Assembly (NCBI GenBank): GCA_038065675.1 | Contig: JBBTQM010000023.1 | Location: 1 to 46,698, forward strand | DNA: 46,698 nucleotides | Direction of reading: 5' to 3' | Source of the DNA: Patescibacteria group bacterium | Lineage (GTDB): Bacteria; Patescibacteriota; Minisyncoccia; Phycocordibacterales; VMEP01 | Shown: positions 1 through 46,698 of the stretch, piece by piece | Layout of the letters: each line of letters starts with the position of its first letter | How positions within the stretch are numbered: the stretch's first letter is position 1 | Position numbers and translations under genes: made by a program | Notes under the pieces: generated by a model | Databases searched by the model: none | What the model was told of the DNA's origin: nothing | Seen by the model: only the letters and a program-made list of their open reading frames with translations

Positions 1-616
1 CGCCAATGCCGGTCACTCCGGGAATATTATCTGAAGCGTCTCCTGTTAACGCTTTAAAATCATTCAACTGGGCGGGAGAAAGGCTGTATCTTTCTTGAAT
101 TATTCTTTCGTCGTATAAAATTGTTTCTTTCAGTCCTTTTTTAAGAGTATAAACTCGCACCTTTTCTCCATCCACGAGCTGAAGGGTGTCCATGTCGCCG
201 GAAGCGATTATCACATCAACCATCGGCTCTTTTTTTAATTTCTCGACGATTGTGCCTATAACATCGTCGGCTTCAAAGCCCGGCGCTTCGTAAATCGGGA
301 TGCTCATCGCCTTGAAAATATCTTTGGAGCGTATTATTTGCGCAATCAGAGCGTCGTCGGTTTTCGGACGAGAAGCTTTATACCCGTCGTAAGCGACGTG
401 GCGGAACGTCGGCTCCGGCAAATCATAGGCCGCGGCCATGTAATCCGGCTTTAGGTCTTTAACAATTTTAAAAAGCATGGAAACAATACCGTAGAGCGCT
501 CCGGTCGGTTCGCCCTTGCTTGAAGAAAATTCCGGAAGCGCGTGATAAGCGCGGTGGATAATCGCGTGAGCGTCCAATATAACGATGGTCTTTTTTTTAT
601 CTTTGTCGCGCGGCAT
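1..616 (-). CDS. polA: DNA polymerase I, N-terminal 5'-3' exonuclease domain (partial, runs off window start)
   Basis: Manual translation from ATG at 616: MPRDKDKKKTIVILDAHAIIHRAYHALP...GEPTGALYG...TFRHVAYDGYKASR...GFEADDVIGT...IIASGDMDTLQL...ALTGDASDNIPGVTGIG; classic PolI/ExoIX motifs. Confidence 0.9.
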   Translation of the reverse strand, partial: MPRDKDKKKTIVILDAHAIIHRAYHALPEFSSSKGEPTGALYGIVSMLFKIVKDLKPDYMAAAYDLPEPTFRHVAYDGYKASRPKTDDALIAQIIRSKDIFKAMSIPIYEAPGFEADDVIGTIVEKLKKEPMVDVIIASGDMDTLQLVDGEKVRVYTLKKGLKETILYDERIIQERYSLSPAQLNDFKALTGDASDNIPGVTGIG

Positions 617-622
617 AGAGTT

Positions 623-1084
623 TTATCTGATTAAAGAAATTTCCCTGGTTTTTTCGTCCACAAAAATAAATGAGAGCTCGCGATGGGAGCGAGGAAGAGA
701 TTTGCGGAATTTGTCTCCCCATTCTATCAAAACGAGGTTTTCGGAGTCGCGGGCAATTTCGGCGAAACGAAGCGCTTCCAGTTCTTTTTTATGCCTTAAG
801 CGATACGCGTCAATATGGATAAAGCGGGAAAATCCCGTTTCCGCGCGCGCGGGCTTGGAAACTTCGTAAATTTTTTCTATCACGAAAGTCGGGCTTGTTA
901 CTTCTTCTTTAATACCGAGCGCGCGGGCCAGCGCCTTGGCGAAAGTTGTTTTACCGGAGCCGAGGTTACCGGAACAAACAAGCACAACCGCTTCATGGTG
1001 GCTACGTTCGCCGGAAATTATCTCCAACACTTCGCGCGCCGTGCGTTCAATATCTTTCTGATTTTTGGTGCGACGGCGCTTCAT
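623..1084 (-). CDS. tsaE: tRNA threonylcarbamoyladenosine biosynthesis ATPase TsaE
   Basis: GNLGSGKTT P-loop, VTSPTF, HIDAYRL and LIEWG motifs. Confidence 0.95.
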   Translation of the reverse strand: MKRRRTKNQKDIERTAREVLEIISGERSHHEAVVLVCSGNLGSGKTTFAKALARALGIKEEVTSPTFVIEKIYEVSKPARAETGFSRFIHIDAYRLRHKKELEALRFAEIARDSENLVLIEWGDKFRKSLPRSHRELSFIFVDEKTREISLIR

Positions 1085-1173
1085 TCTGTTAGAAGTTAAA
1101 GACTAAGTGTTTTACTAATAATGAGGCCGTTAGACAACCGGCGCTCTTAAGCATAATAGCGCTTCTAACGGGA
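1084..1173. mobile_element. MITE-like element with terminal inverted repeats, inserted at the tsaE start codon
   Basis: TIRs TTCTGTTAGAAG (1084-1095) and CTTCTAACGGGA (1162-1173); TTCA direct repeat on both sides; homologous to 31943-32053. Confidence 0.7.
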
Positions 1174-1196
1174 TTCATGGCTCGATTTTAGCACAA

Positions 1197-1247
1197 CAAA
1201 ACACACCATGAGACGGCGGCTTTGCCTTTCTCACGGTGTGTTTTCGT
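1197..1247 (-). terminator. Intrinsic terminator downstream of the surface-protein gene
   Basis: Minus-strand hairpin AAAACACACCGTGAGA...TCTCATGGTGTGTTTT ending in a T-rich tract. Confidence 0.6.
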
Positions 1248-1266
1248 TAAATTTAAGATTGGTTAA

Positions 1267-2694
1267 TTATACCCTTGATGCTTCTTCTTTTTCCTTTTTC
1301 TGCGCGTAGAAATACCGCGAAAGCGCGACGAGGCCGAAAACGGTAAGAATGAGCAGGAGCCATTCAAGAAGTGTGTCCGGCAAAAATCCGTTGCCACCGA
1401 AAAGCGCTGCCGCGCTAAATGCCGATTCATCTTTGCAGATTTTATTTACGGAATAAGCGACAAGTTCTTCCTGCGCTCCGGTTGCCGAATTCGTATCCAT
1501 GAGATACGCGGTCACGACAACATCCTTTCCAGAATCGGCTCCGCGCGCCGGCTCCGTGCGGACGGTAATGGAACCGCCGGCTCCGGCCTCAAGGTTACCG
1601 AGCAATAAAACTACCACTCGGTCTTTGTCGGAATATGTTCCGTTGGTCGTATCAACGAATGACAAGTCTTGCGGCAAAACGACACGAAGAACAACGTTCT
1701 TAAGCGTGCGATTGCCTATATTTTTGTAAGAAACAACGTATGCTCTATTCTCGCTGCCAATAATGCAGGTGTCCGATTCGCTTATTGTGAGAAACGCGAA
1801 CATTGATTTGGCTTGAGAAACTTGCACCGATGGCTTGGCCGGCGGAGCGGCACGAACCGGAGCCTGAGCTACTGGAGCAACTTCGGCAACAATAGTCCTG
1901 CTTGATGTTGTAAACGCAAGAATATTGCCGTAAGCCGCAACCCCGCTTGGCCCCTCCGCCGCCGCGCGGAAATAATAAGTAATGTTCGGCTCTAAATCGT
2001 TGATTGTTTGCGAGAGCGCGCCGGAAGCCGTTCCTTCGGTTGTTTTCGGAGTTTTGTTTGAAAGATTGCTCCCTGATGTTCCCCATTCAAACCAGCGCAT
2101 AACAACCATGCCGTTGGTATTAACGTATCCGTTAAGCGTGCTGAAATTATTGGCGATGCTGGTCGCGGAATATGTGGTTACGGTCGGCTGGGCGCTGTAA
2201 GAAATACAAGTCCCATTTGAAGAATAACCGCCGTAGCAAGTACTGCCCCAGTTGCCAAACCCCGCTCCGCCGGTTGAGCCGCTAGGATAACCGGAACCGG
2301 GGGCAAAAAACCCGGTGGTAAAACTTTTAGATTCTCCGTAATAAATATTGCCGGAAGAAGAATCCTGGGCTACGGAGCGGAACCAATAAGTTGTTTTTTG
2401 GTTCAGGCCAATAATAAGATGGCTGTAATTTGAAGTTTCGTTATTGTAATAATTTTTAGGAGTGAAATTGCCGAACGAGGTGGTAAGCCCCCATTCAAAC
2501 CATGCGGTCATGTTTTTCCCGGTACCGTTAACGGTGCCGTTCAAAATCGCACTCTCGCTGAACACATTGGTTGCGGATTTTGTTAAAACTGCCGCCGATT
2601 GGGCAAAAGCGCTTCCGGCGCCGACAAAAACCGCCGCCGAAAGAACGACCGCAACAGTAAATAAAGCTCTTTGTATTGTCATATTGGTTATCAT
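1267..2694 (-). CDS. Secreted or surface-anchored protein with two fibronectin III-like repeats, a DUF11-like Ig domain and a C-terminal TM helix
   Basis: Signal peptide ending AFA; two SAxLNGxVN...WFEWG...L.....Y.FR..A repeats; VSYKNIG...LKNVVLRVVLP..LSF DUF11-like segment; C-terminal hydrophobic helix with basic tail. Start moved to ATG 2694 (or 2682) because a promoter lies at 2707-2735. Confidence 0.75.
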   Translation of the reverse strand: MITNMTIQRALFTVAVVLSAAVFVGAGSAFAQSAAVLTKSATNVFSESAILNGTVNGTGKNMTAWFEWGLTTSFGNFTPKNYYNNETSNYSHLIIGLNQKTTYWFRSVAQDSSSGNIYYGESKSFTTGFFAPGSGYPSGSTGGAGFGNWGSTCYGGYSSNGTCISYSAQPTVTTYSATSIANNFSTLNGYVNTNGMVVMRWFEWGTSGSNLSNKTPKTTEGTASGALSQTINDLEPNITYYFRAAAEGPSGVAAYGNILAFTTSSRTIVAEVAPVAQAPVRAAPPAKPSVQVSQAKSMFAFLTISESDTCIIGSENRAYVVSYKNIGNRTLKNVVLRVVLPQDLSFVDTTNGTYSDKDRVVVLLLGNLEAGAGGSITVRTEPARGADSGKDVVVTAYLMDTNSATGAQEELVAYSVNKICKDESAFSAAALFGGNGFLPDTLLEWLLLILTVFGLVALSRYFYAQKKEKEEASRV

Positions 2695-2706
2695 TTTTAT
2701 CGGGCA

Positions 2707-2735
2707 ATTATACATGAAAAGTATAATTAAGTCAA
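2707..2735 (-). promoter_or_regulatory. Sigma70 promoter
   Basis: TTGACT-17 bp-TATAAT with an extended TG, on the minus strand. Confidence 0.7.
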
Positions 2736-2821
2736 TAGGGGAAGGAATAAGCTTATAAAAAAGGCGGTTCGAATCGTTCACAAGGTGTGAATTTATCGAA
2801 CCGCCCGTGCGGATGGCCACG

Positions 2822-3496
2822 CTACATCCTCTGGCAAGTCGGGCTGAAGGGCCCGTACATCATGCCGCAGTTTTGAAAAGCGCGATTTCTTTCTTCCACT
2901 CCTCGACGGATTATCTCCGTTCTTATGGAAAGAGGTGTTGGCGTTGGGTCGAACGCGCCGCCGTTCCAATAAGAGCCGTAATAGCCATAGCCGTAGCCAT
3001 AACCAGCGTCTCCCGAGTAGGCCTCGGTGCCGCCGCAAAGGACCACTCCGGTAATGCCGCCGAAAACGCCCGCGAGGATACTTCCTCTGCCTTGGCCGAT
3101 GAGATGACTGCCGGCATACCCCAACCCGGCTCCGCAGAAAGCCTGCAGAAACGGGCTCGAGCCGCGCACGTAAGCCGGCGCGGCGTAGTACGAGGGGTAC
3201 ACAGGCATTGCGACCGGGACAGAAACTCTCGCCCTTGCGGCAATCATCTTGTACTCCAGGAGCGCCTCGTTGCACTTTTTCTCGTCTTCGACCTTGACGC
3301 CGAAAACGACGCAGGCGTTGTTGCCTTTGTCGTCCTTGTACCAAACGAAGTCCGTTTGCTCGCGCTCGGCGGCTTTTCGTTTTTCGCGTTCCGCCGCGGG
3401 CGAACTTCCCTTTTCGTAGATGTAGTAATTTTTGGTAGTACTGCAACCGCCAAGGGCAAATGCGAAAACCAAAACGACCAGCGCCATGATTTTCAT
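2822..3496 (-). CDS. Putative lipoprotein with a glycine-zipper-like segment
   Basis: MKIMALVVLVFAFALGGC lipobox; GAGLGYAGSHLIGQGRGSILAGVFGGITG glycine zipper; AGAGGAG SD upstream of ATG 3496. Confidence 0.6.
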   Translation of the reverse strand: MKIMALVVLVFAFALGGCSTTKNYYIYEKGSSPAAEREKRKAAEREQTDFVWYKDDKGNNACVVFGVKVEDEKKCNEALLEYKMIAARARVSVPVAMPVYPSYYAAPAYVRGSSPFLQAFCGAGLGYAGSHLIGQGRGSILAGVFGGITGVVLCGGTEAYSGDAGYGYGYGYYGSYWNGGAFDPTPTPLSIRTEIIRRGVEERNRAFQNCGMMYGPFSPTCQRM

Positions 3497-3659
3497 GGGA
3501 ACTCCTCTTTTGTTGGTTACATATGCGGCTTCCACCGCGCCTGAAATCCGAAATCAAAGAATCTTTTTAATTTATATCATATTTGAAACAAAAAGTCAAT
3601 ATAGTTTCGCGGTGGATTTTTCCACCGCAGAAAGCCAAAATCGGATATAATTAAACAAT

Positions 3660-5354
3660 ATGTCCCTGCCGGTAAACGAAAAAGATGAAAAGAAACTGGA
3701 AGAGCTTTATCTGCGCGAAGAAGAAGAGCTTATAAAAAGCCTCTCGCCGCGCTACGGCATGCCGTATGCCGACCTTTCCGATGTCTCCATAGAAACGGAC
3801 GCTCTTAAATTAATCCCTGAAGAAGAAGCGCGAGCGCTTCTGATGGCGGCGTTTAAAGTCGTCGGACACAATCTTTACATAGGGCTCCTCTCCCCCAAAA
3901 AAGAAGGGGTGGAAGCCAAACTGGAAGAGCTCAAAGAAAAAAAATATGTCGTTTCTCCGTACTTAGTTTCAAAAGTAAGCCTTGAGCGCGCCTGGTCGCG
4001 ATATAAAGAAGTTTCGACTTCGGTAAAAACCAAATCCGGCATTTTGGACATATCCAAAGAAGACCTGGAAATCATGGCGGCTTCCCTTAAAACAGTCGCC
4101 CTCATAAAAGAATTCGCCGAGAAGACACTAAGGGAAAGCAAATTGCACAAAGTGACCAAAATGCTTGAAATAATTTTGGGCGGGGCGGTTGCGACCAACG
4201 CTTCCGATATCCATATTGAACCGGTGGAAAAAAGGGCTCGCTTGAGATTCCGAATAGACGGTGTCCTTGAAGATATTTTATTTTTTGACAACAACACCTA
4301 TAGTCTTTTGAGTTCACGCCTTAAACTTCTTTCGGAGCTTAAATTAAACATAAAAGAGTCCGCGCAGGACGGTCGCTTTAGCATAAAGCTGGGCGGCGAC
4401 GAAATTGAAGTCCGCGTGTCTTTCATCCCCGGAGGATACGGCGAATCAATCGTGCTCCGCATTTTAAATCCTAAAGCGATTCGCGTATCTTTTGATAATT
4501 TGGGAATAGCTCCTCATCTTCTCAAAATTCTTGAGCGTGAAATTTCAAAGCCGAACGGAATAATTCTCACCACCGGACCGACCGGTTCCGGAAAAACTAC
4601 AACCCTTTACGCTTTTTTGAAAAGGGTTTACACCCCCGACGTTAAAGTAATCACCGTGGAAGATCCGATTGAATATCACTTGGAAGGAATCACTCAGACT
4701 CAAATCGATGAAAAAAAGGGATATACCTTTCTTGAGGGACTTCGCGGAGCGCTGCGCCAAGACCCGGACATTATGATGGTCGGCGAAATAAGAGACGCCG
4801 AAACGGCAAAGACCGCCATCAACGCCGCCCTAACCGGACATCTCGTTTTCTCAACACTTCACACCAACAACGCTTCCGGCGCCATCCCCCGGCTCATAGA
4901 CCTAGACGTCAACCCGAAAATCATAAGTTCGGCGCTAAATGTCGCCATCGCCCAACGCTTGGTGAGAAAACTCTGCGAGAATTGCAAAAAAGAAAAAGTT
5001 CCTTCTTCCGATGAAATAAAAATAATAGAAGAAACCGTCGCGCGCATAAAAAGAGAAGGGGTTGATGCCGGAGTGCCTATTCCCTCGGCTCCCTACAAAA
5101 TTTTTGACGCCGTCGGGTGCGAAAAATGCAACAACACCGGATATAAGGGGCGTATCGGGGTTTTTGAAGCGATTCTTATGGACGAGGCGATTGAACGTTT
5201 GGTCGTCGGCAACCCGAGCGAGCACGAAATAAAAAAGGCGGCTCTGCCGCAGCAAATCCCCGACATGGCGGAGGATGGTATACTAAAAGTGCTTGGAGGG
5301 ATAACGACGATTGAAGAATTATCCCGCGTGGTTGAATTGACCGAAACCTTTTAA
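3660..5354 (+). CDS. pilB: Type II/IV secretion or type IV pilus assembly ATPase (GspE/PilB family)
   Basis: ASDIHIEP, GPTGSGKTTTLY, TVEDPIEY, LRQDPDIMMVGEIRD, TLHTN and CxxC...CxxC zinc motifs. Confidence 0.9.
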   Translation: MSLPVNEKDEKKLEELYLREEEELIKSLSPRYGMPYADLSDVSIETDALKLIPEEEARALLMAAFKVVGHNLYIGLLSPKKEGVEAKLEELKEKKYVVSPYLVSKVSLERAWSRYKEVSTSVKTKSGILDISKEDLEIMAASLKTVALIKEFAEKTLRESKLHKVTKMLEIILGGAVATNASDIHIEPVEKRARLRFRIDGVLEDILFFDNNTYSLLSSRLKLLSELKLNIKESAQDGRFSIKLGGDEIEVRVSFIPGGYGESIVLRILNPKAIRVSFDNLGIAPHLLKILEREISKPNGIILTTGPTGSGKTTTLYAFLKRVYTPDVKVITVEDPIEYHLEGITQTQIDEKKGYTFLEGLRGALRQDPDIMMVGEIRDAETAKTAINAALTGHLVFSTLHTNNASGAIPRLIDLDVNPKIISSALNVAIAQRLVRKLCENCKKEKVPSSDEIKIIEETVARIKREGVDAGVPIPSAPYKIFDAVGCEKCNNTGYKGRIGVFEAILMDEAIERLVVGNPSEHEIKKAALPQQIPDMAEDGILKVLGGITTIEELSRVVELTETF

Positions 5355-5380
5355 AACAGCGGTAATTCAGGCAAAAGAAA

Positions 5381-5550
5381 AACCGAATCCCTTAATCTCT
5401 AAGCAATCCTTTTAATGCAAGCATTAAAAGTGGAACTTTATTCGGAGGATAGCCCTCGCAACTTCCGCCCGAAGGCGGACGCCAAGACGTCCTGTAAACA
5501 AAGCCCGGGAGGCCAGGGGCCTGATTGCTTAGAGATGAAGAAACTCGGCT
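5381..5550 (-). ncRNA. ssrS: Probable 6S RNA
   Basis: About 170-nt rod: 28-nt closing stem with G-U pairs only on the minus strand, central bubble, inner stem and cUUCGg apical tetraloop; upstream TGcTATGTT extended -10 at 5570-5562; U-tract after the 3' end. Confidence 0.6.
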
Positions 5551-5583
5551 TACAGATTTACAACATAGCATAAGATAATTACT

Positions 5584-6624
5584 GTGTCAAGCCCACGACC
5601 AAACTCAAAAGAAGAAAATCTTGATGAAAAAGGGCCGACGGAAACCAGCTTTCTGGATAATACACTACGCCCATCTCGTTGGGACGAATACATCGGACAA
5701 AAAAGCATTAAGGAAAATCTGCGGATTTTGCTTCGCGCGGCGCGCGAACGTAAACATCCCCCGGAGCACGTCCTTTTTTACGGTCCGGCCGGACTGGGCA
5801 AAACCACTCTCGCCCATTTGATAGCCCATGAAATCGGCGCTCAAATGAAAACCACCTCCGGTCCGGCGGTGGAAAAAGTCGGCGACTTGGCTTCCATCCT
5901 CACCAACCTCTCGCCTGGCGACATTTTGTTCATAGACGAAATCCACCGCTTAAACAAAATGATAGAAGAAATTTTGTACCCGGCTATGGAATCAGGCTCT
6001 TTGGATATCATCATCGGGAAGGGCCCGTCGGCACGCACAATTCAACTAGAACTTCCTCCCTTTACCCTGCTCGCCGCCACCACCCGCGTTGCGCTTTTGT
6101 CTTCACCCCTGCGCTCGCGTTTTTCCGGCGGAATGTTCCGGTTGGAATATTATTCGGAAAAAGAAATAGAAGAAATCATAAAACGCTCGGCTAAAATTTT
6201 GAAAGCGGAATTGGGAGACGGCGCGGCGGAAGAAATCGCCAAGCGCAGCCGTTTCACTCCGCGCGTGGCAAATTATCTTTTGAAACGCTGCCGCGACTTC
6301 GCCCAGGTGCACAAGCGCCCGCTTGACAGAAAAACCGTAAAAGAGGCCTTGTCGCTTCTTGAGGTGGATGATATCGGATTAACCTCTCCGGACAGAAGGC
6401 TTCTTGCCGTAATTATTGAAAAATTCGCCGGCGGTCCGGTGGGATTAAATACTTTAGGCGCGGCAATCGGCGAAGAAGAAGCCACAATAGAAGAAGTGAG
6501 CGAGCCGTATCTTTTACAGCTCGGCCTTATTGAACGCACCCCGCGCGGACGTACCGCAACCCCGCGCGCTTATGAACATTTAGGGATTGATTTGCCGGCT
6601 GATAGGCAAGATAAATTATTGTAA
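5584..6624 (+). CDS. ruvB: Holliday junction branch migration helicase RuvB
   Basis: LRP..W.EYIGQ, GPAGLGKTTLA, LFIDEIHRL, EPYLLQLG...RTPRGR. Confidence 0.97.
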   Translation: MSSPRPNSKEENLDEKGPTETSFLDNTLRPSRWDEYIGQKSIKENLRILLRAARERKHPPEHVLFYGPAGLGKTTLAHLIAHEIGAQMKTTSGPAVEKVGDLASILTNLSPGDILFIDEIHRLNKMIEEILYPAMESGSLDIIIGKGPSARTIQLELPPFTLLAATTRVALLSSPLRSRFSGGMFRLEYYSEKEIEEIIKRSAKILKAELGDGAAEEIAKRSRFTPRVANYLLKRCRDFAQVHKRPLDRKTVKEALSLLEVDDIGLTSPDRRLLAVIIEKFAGGPVGLNTLGAAIGEEEATIEEVSEPYLLQLGLIERTPRGRTATPRAYEHLGIDLPADRQDKLL

Positions 6625-6628
6625 GAGA

Positions 6629-6651
6629 AAATCCCCGCACGGCGGGGATTT
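6629..6651. terminator. Hairpin terminator between convergent ruvB and the hypothetical gene
   Basis: AAATCCCCG-cacgg-CGGGGATTT. Confidence 0.6.
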
Positions 6652-6660
6652 AAAGGAAAC

Positions 6661-7083
6661 CTAAAGTCTACACTCGGGCGGCGGCCACGGCAATCTGTTC
6701 TCTCGTTTTTTAGAGTTTCTCTCCCTTACTCTTTCTTCCCAAATTTCGACAGAACTCTTTATCTCTCTTTGTCCCCTTATTAGGGCGCTTGTTAGGGCGG
6801 ACATAGCGGCCTCACTTCGAGTTTTGATATGGGAGAAAAATGTTGCAACCTCTGGCGCTTTACGAGGGCGGAGGGTCTTTATGTCCACTTGTATTATGGC
6901 TAACCCCAATTTGGATTCTTCTTTGTCTGTTGTGACCCAGCCATCAACAATGTATTTTTCTTTCCAGTTGGTCCCGTACGATGGCTCTCGTGATCTAACA
7001 TATATTGCTCGGCCTTCGTGTGAATAAAAACCAGAGCCGTCGCCGTTTCGGCCTGAGTTATAATAGAGATTTTCTGTTGACAC
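6661..7083 (-). CDS. Hypothetical protein
   Basis: 140-codon ORF with GTG start after GGGGA SD-like sequence; fills the ruvB-yebC gap; no recognisable motif. Confidence 0.55.
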   Translation of the reverse strand: MSTENLYYNSGRNGDGSGFYSHEGRAIYVRSREPSYGTNWKEKYIVDGWVTTDKEESKLGLAIIQVDIKTLRPRKAPEVATFFSHIKTRSEAAMSALTSALIRGQREIKSSVEIWEERVRERNSKKRENRLPWPPPECRL

Positions 7084-7152
7084 AATTATCCCCTATAAAA
7101 GAAAAAGATAAACCTACTACATATAACTCTATGGGCAGTAATTAAGTCAACC

Positions 7153-7187
7153 CCCACTATCAACTAAAGACTAAAAACTATAAACTA
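7153..7187 (+). repeat. Heptamer-periodic array (NNNACTA x5) directly upstream of yebC
   Basis: CCCACTA TCAACTA AAGACTA AAAACTA TAAACTA. Confidence 0.75.
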
Positions 7188-7192
7188 TTCCT

Positions 7193-7723
7193 ATGGCCGG
7201 GCACAGCAAGTGGGCGCAAATCAAGCGCCAAAAAGGAACCGAAGACGCGAGAAGAAGCAAGGTTTTTTCAAAACTTTCGCGGCTTATTACCTCCGAATCA
7301 AAAAGGGTCGGCGGGAAAACCGACTCACCATCACTCAGAACCATCATTGAAAAAGCAAAGAAAGAAAATATGCCCAAGGACACGATTGATAGGGCTGTTA
7401 AAAAAGGAGTTAGCGAGGAAGCCGGAGAAATGTTTGAAATATTATATGAAGCGTATGGTCCGGGAGGAACGGCGATTTTAATAGAATGCCTGACTGACAG
7501 CAAAAACAGAACATCACAGGAAATAAAACATGCCTTGAGTGAGGACGGCGGTAGTTTGGCCGGTCCCGGTGCCGCATCGTGGGCTTTTACCAAAAGAACC
7601 GGGGAGTACCTACCCCAGACAACCGTGCCGCTTACCGACGAAGACGGGGCGAAATTATCCGTTCTTATGGAAAAACTTGAGGAGAGAGACGATGTCCAAG
7701 CGGTTTATACTAATGCGGATTAA
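7193..7723 (+). CDS. yebC: YebC/PmpR family protein (short form)
   Basis: MAGHSKWAQIKRQK, YEAYGPGG, TDSKNRT, DDVQAVYTNA. Confidence 0.93.
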   Translation: MAGHSKWAQIKRQKGTEDARRSKVFSKLSRLITSESKRVGGKTDSPSLRTIIEKAKKENMPKDTIDRAVKKGVSEEAGEMFEILYEAYGPGGTAILIECLTDSKNRTSQEIKHALSEDGGSLAGPGAASWAFTKRTGEYLPQTTVPLTDEDGAKLSVLMEKLEERDDVQAVYTNAD

Positions 7724-8222
7724 ACCTACAACCTGCCGCGTGCTCGCGATTGACCCCGGATTTGAACGCGTGGGGATAGCTATCATTGAAAAATTTGCCG
7801 GCAAAGAAAAGCTTCTTCACTCCGAATGTTTCAAAACAAGCGCGCACAATGAATTCCCGGAAAGATTAAAATCTTTGGGCATAAAAGTCGGTAATGTAAT
7901 AAAAGAATGGAAGCCGGACGCCTTCACGACTGAAAAACTTTTTCTTTCGGTAAATCAAAAAACAGCGATGAGGGTTTCGGAAGCACGCGGGGTGATAATT
8001 TACGAAGCGTCTAAAGCGGGGCTCCCGGTGCGTGAGTTCACTCCGCTTGAAATAAAAATGGCAATAACCGGATACGGCAAAGCGACCAAAAACCAGGTTT
8101 CCATAATGGTGCGCAAGTTGATTTCTTTTCCCGATAAAAAGGCCCTTGATGACGAGCTGGACGCCGTCGCGGCTGGTCTCACTTTTTTCGCTTACCAAAA
8201 TTATCCACATAAAAGCCGTTAA
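7713..8222 (+). CDS. ruvC: Holliday junction resolvase RuvC
   Basis: VLAIDPGFERVG, EARGVI, TPLEIKMAITGYGKATKNQV, DDELDAVA; ATG 7713 chosen as start. Confidence 0.93.
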   Translation: MRIKPTTCRVLAIDPGFERVGIAIIEKFAGKEKLLHSECFKTSAHNEFPERLKSLGIKVGNVIKEWKPDAFTTEKLFLSVNQKTAMRVSEARGVIIYEASKAGLPVREFTPLEIKMAITGYGKATKNQVSIMVRKLISFPDKKALDDELDAVAAGLTFFAYQNYPHKSR

Positions 8223-8293
8223 CTCTATTGCCAGAATATTTATCTTTTGGTAAAACTAGAAATCATAAAAGGTTTAATTAAAAATTAAAAAAT

Positions 8294-8434
8294 ATGGACG
8301 ACGACAGAGAAAAAGATTTCGACCCGGAAGCGGGAAGTTCGGACTTCGCCCTTGATGCTTTTGATGATGATGGTGTAATCGGGATAGACGACTCCACCCC
8401 GGGCGAAACGGAAGAAGAGAGTGAGTGGTCTTAG
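8294..8434 (+). CDS. Small, highly acidic protein (46 aa)
   Basis: MDDDREKDFDPEAGSSDFALDAFDDDGVIGIDDSTPGETEEESEWS; AT-rich leader; terminator immediately after; below the ORF-track cutoff. Confidence 0.55.
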   Translation: MDDDREKDFDPEAGSSDFALDAFDDDGVIGIDDSTPGETEEESEWS

Positions 8435-8436
8435 TT

Positions 8437-8472
8437 AAAAATAAATCCCCTTTCAACGGGGATTTATTTTTT
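8437..8472. terminator. Bidirectional intrinsic terminator
   Basis: AAAATAAATCCCC-tttcaac-GGGGATTTATTTT between convergent genes. Confidence 0.7.
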
Positions 8473-9660
8473 AGTAATTATTTTTACAAACCGGCGCTTG
8501 CCTATCCTAAGCGCCATTGGCCCATCGACAACCGGACGCTCTTTGGTGATTTTTTCTCCTTTTGTCATATTCTCAATCGCCCCCGCCTCCCTCAATCTGT
8601 TAAATTCCGACCTCGAAGAAACGGCGCCGGCATTAAGAAGAGCGTCGCCAAGCGGCGTCCCGATGTCCACGATTATTTCTTCCGCCTTCTTTGGTATTTC
8701 TTTTTTTTGAAAAGTTTTGGTGAAATTTTTATTAGCGCGCGATGCTTTTTTCTCCCCGTGATAAAGGGCGACGATTTTCCCGGCAAGCCTCATTTTCAAA
8801 TCTCTGGGGTTCGTCCCGGAAGAAATTTCTTTTTTAAACGAATTGACTTCCTCCTCCCCCGCCCTGGCGCAAAGGTTTAAATATTTCGGGATTAATTCGT
8901 CACGGATAGACATTACCTTACCAAACATATCTTCCGGAGAATCGGAAACATTTATAACATTCCCCCACGAAGAAGACATTTTGCGTCCGTCTGTTCCTTC
9001 AAGCATTTGGCAAACCACGATATCTTGTTCTTTTTTCCCATAATGTTTTTGTATCAAGCGCCCGGCTTTCAAGTTAAAAAGTTGGTCAAACCCCCCGACC
9101 TCAACGTCGGCACTGACTTTAACGGAGTCATACCCCTGCATCAAGGGATATAAAAATTCGCGAAGCGATATTTCCTCCCCGCGCTCCATGCGCTCGGCAA
9201 AATTTCTGCGGTGAGACATTTGCTGGACAGAAAAACATTCAGCAAGCTCGGCAATTTCGGCAAACTTAAGTCTTGAAAGCCACCGCGAGTTGAAGTGAAA
9301 CTCCGCTTTCTTCAGGTCAATTATTTTGCCGACTTGCGCGCGATATGTCTTTATGTTCTTTTTTATTTCTTCAAGAGAAAGTGTTGGGCGTTTTTCCAAC
9401 TTGTCAGACGGGTCGCCGATGCGGGCAGTAAAATCACCGACAATAAAAACAACGGTATGCCCCAAATCTTGAAATTCCCTGAGCTTCCACAGCACAATGG
9501 CGCGTCCGAGGTGGATATTGGGCGAGGTCGGGTCTATCCCAAGCTTCACGCGGAGAAGGTCCCCGCTTTCTATTTTTTTCTCAAGCGACTCGCGAACAAA
9601 AATCTCCTCAACACCCCAAGATAACGCTCTTTCCTTTCTTTCTTTGTCGGGATAAACCAT
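8464..9660 (-). CDS. tyrS: Tyrosine-tRNA ligase
   Basis: GIDPTSPNIHLGR (HIGH), YPLMQGYDS, GGFDQLFN, KMSSS and C-terminal S4-like IGKRRF. Confidence 0.96.
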   Translation of the reverse strand: MVYPDKERKERALSWGVEEIFVRESLEKKIESGDLLRVKLGIDPTSPNIHLGRAIVLWKLREFQDLGHTVVFIVGDFTARIGDPSDKLEKRPTLSLEEIKKNIKTYRAQVGKIIDLKKAEFHFNSRWLSRLKFAEIAELAECFSVQQMSHRRNFAERMERGEEISLREFLYPLMQGYDSVKVSADVEVGGFDQLFNLKAGRLIQKHYGKKEQDIVVCQMLEGTDGRKMSSSWGNVINVSDSPEDMFGKVMSIRDELIPKYLNLCARAGEEEVNSFKKEISSGTNPRDLKMRLAGKIVALYHGEKKASRANKNFTKTFQKKEIPKKAEEIIVDIGTPLGDALLNAGAVSSRSEFNRLREAGAIENMTKGEKITKERPVVDGPMALRIGKRRFVKIITKK

Positions 9661-9721
9661 AGAAACACTTTATCATAAAAGACGCCCATGGGAGCTCTTT
9701 GGCGTGTTATTATGGCGCCAT

Positions 9722-12244
9722 ATGCAGAGAGGAACATTTGGGCGCCCCGGAAAACACAAAAATACCATAGTTTTTGCCGCGAGCGTATGTCTTTTGGCGG
9801 GAGGCCTTGTTTTCTTATGGACAGGGTCCTTGAGGGTACCGGATTTGGGGTCTTTTGAGGGGCGTAGGGTTCTTAATTCGACAAAAATATATGATAGAAC
9901 CGGAAAAATTCTGCTTTATGACGTTCACAACAACATAAAAAGAACGGTAATCCCCCTCGAAGAAATGGGGTCCTCGGTGCAAAAAGCGACGGTTGCCATA
10001 GAAGACAGGGATTTTTACAAACATGGCGGCGTCCGCCTCACCTCAATAATCCGCGCCGTTATTGTAAATATTTTTAAGGGAAGTTTTTCACAGGGGGGTT
10101 CAACAATAACCCAGCAGGTTATTAAAAACGCCCTTCTTACGCAAGATAAAAAAGTTTCAAGAAAAATAAAAGAGTGGGTTCTTGCGGTAAAGCTTGAGCG
10201 CACAATGAGCAAGGACGATATTTTAGCCCTTTATTTAAACGAGGCTCCTTATGGCGGCAATATTTATGGCGTAAGCGAAGCCGCGCAGTTTTATTTTGGC
10301 AAAACCCCGAAAGAGCTTTCCGTCTCTGAGGCGGCGTATCTGGCCGCCTTGCCGAAAGCCCCAACATATTATTCGCCCTATGGAGAAAACCGGAAAGATC
10401 TTGATGCGCGGAAAAATCTTGTCCTTGAAAAAATGAAAGAGCTCGGTTTTATTACCGACAATGAATATAACAAATCAGTGAGGGAGGCTGTTGATTTCAT
10501 CCCCCGTGCAAGCGACAACTCTAAGGCCCTTCATTTTGTAATGTTTGTGAGAAAATATTTGGAAGAAAAATATGGGCGGGAGGCGGTTGAAAACGGCCTT
10601 AAGGTAACAACGACTCTTGATTATGATTTGCAAAAAATAGCAGAAGAAAAGGTCAAAAAATACGCCGAAGAAAACCAAACAAAATTTAACGCCAGCAACG
10701 CAAGCCTGGTCGCCATAGACCCCAAAACCGGACAAATTTTGGTTATGGTGGGTTCGCGCGACTATTTCAATAAAGACATTGACGGGAGTTTTAATGTGTC
10801 TTTGGCGCACCGCCAACCTGGTTCTGCTTTTAAGCCGATAGTTTACGCAACGGCGTTTATGAAGGGGTACACGCCGGAAACCGTTCTTTTCGACCTCCCT
10901 ACCGAATTCCAAACCACCTGCACTCCGGATGGAAAGCCAAAACCGGGAACGGACGAAAAAGATTGTTATATGCCTGAAAACTACGATGGAAAATATCGCG
11001 GGCCAATTAATTTAAGAAACGCGCTTGCTCAATCAATAAACATACCGGCAATCAAAACCCTTTACCTCGCCGGACTGGAAGATTCTCTTAAAACCGCGAG
11101 TTCTTTGGGAATTAAAAGTTTGGGGGATAAAAATAGGTATGGGCTTACCTTGGTTCTTGGCGGCGGAGAAGTGTCTCTTTTAGATTTAACTTCGGCATAT
11201 GGAGTTTTTGCCAATAATGGGGTACGTAACCCCCATGAAAAAATACTCAAAATAGAAGATTCTAAGGGGAATATTCTCGAGGAATGGAGACAAAAAGGAG
11301 AGAGAGTTATTCCCGAGAGCGTTGTTTTCCAAATAAACGACATTTTATCCGACAATATTGCCCGTGCGCCGACATTCGGGGACCGCTCCGCCCTTTATTT
11401 TCCCGGACGTGAGGTCGCCGTAAAAACGGGGACAACGAATGATTATAGGGATGCTTGGGTTTTGGGGTATACTCCGTCGCTTGTCGCCGGTGCTTGGGTT
11501 GGGAATAACGACAACACCCCGATGGAAAAAAAGGTTGCCGGTTTTATTGTCGCCCCCCTCTGGAATGAATTTATGAACGCGGCCCTCGCCCAAATACCCA
11601 AAGAAAATTTCGAAAGAACAAAAAAGGAGAATGATTTGACACTAAAACCAGTTTTAAGGGGGGTTTGGTGGGGTGGCGAAAGTTATATTATAGATAAAAT
11701 CTCCGGGAAACTTGCGACAGCGAACACCCCGAGGGAAACGATGGGCGAATTGGTAATTTCTAACCCTCACTCAATCCTTTATTGGGTTAATAAAAAAAAT
11801 CCGCTGGGCTCCCGACCGGACAATCCGGAAGAAGACCCCCAGTTTGATTTATGGGAATATCCAATATCTAAGTGGTTACTAAGCAACAAAGGGGCAATCC
11901 CGGGGGTTACCAAAGAAATTATTCCTTCTTTATATGACGACGTGCACACGGCGGAGTCCGCGCCCAAAATAACAATCATTGAGCCGTTGCCGGGAAGAAT
12001 GTTCCGTGTTGGCGATAATGTGCGGGTTGTATTAAAAAGCGACGGGAAATACCCGTTAGCCAGGGCCGACTTCTTCCTTAATAATAATCTGATAGGGTCT
12101 TCTTTTTCCCAAAATAATTTCTCGTTTACGGTAAACGAGTCGGCCTCTATTGAGGGGGAAAACGAACTTAAGGTTGTTGCTTATGATTCTGTTTATAATA
12201 ATTCACAAGAAGCGGTGGTTTTGTTGATAACTAATTCCAATTAA
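9722..12244 (+). CDS. Class A penicillin-binding protein (transglycosylase/transpeptidase) with C-terminal Ig-like domain
   Basis: EDRDFYKHGG, GGSTITQQVIKN, RKIKE, SAFK (SxxK), SIN (SxN) and KTGT motifs; start ATG 9722 or GTG 9704. Confidence 0.93.
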   Translation: MQRGTFGRPGKHKNTIVFAASVCLLAGGLVFLWTGSLRVPDLGSFEGRRVLNSTKIYDRTGKILLYDVHNNIKRTVIPLEEMGSSVQKATVAIEDRDFYKHGGVRLTSIIRAVIVNIFKGSFSQGGSTITQQVIKNALLTQDKKVSRKIKEWVLAVKLERTMSKDDILALYLNEAPYGGNIYGVSEAAQFYFGKTPKELSVSEAAYLAALPKAPTYYSPYGENRKDLDARKNLVLEKMKELGFITDNEYNKSVREAVDFIPRASDNSKALHFVMFVRKYLEEKYGREAVENGLKVTTTLDYDLQKIAEEKVKKYAEENQTKFNASNASLVAIDPKTGQILVMVGSRDYFNKDIDGSFNVSLAHRQPGSAFKPIVYATAFMKGYTPETVLFDLPTEFQTTCTPDGKPKPGTDEKDCYMPENYDGKYRGPINLRNALAQSINIPAIKTLYLAGLEDSLKTASSLGIKSLGDKNRYGLTLVLGGGEVSLLDLTSAYGVFANNGVRNPHEKILKIEDSKGNILEEWRQKGERVIPESVVFQINDILSDNIARAPTFGDRSALYFPGREVAVKTGTTNDYRDAWVLGYTPSLVAGAWVGNNDNTPMEKKVAGFIVAPLWNEFMNAALAQIPKENFERTKKENDLTLKPVLRGVWWGGESYIIDKISGKLATANTPRETMGELVISNPHSILYWVNKKNPLGSRPDNPEEDPQFDLWEYPISKWLLSNKGAIPGVTKEIIPSLYDDVHTAESAPKITIIEPLPGRMFRVGDNVRVVLKSDGKYPLARADFFLNNNLIGSSFSQNNFSFTVNESASIEGENELKVVAYDSVYNNSQEAVVLLITNSN

Positions 12245-12494
12245 TGTTTGATATATTGCGCTTTGTTTTTTTAAAAAAATAATCAACAATTTCCCTTTTT
12301 TTGATAAAAATTTCATTCTTGATTATGGATGATGTGTTTATTGAAATATTTTTTTTATTTATTTCAATTTGCTCTTTTTTAAGCATTATTCCGGTGTTTA
12401 TAAATATACTTTCAATGATTTCTTTTTTTAATAGAAGGTTGTTGTTTTTTAATTTTAAAAATTTATCAAAAAAATTTTTTATATGAGATTCCAT
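12231..12494 (-). CDS. Small basic protein, possibly DciA/DUF721-like
   Basis: Directly downstream of dnaN; I.I.TSSIIKNEIFIKKREI segment resembles the DciA KH-like fold (inference). Confidence 0.5.
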   Translation of the reverse strand: MESHIKNFFDKFLKLKNNNLLLKKEIIESIFINTGIMLKKEQIEINKKNISINTSSIIKNEIFIKKREIVDYFFKKTKRNISNINWN

Positions 12495-12498
12495 GTAA

Positions 12499-13593
12499 TC
12501 ATTTGTTCATTGGCATAATTAAGTATAAAAAAGACATATCGGAAGCACTCCTTATAAGAAGCGGTTTGTTTTGTCCGTTTAAAAATAAAGATACGCTATC
12601 TTCTGATATCGACTGTAAACAGTCCGATATGTATTTATAATTAAAGCTTGCCTCAAATTCTTCCCCGTTAATTGCTCCGTTTATCGCTATTTTACTTTCC
12701 CCAAGGTCTTGGTGTTTAGTGTAAAATTCTATTGTTTTTTGGCGCGGCTTTATGGAAACAGTAAGCTCGTTAAATTTACCGGAGAAAACGGAAACTGAGC
12801 GGAGTGATGAAATAATATCTTGTTTTAATAAAACAACCTTAGTTTTGTGTTCTTTTGGAATTATTTGTTTATAATCCGGAAATACTCCGCTTATTGTCCT
12901 TGATGTAAGATATATATTTTGATGAGAAAAGGCTATTTGGTTTTTACTTAAAAAAACAGAAATATCCCCGTCTGTTTGGTCGAATATTTTTATTATTTCA
13001 ATTATATTTTTTATTGGTATGATTGTTTCATTAAAATTTTGTGGTTTTTTTAGTTTTATTTTTTTCTCAGCGAGACGGAACGAGTCAGTGGCCACAAAAA
13101 CCATATCACCGTTATTTTCATATATATAAACGCTGGCTATCTCCGGCTTCATATCGGAAAAAGAAGCACTGTAGGAAACCGCTTTTATGGCTTGAATTAT
13201 TTTTTTTGAATCAAAAGAAAATTCTTGCCCGGAAACTATGGGTATGGTCGGAAAATCGTCTTGGGGATATGTTTTAATTATTGACTTATAGGGAGGGGCT
13301 GTTATTTCAATATTCCCTTGAACAAGTTCTATTTTTATATTTTTCGATGTTAAAGATGAAATAATTGAATTTAAAATAACTCCGTTTACCAAAACAGCTC
13401 CTTCTTTTTCTATTCTAGCCGGAATCTCAATTTCTATTCCCAAATCAAGGTTGGTTGCCCTGAGTTTTAAGGTTTTACCGCTTGCTATAATTAAAATAGA
13501 ACTAAGGGATGGTAAGGTAAGATTTTTACCGGTAATTCTTTCAACCTTAGGAATTACTTCTTTCAACCTTTCCGTTATGCATTCTATTTTCAT
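12499..13593 (-). CDS. dnaN: DNA polymerase III beta sliding clamp
   Basis: ATNLDLGI, VATDSFRLAEK, GVFPDYKQIIP, FNYKYI, YLIMPM. Confidence 0.96.
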   Translation of the reverse strand: MKIECITERLKEVIPKVERITGKNLTLPSLSSILIIASGKTLKLRATNLDLGIEIEIPARIEKEGAVLVNGVILNSIISSLTSKNIKIELVQGNIEITAPPYKSIIKTYPQDDFPTIPIVSGQEFSFDSKKIIQAIKAVSYSASFSDMKPEIASVYIYENNGDMVFVATDSFRLAEKKIKLKKPQNFNETIIPIKNIIEIIKIFDQTDGDISVFLSKNQIAFSHQNIYLTSRTISGVFPDYKQIIPKEHKTKVVLLKQDIISSLRSVSVFSGKFNELTVSIKPRQKTIEFYTKHQDLGESKIAINGAINGEEFEASFNYKYISDCLQSISEDSVSLFLNGQNKPLLIRSASDMSFLYLIMPMNK

Positions 13594-13796
13594 TTTTTTA
13601 TATAAATACTAAATTTAAAATAAAGACTGTTTATATGTGGATATATTTAAAATACTCTTTAAAATAAAAACATTTTCAATAAATTTTACCAACACCGAAT
13701 GTTCATTACTCTTTTTAACTTGTTTAAATCTTTTTTTAAATTTTAAATTTTTCATAAAAATTATTTTATTAACATATTTATCAACAAGTTAAATAA
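13594..13796. other. Candidate oriC (dnaA-dnaN intergenic region)
   Basis: Very AT-rich; degenerate DnaA boxes TGTGGATAT (13636), TTACCAACA (13686), TTATTAACA (13766), TTATCAACA (13778). Confidence 0.6.
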
Positions 13797-15146
13797 TCAA
13801 AACATAGAGCGAATTTCCTCTATTTCCTGGAGAAGGGAGTTATTTATTTTAATATCCTTTTTTATTTTTTCACATGAATGAATTACTGTTGTGTGGTCCC
13901 TCCCCCCTAATTTTTCCCCTATTGATGGATAAGAGATATTAAAATCCTCTCTTAATATATACATTGCGATTTGGCGCGGCTTAACAACCTCTTTTCTTCT
14001 TGTTTTCTCATATATTACTTTTTCTTCTATATTATAAAAATCAGCGATTGTTTTTATAATATCCTTTACAGAAGCACTTCTTTTGGGTTTTATGTTGTTT
14101 TTTATAAGGGATTTGACTTCCGGTAGGGTTAAATTTCTCCCCTTAAGTTGGGCTTGGCACACAATGGAGTTTAAGACACCTTCTAATTCCCTTATGTTTC
14201 CCTGTATAATCGAGGCCAAATATTCAAAAACATCATCTTCGGGGAAAAACCCCGAAAGCGAGGCTTTTGATTTTATTATTGCAAGCCTTGACTCATATTC
14301 CGGGAGGCCTATATCAACAATCATTCCGGCGGCAAAACGCGACCTTAATCGGTCTTCAAGCTCGGGTATGTAACTGGGGTGCTTGTCGGATGAAAATATA
14401 ATTTGCTTATTATTGTCGTATAAAGCATTGAACAAATGGAATAATTCCTCCTGGGTTTTTTCTTTTCGCGAAAGAAATTGTATATCATCCATTATAAGGA
14501 CGTCATATCTCCTGTATTTTTCTTTAAACATTTGGATTTTGTTGTTTTGGAGGGAGTTAATATAATCCATTGAAAATTTTTCGGAAGTGAGGTAGTGCAG
14601 TTTTTTCTCCTGGTATTTATTTTTTATATTATTCCCTATCGCTTGTATAAGGTGGGTTTTACCCAACCCGGTTCCACCATATATAAAAAGCGGGTTATAA
14701 ATCATTCCCAACTTATCTATAACGGCCTGTGAGGCGGCATAGGCCAACTCATTGAACGAGCCGATAATAAAAGACTCAAAAGAATATTTCGGGTTTAAGT
14801 TGTCTTCTTTGTTTATGTAAAGGTCGGAAAGGGGCAGTTCTCTGGAAAAAGACAAAGAAGAAGAGAACACTGGCGATGTTTTTGTTTTCTCTATATCCCT
14901 TACGACCAAATATTCCACCCCCCGGACCTTTTCTGAAACATTGCGCAGGGCCCCCAAGATAAATTTGTGGTATTTGTTGGTCAGCCAATCTCGGACGAAT
15001 TCGTTTGGCACCCCCACAAACACAACCCCCTCCTCCGCTTTGGTGATACGGGTGTTTTTAAACCAAGTATTGAAGTTTGCTTTTGAAACACTTAATTCTA
15101 TTTCGGTTAATGCGCTATCCCAGAGCTCTTTTGTGTCCGTAATCAT
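13797..15146 (-). CDS. dnaA: Chromosomal replication initiator DnaA
   Basis: NPLFIYGGTGLGKTHL, DDIQFL, RLRSRF, NIRELEG, GGRDHTTVIHS. Confidence 0.98.
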   Translation of the reverse strand: MITDTKELWDSALTEIELSVSKANFNTWFKNTRITKAEEGVVFVGVPNEFVRDWLTNKYHKFILGALRNVSEKVRGVEYLVVRDIEKTKTSPVFSSSLSFSRELPLSDLYINKEDNLNPKYSFESFIIGSFNELAYAASQAVIDKLGMIYNPLFIYGGTGLGKTHLIQAIGNNIKNKYQEKKLHYLTSEKFSMDYINSLQNNKIQMFKEKYRRYDVLIMDDIQFLSRKEKTQEELFHLFNALYDNNKQIIFSSDKHPSYIPELEDRLRSRFAAGMIVDIGLPEYESRLAIIKSKASLSGFFPEDDVFEYLASIIQGNIRELEGVLNSIVCQAQLKGRNLTLPEVKSLIKNNIKPKRSASVKDIIKTIADFYNIEEKVIYEKTRRKEVVKPRQIAMYILREDFNISYPSIGEKLGGRDHTTVIHSCEKIKKDIKINNSLLQEIEEIRSMF

Positions 15147-15262
15147 AATAGTGTTCAGGTGGTGTTATTATATGTTTTTATGAGATATGGACAAAATTTA
15201 GTTTTTGTTTACAACGTGTTAATAAGTTGTTAACATGTTATACCGATTAACATAAAAATCAA

Positions 15263-15291
15263 TTGATTTTTTAGATTTTTCGTTATAGAAT
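15263..15291 (+). promoter_or_regulatory. rpmH promoter (leaderless spacing)
   Basis: TTGATT-17 bp-TAGAAT, 6 nt before ATG 15298. Confidence 0.55.
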
Positions 15292-15297
15292 TTTTTT

Positions 15298-15432
15298 ATG
15301 TCAAGAACATATAACCCCAAAAAGAAGAAAAGAGCTAAAACACATGGATTTTTGGTCCGCATGCGCTCCAAGGGAGGGAAAAGGGCAATTTCCAGGCGCA
15401 GAAAAAAGGGAAGAAAAAAACTTTCCCCATAA
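15298..15432 (+). CDS. rpmH: 50S ribosomal protein L34
   Basis: [44 protein letters not shown]; canonical position divergent from dnaA. Confidence 0.95.
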
Positions 15433-15437
15433 AACTA

Positions 15438-15764
15438 ATGCTTCCAAGGGCCAGCCGCGTTTCGAAGAGTCTTTTTTTGGAATTTTTAAAAAAAGGAAGG
15501 GTTTTTAACTCCCCCCACGTATCATGCCGTGTCGTGATGACACCGGGGGAACAAAGATTTTCGGTCGTTGTTCTTAAGGGTGTGGCAAAAGCCGCCGTGG
15601 ACAGAAATAAAATCAGGAGGCGCGGGTATGGCTTGATAAAGAAAAATATTTATTTAATACCGAAAGACAACTCAGTTATTTTTTTTATAAATAAAAAAAT
15701 CGGGATTAAGGAGCTTGAGAAGGGGTTTTTAATTCTCATCTCAAAACTCAAAACCAAAACTTAA
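15438..15764 (+). CDS. rnpA: Ribonuclease P protein component
   Basis: KAAVDRNKIRRR (RNR motif); follows rpmH. Confidence 0.9.
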   Translation: MLPRASRVSKSLFLEFLKKGRVFNSPHVSCRVVMTPGEQRFSVVVLKGVAKAAVDRNKIRRRGYGLIKKNIYLIPKDNSVIFFINKKIGIKELEKGFLILISKLKTKT

Positions 15765-15776
15765 AAGGAATATCCA

Positions 15777-16016
15777 ATGTCTCGCTTTATAATTTTAACC
15801 ATTGCCGCGTATCAAAAATTTTTTTCTCCCGAAACGGGAATATTGACCATTTCAATTTTTGGAGAGCAAAAAATATGCCCGTTTTATCCATCCTGTTCTG
15901 AATATATGAAACAGTCGGTTTTATCTCATGGCGCGGCGAAAGGAATTTTTTTTGGGATAAAGCGGCTGGCGCGATGCCACCCGTTTCAAGCGCCGCGCAT
16001 TGATCATATTAAATAA
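15777..16016 (+). CDS. yidD: Membrane protein insertion efficiency factor YidD
   Basis: CPFYPSCSEY...HG...RLARCHPF. Confidence 0.92.
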   Translation: MSRFIILTIAAYQKFFSPETGILTISIFGEQKICPFYPSCSEYMKQSVLSHGAAKGIFFGIKRLARCHPFQAPRIDHIK

Positions 16017-16043
16017 AAATCCCCAAGAGATTATAATATCCCA

Positions 16044-16790
16044 ATGATTCACTCAATATGGAACACAATTTTCTACGAACCGCTTTATAACGGTCTTATT
16101 TTTTTAGTCGGGGTTCTTCCTGGGGAAAGCGCCGCCGCGGCCATAGTAATACTTACTATCGCCGTTAAATTCCTCCTTTACCCGCTGTCCAAGAAGTCGT
16201 CCTCAACCCAGATAAAAATGCGCGCGATAGAAGGAGATATAGCCGCCATAAAAGAGAAAAAGAAGGGAGACAAGGAGGCGATTGCCAAAGAAACAATGGC
16301 TCTTTATAAGGAGCACGGCATTAACCCGTTTTCCGGCTGTCTTACCGCCCTTATACAACTCCCCATCATTATCGCGCTTTATTTTGTTTTTTTAAAAGGG
16401 CTCGTTCACCAAGAAGGGGTGCTTTATCAATTTATTGAGTTCCCCGGCCATATTGACATGGTTTTTCTGGGAGTTATTGATCTCGCGAAAAAGAGTTTGG
16501 TTTTAGCGATTTTAGCCGCCGCCGCCCAATATTTGCAGTCAATTTACACAATACCAAAACAAAAAACACCGGAAAACAGTAAGGCTTCTTTTGCCGACGA
16601 GTTCTCCCGGAGCATGAACATGCAAATAAAGTATTTTATACCGGTTCTTATTGGATTCGTCGCCTATTCAACATCAGCCGCCGTCGCGTTGTATTTCATT
16701 GTGAGCAGTATTTTCACCATTGCCCAGGAATATTTAGTACAGAGAGACCACAGAAACACGGCTCCGTTGCCCGCTAAGGGAGCTCGATAG
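16044..16790 (+). CDS. yidC: Membrane protein insertase YidC
   Basis: AIVILTIAVKFLLYPL, LYKEHGINPFSGCL..LIQLPI, ALYFIVSSIFTIAQ. Confidence 0.93.
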   Translation: MIHSIWNTIFYEPLYNGLIFLVGVLPGESAAAAIVILTIAVKFLLYPLSKKSSSTQIKMRAIEGDIAAIKEKKKGDKEAIAKETMALYKEHGINPFSGCLTALIQLPIIIALYFVFLKGLVHQEGVLYQFIEFPGHIDMVFLGVIDLAKKSLVLAILAAAAQYLQSIYTIPKQKTPENSKASFADEFSRSMNMQIKYFIPVLIGFVAYSTSAAVALYFIVSSIFTIAQEYLVQRDHRNTAPLPAKGAR

Positions 16791-17994
16791 ACCAAAGAGA
16801 GCCGTCGCTTTTATTTATAAAAATTAAATACTCACTGTTTTTGCTTACGGACAACCTTACCGCGTCCACCATCCCGAGGGTGTCGCGTTCCAGGTCGGTT
16901 ATTATGGTTCCCAGCCCCCGCTCCGGGTCAATGAGCCAAATTCGGTCGGAGAATGAGATTGCTCCTTGATACCAAGAATCGGGCAATGGTTCGTCCGGGA
17001 GGGAGCGCGGTACGGCACAATATATTTTCGCGCTCCCGTTTGCCCAAACACATTTTTCAGGAAGAGTTCGGTTATCAAAAAACAAAGTTGTTTTTTCTTT
17101 AATATTGTAAATTCCCAAAGAAAGCGCGTTGTCGGCGGAAGACCCAAAAAGGATAAATTTGCCGTCCGGACTCATAAAAGAAGCAAGCCCCGGTGAGGCC
17201 ATAAGATCCCCGAGTTTTTTGGTCGCGACAGTCAATCCGTAAGACCAGCCCATTATCCCCCGCGACGGCTTTGTTGTGAGCACAATAGTTTTTTCTTCCG
17301 GCCATGATGGCAACCACTCGGTCATATAAGAATTGAATATTTGCGTCTTGTTTTCATTTTGGGTTCCGGAGACGAACCCGACGGAACCGTTGCTGAATTT
17401 TTCTATATAAAATATTTTTTTACCGTCAGGAGACACGGAAATCGTCCCGATTCCTCTCGGCAAAAACACTCCCTTAAGTTCTCCCCCCTCGCTTCCTTCT
17501 ATTCCCCCCTGCGGAATTTTTGCAGAGTACGTTTCTATTGTTGTTCCGTTGTCGTTTAAATATCGCAAAAGGACGGTGTCGCCGCCGCTCGCGAAGATTG
17601 CTTCCCCAACACGCGGTATCGTTGTATTGGTGATGCGTTTACCGGCGCTTTCGTTTGCCGCTATTTCATAAATATGCCCGGTGGCGCGTTCCACATACCT
17701 AACAAGCGTCGTGCTCGCATTGTTGATTATGGTGAATCCCGAAACAGGGGTTCGTGATAGTACCCGTATTTTTTTCTTGCCCGAATCGCTGGGCTCTCCC
17801 GATGGTGGTCTTACCGTGCCATCTTTTGATGGGGCGCCGGCGTCCGGAGACTCACCGAAAGGAAGAAAATTATCCGTTGGTTCCAATTCTTCAATAACAG
17901 GAGCCCCGCCATAAAGAGAGAAAAACCAAAATGCTCCGGCGGTCGCGGCGACGGCAAGAAGTATCAGTGTTATTGTGAAAGATGTTTTTGACAT
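16774..17994 (-). CDS. Membrane-anchored beta-propeller (TolB/WD40-like) protein at the end of the T4SS-like operon
   Basis: N-terminal TM helix; SPDGKKI and SPDGKFI blade motifs. Confidence 0.65.
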   Translation of the reverse strand: MSKTSFTITLILLAVAATAGAFWFFSLYGGAPVIEELEPTDNFLPFGESPDAGAPSKDGTVRPPSGEPSDSGKKKIRVLSRTPVSGFTIINNASTTLVRYVERATGHIYEIAANESAGKRITNTTIPRVGEAIFASGGDTVLLRYLNDNGTTIETYSAKIPQGGIEGSEGGELKGVFLPRGIGTISVSPDGKKIFYIEKFSNGSVGFVSGTQNENKTQIFNSYMTEWLPSWPEEKTIVLTTKPSRGIMGWSYGLTVATKKLGDLMASPGLASFMSPDGKFILFGSSADNALSLGIYNIKEKTTLFFDNRTLPEKCVWANGSAKIYCAVPRSLPDEPLPDSWYQGAISFSDRIWLIDPERGLGTIITDLERDTLGMVDAVRLSVSKNSEYLIFINKSDGSLWSIELP

Positions 17995-18001
17995 TGGTGT
18001 T

Positions 18002-18892
18002 TTAGTCTATCGCCGGTCCGGAATAATCCTTTTCCGGCTTTGTTGCGGCTTCCAAAATGAAAGCATTGAGCTTGCTGTTTTTTAATAAATCAATAACCGG
18101 CCTATTTGCGCCGTGTGACAATCTCCATTGTTCCGTCCCGCCGACTATCTTCAACTCACAACCGCATTCCCCTTTTAATATTTTCAGTTTTTCTAAAAGC
18201 TCCATAGACAAATAGGCGACATTGACGCAATTTTGTGTTTGCCCCTCGCATGGCTCTCCACCTATCCCCACATCCATATGGTCTAACTCTTCCCTAATTA
18301 AACTTTCGCTCCTACCGGAGCCCGGGGGGATTTTAAATATGACATGATAATGATTCCCGTTATCAATAAAAGATGCCCGCGTTTTAATAAACGCCGACTC
18401 CAATACATATTCTTTCCAGATTTGCGCCGGCTGGCCGCCAGTCGCCCCTATCCCGCCGGTGTCTAAGCGCCCCGTCGGGCCCGTTGCCCCAGTCAGTTGT
18501 TTTATTGAAAGATTCAAGTTAAGCAAATTCGGGTTAATTGTGTAGAGAATCAGATACGAACACAGGGCGAGGAGAAGCCCCCAAAGAGCGTCTATTATTT
18601 TCTTTTTTCCTTCACTTTTCCCGAATACGGCGTCCGTTGAAAGGTATTGTGCGCCGCCGATGACAATCATAATCACCGAAAGAGCAATGGCTATGCCGAT
18701 CCCGAAACTGAACAAAAACTGAAGATAAGAAGACACGGAGTCCGGGGCCACGCTCCCCCCTATGTCGGGGAGTTTCTGAAGAAGAGTGTACGTTTTTGAT
18801 GAGGAATCCTGCGCGAGGACAACTCCTGGCACAAAGAGCGCGGCAACAACCGCCGAATAAGCAGAAAACTTATTTTTCTTAAAATTTTTCAT
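18002..18892 (-). CDS. TrbC/VirB2-like pilin with a C-terminal extracellular domain
   Basis: Signal peptide (VLA); GIAIALSVIMIVIGGAQYL...GKKKIIDALWGLLLAL.SYLILYTINPNL T4SS-pilin signature. Confidence 0.75.
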   Translation of the reverse strand: MKNFKKNKFSAYSAVVAALFVPGVVLAQDSSSKTYTLLQKLPDIGGSVAPDSVSSYLQFLFSFGIGIAIALSVIMIVIGGAQYLSTDAVFGKSEGKKKIIDALWGLLLALCSYLILYTINPNLLNLNLSIKQLTGATGPTGRLDTGGIGATGGQPAQIWKEYVLESAFIKTRASFIDNGNHYHVIFKIPPGSGRSESLIREELDHMDVGIGGEPCEGQTQNCVNVAYLSMELLEKLKILKGECGCELKIVGGTEQWRLSHGANRPVIDLLKNSKLNAFILEAATKPEKDYSGPAID

Positions 18893-19938
18893 TGCGTTTT
18901 ACCGAATTTAATTAAAACCCTCGCCTCTTTTTCCTGAAGAACCTTTTTTTGGTGGCGCACAACCGAAACGAGCTCCGCGACTCCCTCAACCCCGTTCGGC
19001 GCCCTTAAAATAACGGACCCCGGGTCGGTTTCCATGCCGGGAACCTCTTTTTCATTAAGAAGCCAGGTAAAGATAAGTCCCTTTTTTGTTCCGCCCGCGG
19101 CCGAGAAAAAGTATGGCTCCGCGACAGTGGCTATTTCTCCGGTGTCCAAAACGATTCGTTCGGGGATTGTTCTTTCGTAATAAACGCCCTCAAGCGGCCT
19201 GTTTTCGTACAGGCGGACAACGGGCTCTCCCACGGTGATTATTGTTTGGCTGTGAGCGGCGACGGCGCCGTCAATCGTTTCCGCGAAAACGTCTATTTTT
19301 TCGTTTGCAAACTGGAATCCCGCCTTAAAGACAAACGTATTTTTCCCATACCCGGAACTTCCCGGGATAACATTATTATTTCTTTTCCACATATATATGA
19401 GATTTTCCGGTTTTACCAAAACACCGCCATTTTTTATGTTTGGGAGTGCCACAACCCTGATGTTTGTTTCCGACGACGGCAAGGCTTTCCCTTTGTAAAA
19501 TGGCGGTACATATGAATCAATGGCTTCCCAAAAAAGGGAAATTTCTCCCGGAGAAACCGCCGTGCTTTTGGTTATAATTTCTCCCGAAGGAGTTTTAACG
19601 GTTACATTGACTCTTTTGGATTCGCCGGCGTTTCCGGCAAGAAAAGAAAATATTTTTTCTCCCGTTCCCGACAGCGCCTTTTTCCCGTTTAAAGACCAGG
19701 AAATTACCGCCCGGTCGAGGTCTACGGAATTACTGACCAATGTTACGGTTACTTTCTCTAGGGGCGACGGCATGTCCGGAGAAATTCTTATGGATACCCT
19801 CCCGTCGTCCGCGAGCTGGGCATGGGTTATGGCGGAAGAACCGGCGCCTAAGGCAAAGAGGGCGATTACTATCGCAATTGTATTTTTTAAGGCAGACATT
19901 TTATGTCCGAGCATTTCTTCCATTATAGACGATGCCAC
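18889..19938 (-). CDS. Secreted Ig-like conserved hypothetical protein
   Basis: Signal peptide; repeated I.W.LNG and Y.W beta-sandwich motifs; WEA.DSYVPPFYKGKALP. True start probably ATG 19914 or 19899. Confidence 0.65.
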   Translation of the reverse strand: MASSIMEEMLGHKMSALKNTIAIVIALFALGAGSSAITHAQLADDGRVSIRISPDMPSPLEKVTVTLVSNSVDLDRAVISWSLNGKKALSGTGEKIFSFLAGNAGESKRVNVTVKTPSGEIITKSTAVSPGEISLFWEAIDSYVPPFYKGKALPSSETNIRVVALPNIKNGGVLVKPENLIYMWKRNNNVIPGSSGYGKNTFVFKAGFQFANEKIDVFAETIDGAVAAHSQTIITVGEPVVRLYENRPLEGVYYERTIPERIVLDTGEIATVAEPYFFSAAGGTKKGLIFTWLLNEKEVPGMETDPGSVILRAPNGVEGVAELVSVVRHQKKVLQEKEARVLIKFGKTQ

Positions 19939-19967
19939 CTGCGTCCGCCACCACTACCTCTTAATTT

Positions 19968-21782
19968 CTATTGCTGCTGACCTTCCTTAAGTTCAGCCTT
20001 GGCTTTTTTAATGGAGAGTATTTGCGACGGGTCGCTTGTTATAATTTGCTCCTCCGTGTATGAAGCGATTGTTTTAATGGCGACGTGTTTTAGTCCGGCA
20101 AAGAATATTCCTTCCCCCACGTTTGATTCAAGGAGCAGATATTTTTCCTCATCCGTCAAGTTGAATGTTTTTTGAAGAAGGTCTATTGAGGTCGGCGACT
20201 GTTTCAGCAGAAGCTGAAGCGACGAGTTGGTTATTATCGGCAGGCCATAGGGGCTTTTCAAAAAATCCCCGACGTCTTGAGTAATCGTCGCTAATCCAAG
20301 ATAATATTTTCGCCCGCGTTTGGCTATTGAGAAAAGAAAAGACGCCGTGTCTTCCGATTTCATCATCCACCATGCCTCATCCACCACGAGGAGGCGTTTT
20401 TTAAGTTCTTTCCGCACTGCGTTCCAGATGAAATGGGTAACTATGTACATAGCCACCGGCTTCAGCTCGTCTTCCATGTCGCGTACGGAGAAAACAACGA
20501 ATTTTTTGTTGATATCTACATTTGTCGGGTTGTTTATGAATCCTGACCACGTTCCCTTGGTGTATTTGGACAAACGCTGGATGAGTGATTCGCCGCCCTC
20601 AATGCCGGCAAGCACCATCTCAAAATCCGACATAAGCGGCGGGTCTATGTGGGTAAAATCAGCGTCTGCGGTTATGTCTTTAAGAGCGTACGTTTCGGTA
20701 ATGGCACGGTCAACAATGGCATCTTCTTCGGGGGTGAGCCCGCCTAACATTATGCGGAATAGGCCGACCAAATTAATAATATTGGAGCGCAGAACATCCG
20801 CCGGCGATTCGTCCTCGCGCGGCAGCGGCAAGTCAAACGGATTGATATGGTGCTCCGAAGTCAGAGAAATGTTGAAATATCTTCCGCCGGTTGACTCCGC
20901 CATGTATTCGTACTCGCGCTCGGGGTCTATAACGATGACCTCCGTGTCAAACATGAGAGTGCGCAGTATTTCAAGTTTAGTGGCGAAAGATTTTCCGGCG
21001 CCGGATTTGGCGAAAATTATGGAGTTGTAGTTTTCAAGCGAAAATCTGTCAAACAAAACCAAGCTTGAGTTGTGCCGATTGACGCCGTAGAGGATCCCCT
21101 TGTCGGAAGTAAGGTCGAATGAAACGAACGGGAAAATTGAGGAAAGAGGCGCGGAGTTAAGTTTGGAATGGACATTGAGAAGGTCGTTGCCTATCGGGAT
21201 AACGCTTTTAAATCCCTCTTCCTGCTGGAATAGGGCCGGCTTTACGTAAACAAGTTTTGATTCCAGGATTGACCGTATTTCCGATTCGGTTTTGTCCAAA
21301 TCCGATTCGTTGTCGCCGTATAGAGTCATGTAAAGCCCGACATCAAAAATTTTTTCTTGGGCTTGCTGAAGTTGGTCGCGGAGAGATTCCAAGTCTTGGT
21401 AAGCCGTGTCGAGCATCGGGTCGCGCACGAGTCCCTTTTCTTGGCGCATGTAGATTTGGCTTTCAACCTCGGCGACTTTTTTCTGGAATTGTTTAAGTAT
21501 AGTCGCAGTATCTATGGGATGTATGAAAATGGCGACATCGAATATTTTGTCCAAATTTACTATCGGGGAGAACCAGTTATCCGAAAGAAAGCGAGGGTAC
21601 GAGATGACGAAAAAGGTGCGCGTGGTTTTATCGCCCAGATTAAGCGCCCGTGGCTCTATTTTAAGCGCCGACGGGGCGATAACGTCGCGAAGCTCAAGCG
21701 TCGCGGCTTCGTAGACCTGTTGGGGCAGGATTGGAACGACTTCGTCGCCTTTCTTTTTTTTAAAAAAATCAAAAAGTGCCAT
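19968..21782 (-). CDS. VirB4/TraC-like ATPase
   Basis: AKSGAGKS Walker A, IDPEREY, LLVVDEAW Walker B, RGRKY, ITQDV. Confidence 0.9.
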   Translation of the reverse strand: MALFDFFKKKKGDEVVPILPQQVYEAATLELRDVIAPSALKIEPRALNLGDKTTRTFFVISYPRFLSDNWFSPIVNLDKIFDVAIFIHPIDTATILKQFQKKVAEVESQIYMRQEKGLVRDPMLDTAYQDLESLRDQLQQAQEKIFDVGLYMTLYGDNESDLDKTESEIRSILESKLVYVKPALFQQEEGFKSVIPIGNDLLNVHSKLNSAPLSSIFPFVSFDLTSDKGILYGVNRHNSSLVLFDRFSLENYNSIIFAKSGAGKSFATKLEILRTLMFDTEVIVIDPEREYEYMAESTGGRYFNISLTSEHHINPFDLPLPREDESPADVLRSNIINLVGLFRIMLGGLTPEEDAIVDRAITETYALKDITADADFTHIDPPLMSDFEMVLAGIEGGESLIQRLSKYTKGTWSGFINNPTNVDINKKFVVFSVRDMEDELKPVAMYIVTHFIWNAVRKELKKRLLVVDEAWWMMKSEDTASFLFSIAKRGRKYYLGLATITQDVGDFLKSPYGLPIITNSSLQLLLKQSPTSIDLLQKTFNLTDEEKYLLLESNVGEGIFFAGLKHVAIKTIASYTEEQIITSDPSQILSIKKAKAELKEGQQQ

Positions 21783-21786
21783 TGTG

Positions 21787-22431
21787 TCAGGTTGTTTTTA
21801 TTGGGCGCTCTGTGTCCCCCGGATTGAATATTTTATAGAAAAGTTCCACCACCTCTTCTGTCCCGAGCTGTATGGCGCGGACGCCTATGCCCGATAGCCC
21901 GGAAATCACTATTCCCACTCTTTGTTCAAGCTGTGAACGGGCTTCCTCGAAAAGCTCAATGTCATTTTGCTTTTTTTCCGCTTCTTTTTTGCCCGGAAGG
22001 ACTGAAAAAGATTTTTTGTTTCCCAAAACCGGCTGGGTGTATGGTACGACGATAAAGAAACTTTTCTTCATAATGCTCGTGCGGTCGGTGAAATTTTTTA
22101 TGAACTGGATGTACTCGCGTATTTGTATTTTCATAAGATCCTCCATTTGTGCCTTCATCCGCTCTTCAAGCAGGGCGAGGTACGGCCTTATGTCGAGCCG
22201 CCGCGATTGAAGAAATATTTGAGTTGAGAAGTCAAGAGAATTCAAAAAGTTCTGGAACTGGGAAATCACCGCTTTTTGTTCGTCCTCGCTTTTAAGGGCG
22301 AGATTGAGAGACGAGGCGATTAAAATAACTCGCAGACCGTCGTCTTTAAGAACAACAACCCCGTCGCGTATTTCTTTTATGGGGACGAACTCTTGTGTTG
22401 CTTTTACGTTTTCTGCTGTTTTGCTTGCCAT
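21787..22431 (-). CDS. TraC/VirB4 N-terminal-like T4SS component
   Basis: ATQEFVPIKEIRDGVVVLKD...NLALKSEDEQ...FLNSLDF; lies between prgI and virB4. Confidence 0.75.
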   Translation of the reverse strand: MASKTAENVKATQEFVPIKEIRDGVVVLKDDGLRVILIASSLNLALKSEDEQKAVISQFQNFLNSLDFSTQIFLQSRRLDIRPYLALLEERMKAQMEDLMKIQIREYIQFIKNFTDRTSIMKKSFFIVVPYTQPVLGNKKSFSVLPGKKEAEKKQNDIELFEEARSQLEQRVGIVISGLSGIGVRAIQLGTEEVVELFYKIFNPGDTERPIKTT

Positions 22432-22439
22432 ATGATTAT

Positions 22440-22853
22440 TTAAACTTGCGGCTTATCGCGGTTAAGGTCCAGCACGTCAAGGCCCCACGAAAGATCTTTC
22501 AGCTTTGAATCGTAAAGTCTGGGGACTAAATTTTCTTCCGGCGGGGCGATTGTTGTTCCGGGAGCCGGCATTTTAAATTCTTTTTTCCATAAATAAAGCT
22601 TTTGAGAGAAAGTATATTTTATGAAAGATTCCACAGTCAGAATAAAGGGCTTGCCGTTAACTTTATAGAAAGCGAGCGCCATTGAAAAAGAAAGAATAGC
22701 CGCTATCGCGAATACCGAAATGAAAATCGGCAAAATTCTATAAAACAAGAAAGCCCCGCCGACCCCGCCCACGATATAAAGAAATTGCCTGAAGGTCAGC
22801 GGGCCGAAAATCTTGTCCTCCACTTCTATAAATTGAGGAGTGCGGAATTGCAT
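22440..22853 (-). CDS. PrgI family (VirB3-like) membrane protein
   Basis: MQFRTPQFIEVEDKIFGPLTFRQF followed by two TM helices. Confidence 0.85.
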   Translation of the reverse strand: MQFRTPQFIEVEDKIFGPLTFRQFLYIVGGVGGAFLFYRILPIFISVFAIAAILSFSMALAFYKVNGKPFILTVESFIKYTFSQKLYLWKKEFKMPAPGTTIAPPEENLVPRLYDSKLKDLSWGLDVLDLNRDKPQV

Positions 22854-22878
22854 TGGATTAGTTGATAGCCGGTAGGAG

Positions 22879-23241
22879 TTAGGAATTTAGGGAAAAGAGT
22901 ATTTTATTCAGTATTTTCATAACCTCCGACAACAAGCTATCCACTTTATTATATCGTAGTTTTTTGCCAAACGGTAAACGCTTTATTATTTCAAGCTGTG
23001 TCTCAAGTTCTGCCCCAGACCCATAGGATATGGAGAGAAAATGAGTAAATTCTTTTTTACTACCGAATTTTCTCCCCTCGGCTATGTTGGACGGAATTGA
23101 TATAGCCGCTCTCTTCATTTGTGACGTTATCCCGTATAATTCCTCTTTTGGCAAAGTATCGGCTAGTTCATAAACGGCAACCACAAGTTCAATGCTTTTT
23201 TGCCATACGATTAAATCCTTATATGAATTTATTTTTTCCAC
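22879..23241 (-). CDS. Four-helix-bundle protein (23S rRNA IVS protein/Avd-like family)
   Basis: SYKDLIVWQKS, LPKEELYGITSQMKRAAISIPSNIAEG, FLSISYGSGAELETQL. Confidence 0.9.
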   Translation of the reverse strand: MEKINSYKDLIVWQKSIELVVAVYELADTLPKEELYGITSQMKRAAISIPSNIAEGRKFGSKKEFTHFLSISYGSGAELETQLEIIKRLPFGKKLRYNKVDSLLSEVMKILNKILFSLNS

Positions 23242-23268
23242 TATTTCCTAATTCCTACCAACTAATAC

Positions 23269-23967
23269 CTAAACTGGCTCCCTATACGGATCCATTTTTT
23301 TTATTGAAGCAATGGAATTTTCTTCTTTGGAGGTTACGGACGCGGGAATGCCAAACGGCGCGGCGAGTTTTTGCTCGGGGATGCTTTTTGTTTGGGAGTT
23401 GGAAGTTAAGGGGTAGGAACTGGCGGGGGCGGGTTCTCCCGAGGGGATTATCGGGGATTGCCCGTTGATGGTTGCCGGTTGCGGTGTTACTACCACGGGC
23501 AAAGAAGGAACCGCCGGAGTGGGGTTTTCTATGCCGTGGAGGACATCATCCCGGTTCAGTTTTTCTTCTTTTTCTTCCGCCGCCGGCGCTATCTCCATTG
23601 GCGATATTGGTGCTTCCTCGGAAGAAACTTCTCCCAAATTTTCTTCTTCCGTCGTTTTTTCGCGGATTAATTTGCGTAATCCTTCAAAAATTTCCGAATT
23701 GACGTCATTAACCAAAGAAGACGCTTCTTCCAGAGAGATTGAGAGTTCTTCAATGAGCGTTTCTGAAAATTTACTCGTATCAATTAGATTTAGAAGCGCA
23801 AGCATGGTAATATCCTTCATTTTGCTCAACTGGTCTATGTGAAGGTTATGGCGCCTGCCTATCTCAAGCGATTTATCGGAAATAAAAGAACTCGCTATAG
23901 CCCCCCGGAATTCTTCCGGAAGCGCCGCGATTGCCTGCTCCAATTGTTCATTTGTGTATTCAATCAT
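23269..23967 (-). CDS. Conserved hypothetical protein ending in DPYREP
   Basis: 232-aa ORF overlapping the VirB6-like stop; IGRRHNLHIDQ segment, Pro-rich linker and C-terminal DPYREPV. Confidence 0.7.
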   Translation of the reverse strand: MIEYTNEQLEQAIAALPEEFRGAIASSFISDKSLEIGRRHNLHIDQLSKMKDITMLALLNLIDTSKFSETLIEELSISLEEASSLVNDVNSEIFEGLRKLIREKTTEEENLGEVSSEEAPISPMEIAPAAEEKEEKLNRDDVLHGIENPTPAVPSLPVVVTPQPATINGQSPIIPSGEPAPASSYPLTSNSQTKSIPEQKLAAPFGIPASVTSKEENSIASIKKMDPYREPV

Positions 23968-26126
23968 GGCTTTTTTTCTTCACCGCCGCCGGCCGGCTTT
24001 TCTTCTTTTGGCTTGGGTTCTCCACCCCTCATTTTTTCAAGTTTTTCCTTCTTGTCATCTCTTTGTTTTTGCAGTGCCTCCAGTCTTCTGGCGGTTTCCC
24101 TGCCGTTTTTCTTTTCTATCAATTCTATCCTTTTCGTTAAATCAATTTTTCTGTCAACGTCGGATTCCAGGAGCACGACTGCGTTGTTTGATTCCCTTGT
24201 GAGCTTTTCCACGGCCTCTTCTATATTGCCTACGGTTATCTCTTCAGGAAGCCCGGCCTTTTTAAGCAAATCCTTCAATTTGGTTTCAATCTTGTCGACG
24301 TCCGCTTCCAGTTTGCTTAGTTCTTCTGTAGACTTATTTATTTTATCCGCCGCCTCAATATCCCCCCTGATGCTTGCCGGCATACTTACCATCTTCGGAG
24401 TTCCCTTGATTTGCGCGACGAAAGATTCCTTATTGCTAGCGGTTATTTGTTTTGCCGTTTTGAACGTACCCCCTTCTTTTTCCACATATCGCTTGGAGTA
24501 TTCGCTTACCAATTCTTCATGCGATTTGCCTGTGGCCTGAACCAAATCTACCGGAGAAATATTCGGATACTTATTTTTTATTTCTTCTTCGGCGTATTTT
24601 CTCGCCTCCGCACTCTGAGTTTTCTCAAACTCAGCTTTTCTTTTAATCCCTTCTTCTTTTGTTTCTTTAAACTCAATAAGTTTTGCTTGGGCTTCGCGAG
24701 CCTTTTTCCTCTCGTCAATGGCGCCAGCGAATCCGCCCTTGCCACCAGCTTTCCCGAGGTCAATTCCGGCCCCGGCCGTTTTAAGTATGGCCCCGGCTCC
24801 CGGGAGGCTTGCTCCCCTTACATCAAAACTTCCTTTCGCGGCTTTATCTGTTAATTGAAGTGCACGCATAGCCATTCTTCCACGGAAGCTGTCCTCGGTT
24901 GCCAGTTCCTGAAATCCCTTTTGTCTCGCCATGAACGCCGCCCCGCGACCGAGGAATTGCCTCCCCATAAACCCGCCGACGCCGCCGACTGCCATGCCGA
25001 CCGCTTTCTGCCCGAAACTGGTAAAAGAATTGCCAAATTCTCCGGACAAGCTTTTCGTAATTTTAAGCGCCGTTATGATAAGGGCGATAAAAAGCGCGAA
25101 ATAGAAAATGATTCCCGAGGCTCCACCCGAGCCGGCTATGGCGGCGGAAAATCCTCCCGCCGAAGGGGTGGCTCCGGAGAGAGCGTTTAGTCCGGAACCT
25201 TCTGTCATTTTAAGAATAATCCATATGAAAAGGAGGAATACCGGCGCGACCAGACTTTGGTTTATGAGAGCGTTCCACCACTTGCCGGAATATTCTCCCA
25301 GCCGCGGCACCCAAGCGCCGACGAACCCTATGGGAGAAACGACCATCAGAAATATTAAAACTACCGTTCTCGCCAGGAACATTAGTCCGGCGAGGAAAAA
25401 CACGACCGCCGTGATGAGTATAAAAATACTTCCGAAAACCGATATTGAAAGTATCGCAAGAAAATCAAGCCCGTTTTTAGTTCCCGGGTCTTTGAAAATC
25501 GTGGTTAATTGCAGTTTCTCCATAAACTGGTCGGAAATGCCGGCGTCTATGGTATTGCCTCCGGTAATGCCGTTATAAAACTGAAAGGCGATTACGTTTG
25601 AGGAATCGATTATCACCTGAGTGAAAAACAAGCTGAAATTTATGAGAAGAGCCGAGATTATAATGCTCCCCAAAAGTTTCCGGTCGTCGCCCAATTGAAG
25701 AATCGTTTTGATGGCAATCCAAAGAATGACGAAGATGAAGACGATATTTAAAAGGTCGCGCACTACAACCCATGAATCCTGTATCCCAAGTAGTTTGGTT
25801 CTTTCCGATATATTGAGGGTGAACTGCATGGATAAGTCAAAAAATGCGGCAGTAACTTTTAGGGCATACGACATTATCGTTAAAATCGCATTGGCAATTG
25901 CCGGCAAGGGGCCGCAGTCTATGGGGCGGAGGAAAATATCAATAACACCGGGGATTAATGTCCCGCAGGGTTTTACTGATGCCGCGGTTGGCGTTGGCTC
26001 GGGGACAACTGGGTCGCCGGCATCAGTTTGAGCTGTCGCGATGAGTGGTGATGGCCCAAAACCATACGGAGCGGCAACCGCAACCAAGGCGACCAACACT
26101 ATTAATATATAAAGTGTTTTTTTCAT
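23964..26126 (-). CDS. VirB6/TrbL-like polytopic membrane protein with a coiled-coil tail
   Basis: W.VVRDLLNI.FIF, ALLINFSLFFTQVIIDSSN, R.V.LIFL...SPI.F, WWNALINQ; charged helical C-terminus. Confidence 0.75.
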   Translation of the reverse strand: MKKTLYILIVLVALVAVAAPYGFGPSPLIATAQTDAGDPVVPEPTPTAASVKPCGTLIPGVIDIFLRPIDCGPLPAIANAILTIMSYALKVTAAFFDLSMQFTLNISERTKLLGIQDSWVVVRDLLNIVFIFVILWIAIKTILQLGDDRKLLGSIIISALLINFSLFFTQVIIDSSNVIAFQFYNGITGGNTIDAGISDQFMEKLQLTTIFKDPGTKNGLDFLAILSISVFGSIFILITAVVFFLAGLMFLARTVVLIFLMVVSPIGFVGAWVPRLGEYSGKWWNALINQSLVAPVFLLFIWIILKMTEGSGLNALSGATPSAGGFSAAIAGSGGASGIIFYFALFIALIITALKITKSLSGEFGNSFTSFGQKAVGMAVGGVGGFMGRQFLGRGAAFMARQKGFQELATEDSFRGRMAMRALQLTDKAAKGSFDVRGASLPGAGAILKTAGAGIDLGKAGGKGGFAGAIDERKKAREAQAKLIEFKETKEEGIKRKAEFEKTQSAEARKYAEEEIKNKYPNISPVDLVQATGKSHEELVSEYSKRYVEKEGGTFKTAKQITASNKESFVAQIKGTPKMVSMPASIRGDIEAADKINKSTEELSKLEADVDKIETKLKDLLKKAGLPEEITVGNIEEAVEKLTRESNNAVVLLESDVDRKIDLTKRIELIEKKNGRETARRLEALQKQRDDKKEKLEKMRGGEPKPKEEKPAGGGEEKKP

Positions 26127-28115
26127 TTAGCCTGGAATTTGTCCCGAGGGGGCGGTGTTCTCTGACGGACTTCTTTCGCTCTTGCAGCCAGTCACGGCGC
26201 TACCCACCGCCGCGGCTTTCGACCTTATAGTGTCGCGCTCCGTCTCCGCGCTGGAAGCATGGCTGGGATTAGGAAGCCTCGCGGACATCCTCTGGTAAAG
26301 GTCCATTATTTCTTTTGCCGAGGAGGTATCGGTATTTGCCAGAGTTTTCTCCATTTTTTCCAACTCCACAATATCGAGCTCAAGCGCCCTGACTTCATCT
26401 TCGTATTGCGCGGCTACTCCCGCAAAATTGCTTATTTTTGGTATGTCCGGGTCGGAAAGATAAAACAAATTAGTACATTTTGGGCCGTTTGGTTCGCCCG
26501 ACGGGGCGGTTGATGAATGTCCCGACCCGGTATACGTTGGGATGTTTCTTGATTCCGATAGTCCTGTTATATAGCTTTTTATCCAACCTATGCTTTCTCT
26601 GCGCGCGACTGCATATCTGACGGCGGTAAGGCGGATACCCTCCAGTGTTTTTCTGGTGTTTTCGTCTATGGTAAATCGTTCGTTTATGCCGCCGATTATT
26701 TCACTTCCGACCTCGCTTGTAAGACGGTAAGTGAACCTATTCCCCTTATTTCTTGATTTAAGGTCTGAAAGTCCCATATTCAATATTTGCATTATTGCCG
26801 CTTTAAAAACCTGGCTCACCGCTTCGTTTACCGACTTGACCAACTCTGCCTGCCTTAAAGAACTTGCCGTAAGCTCGTTGGCGGCGGCGCCGACATAGCT
26901 TGCGGGGCTTGTTACTTCCTCGTCGCACCAGACGACGTTCCCGTCCGAGTCTTTTCTGGTAGCGCTCGGGTCATCGTCCGGGCATTCTTTAACCGCCCCC
27001 CAGCCCTGCGACATAATCAGTTTTTCCTCTTCAATTTTTTGGTTTTCACGCGCCGCCAGTTCGCTTTTTGACGCAAGCACGGCTCCAAGCGAGCTATTTT
27101 GCGGGTTTCTGGAAAGAGAATCCCATCCGCCCCACCCTCCCTTTTTAAAATCTCCGTTCGTGAAGCTTTGGACGCGGGCGTTTTGTTCGGCCGCCGTTGT
27201 CGGGCAATCCTCCGCCGCGTTTTTTACGGTTGTTTCCGCGGTGCCGCCCGTTGTTTCGGCTTGTGCCGCGGCATCGGGATTGTCGCCCGACGTTGAATTG
27301 CCCGGCGTGAAATCATACTCTTGCGCCAGTAGAATTCTTTCTTCTCCCGCGTTCTCGGTGCTCCCTATAACCGCCGCCATCCCGCGGAAAAATAATCCGT
27401 TGATTCTTCCGAAGAAAGACCCCGCCTCTTTTTCTTTGGCGAGAGTTTCTTCTTTTAGTTTTTCCTCCGCCCGCGCCAGGCGCGCCGTGCGGTCGCCGGT
27501 TTCAAAATCAACATTATTAAATCCGATGCCGGACGCTACTTCCCTCGCCTCCTTTTTTCGCCGGCATTCCTCGGCAAGAACCTCGCCGATGTCGGTTTTT
27601 TTCTGTTTTGGCCTTACCAACTCGCGCGCGATGGTGCGGGCGTACATTATTGAGGCATTTTCCGCTTCAAGTATCAGCGCCGCCTTTTCCCTCTCCACTA
27701 TGTTCCCGAAAAACCTTTGCGGATTTGATATGAAAAGAGGCTCTCCTCTGAACCCGCCGCGTATCCAGGTTAGGATGCTTTGCTTCATTTGCTCAAGGAT
27801 TATTTGCGCCGCGGCATAAGCAAGTCCGTTGAAGCAGTCCTGAATCATACGCATCCTGTTAGTGTCGTCTTCAATCGGCTTGTTCGTTATGGGAACGGCG
27901 GAAGACCCACCGGCGCTTCCCCCAAATAAACTGCTGAAACTGATCTTGCTTGTAAGCCACCCGGCTACCAGGTTTGCGGCACACCCGGCGATTGCACTTT
28001 TTAGAAAAGAGGTTTGCGCTTCGGCTTTTTCAGGTATGGCGATTAAAGCAGGAGGAAATACTAAAAGGAATAAGAGGGTTAAGGAAATTACTTTTTTGCT
28101 TTTGCTTGAAGCCAT
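26127..28115 (-). CDS. Large secreted hypothetical protein of the T4SS-like operon
   Basis: Signal peptide (AEA); WIRGGFRGEPLFISNP and DF.KGGW.GW motifs; paired Cys; abuts the VirB6-like gene. Confidence 0.7.
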   Translation of the reverse strand: MASSKSKKVISLTLLFLLVFPPALIAIPEKAEAQTSFLKSAIAGCAANLVAGWLTSKISFSSLFGGSAGGSSAVPITNKPIEDDTNRMRMIQDCFNGLAYAAAQIILEQMKQSILTWIRGGFRGEPLFISNPQRFFGNIVEREKAALILEAENASIMYARTIARELVRPKQKKTDIGEVLAEECRRKKEAREVASGIGFNNVDFETGDRTARLARAEEKLKEETLAKEKEAGSFFGRINGLFFRGMAAVIGSTENAGEERILLAQEYDFTPGNSTSGDNPDAAAQAETTGGTAETTVKNAAEDCPTTAAEQNARVQSFTNGDFKKGGWGGWDSLSRNPQNSSLGAVLASKSELAARENQKIEEEKLIMSQGWGAVKECPDDDPSATRKDSDGNVVWCDEEVTSPASYVGAAANELTASSLRQAELVKSVNEAVSQVFKAAIMQILNMGLSDLKSRNKGNRFTYRLTSEVGSEIIGGINERFTIDENTRKTLEGIRLTAVRYAVARRESIGWIKSYITGLSESRNIPTYTGSGHSSTAPSGEPNGPKCTNLFYLSDPDIPKISNFAGVAAQYEDEVRALELDIVELEKMEKTLANTDTSSAKEIMDLYQRMSARLPNPSHASSAETERDTIRSKAAAVGSAVTGCKSERSPSENTAPSGQIPG

Positions 28116-28190
28116 GCGTCGGGTTTTTATCGTCTGTCCTTAATCGTTGCCGCCGTTTGAAAATAATTTTTCAAGGGCAAAAGACGCGCG

Positions 28191-29111
28191 TTAAAGCCCT
28201 TTGTTTAAAATGATACCACCCTTTTCCAGGTATGTCCCGATTTTTCCCAATATAACGGACATTTCTTTGTCTATGGCGCCGTACTCTATTATTCCCTCCA
28301 TTCCCCCCATCGGCTCTTTGAAAATTCCCTTGATTTTTTGGAGAGCATCCGCCAGGTTTTGATATTCGTTTGCGAGCAAAAAATGGTCTTCGGCAATCGG
28401 GGCGGGGACATTCATGGATATAATTTTGTCCCCCACCGTTTTGTAGTTTTTTATGGCGAGAGATATTTTTTCCTCGTTTTCCGCGATATTTTTTGAGTAT
28501 ACGAATTCGTACACGAAAACAAGCTCTTTCCCGAGGCTCAGTTCTTCGTAAAGTGAAGCAATCTTTCTCAGATTTGAGACGTATTCCTCAAGGGACTGCT
28601 TTGTTTCGGGGACGATTTTCAGGAGTCTTTCATCATAGAATATTTTGCCGGGGTCAGGCGAAATCCCTTGCGCTATTTTTTGGGATAAATTTTTAATTGT
28701 TTCCTCGTCCAATTCCGCCGTTTCCCCTGCGGAGATGTTCCCCAGAACTTCTTTTGTAATCTGGTAAATTTTCCCCGAAGGATTGGCCGCCATCTCGCCG
28801 CCGTTTGCCCGACTGTTTTGAATAACGGCCATCTTTTTTGATATTTCCTCGTTGTCGGGGATGCCGTCCCCGTCCGTATCTTTTTTCAGAGGGTCGGTTT
28901 CCCACAGGCGTTCTTCCCAATCCGGCACCCCGTCCCCGTCCGTATCCTGTTTTATGAAAACCGCGAGGTCATTTTTTGATTTGGCTTTGTCCCCCGCCAA
29001 ATTCAATGCAGGGAAAGTTCCCCCGGACAAAAAATATGCCGCGGCAATGATTCCAAGCCCGACAGCAAGCGCTCCCCATATTTTTTTATCAACTAAATTT
29101 AAGTAATTCAT
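28191..29111 (-). CDS. Membrane-anchored protein with bacterial thrombospondin type 3 (Ca-binding) repeats
   Basis: TM helix then DTDGDGVPDWEE..W.TDP..KDTDGDGIPDNEE; start likely ATG 29111. Confidence 0.75.
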   Translation of the reverse strand: MNYLNLVDKKIWGALAVGLGIIAAAYFLSGGTFPALNLAGDKAKSKNDLAVFIKQDTDGDGVPDWEERLWETDPLKKDTDGDGIPDNEEISKKMAVIQNSRANGGEMAANPSGKIYQITKEVLGNISAGETAELDEETIKNLSQKIAQGISPDPGKIFYDERLLKIVPETKQSLEEYVSNLRKIASLYEELSLGKELVFVYEFVYSKNIAENEEKISLAIKNYKTVGDKIISMNVPAPIAEDHFLLANEYQNLADALQKIKGIFKEPMGGMEGIIEYGAIDKEMSVILGKIGTYLEKGGIILNKGL

Positions 29112-29153
29112 TATTGTTTTAATTATATCACTAGCCACCAACTAAAAAGCTTC

Positions 29154-29987
29154 CTAGTTTCTGCCAACCACCAACTGTTTCATCAGGCATTTCCATTTGT
29201 CTATGGTTAAATCTTCCGCCCGAGCATTTACGGGGACATTGCACGAGGATAATGCCTCGGCGGTTTTTTCTTTGCCAAATACCATGGATAAATTTTTTGA
29301 AATAATTTTTCGCTTGTGCGCGAATCCGGCGCGCAAAATTTTAAAGAATTTGTCCTCGTCCCTTTTTGTTTTTAGGCTTTCTTTGGAAATGTTTTCAATA
29401 ACAAGAATCGCCGAGTCTACTTTTGGCGGAGGGTTGAAGCTTCCGCGCTTTACTGTCGCTATATATCGCGGCGTTCCGTATATTTTTACCGAAATGGAAA
29501 GTATTGATTCTTTCTTGTCTTTCGCGCAAATACGCTCCGCCACTTCTTTTTGCACCAGAAGAACCATTCGTTCCGGCTGGTGTTTTGCGGACAGGAATTT
29601 CCGGAGAATCGCCCCTGTTATGTAGTAAGGAATGTTGGCAATTAGTTTGTAGTTTGCCTGCCTGCCGCGTTCCACCCGGCGCAGGCAGGTAGTTTTTAGT
29701 TTGTAGTTGGAGAAATCAAAATCCAGAATATCCCCCTGAACAATTTCAATCCTCCCATTTTTTATTTCAGGCGCGAATTTTTCACAAAGAGACGGGATAA
29801 GCTCCATGTCTTTTTCGACCGCGATTACCCGCGCGCCGGAAAGGATGAGTTCTTCCGTAAGAATTCCTTTGCCGGGGCCTATCTCAAGCACGGTACCGTT
29901 TGTTTTGATATCGCCCGCGCTTATTATTTTTGACAACGCGCTTTGCGACGTCAGAAAATGTTGGCCTAAGTATTTTTTTGCTTTCAT
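29154..29987 (-). CDS. rsmA: 16S rRNA m6,2A dimethyltransferase RsmA/KsgA
   Basis: KKYLGQHFL, VLEIGPGKG, ANIPYYIT, QKEVAERI, F.PPPKVDS. Confidence 0.96.
   Translation of the reverse strand: MKAKKYLGQHFLTSQSALSKIISAGDIKTNGTVLEIGPGKGILTEELILSGARVIAVEKDMELIPSLCEKFAPEIKNGRIEIVQGDILDFDFSNYKLKTTCLRRVERGRQANYKLIANIPYYITGAILRKFLSAKHQPERMVLLVQKEVAERICAKDKKESILSISVKIYGTPRYIATVKRGSFNPPPKVDSAILVIENISKESLKTKRDEDKFFKILRAGFAHKRKIISKNLSMVFGKEKTAEALSSCNVPVNARAEDLTIDKWKCLMKQLVVGRN
29656..29690. repeat. REP-like palindrome inserted in frame in rsmA
   Basis: CCTGCCTGC...GCAGGCAGG arms inside a heptamer array; related palindrome at 44997-45012. Confidence 0.7.
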
Positions 29988-30014
29988 GTGTTTCTAAAAA
30001 CTCAAAACTAAAAA

Positions 30015-31943
30015 CTATTCTATATGTATAACCTTGCCCGCGTTTTCCCGCTTTTCCTGCTCAAGAAGCTCCGGCGGCATGTCAAAAATAAATTCCGACG
30101 GTGTATTTACCTGCCGCGAACCGAAAACCGTGCGCATCGCGGCGTAGGAAAGAAATAGTTTTTTCTCGGCGCGGGTCAGCGCCACGTAAAAAAGCCGACG
30201 TTCTTCCTCCTCATCTTCTTTTGTCGCCCCTGTTCCGTTTACTCGAGAATGAGGGAAAAGGTCTTGTTCAAGTCCGGTGATGAAAACGTGGGAAAATTCC
30301 AGTCCTTTGGCGGCATGCACCGTCATTAGTTTTACTCCCCGCGCGTCTTCCGCTTTCACCTCCTCGGCGGCGAACAGCGCCGCGTCTTCCAGAAGTTTAT
30401 CCGCGCCTTCTCCTAAGGGGAGCGTGTCATAGCGCGCGGCGAGAGCGGCGAGTTCATACAAGTTTCCCAGCCGCTCCTTGTCTTCTTCCGTCCCGCCCTG
30501 CAGTAATTTTTCCATGCCGGACTCCTTTATTATTTTTGTAACTATGCGCGACGGCGGTTCTTTGGGAATCGCGCCGGAAAGTTCGTCTATAAATTTTTTG
30601 AACTGCCCGAATTTCTCTTTTGTGCCGCGTGGGAGTTCCCCCGTTTTGCCGGAGGCGATTTTAAGAAAACTCATCTTACCGATGCCGCGCGGCGGATAAT
30701 TTAAGGCGCGCTTCATGTCCGGCAAACTCTCCGGATTAAACGCCAAACGAAAATAAGAAAGAGCGTCTTTTATTTCTTTGCGGTCAAAAAATCTGACCCC
30801 CATCACTTGGTAAGGGATGCTAGCGCCAAGAAGCGATTCTTCAAAAACGCGCGATTGGAAGTTGGCGCGGTAAAGTACCGCGATGCGTTCCGGCTTCACC
30901 CCATTTCCCATAAGAGAAATAATTTTCCCCGCAACGAAGTTGGCTTCATCGGCTTCGTCCATCGCCTCAAACAACCCGATTCTTTCCCCCGAATCTTTCC
31001 TCGTGAAAAGAGTTTTGTCTTTGCGTATCGTGTTTTTCTTTATGATTTGATTGGCGGCTTCCAAAATGTTCCCGCTTGAGCGGTAATTTTCTTCAAGAAC
31101 GACAACTTCCGCCCCTGGATAATCCCGTTCAAAATTAAGAATGTTTTTCATGTTGGCGCCGCGCCATCCGTAGATATTTTGGTCGCTGTCGCCGACAACG
31201 CATATATTTTTGTGTTCATTCGCCAAGAGTTTTGAAAGTTCGTACTGCGCTTCGTTGGTGTCCTGGTATTCGTCTATGTGGATGAACCGGAAACGCTTGG
31301 CGTAATTTTCCCTTACCTCTTTATTTTCGCGCAAAAGACCGACGGTTTTTGATATTAGGTCGTCGAAATCAAGAGCTTTGGATTCCGCAAGTTTTTTTTC
31401 GTACCGCACCCAGATGCGGGCGAGTGTTTTCGGGAAAAATCCTTCCGCGTCCCGCGCGAATTCTTCCACCGAGACGAGGTCGCCTTTATAGCGGGAGATT
31501 ACGTTTCTTATCCTGCGCGGCTCAAATTGTTTTACATCAAGGCCTTCGTCGTTTATGGCTTCTTTTACGAAAGAGACGCTTTCGCCCTCATCAAGAATGG
31601 CAAAATGCCGGGAAAGGCCGAGCAATTTTGCCTGTTCTTTGAGTATGTAAACTCCCAATGAGTGGAATGTTTTTATGATTGGCGACTCATCTGAAGAAAT
31701 AGCCCCCCCTTCTTTATTAAGAAGAGATAAAACGCGCTCACGCATTTCGGCCGCGGCTTTGTTGGTAAAGGTGACGGCAAGAATTTCCTGCGGCACTACG
31801 CCCCCGCGGATGAGAGAAAGTATCCGGTGGACGATTGTTTTGGTTTTCCCCGCCCCGGCACCGGCCATGATTATAAGCGGGCCATTTTTATGCGCCGCCG
31901 CCCGCGCCTGCTCCTTATTTAGCGATTCCCCGATGATTTTCAT
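30015..31943 (-). CDS. pcrA: ATP-dependent DNA helicase PcrA/UvrD
   Basis: AGAGAGKT, VTFTNKAA, IDEYQDTN, VGDSDQNIYGWRGA, NYRS, MTVHAAKGLEF, EERRLFYVALTRA. Confidence 0.95.
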   Translation of the reverse strand: MKIIGESLNKEQARAAAHKNGPLIIMAGAGAGKTKTIVHRILSLIRGGVVPQEILAVTFTNKAAAEMRERVLSLLNKEGGAISSDESPIIKTFHSLGVYILKEQAKLLGLSRHFAILDEGESVSFVKEAINDEGLDVKQFEPRRIRNVISRYKGDLVSVEEFARDAEGFFPKTLARIWVRYEKKLAESKALDFDDLISKTVGLLRENKEVRENYAKRFRFIHIDEYQDTNEAQYELSKLLANEHKNICVVGDSDQNIYGWRGANMKNILNFERDYPGAEVVVLEENYRSSGNILEAANQIIKKNTIRKDKTLFTRKDSGERIGLFEAMDEADEANFVAGKIISLMGNGVKPERIAVLYRANFQSRVFEESLLGASIPYQVMGVRFFDRKEIKDALSYFRLAFNPESLPDMKRALNYPPRGIGKMSFLKIASGKTGELPRGTKEKFGQFKKFIDELSGAIPKEPPSRIVTKIIKESGMEKLLQGGTEEDKERLGNLYELAALAARYDTLPLGEGADKLLEDAALFAAEEVKAEDARGVKLMTVHAAKGLEFSHVFITGLEQDLFPHSRVNGTGATKEDEEEERRLFYVALTRAEKKLFLSYAAMRTVFGSRQVNTPSEFIFDMPPELLEQEKRENAGKVIHIE

Positions 31944-32053
31944 CCTGTTAGAAGTTAAAGATTAAGGATATTTTACTAAGAATGAAGCCGTAAGGCGCTA
32001 CTCTCCATTAAGCACTTTTAATAATTCTAACGATAGGTGAACTTCTGGCAGGA
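31943..32053. mobile_element. MITE-like element inserted at the pcrA start codon
   Basis: TIRs TCCTGTTAGAAG and CTTCTGGCAGGA; flanking TTCA duplication; about 45 nt of internal homology to 1084-1173. Confidence 0.7.
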
Positions 32054-32571
32054 TTCATGGGGAAACTATATCACGTCTTTTATTTGTCTTTTTAAATACC
32101 GGCGTTTTTTGTCGGGGCAGTATTTATTGGCGACGTAGAGCGAGAGAAATACTGAAGTAACCTTTAGTATTTCCGAGCCGAGGAGCCAATATAGGCTTGT
32201 AATGACCCTGTGCTCTTGGCGCAGGGGCCTATATTTTGCCGTTTTGCCTTGGGTTTTTATGTTCACACCCCCTGCGCCCGCCTTGCTTGACTTACGCCCC
32301 CCCTCTCTATAGCATTTAATATAGGGTAAGAATGAATGAATATACGGTAAATGGCTTGGTTAAGCCATTTTGTCAGTCTATCGGATGAAATTACCTTAAA
32401 AATTGCCATATTTCAGGAAAGTTACAGACATCTTTTGGTCGTCCTGTAACGGAATAGGACAATTGCTATTTTAGGCTTATTTTCCTTCATAAAAAAGACG
32501 AAACCGCCGCAGTAAGACTTTCTGGCTGGTTTCTGAAATATAAGAAATTTTTATTTCCGGCTGCCCCGGCA

Positions 32572-33573
32572 TTGGCTTTTTTTCTTTACGCCTCGGTTTT
32601 ACTTTTTTCATCCCCCCTTTCCGCCGACGCAGGGGCTTTTTCGTTTCTCGAGGGCTTAATAGGGAAAAAACAAATAAAAGAAGAGAAAAATTCACAAAAT
32701 ATTCCCCTTCTTGCCGCCAGTTTCGGCCCCGAAATCTTCTCCCGCGGGGGTGGTGACATTAACATTTTTGACAATAAAGCCATATCGCCTGATGGGAGCC
32801 CCCTAGGCTCCGGGGAAGACTTGTTTCAAAACGAATCCGACCAAATTAGCATTTATGTGGTCCGAAAAGGAGACAATATTTCTCAAATCGCCAAAATGTT
32901 TAACGTTTCCCCGAGCACCGTGGTTTGGGCGAACAATTTAACAAACGGTACGATTTCCGTAGGACAAACTCTCGTCATTCTTCCGGTTTCCGGGATACGG
33001 TACACAATAAAAGAGAACGATACGGTTAAAAAAATAGCCGACAAATATAAAGCCGATATCGGCGAAATTCTTGTTTTCAACGGGATATCGCTTGAGACAA
33101 AGCTTCGCGCCGGGGACACTATTATAATTCCTGACGCGGAAGGGGGTGTCATTCCGCAGTCATTGGCAAAATCAAGCCGCCCGAAATCTCGCCTTCATGA
33201 CTCCGGCGGGCCTTTTCTTGACGGTTATTTCATAAGGCCGGTTGTCGGGGGATATCGTTCACAGGGACTCCACGGGTATAATGCCGTGGACCTAGCCGGC
33301 TTGCCGCAAGGAACTCCGATAATTGCGGCAGCGGCTGGCGACGTTATCATAAGCAGGCAGGGCGGCTGGAACGGAGGATACGGAAACTACATTGTTATTC
33401 AGCACAATAACGGGACGCAGACCGTCTACGGCCATTTGGTCAGTAACGTTGCCGGAGTAGGCTGGCATGTTAATCAAGGCCAGCTTATTGGATACTTGGG
33501 CAACACCGGCCGCTCTACCGGGCCGCATGTCCACTTTGAAATTCGCGGAGCGAAAAATCCGTGGGGGAACTAA
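32572..33573 (+). CDS. LysM-domain M23 peptidoglycan endopeptidase
   Basis: Two LysM repeats (YVVRKGDNISQIAKMFNVS; YTIKENDTVKKIADKY); HGYNAVD (HxxxxD), YGHL, GNTGRSTGPHVHFE; start codon uncertain. Confidence 0.9.
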   Translation: MAFFLYASVLLFSSPLSADAGAFSFLEGLIGKKQIKEEKNSQNIPLLAASFGPEIFSRGGGDINIFDNKAISPDGSPLGSGEDLFQNESDQISIYVVRKGDNISQIAKMFNVSPSTVVWANNLTNGTISVGQTLVILPVSGIRYTIKENDTVKKIADKYKADIGEILVFNGISLETKLRAGDTIIIPDAEGGVIPQSLAKSSRPKSRLHDSGGPFLDGYFIRPVVGGYRSQGLHGYNAVDLAGLPQGTPIIAAAAGDVIISRQGGWNGGYGNYIVIQHNNGTQTVYGHLVSNVAGVGWHVNQGQLIGYLGNTGRSTGPHVHFEIRGAKNPWGN

Positions 33574-33597
33574 TCGTTGGCGAGTTTAAAAAACTTT

Positions 33598-33671
33598 AAG
33601 TAATTGATAACAAGAAATTAAAATAAAGTCCTGCGCATGACCATTTGTTACTTGTTATAAGTTACTTGTTT
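33598..33671. repeat. Inverted heptamer-periodic arms between convergent genes
   Basis: AAGTAATTGATAACAAG against CTTGTTATAAGTTACTT; units TTGTTAC TTGTTAT AAGTTAC TTGTTTC. Confidence 0.55.
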
Positions 33672-35207
33672 CTATTTTGCTCTCGGCCTGTATTGAAATG
33701 CGGCGAGAGCGTGCGATTCTTCCACTTCATCGCTTTCGTTTAAGTCGGCGATAGTACGGGCAAGTTTTATCATTTTATGAAAACCCCGCGCGGATAGATT
33801 AAGGCGGGTAGCCCCGGTTTCAAATATTTTTTTAACCCTGGGCGCGAGGTCTACGATTGAAACCAGGTCGCGCGCGCTCATTTCGCCGTTTAATTTTATT
33901 TTTTTGCCGGCCCCGGCGAACCTTTCGCGCTGGCGCTCCCGGGCTATCATTACCCTTTCACGGATTTTTGCGCTCCCTTCACCGGACTTTTTCTTTTCGG
34001 AAAGTTCCCCGTAATCAACCGTTTCAACCGGAAGCCACAAATCAATGCGGTCGACAATCGGGCCGGAAAGCTTTCTTTTGTATTTCAAAATATCTTGCGG
34101 GCGGCAAACACACCTGATTTTAGGCGATTCGTAAAACCCGCACGGGCAAGGATTCATGGCGGCGACTAAAGTAATGCGCGCCGGGAAAGTCGCCGAACCT
34201 TTCGCGCGCGCTACGCTTATTTTCCCGTCTTCAAGGGGCTGGCGCAGGGATTCTATCACCCTCTTATCAAATTCCGGGAATTCGTCCAGAAAAAGAACCC
34301 CGCGGTGTGCTAGCGTTATTTCTCCAGGACGCGGGATTGCGCCGCCGCCGACGAGTGATACATATGACGAAGTATGGTGTGGCGCGCGGAACGGCGCCGC
34401 AGTAACAAGTTCTCCGTCGGATAGTCCCGCGACGGAATGAATGCTTGTAACTTCAAAAATTTCTTCTTCGGAAAGAGGAGGGAGTATTCCGGCAAACGCC
34501 CGCGCCAGCATCGTTTTGCCCGTTCCCGGCGGGCCATACATGCCGACGTTGTGCCCGCCCGCCGCGGCGATTGCGAGTCCCCCCTTAGCGAATGCCTGCC
34601 CGCGTATATCTTCAAACCCAACACCGGAATCGGATTCTTTGTACCGTATTTCCGTTTTTGGGCTAGCGCTCAATTTATTCCCCTTTTCCTTTTGCGAAAG
34701 ATGTTTTATGAGAGCATTCAAATCTTTAACCGCGAAAACCGAGAGCTCGTCCCCGATAAGCGCCGCTTCCTCGGCATTTTCTTCCGGAACATAAAGCTCC
34801 TGGAATCCGCGCTTGGCCGCCTCGCGCGCAATCGGCAAGACTCCGCGCACCGGCCGTACGCCGCCGGACAAAGAAAGTTCCCCGACAAAAAGTTTTCCGT
34901 TCGGATTGAAAGAAATTTCTCCGGATGCGGAAAGATACGAAAGCGCGATAGGCAAATCAAATGACGGACCTTCTTTTTTAAGTTCCGCCGGAGCCAAAGA
35001 AACGACGACCTTTTGATTTTTCTGTTTTGGCGAGCCGAGGCCTGAATTTTTTATCGCCGCGCTTACCCGGTCGCGTGCTTCCTCAACGGCTTTGTCGGGG
35101 AGGCCGACAACGGAGAATTGGTAAAGTCCCCGGGCAATGTCCGTTTCAACGGAAATTATATGAGCAGTGAGGAGATTCGCCTGCGCCGAATAAATCCTCG
35201 ATATCAT
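33672..35207 (-). CDS. comM: ComM/YifB Mg-chelatase-like AAA+ ATPase
   Basis: VGLPDKAVEEARDRV, GPPGTGKTMLA, PFRAPHHT, PGEITLAHRGVLFLDE, AAMNPCPCG, ARTIADL. Confidence 0.93.
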   Translation of the reverse strand: MISRIYSAQANLLTAHIISVETDIARGLYQFSVVGLPDKAVEEARDRVSAAIKNSGLGSPKQKNQKVVVSLAPAELKKEGPSFDLPIALSYLSASGEISFNPNGKLFVGELSLSGGVRPVRGVLPIAREAAKRGFQELYVPEENAEEAALIGDELSVFAVKDLNALIKHLSQKEKGNKLSASPKTEIRYKESDSGVGFEDIRGQAFAKGGLAIAAAGGHNVGMYGPPGTGKTMLARAFAGILPPLSEEEIFEVTSIHSVAGLSDGELVTAAPFRAPHHTSSYVSLVGGGAIPRPGEITLAHRGVLFLDEFPEFDKRVIESLRQPLEDGKISVARAKGSATFPARITLVAAMNPCPCGFYESPKIRCVCRPQDILKYKRKLSGPIVDRIDLWLPVETVDYGELSEKKKSGEGSAKIRERVMIARERQRERFAGAGKKIKLNGEMSARDLVSIVDLAPRVKKIFETGATRLNLSARGFHKMIKLARTIADLNESDEVEESHALAAFQYRPRAK

Positions 35208-35216
35208 TGCGCGATA

Positions 35217-35576
35217 TTACTTCATGTGCGCCATGCAGGTGCGGGCGCCGGGGTTAGCCTTAAGCCGGGCGGGTTCAATCGGATGGTCCCCTTTTTCACA
35301 AATCCCGTAAGTTCCTTTTTCAATTTTTGACAGAGCGCGGTTTATTTCCGAAAAGCGGATTTCCAGTTCATTTTCCGTGGAAATTCTTTCTTCCAAGTCC
35401 TCTATGCGGTCTGCGGCTTCGTTTTTATCGGAATTGAGGATATCCATATTGGATTGTGTCGTTTCCCAGTCGTTTTTACTGCCGGGAACCTTTCGTCCAA
35501 GGGAGCTAAGCTCATTTTCCAAAAGAAGCTTTTCGTCCAGAAGTTGTTTTTTAAACTGTTCGGTATTTATTTCCAT
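35217..35576 (-). CDS. TraR/DksA family protein
   Basis: Coiled coil then ALSKIEKGTYGICEK...I...RLKANP.ARTC. Confidence 0.85.
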   Translation of the reverse strand: MEINTEQFKKQLLDEKLLLENELSSLGRKVPGSKNDWETTQSNMDILNSDKNEAADRIEDLEERISTENELEIRFSEINRALSKIEKGTYGICEKGDHPIEPARLKANPGARTCMAHMK

Positions 35577-35610
35577 AGGCGCATAATATCATATTTTTGT
35601 TTGATGCAAT

Positions 35611-36546
35611 TTACCGTGCCTGATTCTTTCCGGCCGCGCTCAATCGGTCAATAACCTCGCTTAACGTGTCTTCGTGGGAGGAGATAACAATGGTTTTTTT
35701 GTCGGGGATTGCGTAAATAATGGAAACCGCTCCGTTGTTGTCGTACAGGACCCTGGCATCCCTGTTTTTTATTACGATATCGGAAAAATCTTTCTCTAAG
35801 AGGTATCGGTTTTCATCCGATATGGTTTTACCAAAAAGAGGCAGTAAGTCTCCCGCCATGTCGCGTTCCCACCTCAAAAGTCCGAGAAAGGCATTTTCAT
35901 AAAAATCGGTTTTAATAACCAAAAACGCCTGATTGCCGTCCCACGAATGAATGCCCAGCATGAATTCTGGCGATAAAGACCGCTCAAGAATTCCGGGCAT
36001 GTGTGTCCCCATGGCCGAAATCAGGCCATTAACATTAAGTTCGGTTTTTATGTCCCCGGAAATTTCCATGAACCTTATTTGCTCAATAGTATTTAATTTT
36101 AACGTTGATTGGTTGGTTTCTTTTGAGACCTCGCTTATTATTTTGGAGCGCGACGCTTTTGCCATTTCTATCGCTTTTTCTTTTTCTGCGAATACTATGG
36201 ACGGAGTTTTTTGTTCCTGCGGCTCTTGATTTGCATTTTGCCTCTCAAAAAACATAAACCCGAAAAGAACAATACCGCCCGCCAGCGCGACAACGGAAGC
36301 AAAAACAAAAAAAGAATTTTTTCCCGTTTCCGCCCCTTCAAAATGAAATTCCTTTTCTCTTTTTTTCTGTTCGGCAATGGCGATTGAAACGACAGAACCC
36401 TTTTTTTCTTTCATTGCCGAAGCGATGTCGCCTTCAAGCGTGCGAACTACGCGCGAAGGAATGCTTGATAGCGCCGCCGCCGCCCCGCCCGCCGATTCTA
36501 TTTTCCCCTCTTCGGAGATATTTATTGTTTGCTGACCCTCGGTCAT
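35611..36546 (-). CDS. Conserved hypothetical single-pass membrane protein
   Basis: VRTLEGDIA N-terminus, one TM helix, then an extracytoplasmic domain. Confidence 0.65.
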   Translation of the reverse strand: MTEGQQTINISEEGKIESAGGAAAALSSIPSRVVRTLEGDIASAMKEKKGSVVSIAIAEQKKREKEFHFEGAETGKNSFFVFASVVALAGGIVLFGFMFFERQNANQEPQEQKTPSIVFAEKEKAIEMAKASRSKIISEVSKETNQSTLKLNTIEQIRFMEISGDIKTELNVNGLISAMGTHMPGILERSLSPEFMLGIHSWDGNQAFLVIKTDFYENAFLGLLRWERDMAGDLLPLFGKTISDENRYLLEKDFSDIVIKNRDARVLYDNNGAVSIIYAIPDKKTIVISSHEDTLSEVIDRLSAAGKNQAR

Positions 36547-36548
36547 AT

Positions 36549-38687
36549 TTATTTGTTTATTCCCCCGCCGGAAAGACCCTTTTTGGCGGCAAATTCCGGG
36601 TCGGCTTCTCTTATTGAAAGATTAATTCGTCCGCGCATGTCTATTTCTTTTATAACCACAGGGACTTTCTCTCCGACGGAAACCGCGTCGGAAACTTTTT
36701 CTATTCGGAACGGCGCGATTTCAGAAATATGAACCAGTCCCTCGGCGCCCGGCGCGAATTCAACGAACGCGCCGAAATCAAGAATTCTGGTTACTCTTCC
36801 TTCAAACCTTTCCCCTTTTTTATGTTCATGAGTCAGCTCTTCTATCGCTTTCAGCACTTTTTCGGCGGAGCCATTCCGCCCGACTATCGTAACGATGCCA
36901 TCTTCGGCAATATTTATTTCCTCGGCGCCGGTTTTATCTTTGATGCCGTTTATGGTTTTACCGCCCGGGCCGATGACGGTGCCGATTTTTTCCGTGTTTA
37001 TTTTTGCGATAAGCACGCGCGGAGCGAACGGTGAAATTCCTTCGCGTGGTTTCGGCATGGCGCGCTCAATCATGTCCAAAATATGCACTCTCCCTTCACG
37101 GGCTATGTTTAACGCTTCGCTTAAAACATTGACCGGCACGCCTTCAACTTTTACGTCAAGTTGAATCGCCGTTATCCCGCTTCTTGTCCCGGCTACCTTG
37201 AAATCCATGTCTCCATGATGGTCTTCCGGCCCCTGAATATCCAAAAGAATTTTATATTTTCCCGTTTTTCCGTATACGAGCCCTAGGGCGATGCCGGCAA
37301 CAGGGCGCGTTATCGGTACTCCTCCGTCCATTAGCGCGAGAGATGACGCGCAGACGGAGGCCATGGAAGTTGACCCGTTTGATGACATTGATTCCGAAAC
37401 AATTCTGAGCGTGTACGGGAATTCCGTTTCGCTCGGAAGTACCGGGATGAGAGCTTTCTCCGCAAGTGCACCGTGCCCGACTTCGCGGCGGTTTGTGCCG
37501 CCGATTCTGCCGGTTTCTCCGGATGAAAAAGGCGGGAAATTATAATGATGCATGAAACGTTTTTTTTCTTTGACCTCAATCCCGTCAATAAGCTGGGCTT
37601 CATCCGGGCCGCCCAAGGTTAGAACCGAAAGCACATGCGTTTCACCGCGGTAAAAAATTCCAGTGCCGTGGAGTTTTTCGGAAATTCCTCCCGCTTCCGC
37701 CTCTATTTGGCGGATTTCATTGAATCCCCTTCCGTCGGCGCGGATATTTTTTTCAAGCGCGCCCTCTTTTAACGCGTCATTTATTGCGTTTTCGTAATAT
37801 TGCGCCGCCAGCGCGCGCGATTCGTCGGGGATTTTTTCTTTGACTATGGATAGCCAATGGTCTTTTAGTTTTTCTATGTGGTGCCAGCCCGCTTCTTTGG
37901 AGAAAACAACTTTTTCAATTTGCGGGGCGATTTCATTTTTGAAAATTTTTACAACTTCTTCTTTTAGAGCGCTTTTTTCTATTATTTTTTTTGGGACGCC
38001 TCGTTCGCCTATGATTTTTTTCTGAAAAGATTCAAGATTTTCGATTTCTTTTACCGCAAGCGTAAGCGCGCGGGTGATGTTTATTTCGCTGATTTCCCGC
38101 CCGCCAGCTTCAATCATATTTATGTTCCCGTCTTTGCCCGCGGCGACAAGGTCGAGGATATCATCTTTGCTTTCGCTAAACGGCGGGTTCACCGAAAATT
38201 CTCCGCCAGCTTCCGACCCTATTCTGACGGCGCTTACCGGCCCTCCCCACGGGATATCCGATGTCGCAAGCGCGATTGAAGCGGCGTTGAGCGCCAAAAC
38301 ATCCGGGTCGCTATCGCCAATTGAAAGAACGGTTATGACTATTTGCACTTCGTGTCTTAAATCATGGTCAAAGAGAGGCCTGATGGCGCGGTCAACCATT
38401 CTGCCGGAAAGTATCGCCGTGTCGCTGGGTTTCCCTTCGCGGCGCACGAAGCGGCTGCCCAGAATTTTCCCCGAAGCATAAAATCTTTCCTCGTAATCAA
38501 CCGTCAAAGGGAAAAAATCGATTCCATCTCGTTTGTCTTTTGACATTGTCGCCGTGGCGAGCACCACCGTGTCTTCCATGGAAAGCATTACCGAACCGTT
38601 TGCCTTAGAAGCCAAGTCAGAAAATATAACGTGAAGTGTTTTGCCGCCGACCTCCGCGCGATATTCTTGTTTTTTCATATTCCTCAT
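36549..38687 (-). CDS. pnp: Polyribonucleotide nucleotidyltransferase
   Basis: FFPLTVDYEER, HYNFPPFS, RREVGHGALAE, SNGSTSMASVC, GDMDFKVAG; KH and S1 domains. Confidence 0.97.
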   Translation of the reverse strand: MRNMKKQEYRAEVGGKTLHVIFSDLASKANGSVMLSMEDTVVLATATMSKDKRDGIDFFPLTVDYEERFYASGKILGSRFVRREGKPSDTAILSGRMVDRAIRPLFDHDLRHEVQIVITVLSIGDSDPDVLALNAASIALATSDIPWGGPVSAVRIGSEAGGEFSVNPPFSESKDDILDLVAAGKDGNINMIEAGGREISEINITRALTLAVKEIENLESFQKKIIGERGVPKKIIEKSALKEEVVKIFKNEIAPQIEKVVFSKEAGWHHIEKLKDHWLSIVKEKIPDESRALAAQYYENAINDALKEGALEKNIRADGRGFNEIRQIEAEAGGISEKLHGTGIFYRGETHVLSVLTLGGPDEAQLIDGIEVKEKKRFMHHYNFPPFSSGETGRIGGTNRREVGHGALAEKALIPVLPSETEFPYTLRIVSESMSSNGSTSMASVCASSLALMDGGVPITRPVAGIALGLVYGKTGKYKILLDIQGPEDHHGDMDFKVAGTRSGITAIQLDVKVEGVPVNVLSEALNIAREGRVHILDMIERAMPKPREGISPFAPRVLIAKINTEKIGTVIGPGGKTINGIKDKTGAEEINIAEDGIVTIVGRNGSAEKVLKAIEELTHEHKKGERFEGRVTRILDFGAFVEFAPGAEGLVHISEIAPFRIEKVSDAVSVGEKVPVVIKEIDMRGRINLSIREADPEFAAKKGLSGGGINK

Positions 38688-38751
38688 TATATCGCCAAAC
38701 GCCCGTTAAAAAAACGCCCACTTGAAGAGCGTTTTTTCTTAAGTATTATAT

Positions 38752-39279
38752 TTATTGTTTTTTATTCTCGTAGCGCGGCCTGATGACATACTTTCTCGGG
38801 TCGTCGCACATATCTATAAAATCATCAACCGCCTCTTTGAGTTTCATTGACGAAGATTTACCGAAAGAAATGACTTCAACCTGAACTCCGTTGAGTTTCA
38901 AATATTCCACCAGCGGGACAAAGTCGCCGTCGCCGGAGGCGATGACAGCGGCGTCGAGTTTCGGCGCGAGCTTGACCGCGTCTATGGCGAGTCCGACATC
39001 CCAGTCTGCTTTTTTGGCTCCGCCGGCGAAAACCTGAAGGTCTTTTGTCTTAGTTTCAATCCCCAGTTTTCCCAGCGCGTCGAAAAAGTTGGCTTCCTCC
39101 CTGCTCTCGGTGGTTATGACGTAGGCGATGGCGCGCACCAATTGGCGTCCCGCAACCGCTTCTTTCATTATTGCCGCGAAATTAACGCGAGCTTTGTAAA
39201 GGTTTTTGGCGCCGTGGTAGAGATTTTGAGTATCTATAAAAATTCCCACGCGCTGATTTTTTTGCTTAATTATTGCCAT
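38752..39279 (-). CDS. NYN/LabA-like (PIN-fold) domain protein
   Basis: IFIDTQNLY, KKADWDVGLAIDA, ASGDGDFVPLV, VDDFID. Confidence 0.88.
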   Translation of the reverse strand: MAIIKQKNQRVGIFIDTQNLYHGAKNLYKARVNFAAIMKEAVAGRQLVRAIAYVITTESREEANFFDALGKLGIETKTKDLQVFAGGAKKADWDVGLAIDAVKLAPKLDAAVIASGDGDFVPLVEYLKLNGVQVEVISFGKSSSMKLKEAVDDFIDMCDDPRKYVIRPRYENKKQ

Positions 39280-39283
39280 GTTT

Positions 39284-39413
39284 ACCCTGTTAAATAGGCC
39301 GTAGGCCTAACCCCGCCACAGCGGAGCATTAAATATTAAAACTTACTAACTTAAATATATCACCCCGTTAAACAATCTTCTCCCCTCGCAATGGCAGAGT
39401 TATTTAACAGAGT
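39284..39413. mobile_element. MITE-like element related to the GTTAGA-TIR family
   Basis: TIRs ACCCTGTTAAATA and TATTTAACAGAGT (12/13 match); extra internal end ACCCCGTTAAA at 39362. Confidence 0.55.
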
Positions 39414-39441
39414 TTCGTAAATCAAGACTAACTGCCTTGAT

Positions 39442-39705
39442 TTACTTCAAATTAAATTTTTTGCTAACGGTCTTGTAGCGCTCTTTGTGTTTGCGCTCAA
39501 GATATTTCAAATGAGTTCGGCGGTCGGCAACCATTTGAATAAGTCCGCGCCGCGAATGGTTGTCTTTTTTATGTTTCTTCAAATGGCCCGAAAGTTCCTC
39601 AATTCTTTTTGTGAGGATGGCAATCTGCACTTCCGGAGACCCGGTATCTTTTTCGTGTACCTGATGTCCCTTGATTACTTTTTCTTTTTTCTTTCCTTTT
39701 AACAT
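39442..39705 (-). CDS. rpsO: 30S ribosomal protein S15
   Basis: [35 protein letters not shown]; ATG 39705. Confidence 0.96.
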
Positions 39706-39854
39706 TGCTTTAAATTTATCACAAAAAATACGTATTTGCAAGGATTCCCCGCGGTTTGTTTAAGAGTAATATAAAAATATGTTTTTGTCAAATATGTTAC
39801 AGAGGTGTTGATTATTTGTTATTGTGCGACGCTATAGTGTGAGATAATGAAACA

Positions 39855-40766
39855 ATGAGCAAGCTAAGTGACCTGAAACGCCAATTTCTGGAGCATATAG
39901 AAATCGAGCGCGGGCGCAGTTTAAAGACGGTCGAAAATTATAGCCGCTATCTGGATAGATTTTTGTCCTTTATAAAAAGTGACTCCCCCAGAGCCATAAC
40001 GGACAATTCTGTTCGTGAATACCGTCTTTGGTTAAATAGGCAACCAGGGAATGGCGGAGTCAACGAAACACTAAAGAAAAAGACCCAGAATTATCACCTT
40101 ATAGCCCTAAGAAGTTTCCTAAAATACTTGCGCAAGCGCGAAATAGACGCCCTTTCGCCGGAACGAATTGAACTGGCCAAAGTTTCCGAGCGCTCGCTTG
40201 ACCTCATAGAAGGAGACGAGCTTTCTCGGCTTTTGAGTTCCCCATCCGGGGATGACATAAAAAGCTTGCGGGATAAGGCGATTCTTGAGCTTTTTTTCTC
40301 AACCGGCCTCCGGGTATCCGAGTTATGCTCGCTTTCCCGAGATATTGATTTAAATAAAGATGAATTCTCAATTCGCGGCAAAGGAGAAAAGGTGCGGGTT
40401 GTTTTCCTTTCTTCCGCTTCAAAGGAGGCGCTCCGCGCTTATCTCGGTAAAAGAGTTGATGTTGATGACGCTTTGTTTGTTCAGCATAGTCCGTCCTCCA
40501 AATCAAAGGAAGATTTACGTCTTACTCCCCGTTCCATAGAGCGTATAGTCAGGCATTACGCCGCCAAAGCCGGAATATCAAGAAAGGTAACGCCGCATGT
40601 TATAAGACATAGTTTTGCCACCGATTTACTCCAGAATGGGGCGGATATCAGGAGCGTCCAGGTAATGCTGGGGCATGCCAATATTGCCACGACTCAGATT
40701 TATACGCATGTGACGGATAAACAGCTAAGGGACGTTCATAAAAAATTCCATAGCCGTAAAAAATAA
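39855..40766 (+). CDS. XerC/XerD-family tyrosine recombinase
   Basis: SAM-like N-domain; RDKAILELFFSTGLRVSEL, GKGEK, TPHVIRHSFATDLL, LGHANIATTQIYTH. Confidence 0.92.
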   Translation: MSKLSDLKRQFLEHIEIERGRSLKTVENYSRYLDRFLSFIKSDSPRAITDNSVREYRLWLNRQPGNGGVNETLKKKTQNYHLIALRSFLKYLRKREIDALSPERIELAKVSERSLDLIEGDELSRLLSSPSGDDIKSLRDKAILELFFSTGLRVSELCSLSRDIDLNKDEFSIRGKGEKVRVVFLSSASKEALRAYLGKRVDVDDALFVQHSPSSKSKEDLRLTPRSIERIVRHYAAKAGISRKVTPHVIRHSFATDLLQNGADIRSVQVMLGHANIATTQIYTHVTDKQLRDVHKKFHSRKK

Positions 40767-40791
40767 AAGGTATTTTTGCTATACTTTCACA

Positions 40792-41562
40792 ATGAACATC
40801 ATCTCTTGGAACGTAAACGGGCTTAGGGCAGTCCATAAACGTGGCGATTTTAAGTGGATTTTCAAGGAAAGGCCGGATATTTTGTGCTTACAGGAGGTAA
40901 AAGCCGAGCCGGAACAATTACCGGAAGAAATCCGCCAAATCCCGGGATACTTTTCATATTTTTCCCATCCCAAAAACGGCAAAAAAGGATACAGTGGAGT
41001 CGCTATTTATTCAAAAATTGAACCGGAGAAGGTGGAATATGGAATGGGACAGCCCGCCTATGACACCGAGGGGCGACTTATTGCCGCTTATTACAAGGAT
41101 TTTGTTTTGCTGAATGTTTATTTTCCAAACGGCGGTGGCGGGCCGGAACGGCTTAAATACAAACTGGAGTTTTACGACGAGTTTTTGAAATTTATTGAGA
41201 AACTTCGCAAAAAGCACAAAAATATAATTTTTTGCGGTGACATAAACACGGCCCATGAAGAAATTGACTTGGCCAGACCCAAGGAAAATGAGAAAAACAC
41301 AGGGTTTTTGCCGGAAGAGCGGGCGTGGCTAGACGAAGTCGTTTACCACGGTTACGTTGATATTTTTCGCCACTTCTACCCCGCTAAAAGCGAATCCTAT
41401 ACATACTGGGACATTAAAACAGCCGCCCGTGACCGTAATGTCGGCTGGCGGATTGATTATTTTTTCACCACACTGGAAATGCTTAAAAAAGTTAAGGGGG
41501 TTAAGATTCTTTCAAACATTTACGGCTCGGACCATTGCCCGGTGGAACTAGAGTTGAAATAA
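40792..41562 (+). CDS. xth: Exodeoxyribonuclease III (AP endonuclease)
   Basis: SWNVNGLRA, LQEVK, GYSGV, GDINTAH, GWRIDYF, SDHCP. Confidence 0.96.
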   Translation: MNIISWNVNGLRAVHKRGDFKWIFKERPDILCLQEVKAEPEQLPEEIRQIPGYFSYFSHPKNGKKGYSGVAIYSKIEPEKVEYGMGQPAYDTEGRLIAAYYKDFVLLNVYFPNGGGGPERLKYKLEFYDEFLKFIEKLRKKHKNIIFCGDINTAHEEIDLARPKENEKNTGFLPEERAWLDEVVYHGYVDIFRHFYPAKSESYTYWDIKTAARDRNVGWRIDYFFTTLEMLKKVKGVKILSNIYGSDHCPVELELK

Positions 41563-41580
41563 CCCTATAAAATAAAGCCA

Positions 41581-41612
41581 AAAAAATCCAAGGGCATTCC
41601 TTGGATTTTTTT
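41581..41612. terminator. Bidirectional terminator
   Basis: AAAAAATCCAAGG-gcatt-CCTTGGATTTTTT between convergent xth and DUF1643. Confidence 0.7.
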
Positions 41613-41614
41613 AA

Positions 41615-42133
41615 CTAAAGAGATTTAATGTATCTTTTCATGTTAAAAGGCCTTACTCTCTCGCTATTTTTTAGATAAAGGGGATGATGGGGGTGGCCGT
41701 CTTTAGATTTTTTACCTATACAGACCCATTCACATTTATATTTTTCGAGCAGTAAATGTATATCCCTTAAGCAGTTTTTTAGATACTCTCTTTTAGTAAT
41801 TAATGTTCCCCAAGCGGCAAGAATCTTTATCTTTCCCCCGCGCGACTTCACTAGTTTCTCAATGCTGTCCATATTTTCTTGATGTAATTTTTTGTCAAAT
41901 TCAACGTGCAAATCATCTGGGTAAGTTGCTCTTTGCGGATAAATGTTAAGCATTATCCACCCGTCAAATTTATGCCGATTAGCTATCCTTTCAACCGATT
42001 TAACCGTGTTGTCTAAATTATTTGGTGCCGCTGTGCTTGGATTTATGCCAAAACAGAGCATCTGTTTTTTACCCTCAATCCCAAGCGTAAAACGTGCCGA
42101 ATTATCCGAGACTTTTGTATAAATCCACTTCAT
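41615..42133 (-). CDS. DUF1643 domain protein
   Basis: GINPSTA...D.TV, MLNIYPQRAT.P, AAWG, G.PHHPLY. Confidence 0.85.
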   Translation of the reverse strand: MKWIYTKVSDNSARFTLGIEGKKQMLCFGINPSTAAPNNLDNTVKSVERIANRHKFDGWIMLNIYPQRATYPDDLHVEFDKKLHQENMDSIEKLVKSRGGKIKILAAWGTLITKREYLKNCLRDIHLLLEKYKCEWVCIGKKSKDGHPHHPLYLKNSERVRPFNMKRYIKSL

Positions 42134-43603
42134 TTACTTGACCCAGTGCCGCTTTCTTATCTCGGCTACCTCTTTCGCCTCCTCTTCCTCTTTCTTCTCC
42201 TTTCCCCTCTCCCCGATGTCCTTTAGGGCCGTATCGGACATTTTAGATAACTCTAATGTCCTTTTATTTAAATATTCTTCTGTATTAAGATTAGGGTCTT
42301 CAAGGACATCTTCCAAAAGGGCGTGTAAAATCCAGCCAACACGCGGTCCCGGTGTTTCCCGTGTAACCTCCATTACCCCAGCCCCATCAATTTTAAGCAT
42401 TCCAACCGATACCGGTGCTCTCATTGCCTCTTCTATCATGGCTTCATATTTCCTTAACCTATAAGGCTTTTCCTTTGGCCTGCCCATGCCAATACGGTCA
42501 CAGGCACGTACTTTCATTAAATCCCAGACATTCTCCGGGCCAACGTTTTTCACAATTCTTCTAACTGCGGATAATGTTATTTTATCTATATCAGAAAAGA
42601 AAAGGTGGTAGCGAACAAGTTTTGAAACAGTATCAATTAGTTTCACGGGAAACTTAAGTCGCTCCATTATCTTTTTTGTTACACGTGAACCAACCACATC
42701 ATGTCCATAAAATGTGTAGTCTTTCTTTTCATCAGACCATCTTCGTGTTTCGGGCTTGGAAACATCATGAAACAGCGCGGCGAGTCTCACGTGTAACGGC
42801 CATTTATTATCAGCAGAATGCTGAAGTGCTCTTAAATTATGTTCCCAGACATCATAAATATGGTCGCCATTTTGTTTCACATGTAACCCTTTTTCTGTTT
42901 CAGGTGAAACGTATTTCAAGACGCCAAGTTTGTGCATCATAATAACGCCACTCATTGGTTTTTCAGCCATTACTATTTTCACGAACTCGTCCCTTATTCT
43001 TTCTTTAGAGATTGATTCAAGTGAATTAGCCTTATTTATCAATGCTTTTTCGGTGTTTTCCTCTATAGTGAAACCGGTTTCAGTTGCTATTCTTATTGCT
43101 CTTAGAATTCTTAAGGCGTCTTCGTCGAATCTTTCTTCCGGTTTTCCTACAGCACGTATAATTTTGTCCTTTATGTCCTTTTGTCCTTTATAAGGGTCAA
43201 CTATTTGTCCCTTAGATGGATCATAGGCAATAGCATTAACGGTGAAATCTCGCCGGTGTAAATCCTCTTCCAAGTTAGCGACAAATTTTACAGTATCCGG
43301 TCGTCTTTTGTCGGTGTACTTCCCTTCCGCGCGGTACGGGGTTACTTCCACGACCTTTAATGTTTCGTCTTCCGTTTTCTCATTAACCACGCCGACTGTT
43401 CCATAATCATTTTCGTAGAATGTATTTTCAAATAATTTTTGTATATCCTCCGGCAGTGCGTTGGTGGTTATGTCCCAATCATTCGGCTTCTTGTCGCAGA
43501 GAGCATCACGTATGCATCCGCCCACGACATACGCCTCAAACCCAGCCTTTTGAAGCCGTTCTGTTACCAACAGGACCTCTTTTGGTATGGCTAATTTAGT
43601 CAT
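42134..43603 (-). CDS. cca: CCA tRNA nucleotidyltransferase with HD domain
   Basis: VGGCIRD, DWDITT, RRDFTVNAIA, EDALRILRA, ERIRDEF, H.YDVWEH, LFHDVSKP. Confidence 0.9.
   Translation of the reverse strand: MTKLAIPKEVLLVTERLQKAGFEAYVVGGCIRDALCDKKPNDWDITTNALPEDIQKLFENTFYENDYGTVGVVNEKTEDETLKVVEVTPYRAEGKYTDKRRPDTVKFVANLEEDLHRRDFTVNAIAYDPSKGQIVDPYKGQKDIKDKIIRAVGKPEERFDEDALRILRAIRIATETGFTIEENTEKALINKANSLESISKERIRDEFVKIVMAEKPMSGVIMMHKLGVLKYVSPETEKGLHVKQNGDHIYDVWEHNLRALQHSADNKWPLHVRLAALFHDVSKPETRRWSDEKKDYTFYGHDVVGSRVTKKIMERLKFPVKLIDTVSKLVRYHLFFSDIDKITLSAVRRIVKNVGPENVWDLMKVRACDRIGMGRPKEKPYRLRKYEAMIEEAMRAPVSVGMLKIDGAGVMEVTRETPGPRVGWILHALLEDVLEDPNLNTEEYLNKRTLELSKMSDTALKDIGERGKEKKEEEEAKEVAEIRKRHWVK
42353..42911. 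promoter_or_regulatory. Cluster of six parS-like sites inside cca
   Basis: TGTTTCCCGTGTAACC 42353; AGTTTCACGGGAAACT 42639; TGTTACACGTGAACCA 42677; AGTCTCACGTGTAACG 42783; TGTTTCACATGTAACC 42873; TGTTTCAGGTGAAACG 42896. Confidence 0.7.
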
Positions 43604-43699
43604 TTTAGCGGAAATTTTAAGGGTTTATTAATTATTATTCTACATTATTTTTTGTTATTTCCCCAGCTAAACCGTATAATCGCAGTACGAGAGACATTT

Positions 43700-43771
43700 G
43701 CCCCTGTAGTGAAATGGATATCACGCGACGCCTCGAACGTTGTATTCCAGGTTCGAGTCCTGGCGGGGGCA
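43700..43771 (+). tRNA. tRNA-Arg(TCG)
   Basis: Cloverleaf with GCCCCTG/CGGGGGC acceptor, A20 in the D-loop, anticodon loop CCTCGAA and GGTTCGAGTCC T-arm; no encoded CCA. Confidence 0.88.
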
Positions 43772-43918
43772 TAGCGAAGCGGAGCCACCGCAGCGGCGCA
43801 ACTGCTTGCGCCGCGTCAGGACTCGAAAGCCGGAGTCATCCCGCTTTAGCGGGAGGCGAGGCGGGGTCGCGGCCTTTTGCGCAGGAAAAGAGCCGTGACC
43901 GAGTCCTGGCGGGGGCAT
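43772..43918 (+). repeat. tRNA-linked structured repeat (146-bp period) ending in a copy of the tRNA-Arg 3' end
   Basis: CGAGTCCTGGCGGGGGCAT at 43754 and 43900; antisense T-arm CAGGACTCGAA at 43817. Confidence 0.8.
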
Positions 43919-43922
43919 CAGA

Positions 43923-44024
43923 TAACTCACAACCTACAACTTACGACGAACAACTAATAAAAATACTTTTATTTTCCTCATTTTTCGTTTATATTATAGG
44001 TCGTAGGTTGTTAGTTGTTAGTTA
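43923..44024. repeat. Inverted heptamer-periodic arms between tRNA genes
   Basis: TAACTCA CAACCTA CAACTTA CGACGAA CAACTAA ... TAGGTCG TAGGTTG TTAGTTG TTAGTTA. Confidence 0.7.
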
Positions 44025-44029
44025 AAAAT

Positions 44030-44100
44030 GCGGGTATGGTTTAGTGGTAGAACACGTCCTTGCCAAGGATGAGACAGGAGTTCGATTCTCCTTACCCGCA
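44030..44100 (+). tRNA. tRNA-Gly(GCC)
   Basis: GCGGGTA/TACCCGC acceptor, CGTCC-TTGCCAA-GGATG anticodon arm, AGGAG-TTCGATT-CTCCT T-arm. Confidence 0.93.
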
Positions 44101-44251
44101 CAGGAGTTTTAAGCAGGCAAACTGCTTTGCCTGCGTGGAGAATCGAAAGGAGGAGCGGTGCCGAGCGAGTACGCGAGGCCGCGAGCCGGGGCTGCGACCG
44201 AGGCGAGCGACGGCGAGCCGAGAGTTGTAGCCGATTCTCCTTACCCGCACA
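44101..44251 (+). repeat. tRNA-linked structured repeat (149-bp period) ending in a copy of the tRNA-Gly 3' end
   Basis: CGATTCTCCTTACCCGCACA at 44083 and 44232; antisense T-arm GGAGAATCGAA at 44137. Confidence 0.8.
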
Positions 44252-44369
44252 TGATTTCAAGCAGGCAGATCATTCTCCGCGTTTCCACAAAATGTCTCTT
44301 ACAAAAGACAATAAAGAAAATTAAAATTGAATAGACAAATCGTAGAAATAAAGATTTATACGGCAAAAC

Positions 44370-44398
44370 TGTGGATAAACCTGTTCACATGTGTATAA
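44370..44398. promoter_or_regulatory. DnaA-box pair
   Basis: TGTGGATAA (44370-44378) and TGTGTATAA (44390-44398), both matching TTWTNCACA on the minus strand. Confidence 0.6.
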
Positions 44399-44527
44399 GG
44401 GACATAAACACAGATAAGATAAAAAGACACATTTAATGTCAGTAAATTAGTAATATATGGCTTTAAGTAAGGACATTTTAGTAAATTGTCCGTTTAAAAT
44501 CTTCTTTAAATCATAAAATCAACTTTT

Positions 44528-44543
44528 TGTTTCACGTGAAACA
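44528..44543. promoter_or_regulatory. parS (ParB binding site)
   Basis: Perfect TGTTTCACGTGAAACA inside a perfect 30-bp palindrome at 44521-44550. Confidence 0.88.
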
Positions 44544-44566
44544 AAAAGTTACCAAAGAAACATGTT

Positions 44567-44950
44567 ATGAATGATTTTTTGCGCCTAGGGAGGGGAGAGG
44601 TCGGACGTGTTGGGGAAGAAATTGCCTCAATTTTTCTTGAGAATAAAGGATTTTTTATTGTCGGGAGAAATTACAGAAAAAAGTGGGGAGAAATTGATAT
44701 TATCGCCAAAAAAGGGAACTCCATGCGTTTCGTTGAAGTTAAAACCATATCGTCTAGCGGAGATACTTCTTACATGCCGGAAGAAAATGTCCATTATAAT
44801 AAATTAAAACGTCTGACGAGAACGATTGAAACATTTTGCGCCGAGCGCAGTTTTTACGGAGATTGGCAGATTGATGTTATCGCAGTATTCCTTGATGTTA
44901 ATAAAAAAGAGGCGAAAGTTAGGTTTACGGAAAATGCCGCGGCGGGGTAG
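44567..44950 (+). CDS. yraN: YraN family endonuclease
   Basis: G..GEEIA..FL..KGF.IV.RNYRKKWGEIDIIA...FVEVKT...IDVIAV. Confidence 0.92.
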   Translation: MNDFLRLGRGEVGRVGEEIASIFLENKGFFIVGRNYRKKWGEIDIIAKKGNSMRFVEVKTISSSGDTSYMPEENVHYNKLKRLTRTIETFCAERSFYGDWQIDVIAVFLDVNKKEAKVRFTENAAAG

Positions 44951-45050
44951 GGGATAGTATTTATTTTATGGTAAAATCCCCCTTGTCTGCCGCCCTCCTG
45001 CCGGCAGGCAGGTAACGGTAGTATATATGCTTTGGGGTCGAGACTTTTGT

Positions 45051-45382
45051 CGGAGTGTAGTATAACGGTAACCCCAGTAGGAGAGCGAAGCTCCCTACGG
45101 GGTAAATATATCTGGTTTGGGGATATTTTTTTTCTCGGGGCGTAGTATACCGGTAGTATATCTGGTTTGGGACCAGACGGACCGGGTTCGATTCCCGGCG
45201 CCCCGAGAAAGAAAATATCCGGAAGTCTGGGGGACTTCCGTGGGAATTTCCATTAGAAATTCAGACGGTCCGAGTTCTAGTCACGCGTCATTTACTGCTG
45301 TAAATGCGCGCGACCCCGCCTCAGCACGTCTGCCTCCGGCCCTTGCACCTTGCGGGCACTCGGTGCAAGCTCGGCACCCCGA
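45051..45382 (+). pseudogene. Fragmented tRNA-Pro relic: 5' half 45051-45123, 3' half 45262-45382
   Basis: CGGAGTGTAGTATAACGGTA..[palindrome]..ATATATCTGGTTTGGG and CAGACGGTCCGAGTTC..[insert]..CTCGGCACCCCGA align with the intact tRNA-Pro nested between them. Confidence 0.6.
45136..45206 (+). tRNA. tRNA-Pro(TGG)
   Basis: CGGGGCG/CGCCCCG acceptor, TCTGG-TTTGGGA-CCAGA anticodon arm, CCGGG-TTCGATT-CCCGG T-arm. Confidence 0.92.
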
Positions 45383-45461
45383 TAATAATCTCGTATAAGA
45401 AGATACTTAAAAGTCTTTAAAATGTAGCATTTTTTGGCGGGAATCTCGCCCTTTCACTAAA

Positions 45462-46634
45462 TTACTGAGTACCTATGGCGTCAGTCATTATTTTGGTCAA
45501 TTTTTGCCGTACCCCTTCGTTAAATTCTTTGGCCAGAGTTTCAACCGGCGTATTTAGAAAACTGTCTATTTTTTTGCCGTTTTCCGTCTCAAACGCTTTT
45601 TTTATGTAAGACGTCGCTATAGCGTTTAATTCGCGTTCCCCGGTCGTTTTTGAGTCCGTGGCGGTTGTTATAACGCCGAGAAGTTTCCCCGATATCAGGC
45701 TTACGATTGCTCCCCCGGAAGCCCCTTTTTGCGAAATGATATTGCCTTGTACGGAAAATATATCCGTTGCCCCGACATCTTTGAAATAATAAAGTTTTTC
45801 TATATTTGAAACGCTTGAGGCAACCCAAAGATTGCGCTCAATGGTTATTCCGCCCAGAAATCCGGCGGGATATGCGGCGAGGAGAACCGGCATTCCGGCG
45901 ACAAAAGGATCATTCATTTCCATTTCTGCATAAGGAAAAGGCGAGGGGAGAGTTACGCCCTGCGTTATCATTCCGTTTATCCCGAGAAAAGCATAGTCAT
46001 TTTCTCCTGTTCCCAGTGGACTTTCCTCTTTTATTTTCGCGGCGTTTAGAGAAAGCCAGCTTTCCGGAACGTAAAGGAGCTCAAGAGTGTAAGCGGGGAT
46101 TGCCGGGCTCCCGGTGCGCCCCACGCAGGAAATAAAGTCTTTCATGTGGTAGTCCTTAAGCAAAAAATACTGGGCGATGTGGGCGTTGGTGAGGATAATT
46201 CCGGTGCCGCTTACAATTACCCCGCTTCCGGAAAACGGCTTCAAATAACCGTCCGTTTTGGTCGTGCAAAAAATATTTACAAGTTCGCCGCGAATTTTGT
46301 CGTTTTCGGCCGCCTCCGAAAGAATTTCGCCGCGTTCTATTTTTTGTATTGTTTCCAGCTTAAGCGGGGGATAGGAAGCGGTTTTAGCGGACGTTTTTTT
46401 CTTGGCCGGCGCTGTGGCAGAGGATGAAACCGGTTTGTTTTGCGGGCTTTTTTCCGTGCCGGTTGCCGTCTGAGTTTTTTGTTCCGGCTGTTTTACGGCA
46501 ATTTCTATTTTTTGGGATTCTGCCGGCGGGGGAATCGGCTTTTCGCTTGAGTAATTTACGCCAAAAAGCGCGCTTATGCCTACGACCGCGGGGATTACTA
46601 TTTTGGTCTTGATAAAGTATAGGAATGCCCCCAT
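45462..46634 (-). CDS. Membrane-anchored trypsin-like (S1) serine protease
   Basis: GSGVIV...ILTNAH (His), NDYAFL (Asp), KGASGG (Ser); N-terminal hydrophobic anchor and low-complexity linker. Confidence 0.82.
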   Translation of the reverse strand: MGAFLYFIKTKIVIPAVVGISALFGVNYSSEKPIPPPAESQKIEIAVKQPEQKTQTATGTEKSPQNKPVSSSATAPAKKKTSAKTASYPPLKLETIQKIERGEILSEAAENDKIRGELVNIFCTTKTDGYLKPFSGSGVIVSGTGIILTNAHIAQYFLLKDYHMKDFISCVGRTGSPAIPAYTLELLYVPESWLSLNAAKIKEESPLGTGENDYAFLGINGMITQGVTLPSPFPYAEMEMNDPFVAGMPVLLAAYPAGFLGGITIERNLWVASSVSNIEKLYYFKDVGATDIFSVQGNIISQKGASGGAIVSLISGKLLGVITTATDSKTTGERELNAIATSYIKKAFETENGKKIDSFLNTPVETLAKEFNEGVRQKLTKIMTDAIGTQ

Positions 46635-46646
46635 TTATTATTTTAT

Positions 46647-46698
46647 TGGTGCGGGATGGGAGAATCGAACTCCCGACACCAGTTTGGAAAACTGGAGT
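46647..46698 (-). tRNA. tRNA-Gly(TCC), partial (5' end beyond the window)
   Basis: Minus strand CCAGT-TTTCCAA-ACTGG...GGGAG-TTCGATT-CTCCC-ATCCCGC-A-CCA. Confidence 0.88.

What the first reader, a model, noticed from the sequence alone, without database searches (positions are those of the whole stretch)
43754..44270. tRNA-linked structured element whose arms match each host tRNA
Seen: tRNA-Arg and tRNA-Gly are each followed by a unit (146 and 149 bp period) with the same layout. It has a hairpin carrying AACTGCTT (GCGGCGC-AACTGCTT-GCGCCGC; GCAGGCA-AACTGCTT-TGCCTGC), then GT, then an exact 11-nt antisense copy of the host's own T-arm (CAGGACTCGAA; GGAGAATCGAA). A shared core follows (AG-GCCGGAG or GGAGGAG...GCGAG(G/C)CGGGG plus a stem), and the unit ends with a 19-20 nt direct copy of the host tRNA 3' end. 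The core stems covary and use G-U pairs (GTCGCGGC/GCCGTGAC; GCTGCGAC/GTTGTAGC), and the antisense arm can pair with the terminal copy to close a three-way junction. A truncated further unit appears to start at about 44252. Known: tRNA 3'-end repeats exist (E. coli tyrT) and integrase att sites duplicate tRNA 3' ends, but neither explains a shared scaffold with host-specific antisense arms. Inference: a small mobile or RNA-based element that targets T-arms and copies target sequence into itself, or a switch acting on pre-tRNA folding or 3' processing.
Basis: partly seen in the sequence, partly recalled or inferred. Interest (0 to 1): 0.85.

Follow-up and report, generated by a model that had tools for sequence, protein, structure and literature searches.

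The report
Structured repeat lodged behind tRNA genes
Many tRNA genes of this tiny groundwater bacterium and its relatives are followed by an undescribed 85-150-base folded element whose closing stem is built from an inverted and a direct copy of that tRNA's own 3' end; it behaves like a new kind of small mobile repeat.

Summary
tRNA-Arg and tRNA-Gly are each followed by hairpin, exact 11-nt antisense of tRNA positions 54-64, a shared core, and a 19-20-nt copy of the tRNA from C56 onward. The core with its arms folds as a three-way junction: 97% of cells paired and 28 of 29 pairs with compensatory changes in 46 copies, plus a conserved G.U. No Rfam family matches and six literature searches found no description.

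A covariance model finds 16 strong copies in this 0.6-Mb genome. It hits 53 of 61 genomes of the same order (up to 53 per genome) but only 6 of 150 sampled across the phylum.

Of 116 copies examined, 83 lie just 3' of a same-strand tRNA or tmRNA. Others follow an sRNA terminator or the 3' ends of topA-like and rplL genes, always as gene end X, hairpin, antisense X, core, X again.

Mobility is indicated by empty orthologous sites, nested and tandem copies, chimeric arms, a second core family with the same layout, and the patchy distribution. No reverse transcriptase, TnpB, IS110, Y1 transposase or extra integrase tracks it, so the mechanism is unknown. I infer template switching. Any RNA function is untested.

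The parts
43652..43680 (+). Promoter-like site (TTGTTA-17-TATAAT) upstream of tRNA-Arg. No promoter- or terminator-like site lies between the tRNA and its unit.
   Evidence: consensus scan only
43699..43772 (+). tRNA-Arg(tcg), intact. Its positions 56-73 form copy X'.
43784..43790 (+). Degenerate antisense of the acceptor 3' strand (GCCACCG against an expected GCCCCCG). It has C, not the T of the tRNA 5' strand, at position 6.
   Evidence: read
43793..43814 (+). 7-bp hairpin with loop AACTGCTT, followed by GT. This module recurs in the family.
43817..43827 (+). Antisense arm, the exact reverse complement of tRNA-Arg positions 54-64. It forms the 5' strand of closing helix P1.
   Evidence: (I8)
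43828..43899 (+). Type A core: A, then GCCGGAG, the P2 hairpin, GAGGCGGGG, the P3 hairpin (TCGCGGC...GCCGTGA with a G.U pair), then C.
   Evidence: R1 match 43817-43910, 88.8 bits
43900..43918 (+). Terminal direct copy X'' of tRNA-Arg from C56 to A73 plus 1 nt. It forms the 3' strand of P1, followed by a single-stranded tail.
   Evidence: (D9)
44030..44101 (+). tRNA-Gly(gcc), intact.
44113..44134 (+). 7-bp hairpin with loop AACTGCTT, followed by GT.
44137..44147 (+). Antisense arm, the exact reverse complement of tRNA-Gly positions 54-64.
   Evidence: I1
44148..44231 (+). Type A core, long-P2/long-P3 variant. It is nearly identical to the core behind tRNA-Leu(caa) on contig C36.
   Evidence: R1 match 44137-44242, 71.3 bits
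44232..44251 (+). Terminal direct copy of tRNA-Gly from C56 to 2 nt past the discriminator A73 (1 nt past ARAGORN's end).
   Evidence: (D6)
44255..44267 (+). Repeat of the spacer start, including the 5' half of the AACTGCTT hairpin stem. It is a remnant of a second tandem unit.
   Evidence: (D12)
45135..45207 (+). tRNA-Pro(tgg), intact.
45262..45279 (+). Partial tRNA-Pro duplicate covering the variable loop, the T-stem 5' strand and the start of the T loop. It is the left flank of the inverted unit.
   Evidence: read; the same layout lies behind tRNA-Pro(cgg) on C11
45269..45352 (-). Type A unit in inverted orientation, inserted in the T loop of the tRNA-Pro fragment. Its closing helix is the T stem itself (CCGAG/CTCGG).
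   Evidence: 59 bits; I3
45371..45383 (+). T-stem 3' strand plus acceptor 3' strand of the tRNA-Pro fragment (CTCGGCACCCCGA). It is the right flank.
   Evidence: read

Best explanation
This is one family of small, non-coding, strongly folded insertion elements, here called type A. A second core, type B, has the same layout. The elements spread within and between Patescibacteria genomes and lodge at the 3' ends of genes. The usual site is between positions 55 and 56 of the T loop of tRNA and tmRNA genes.

Every insertion has the form: gene end X', then a hairpin (often the gene's own terminator), then the reverse complement of X, then the core, then X''. The gene upstream stays intact. The displaced or duplicated 3' end X'' remains downstream.

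On the tRNA-sense strand the antisense arm pairs with X''. This closes a three-way junction whose other two helices and purine-rich joining strands (GNCGGAG and GAGNCGGGG) are conserved. That pairing also keeps the antisense arm from invading the tRNA's own T arm whenever the unit is transcribed by read-through from the tRNA promoter.

Shown: the anatomy, the fold with covariation, the copy number, the linkage to tRNA 3' ends, presence/absence polymorphism, nesting, and patchy distribution.

Inferred, at about 35% within this reading: new copies arise without a dedicated enzyme. The nascent strand snaps back at the terminator palindrome and copies the tRNA 3' end backwards to the T loop. It then switches to another unit through the universal TCGAA/CGA T-loop microhomology, copies the core, and returns to the local template at C56. 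This would make the arm match the host automatically. Later template-switch or gene conversion would keep X', arm and X'' in step.

Not known: whether the fold acts as RNA or as single-stranded DNA, and whether it benefits the host.
For: Fold:
- 26 of 29 pairs compensatory in 10 copies.
- 97% of cells paired, 28 of 29 pairs with double changes, 0 of 500 shuffles, in 46 copies.
- A G.U pair kept in 43 of 46 copies.

Numbers:
- 18 matches in the own genome, 16 of them strong.
- 53 of 61 genomes of the order have matches.
- In G006 there are 53 matches against 43 tRNAs. 25 of the 43 tRNAs carry at least one unit, and 13 copies lie far from any tRNA.

Linkage:
- 27 of the 30 best hits, and 83 of 116 hits overall, lie 3' of a same-strand tRNA or tmRNA.
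- The arm matches at 10 or more of 11 positions in 47 of the 83.
- The direct repeat starts after TT (positions 54-55) in 32 of 50.

General rule seen at non-tRNA sites: tmRNA, an sRNA terminator, topA-like (62-nt repeat of the ORF end) and rplL (18-nt repeat including the stop codon).

Mobility:
- G002 has tRNA-Arg and tRNA-Gly in synteny without units.
- At tRNA-Leu(caa), G006 has two units, G010 has one unit plus a remnant, and G008 has one unit with another nested in its P3. The same composite also lies at rplL and one further G006 site.
- The own Leu(caa) unit has the Gly-type core and a Gly-like arm.
- Near-consensus cores occur in different families.
- Only 6 of 150 genomes across the phylum have matches, yet 5 of those are in other classes, and 10 of 10 inspected there are tRNA-linked.

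Second core with the same layout: 8 of 8 inspected.

Palindrome X'-terminator-rc(X):
- Perfect 20-nt antisense in G012 tRNA-Arg.
- The antisense abuts the T tract in Leu(caa) of G006 and G010 and in L035.
- 31 of 60 spacers hold a terminator-like hairpin.

Concerted change of tRNA, arm and copy:
- G57 to A57 between G006 and G010.
- G59 to A59 between the window and G012.
- Where the copy and the tRNA differ, the arm follows the tRNA in 12 cases and the copy in 0, with 50 ties.
Against: - No enzyme or mechanism is shown, and the template-switch scheme is pure inference.
- A passive mechanism sits uneasily with the very precise 55|56 junction in dozens of different tRNAs. It also sits uneasily with near-identical 'master' cores in distant families, which suggest an active, sequence-specific agent.
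- Strong conservation of unpaired purines across an order, and the strict same-strand orientation, would also fit a host-useful RNA.
- The own Leu(gag) unit has an arm that follows its terminal copy, not the tRNA.
- Only 17 of 62 units keep the antisense acceptor part.
- No transcript evidence was obtained.
- The alignments used for counting were fitted to the model.
- Relatives are not independent samples.
Confidence: 0.5

Rival explanations
1. Host-useful cis-acting RNA module. The three-way junction is transcribed with the tRNA and serves tRNA biogenesis, for example as a 3'-processing or stability signal, a protein-binding platform, or a read-through insulator. It is inherited mostly vertically. 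The arm and copy are kept matched to the tRNA by gene conversion and selection.
For: - Conserved unpaired nucleotides and a conserved G.U pair.
- Same-strand, just-downstream position in 83 of 116 copies.
- No promoter or terminator between tRNA-Arg and its unit.
- The same tRNAs recur among the best hits: Leu-caa and Val-tac in several families.
- Triple co-variation of tRNA, arm and copy at orthologous loci.
- Present in 53 of 61 genomes of the order.
Against: - Absent at orthologous tRNAs in G002.
- 8 of 61 genomes of the order and 144 of 150 across the phylum have none.
- Copies occur behind protein genes, nested in each other, inverted, and in tandem.
- 31 of 60 sit behind a terminator-like hairpin.
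- A second, unrelated core uses the same layout.
- Terminal copies decay in their acceptor part.
Confidence: 0.22
2. Guide-bearing element of an unidentified trans-acting nuclease or recombinase. The arm and the terminal copy together specify both strands of the T-loop site, loosely like IS110 bridge RNA, TIGR tigRNA or TnpB reRNA. The core is the protein-binding scaffold. The enzyme is encoded elsewhere, possibly on a phage or plasmid missing from the bins.
For: - The conserved scaffold directly abuts an 18-20-nt target-derived segment at its 3' end and an antisense segment at its 5' end.
- The 55|56 junction is precise (32 of 50).
- Near-consensus cores occur across families and classes.
- The fold is strand-specific.
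Against: - The two 'guides' are complementary to each other and paired in P1. Bridge RNA and tigRNA spacers are unpaired and address adjacent, not identical, positions (PMC12045711, passages read).
- DEDD_Tnp_IS110, the TnpB zinc-ribbon domain and Nop were each found in 0 of 5 carrier genomes.
- Y1_Tnp does not track the element. 14 of 53 carriers lack it, and 4 of 8 non-carriers have it.
- There were no R1 matches in the 17 viral loci fetched by a narrow pattern.
Confidence: 0.13
3. The fold is used as single-stranded DNA, not RNA. On this reading the element is a peel-and-paste or integron-attC-like element. It is recognised on the lagging-strand template by an HUH or tyrosine enzyme, and RNA plays no part.
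For: - G.T wobbles are tolerated in DNA hairpins.
- The structured strand is the tRNA-sense strand, which is the lagging-strand template for genes co-oriented with replication (established knowledge; not tested here).
- Y1_Tnp-like ORFs exist in 43 of 61 genomes.
- Many units sit behind terminators.
Against: - Y1_Tnp does not correlate with the element.
- IS200/IS605 elements make no target duplication and need conserved hairpins at both ends. Here the left hairpin is variable and the target is duplicated.
- Each genome has a single Xer-like tyrosine recombinase, which is also present in non-carriers.
Confidence: 0.08
4. Remnants of classical integrase-mediated islands, with attL and attR repeats of the tRNA 3' end. 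Alternatively, a T-loop intron or split tRNA whose real 3' half is the terminal copy.
For: - A direct repeat running from the T loop to the tRNA end is the signature of T-loop-type tRNA integration sites (recalled from the literature on tRNA integration sublocations; the Dehalococcoides ssrA islands paper PMC3146451 was seen only in the search listing).
- Exon-junction-like antisense resembles an internal guide sequence.
Against: - The 'island' is 85-150 nt with a conserved covarying fold and no ORF.
- The only tyrosine recombinase is one Xer-like gene per genome, also in non-carriers.
- More than 20 different tRNAs are occupied.
- The upstream tRNA is complete in every case checked, and terminal copies are often degenerate in the acceptor part, so they cannot be the working 3' half.
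- Inverted copies exist.
- No intron family matched in Rfam.
Confidence: 0.04

Closest known systems
Genomic islands and prophages that integrate into the T loop or 3' end of tRNA and tmRNA genes and regenerate the gene (for example the Dehalococcoides ssrA islands, PMC3146451, seen in the search listing only)
   Same: The insertion point is in the T loop. An intact gene is kept upstream. A direct repeat runs from the T loop to or beyond the gene end. Tandem arrays arise by repeated insertion.
   Different: No integrase and no cargo. The element is only 85-150 nt with a conserved covarying three-way junction. There is an extra inverted copy of the target. Dozens of different tRNAs are occupied by one scaffold. 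Protein-gene and terminator targets also occur.
E. coli tyrT 3' repeats: 178-bp units, each ending in the tRNA-Tyr 3' end (recalled; not seen in any call)
   Same: Tandem units behind a tRNA gene, each ending with a copy of the tRNA 3' end.
   Different: A single locus, no shared scaffold at other tRNAs, and no antisense arm. The tyrT units carry a small ORF (recalled).
Small structured bacterial repeats: REP/REPIN with RAYT, Rickettsia palindromic elements, Correia/NEMIS, BOX and ERIC (recalled; RPE mentioned in PMC1779305, listing only)
   Same: High-copy, non-coding, hairpin-forming and often co-transcribed with the upstream gene. Some insert into RNA or protein genes without destroying them. 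Presence is patchy.
   Different: Those have fixed terminal sequences and fixed short target duplications or none. Here the closing stem differs in every copy and is derived from the target, in both orientations. The Y1/RAYT-like genes do not track the element.
IS110/IS1111 bridge (seek) RNAs and TIGR-Tas tigRNAs (PMC12045711; abstract, discussion passages and section 9 read)
   Same: A conserved RNA scaffold carries short segments that correspond to both strands of a DNA target. TIGR systems occur in parasitic (CPR) bacteria.
   Different: Their two guide segments are unpaired, lie in loops flanked by box C/D-like motifs, and address neighbouring positions. Here the two segments are mutually complementary and form helix P1. 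No IS110 or Nop protein was found in 5 of 5 carrier genomes searched. There are no arrays.
Inverted triplications, tandem-inversion duplications and quasipalindrome template switching (PMC4689423, PMC8604942, PMC7202029; titles and abstract starts seen in the listing)
   Same: The order X, rc(X), X with hairpins at the junctions. Homogenisation of inverted-repeat arms. An inverted-loop pseudo-anticodon arm upstream of tRNA-Met in this genome.
   Different: Those are sporadic rearrangements without a conserved inserted core. Here a specific, conserved, folded sequence always sits at the second junction.

Membership tests
Any Rfam 15 family | Match to a curated covariance model | tested here: not met
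   At gathering thresholds only tRNAs were found. An E<=10 search of 43600-45500 with lax filters gave nothing over the units except chance-level rows of 12-19 bits.
Integrase-mobilised tRNA island (att remnant) | Direct repeat of the tRNA 3' end starting in the T loop | tested here: met
   (repeat starts after TT in 32 of 50)
Integrase-mobilised tRNA island (att remnant) | A cognate integrase, in cis or at least in the genome, whose presence tracks the element | tested here: not met
   PF00589 gives mostly one Xer-like gene per genome (57 of 61 genomes; a few carry two or three), and it is present in all 8 genomes without the element.
MITE | Fixed terminal inverted repeats shared by all copies, and a fixed-length target duplication | tested here: not met
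   The arms differ in every copy and match the local target. The direct repeat is 8-56 nt with a variable right edge.
IS200/IS605-derived element with TnpB reRNA / omega RNA | TnpB or IscB, or at least a Y1 transposase, co-occurring; no target duplication | tested here: not met
   PF07282 was found in 0 of 5 carriers. PF01797 is present in 43 of 61 genomes without correlation. Target duplication is present.
IS110 bridge RNA / TIGR-Tas | DEDD/RuvC-like recombinase or Nop-domain protein; unpaired dual guides | tested here: not met
   PF01548 0 of 5 and PF01798 0 of 5. The two target-derived segments pair with each other.
Retroelement (SINE-like, group II intron, retron, DGR) | Reverse transcriptase in carrier genomes | tested here: not met
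   RVT_1 was found in 23 of 61 genomes and in none of G000, G006, G008, G010 or G012, which hold 15-53 copies.
tRNA intron / split tRNA | The upstream tRNA is incomplete without the downstream piece, and the insert lies on the tRNA strand | tested here: not met
   ARAGORN finds complete tRNAs upstream. Terminal copies are often degenerate. Inverted copies exist.
Self-cleaving ribozyme | Site-specific self-scission | not testable with these tools
   There is no match to Rfam ribozyme models. By eye the junction strands lack the hammerhead CUGAUGA/GAAA pattern (recalled consensus).
Structured RNA (generic) | Compensatory base-pair changes on one strand | tested here: met
Structured RNA (generic) | Evidence of transcription | tested here: inconclusive
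   No RNA run holds the stretch. Four RNA runs share only about 5% of the words, and one that was laid shows relatives' contigs over 44113-44193 only.

The most novel reading that the evidence does not exclude
The element may be a protein-independent or host-enzyme-driven, self-retargeting mobile RNA/DNA module. Its conserved three-way junction would actively promote insertion at a chosen point, mostly tRNA 55|56. It would also write the target's sequence into itself in both orientations, so that every new copy is automatically matched to its new host gene. That would be a new class of programmable, gene-preserving insertion element in ultra-small symbiotic bacteria. A bolder variant is that the paired arm/copy helix recognises double-stranded DNA of identical sequence by exchanging partners.
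Probability: 0.3. Interest if true: 0.9.

Novelty: new variant of a known kind. Interest (0 to 1): 0.78.

Why it matters
If the reading holds, up to half of the tRNA genes in many Patescibacteria carry a previously unnoticed folded element. That matters in four ways.

1. Annotation. These repeats break assemblies and create pseudo-tRNA fragments.
2. tRNA biology in organisms with minimal genomes. Transcripts that read through would contain an antisense to the tRNA's own T arm, plus a built-in decoy for it.
3. Mobile-element biology. This is a scaffold that ends up with target-matched arms at dozens of different sites without any recognisable transposase, integrase or reverse transcriptase.
4. 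RNA structure discovery. This is a well-supported three-way-junction family absent from Rfam.

It also offers a natural case for studying how inverted and direct target duplications arise at gene 3' ends.

Tried and rejected
Rfam: gathering and E<=10 searches found no family for the unit.

Enzymes sought and found not to track the element:
- RVT_1
- Phage_integrase
- TnpB zinc-ribbon domain
- Y1_Tnp
- DEDD_Tnp_IS110
- Nop

A LAGLIDADG ORF found at the tRNA-Leu(caa) locus of G012 looked like a candidate T-loop nuclease. It occurs in only 8 of 61 genomes, and the 55|56 junction there is inherited from the older unit. I rejected it as the general agent.

Viral contigs: a narrow pattern gave 17 loci with 0 R1 matches. 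This says little, because the pattern demands the consensus core.

Expression: no RNA run holds the stretch. The four RNA runs listed share about 5% of words, probably tRNA words. Laying X18 showed relatives' contigs over tRNA-Gly and 44113-44193 only, and the tool notes that this does not show transcription. I make no claim from it.

Ideas dropped after reading sequences:
- A kissing interaction between the AACTGCTT loop and the P3 loop CAGCAG. Copies with one usually lack the other.
- A k-turn in the P2 internal loop. The loop is 3+2 nt, not 5+2 (recalled consensus).
- Hammerhead, HDV or twister identity. There is no Rfam hit and the junction strands do not fit.
- The arm being a sense copy of the tRNA 5' strands. 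Two informative positions favour antisense: window 43789 and the L225 acceptor position 3.
- A tRNA-minihelix mimic as the selected feature. Only 17 of 62 units keep the acceptor antisense.

Which copy is the original (insertion at 55|56 bringing a new 3' end, or insertion after the gene) could not be settled. G002 flanks are too diverged.

Literature: six searches found no description of such an element.
Full report
WHAT IS THERE

The window is a whole 46.7-kb contig (C23) of a 600-kb, 39-contig genome. ARAGORN and Rfam place tRNA-Arg(tcg) at 43699-43772, tRNA-Gly(gcc) at 44030-44101 and tRNA-Pro(tgg) at 45135-45207.

Behind tRNA-Arg lie, in order:
- a spacer
- a 7-bp hairpin with loop AACTGCTT (43793-43814)
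- GT
- the exact reverse complement of tRNA positions 54-64 (43817-43827)
- a 72-nt core (43828-43899)
- a 19-nt exact copy of the tRNA from C56 to one base past the discriminator (43900-43918)

tRNA-Gly has the same layout. Its hairpin is at 44113-44134, the arm at 44137-44147, the core at 44148-44231 and the copy at 44232-44251.

Two details need correcting. The third copy (45269-45352) is on the minus strand, inside the T loop of a partial tRNA-Pro duplicate. The 'further unit' at 44252 is only a short repeat of the spacer start.

Logan contigs of two DNA runs reproduce the region.

THE FOLD

Ten own-genome copies align well. They give a consensus three-way junction made of:
- P1, the arm paired with the terminal copy
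- a short joining strand
- P2, with GNC/GNC closing pairs, a GGA/GA internal loop and a variable hairpin
- GG
- a long P3, GGTCGCG...CGTGACC, stacked directly on P1

RNAalifold finds compensatory changes in 26 of 29 pairs. Seven single sequences fold this way with z-scores of -3.3 to -7.3.

On 46 copies from relatives, 97.0% of cells pair and 28 of 29 pairs show double changes. No shuffle out of 500 reaches the observed values, and slid structures pair at 37-50%. One G.U pair is kept in 43 of 46 copies. That alignment was fitted to the model, which favours the structure.

The wobble pairs make the fold specific to the tRNA-sense strand. That strand is either the RNA or the non-template DNA strand.

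No Rfam family matches, even at E<=10.

HOW MANY AND WHERE

The covariance model R1 finds 18 matches in the own genome, 16 of them strong.

It matches 53 of 61 genomes sampled from the same order, including 12 of 12 in the same family. One search's stricter filters list up to 42 matches per genome. A dedicated search of G006 finds 53.

In G006, which has a 680-kb contig, there are 53 matches against 43 tRNAs. 25 tRNAs carry at least one unit downstream on the same strand. 13 matches lie more than 1 kb from any tRNA.

Across the phylum the picture is patchy. Only 6 of 150 further genomes have matches. One is in the same order and five are in other classes. None of the five from other orders of the same class has one. 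Yet the copies in other classes are close to the consensus, and 10 of 10 inspected lie 16-56 nt behind a same-strand tRNA. Their terminal copies include the encoded CCA.

Named GenBank records that hold true matches (47 of 80 loci fetched by a core pattern) are labelled as follows:
- Patescibacteria
- Paceibacterota
- Kaiser-, Adler-, Nomura-, Yonath- and Zambryskibacteria
- Minisyncoccia
- Berkelbacteria
- 'Saccharibacteria' bins
- a few Elusimicrobia or Bdellovibrionales-labelled MAGs, whose labels may be unreliable

THE RULE BEHIND THE ARMS

Of 116 matches examined with flanks, 83 have a same-strand tRNA or tmRNA ending within 450 nt upstream. In 47 of these the arm matches the reverse complement of the tRNA T region at 10-11 of 11 positions, and in 8 more at 9 of 11. 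Where a direct repeat of at least 9 nt exists, it starts right after T54-T55 in 32 of 50.

The remainder fall into three groups: second units of tandem arrays; a class whose arm is antisense to the last bases of the tRNA plus the trailer (..CAC|AAAT); and non-tRNA sites.

The non-tRNA sites obey the same rule:
- Behind tmRNA, the arm is antisense to the tmRNA T arm and acceptor.
- Behind a short terminator-ended transcript, the arm is antisense to the terminator tail. This occurs in G006 and in own contig C31.
- At the end of a topA-like ORF there is a 62-nt repeat of the ORF end, and the arm spans the repeat start by 2 nt.
- At the end of rplL there is an 18-nt repeat including the stop codon.

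So the general form is: gene end X', hairpin, reverse complement of X, core, X''. The upstream gene is left intact.

The left edge of the repeat is sharp. The right edge varies from within the acceptor stem to 35 nt past the tRNA end by ARAGORN's coordinates, and it can include the whole terminator.

The antisense can cover all of 54-73. G012 tRNA-Arg has 20 of 20. It is often interrupted between positions 65 and 66 by an AGC-stem-loop-stem-GC-GT hairpin. In the own genome ten such hairpins with AACTGCTT-type loops exist, six of them directly 5' of R1 matches. Only 17 of 62 T-loop-class units still have the acceptor antisense, against 5 of 62 in a control region.

In 31 of 60 first units the spacer holds a terminator-like hairpin. 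Where it can be read, the antisense begins right after the T tract. So X', the terminator and the antisense form one long palindrome.

A SECOND CORE WITH THE SAME LAYOUT

The units behind two tRNA-Ser genes (C13, C25) have a different core, called type B here, between the same kind of arm and terminal copy. BLAST finds this core in 19 of 61 relatives, though some matches are partial. All 8 copies inspected lie behind same-strand tRNAs with matched arms. One has a complete antisense of 73-66, a hairpin, and the antisense of 65-54. The layout is therefore a property of the process, not of one core.

SIGNS OF MOBILITY AND TURNOVER

- G002 is in the same genus, with flanking genes about 75% identical. 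It has tRNA-Arg(tcg) and tRNA-Gly(gcc) in synteny with no unit.
- In a neighbouring genus the tRNA-Leu(caa) locus differs between genomes. G006 has two units. G010 has one plus a remnant of the second spacer. G008 has one unit with another unit nested in its P3.
- G012 has a different tRNA-Leu(caa) plus a LAGLIDADG ORF, followed by the stranded 56-73 remnant of the old tRNA.
- The nested composite recurs at rplL and at another G006 site.
- The own-genome unit behind tRNA-Leu(caa) has the tRNA-Gly-type core and a Gly-like arm, with a Leu terminal copy.
- Orthologous units carry different P2 hairpins in G006 and G010.
- tRNA, arm and copy change together: G57/A57 between G006 and G010, and G59/A59 between the window and G012.
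- Where the terminal copy differs from the tRNA within 56-64, the arm follows the tRNA in 12 cases, the copy in 0, with 50 ties. One unit excluded by that filter, own Leu-gag, follows its copy.

WHAT MOVES IT?

Nothing was found.
- RVT_1 occurs in 23 of 61 genomes and in none of five heavy carriers.
- Tyrosine recombinases amount mostly to a single Xer-like gene per genome, also present in all eight non-carriers.
- TnpB, IS110 and Nop domains were found in 0 of 5 carriers.
- Y1_Tnp-like ORFs occur in 43 of 61 genomes but are missing from 14 of 53 carriers and present in 4 of 8 non-carriers.
- The LAGLIDADG gene is in 8 of 61 genomes.
- No match was found in 17 viral loci.

MOST LIKELY EXPLANATION

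I read this as a family of small, folded, non-coding insertion elements that preserve the gene they land in (confidence 0.5).

How new copies are made is inferred from the X', hairpin, rc(X), core, X'' order. The order resembles inverted triplications and quasipalindrome template switching (PMC4689423, PMC8604942 and PMC7202029, seen only as listing entries). The proposed steps are:
1. Snap-back of a nascent strand at the terminator palindrome.
2. Backward copying to the T loop.
3. A switch into another unit through the TCGAA/CGA microhomology shared by all T loops.
4. Return to the local template at C56.

This would explain several features: arms that match automatically, a sharp left edge and a loose right edge, terminators at the palindrome tip, and concerted change. 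It does not easily explain the near-identical 'master' cores in distant families. Those cores, with the conserved unpaired purines, leave room for three alternatives: an unidentified sequence-specific agent (0.13), a host-useful RNA (0.22), or an ssDNA-recognised element (0.08). Classical att remnants or introns are nearly excluded (0.04).

WHAT IT WOULD DO AS RNA (INFERENCE)

In the window a promoter-like site precedes tRNA-Arg, and nothing terminator-like separates the tRNA from the unit. The unit should therefore be on the pre-tRNA. The arm could then pair either with the tRNA's own T arm or with the terminal copy. The three-way junction with the copy is the stable outcome. It would neutralise the antisense.

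The neighbouring gene on the minus strand (42134-43603) encodes a CCA-adding enzyme. This fits with tRNA genes here lacking CCA. No transcript data could be obtained.

COMPARISON AND NOVELTY

The element works partly like tRNA-targeting islands, with gene-preserving insertion in the T loop. It works partly like REP, RPE or Correia-type structured repeats. It fails the defining tests of each (see the membership table). It also fails those of MITEs, IS605/TnpB, IS110 or TIGR guides, retroelements and introns.

I found no description in six literature searches or in Rfam 15.

I file it as a new variant of known kinds: a small structured repeat combined with a gene-regenerating tRNA insertion. I give a 0.3 chance that it is a categorically new, self-retargeting insertion system.

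Noticed in passing
L192:1757-2326 (-) = G012:C2; also L195 (G001) and L196 (G018): A 190-aa LAGLIDADG-type ORF (PF14528, E=1.8e-8) directly follows tRNA-Leu(caa) in three genomes. In G012 the tRNA+ORF cassette has replaced the older tRNA and its unit, leaving the old 56-73 remnant and terminator downstream. This looks like a free-standing homing endonuclease travelling with its own resistant tRNA gene.
   Followed up: partly
G000:C13:2021-2110 and G000:C25:13723-13830 (L003, L006); L215-L225: A second structured core ('type B', AAGGTT...AACCTGTACTGA..TGTAAG..) with the same antisense-arm and terminal-copy layout sits behind tRNA genes. It gives BLAST matches in 19 of 61 relatives.
   Followed up: partly
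window 44980-45012; G000:C13 about 2110-2140; G000:C25 about 11650-11700: A small GC-rich palindrome (CCTGCC(TGCC)GGCAGGCAGG and longer forms) recurs. Twice it is inserted inside terminal tRNA-Ser copies, and once it lies upstream of the tRNA-Pro fragments in the window. It may be another mini-repeat family.
   Followed up: no
window 45013-45134: Two or more partial copies of the tRNA-Pro 5' half lie upstream of tRNA-Pro. One (45050-45125) is interrupted after the D arm by a 33-nt hairpin (ACCCCAGTAGGAGAGCGAAGCTCCCTACGGGGT).
   Followed up: no
G000:C20 about 4420-4560 (minus strand), G000:C18:4270-4460, G000:C25:1850-1920, G000:C12:3550-3686, G000:C13:1730-1875: 5'-side analogues. A tRNA-Met 5' fragment is followed by an anticodon arm with inverted loop. 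There is a degenerate tandem tRNA-Ile pseudogene and a 38-nt tandem repeat before tRNA-Phe. Units upstream of tRNA-Asn and tRNA-Ser are built as 5' fragment, hairpin, core, antisense of the D-arm region, then the real tRNA. Roughly a third of tRNA genes in this genome are flanked by partial self-copies.
   Followed up: partly
G000:C15:6097-6771 and G000:C32:3306-3977: Two 223-224-aa IS200/RAYT-like Y1 (HUH) ORFs, each flanked by its own perfect palindrome. The C32 palindrome (CTCGACATATGTCGAGGTTTAGCC) also follows tRNA-Asn on C12. This is a REP/RAYT-like system unrelated to the unit.
   Followed up: partly
window 42134-43603 (-), 44567-44950 (+), about 40206-40721 (+): The tRNA cluster is flanked by a CCA-adding enzyme gene (PolyA_pol+HD) and interrupted by a UPF0102/YraN-type nuclease-fold gene. 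The genome's single Xer-like tyrosine recombinase lies 3 kb upstream. This synteny is kept in G002, G004 and G012.
   Followed up: partly
window 43924-43943 / 43997-44016: A 20-nt inverted repeat (85% complementary) brackets the AT-rich stretch between the Arg unit and tRNA-Gly. The meaning is unknown.
   Followed up: no
G000 contig ends: C4:76, C11:95, C25:151-380, C36:163-289, C30:335-447: Several contigs of the assembly begin or end within 100-450 nt of a unit or its AACTGCTT hairpin. This suggests that these repeats break short-read assemblies and that copy numbers are underestimates.
   Followed up: no
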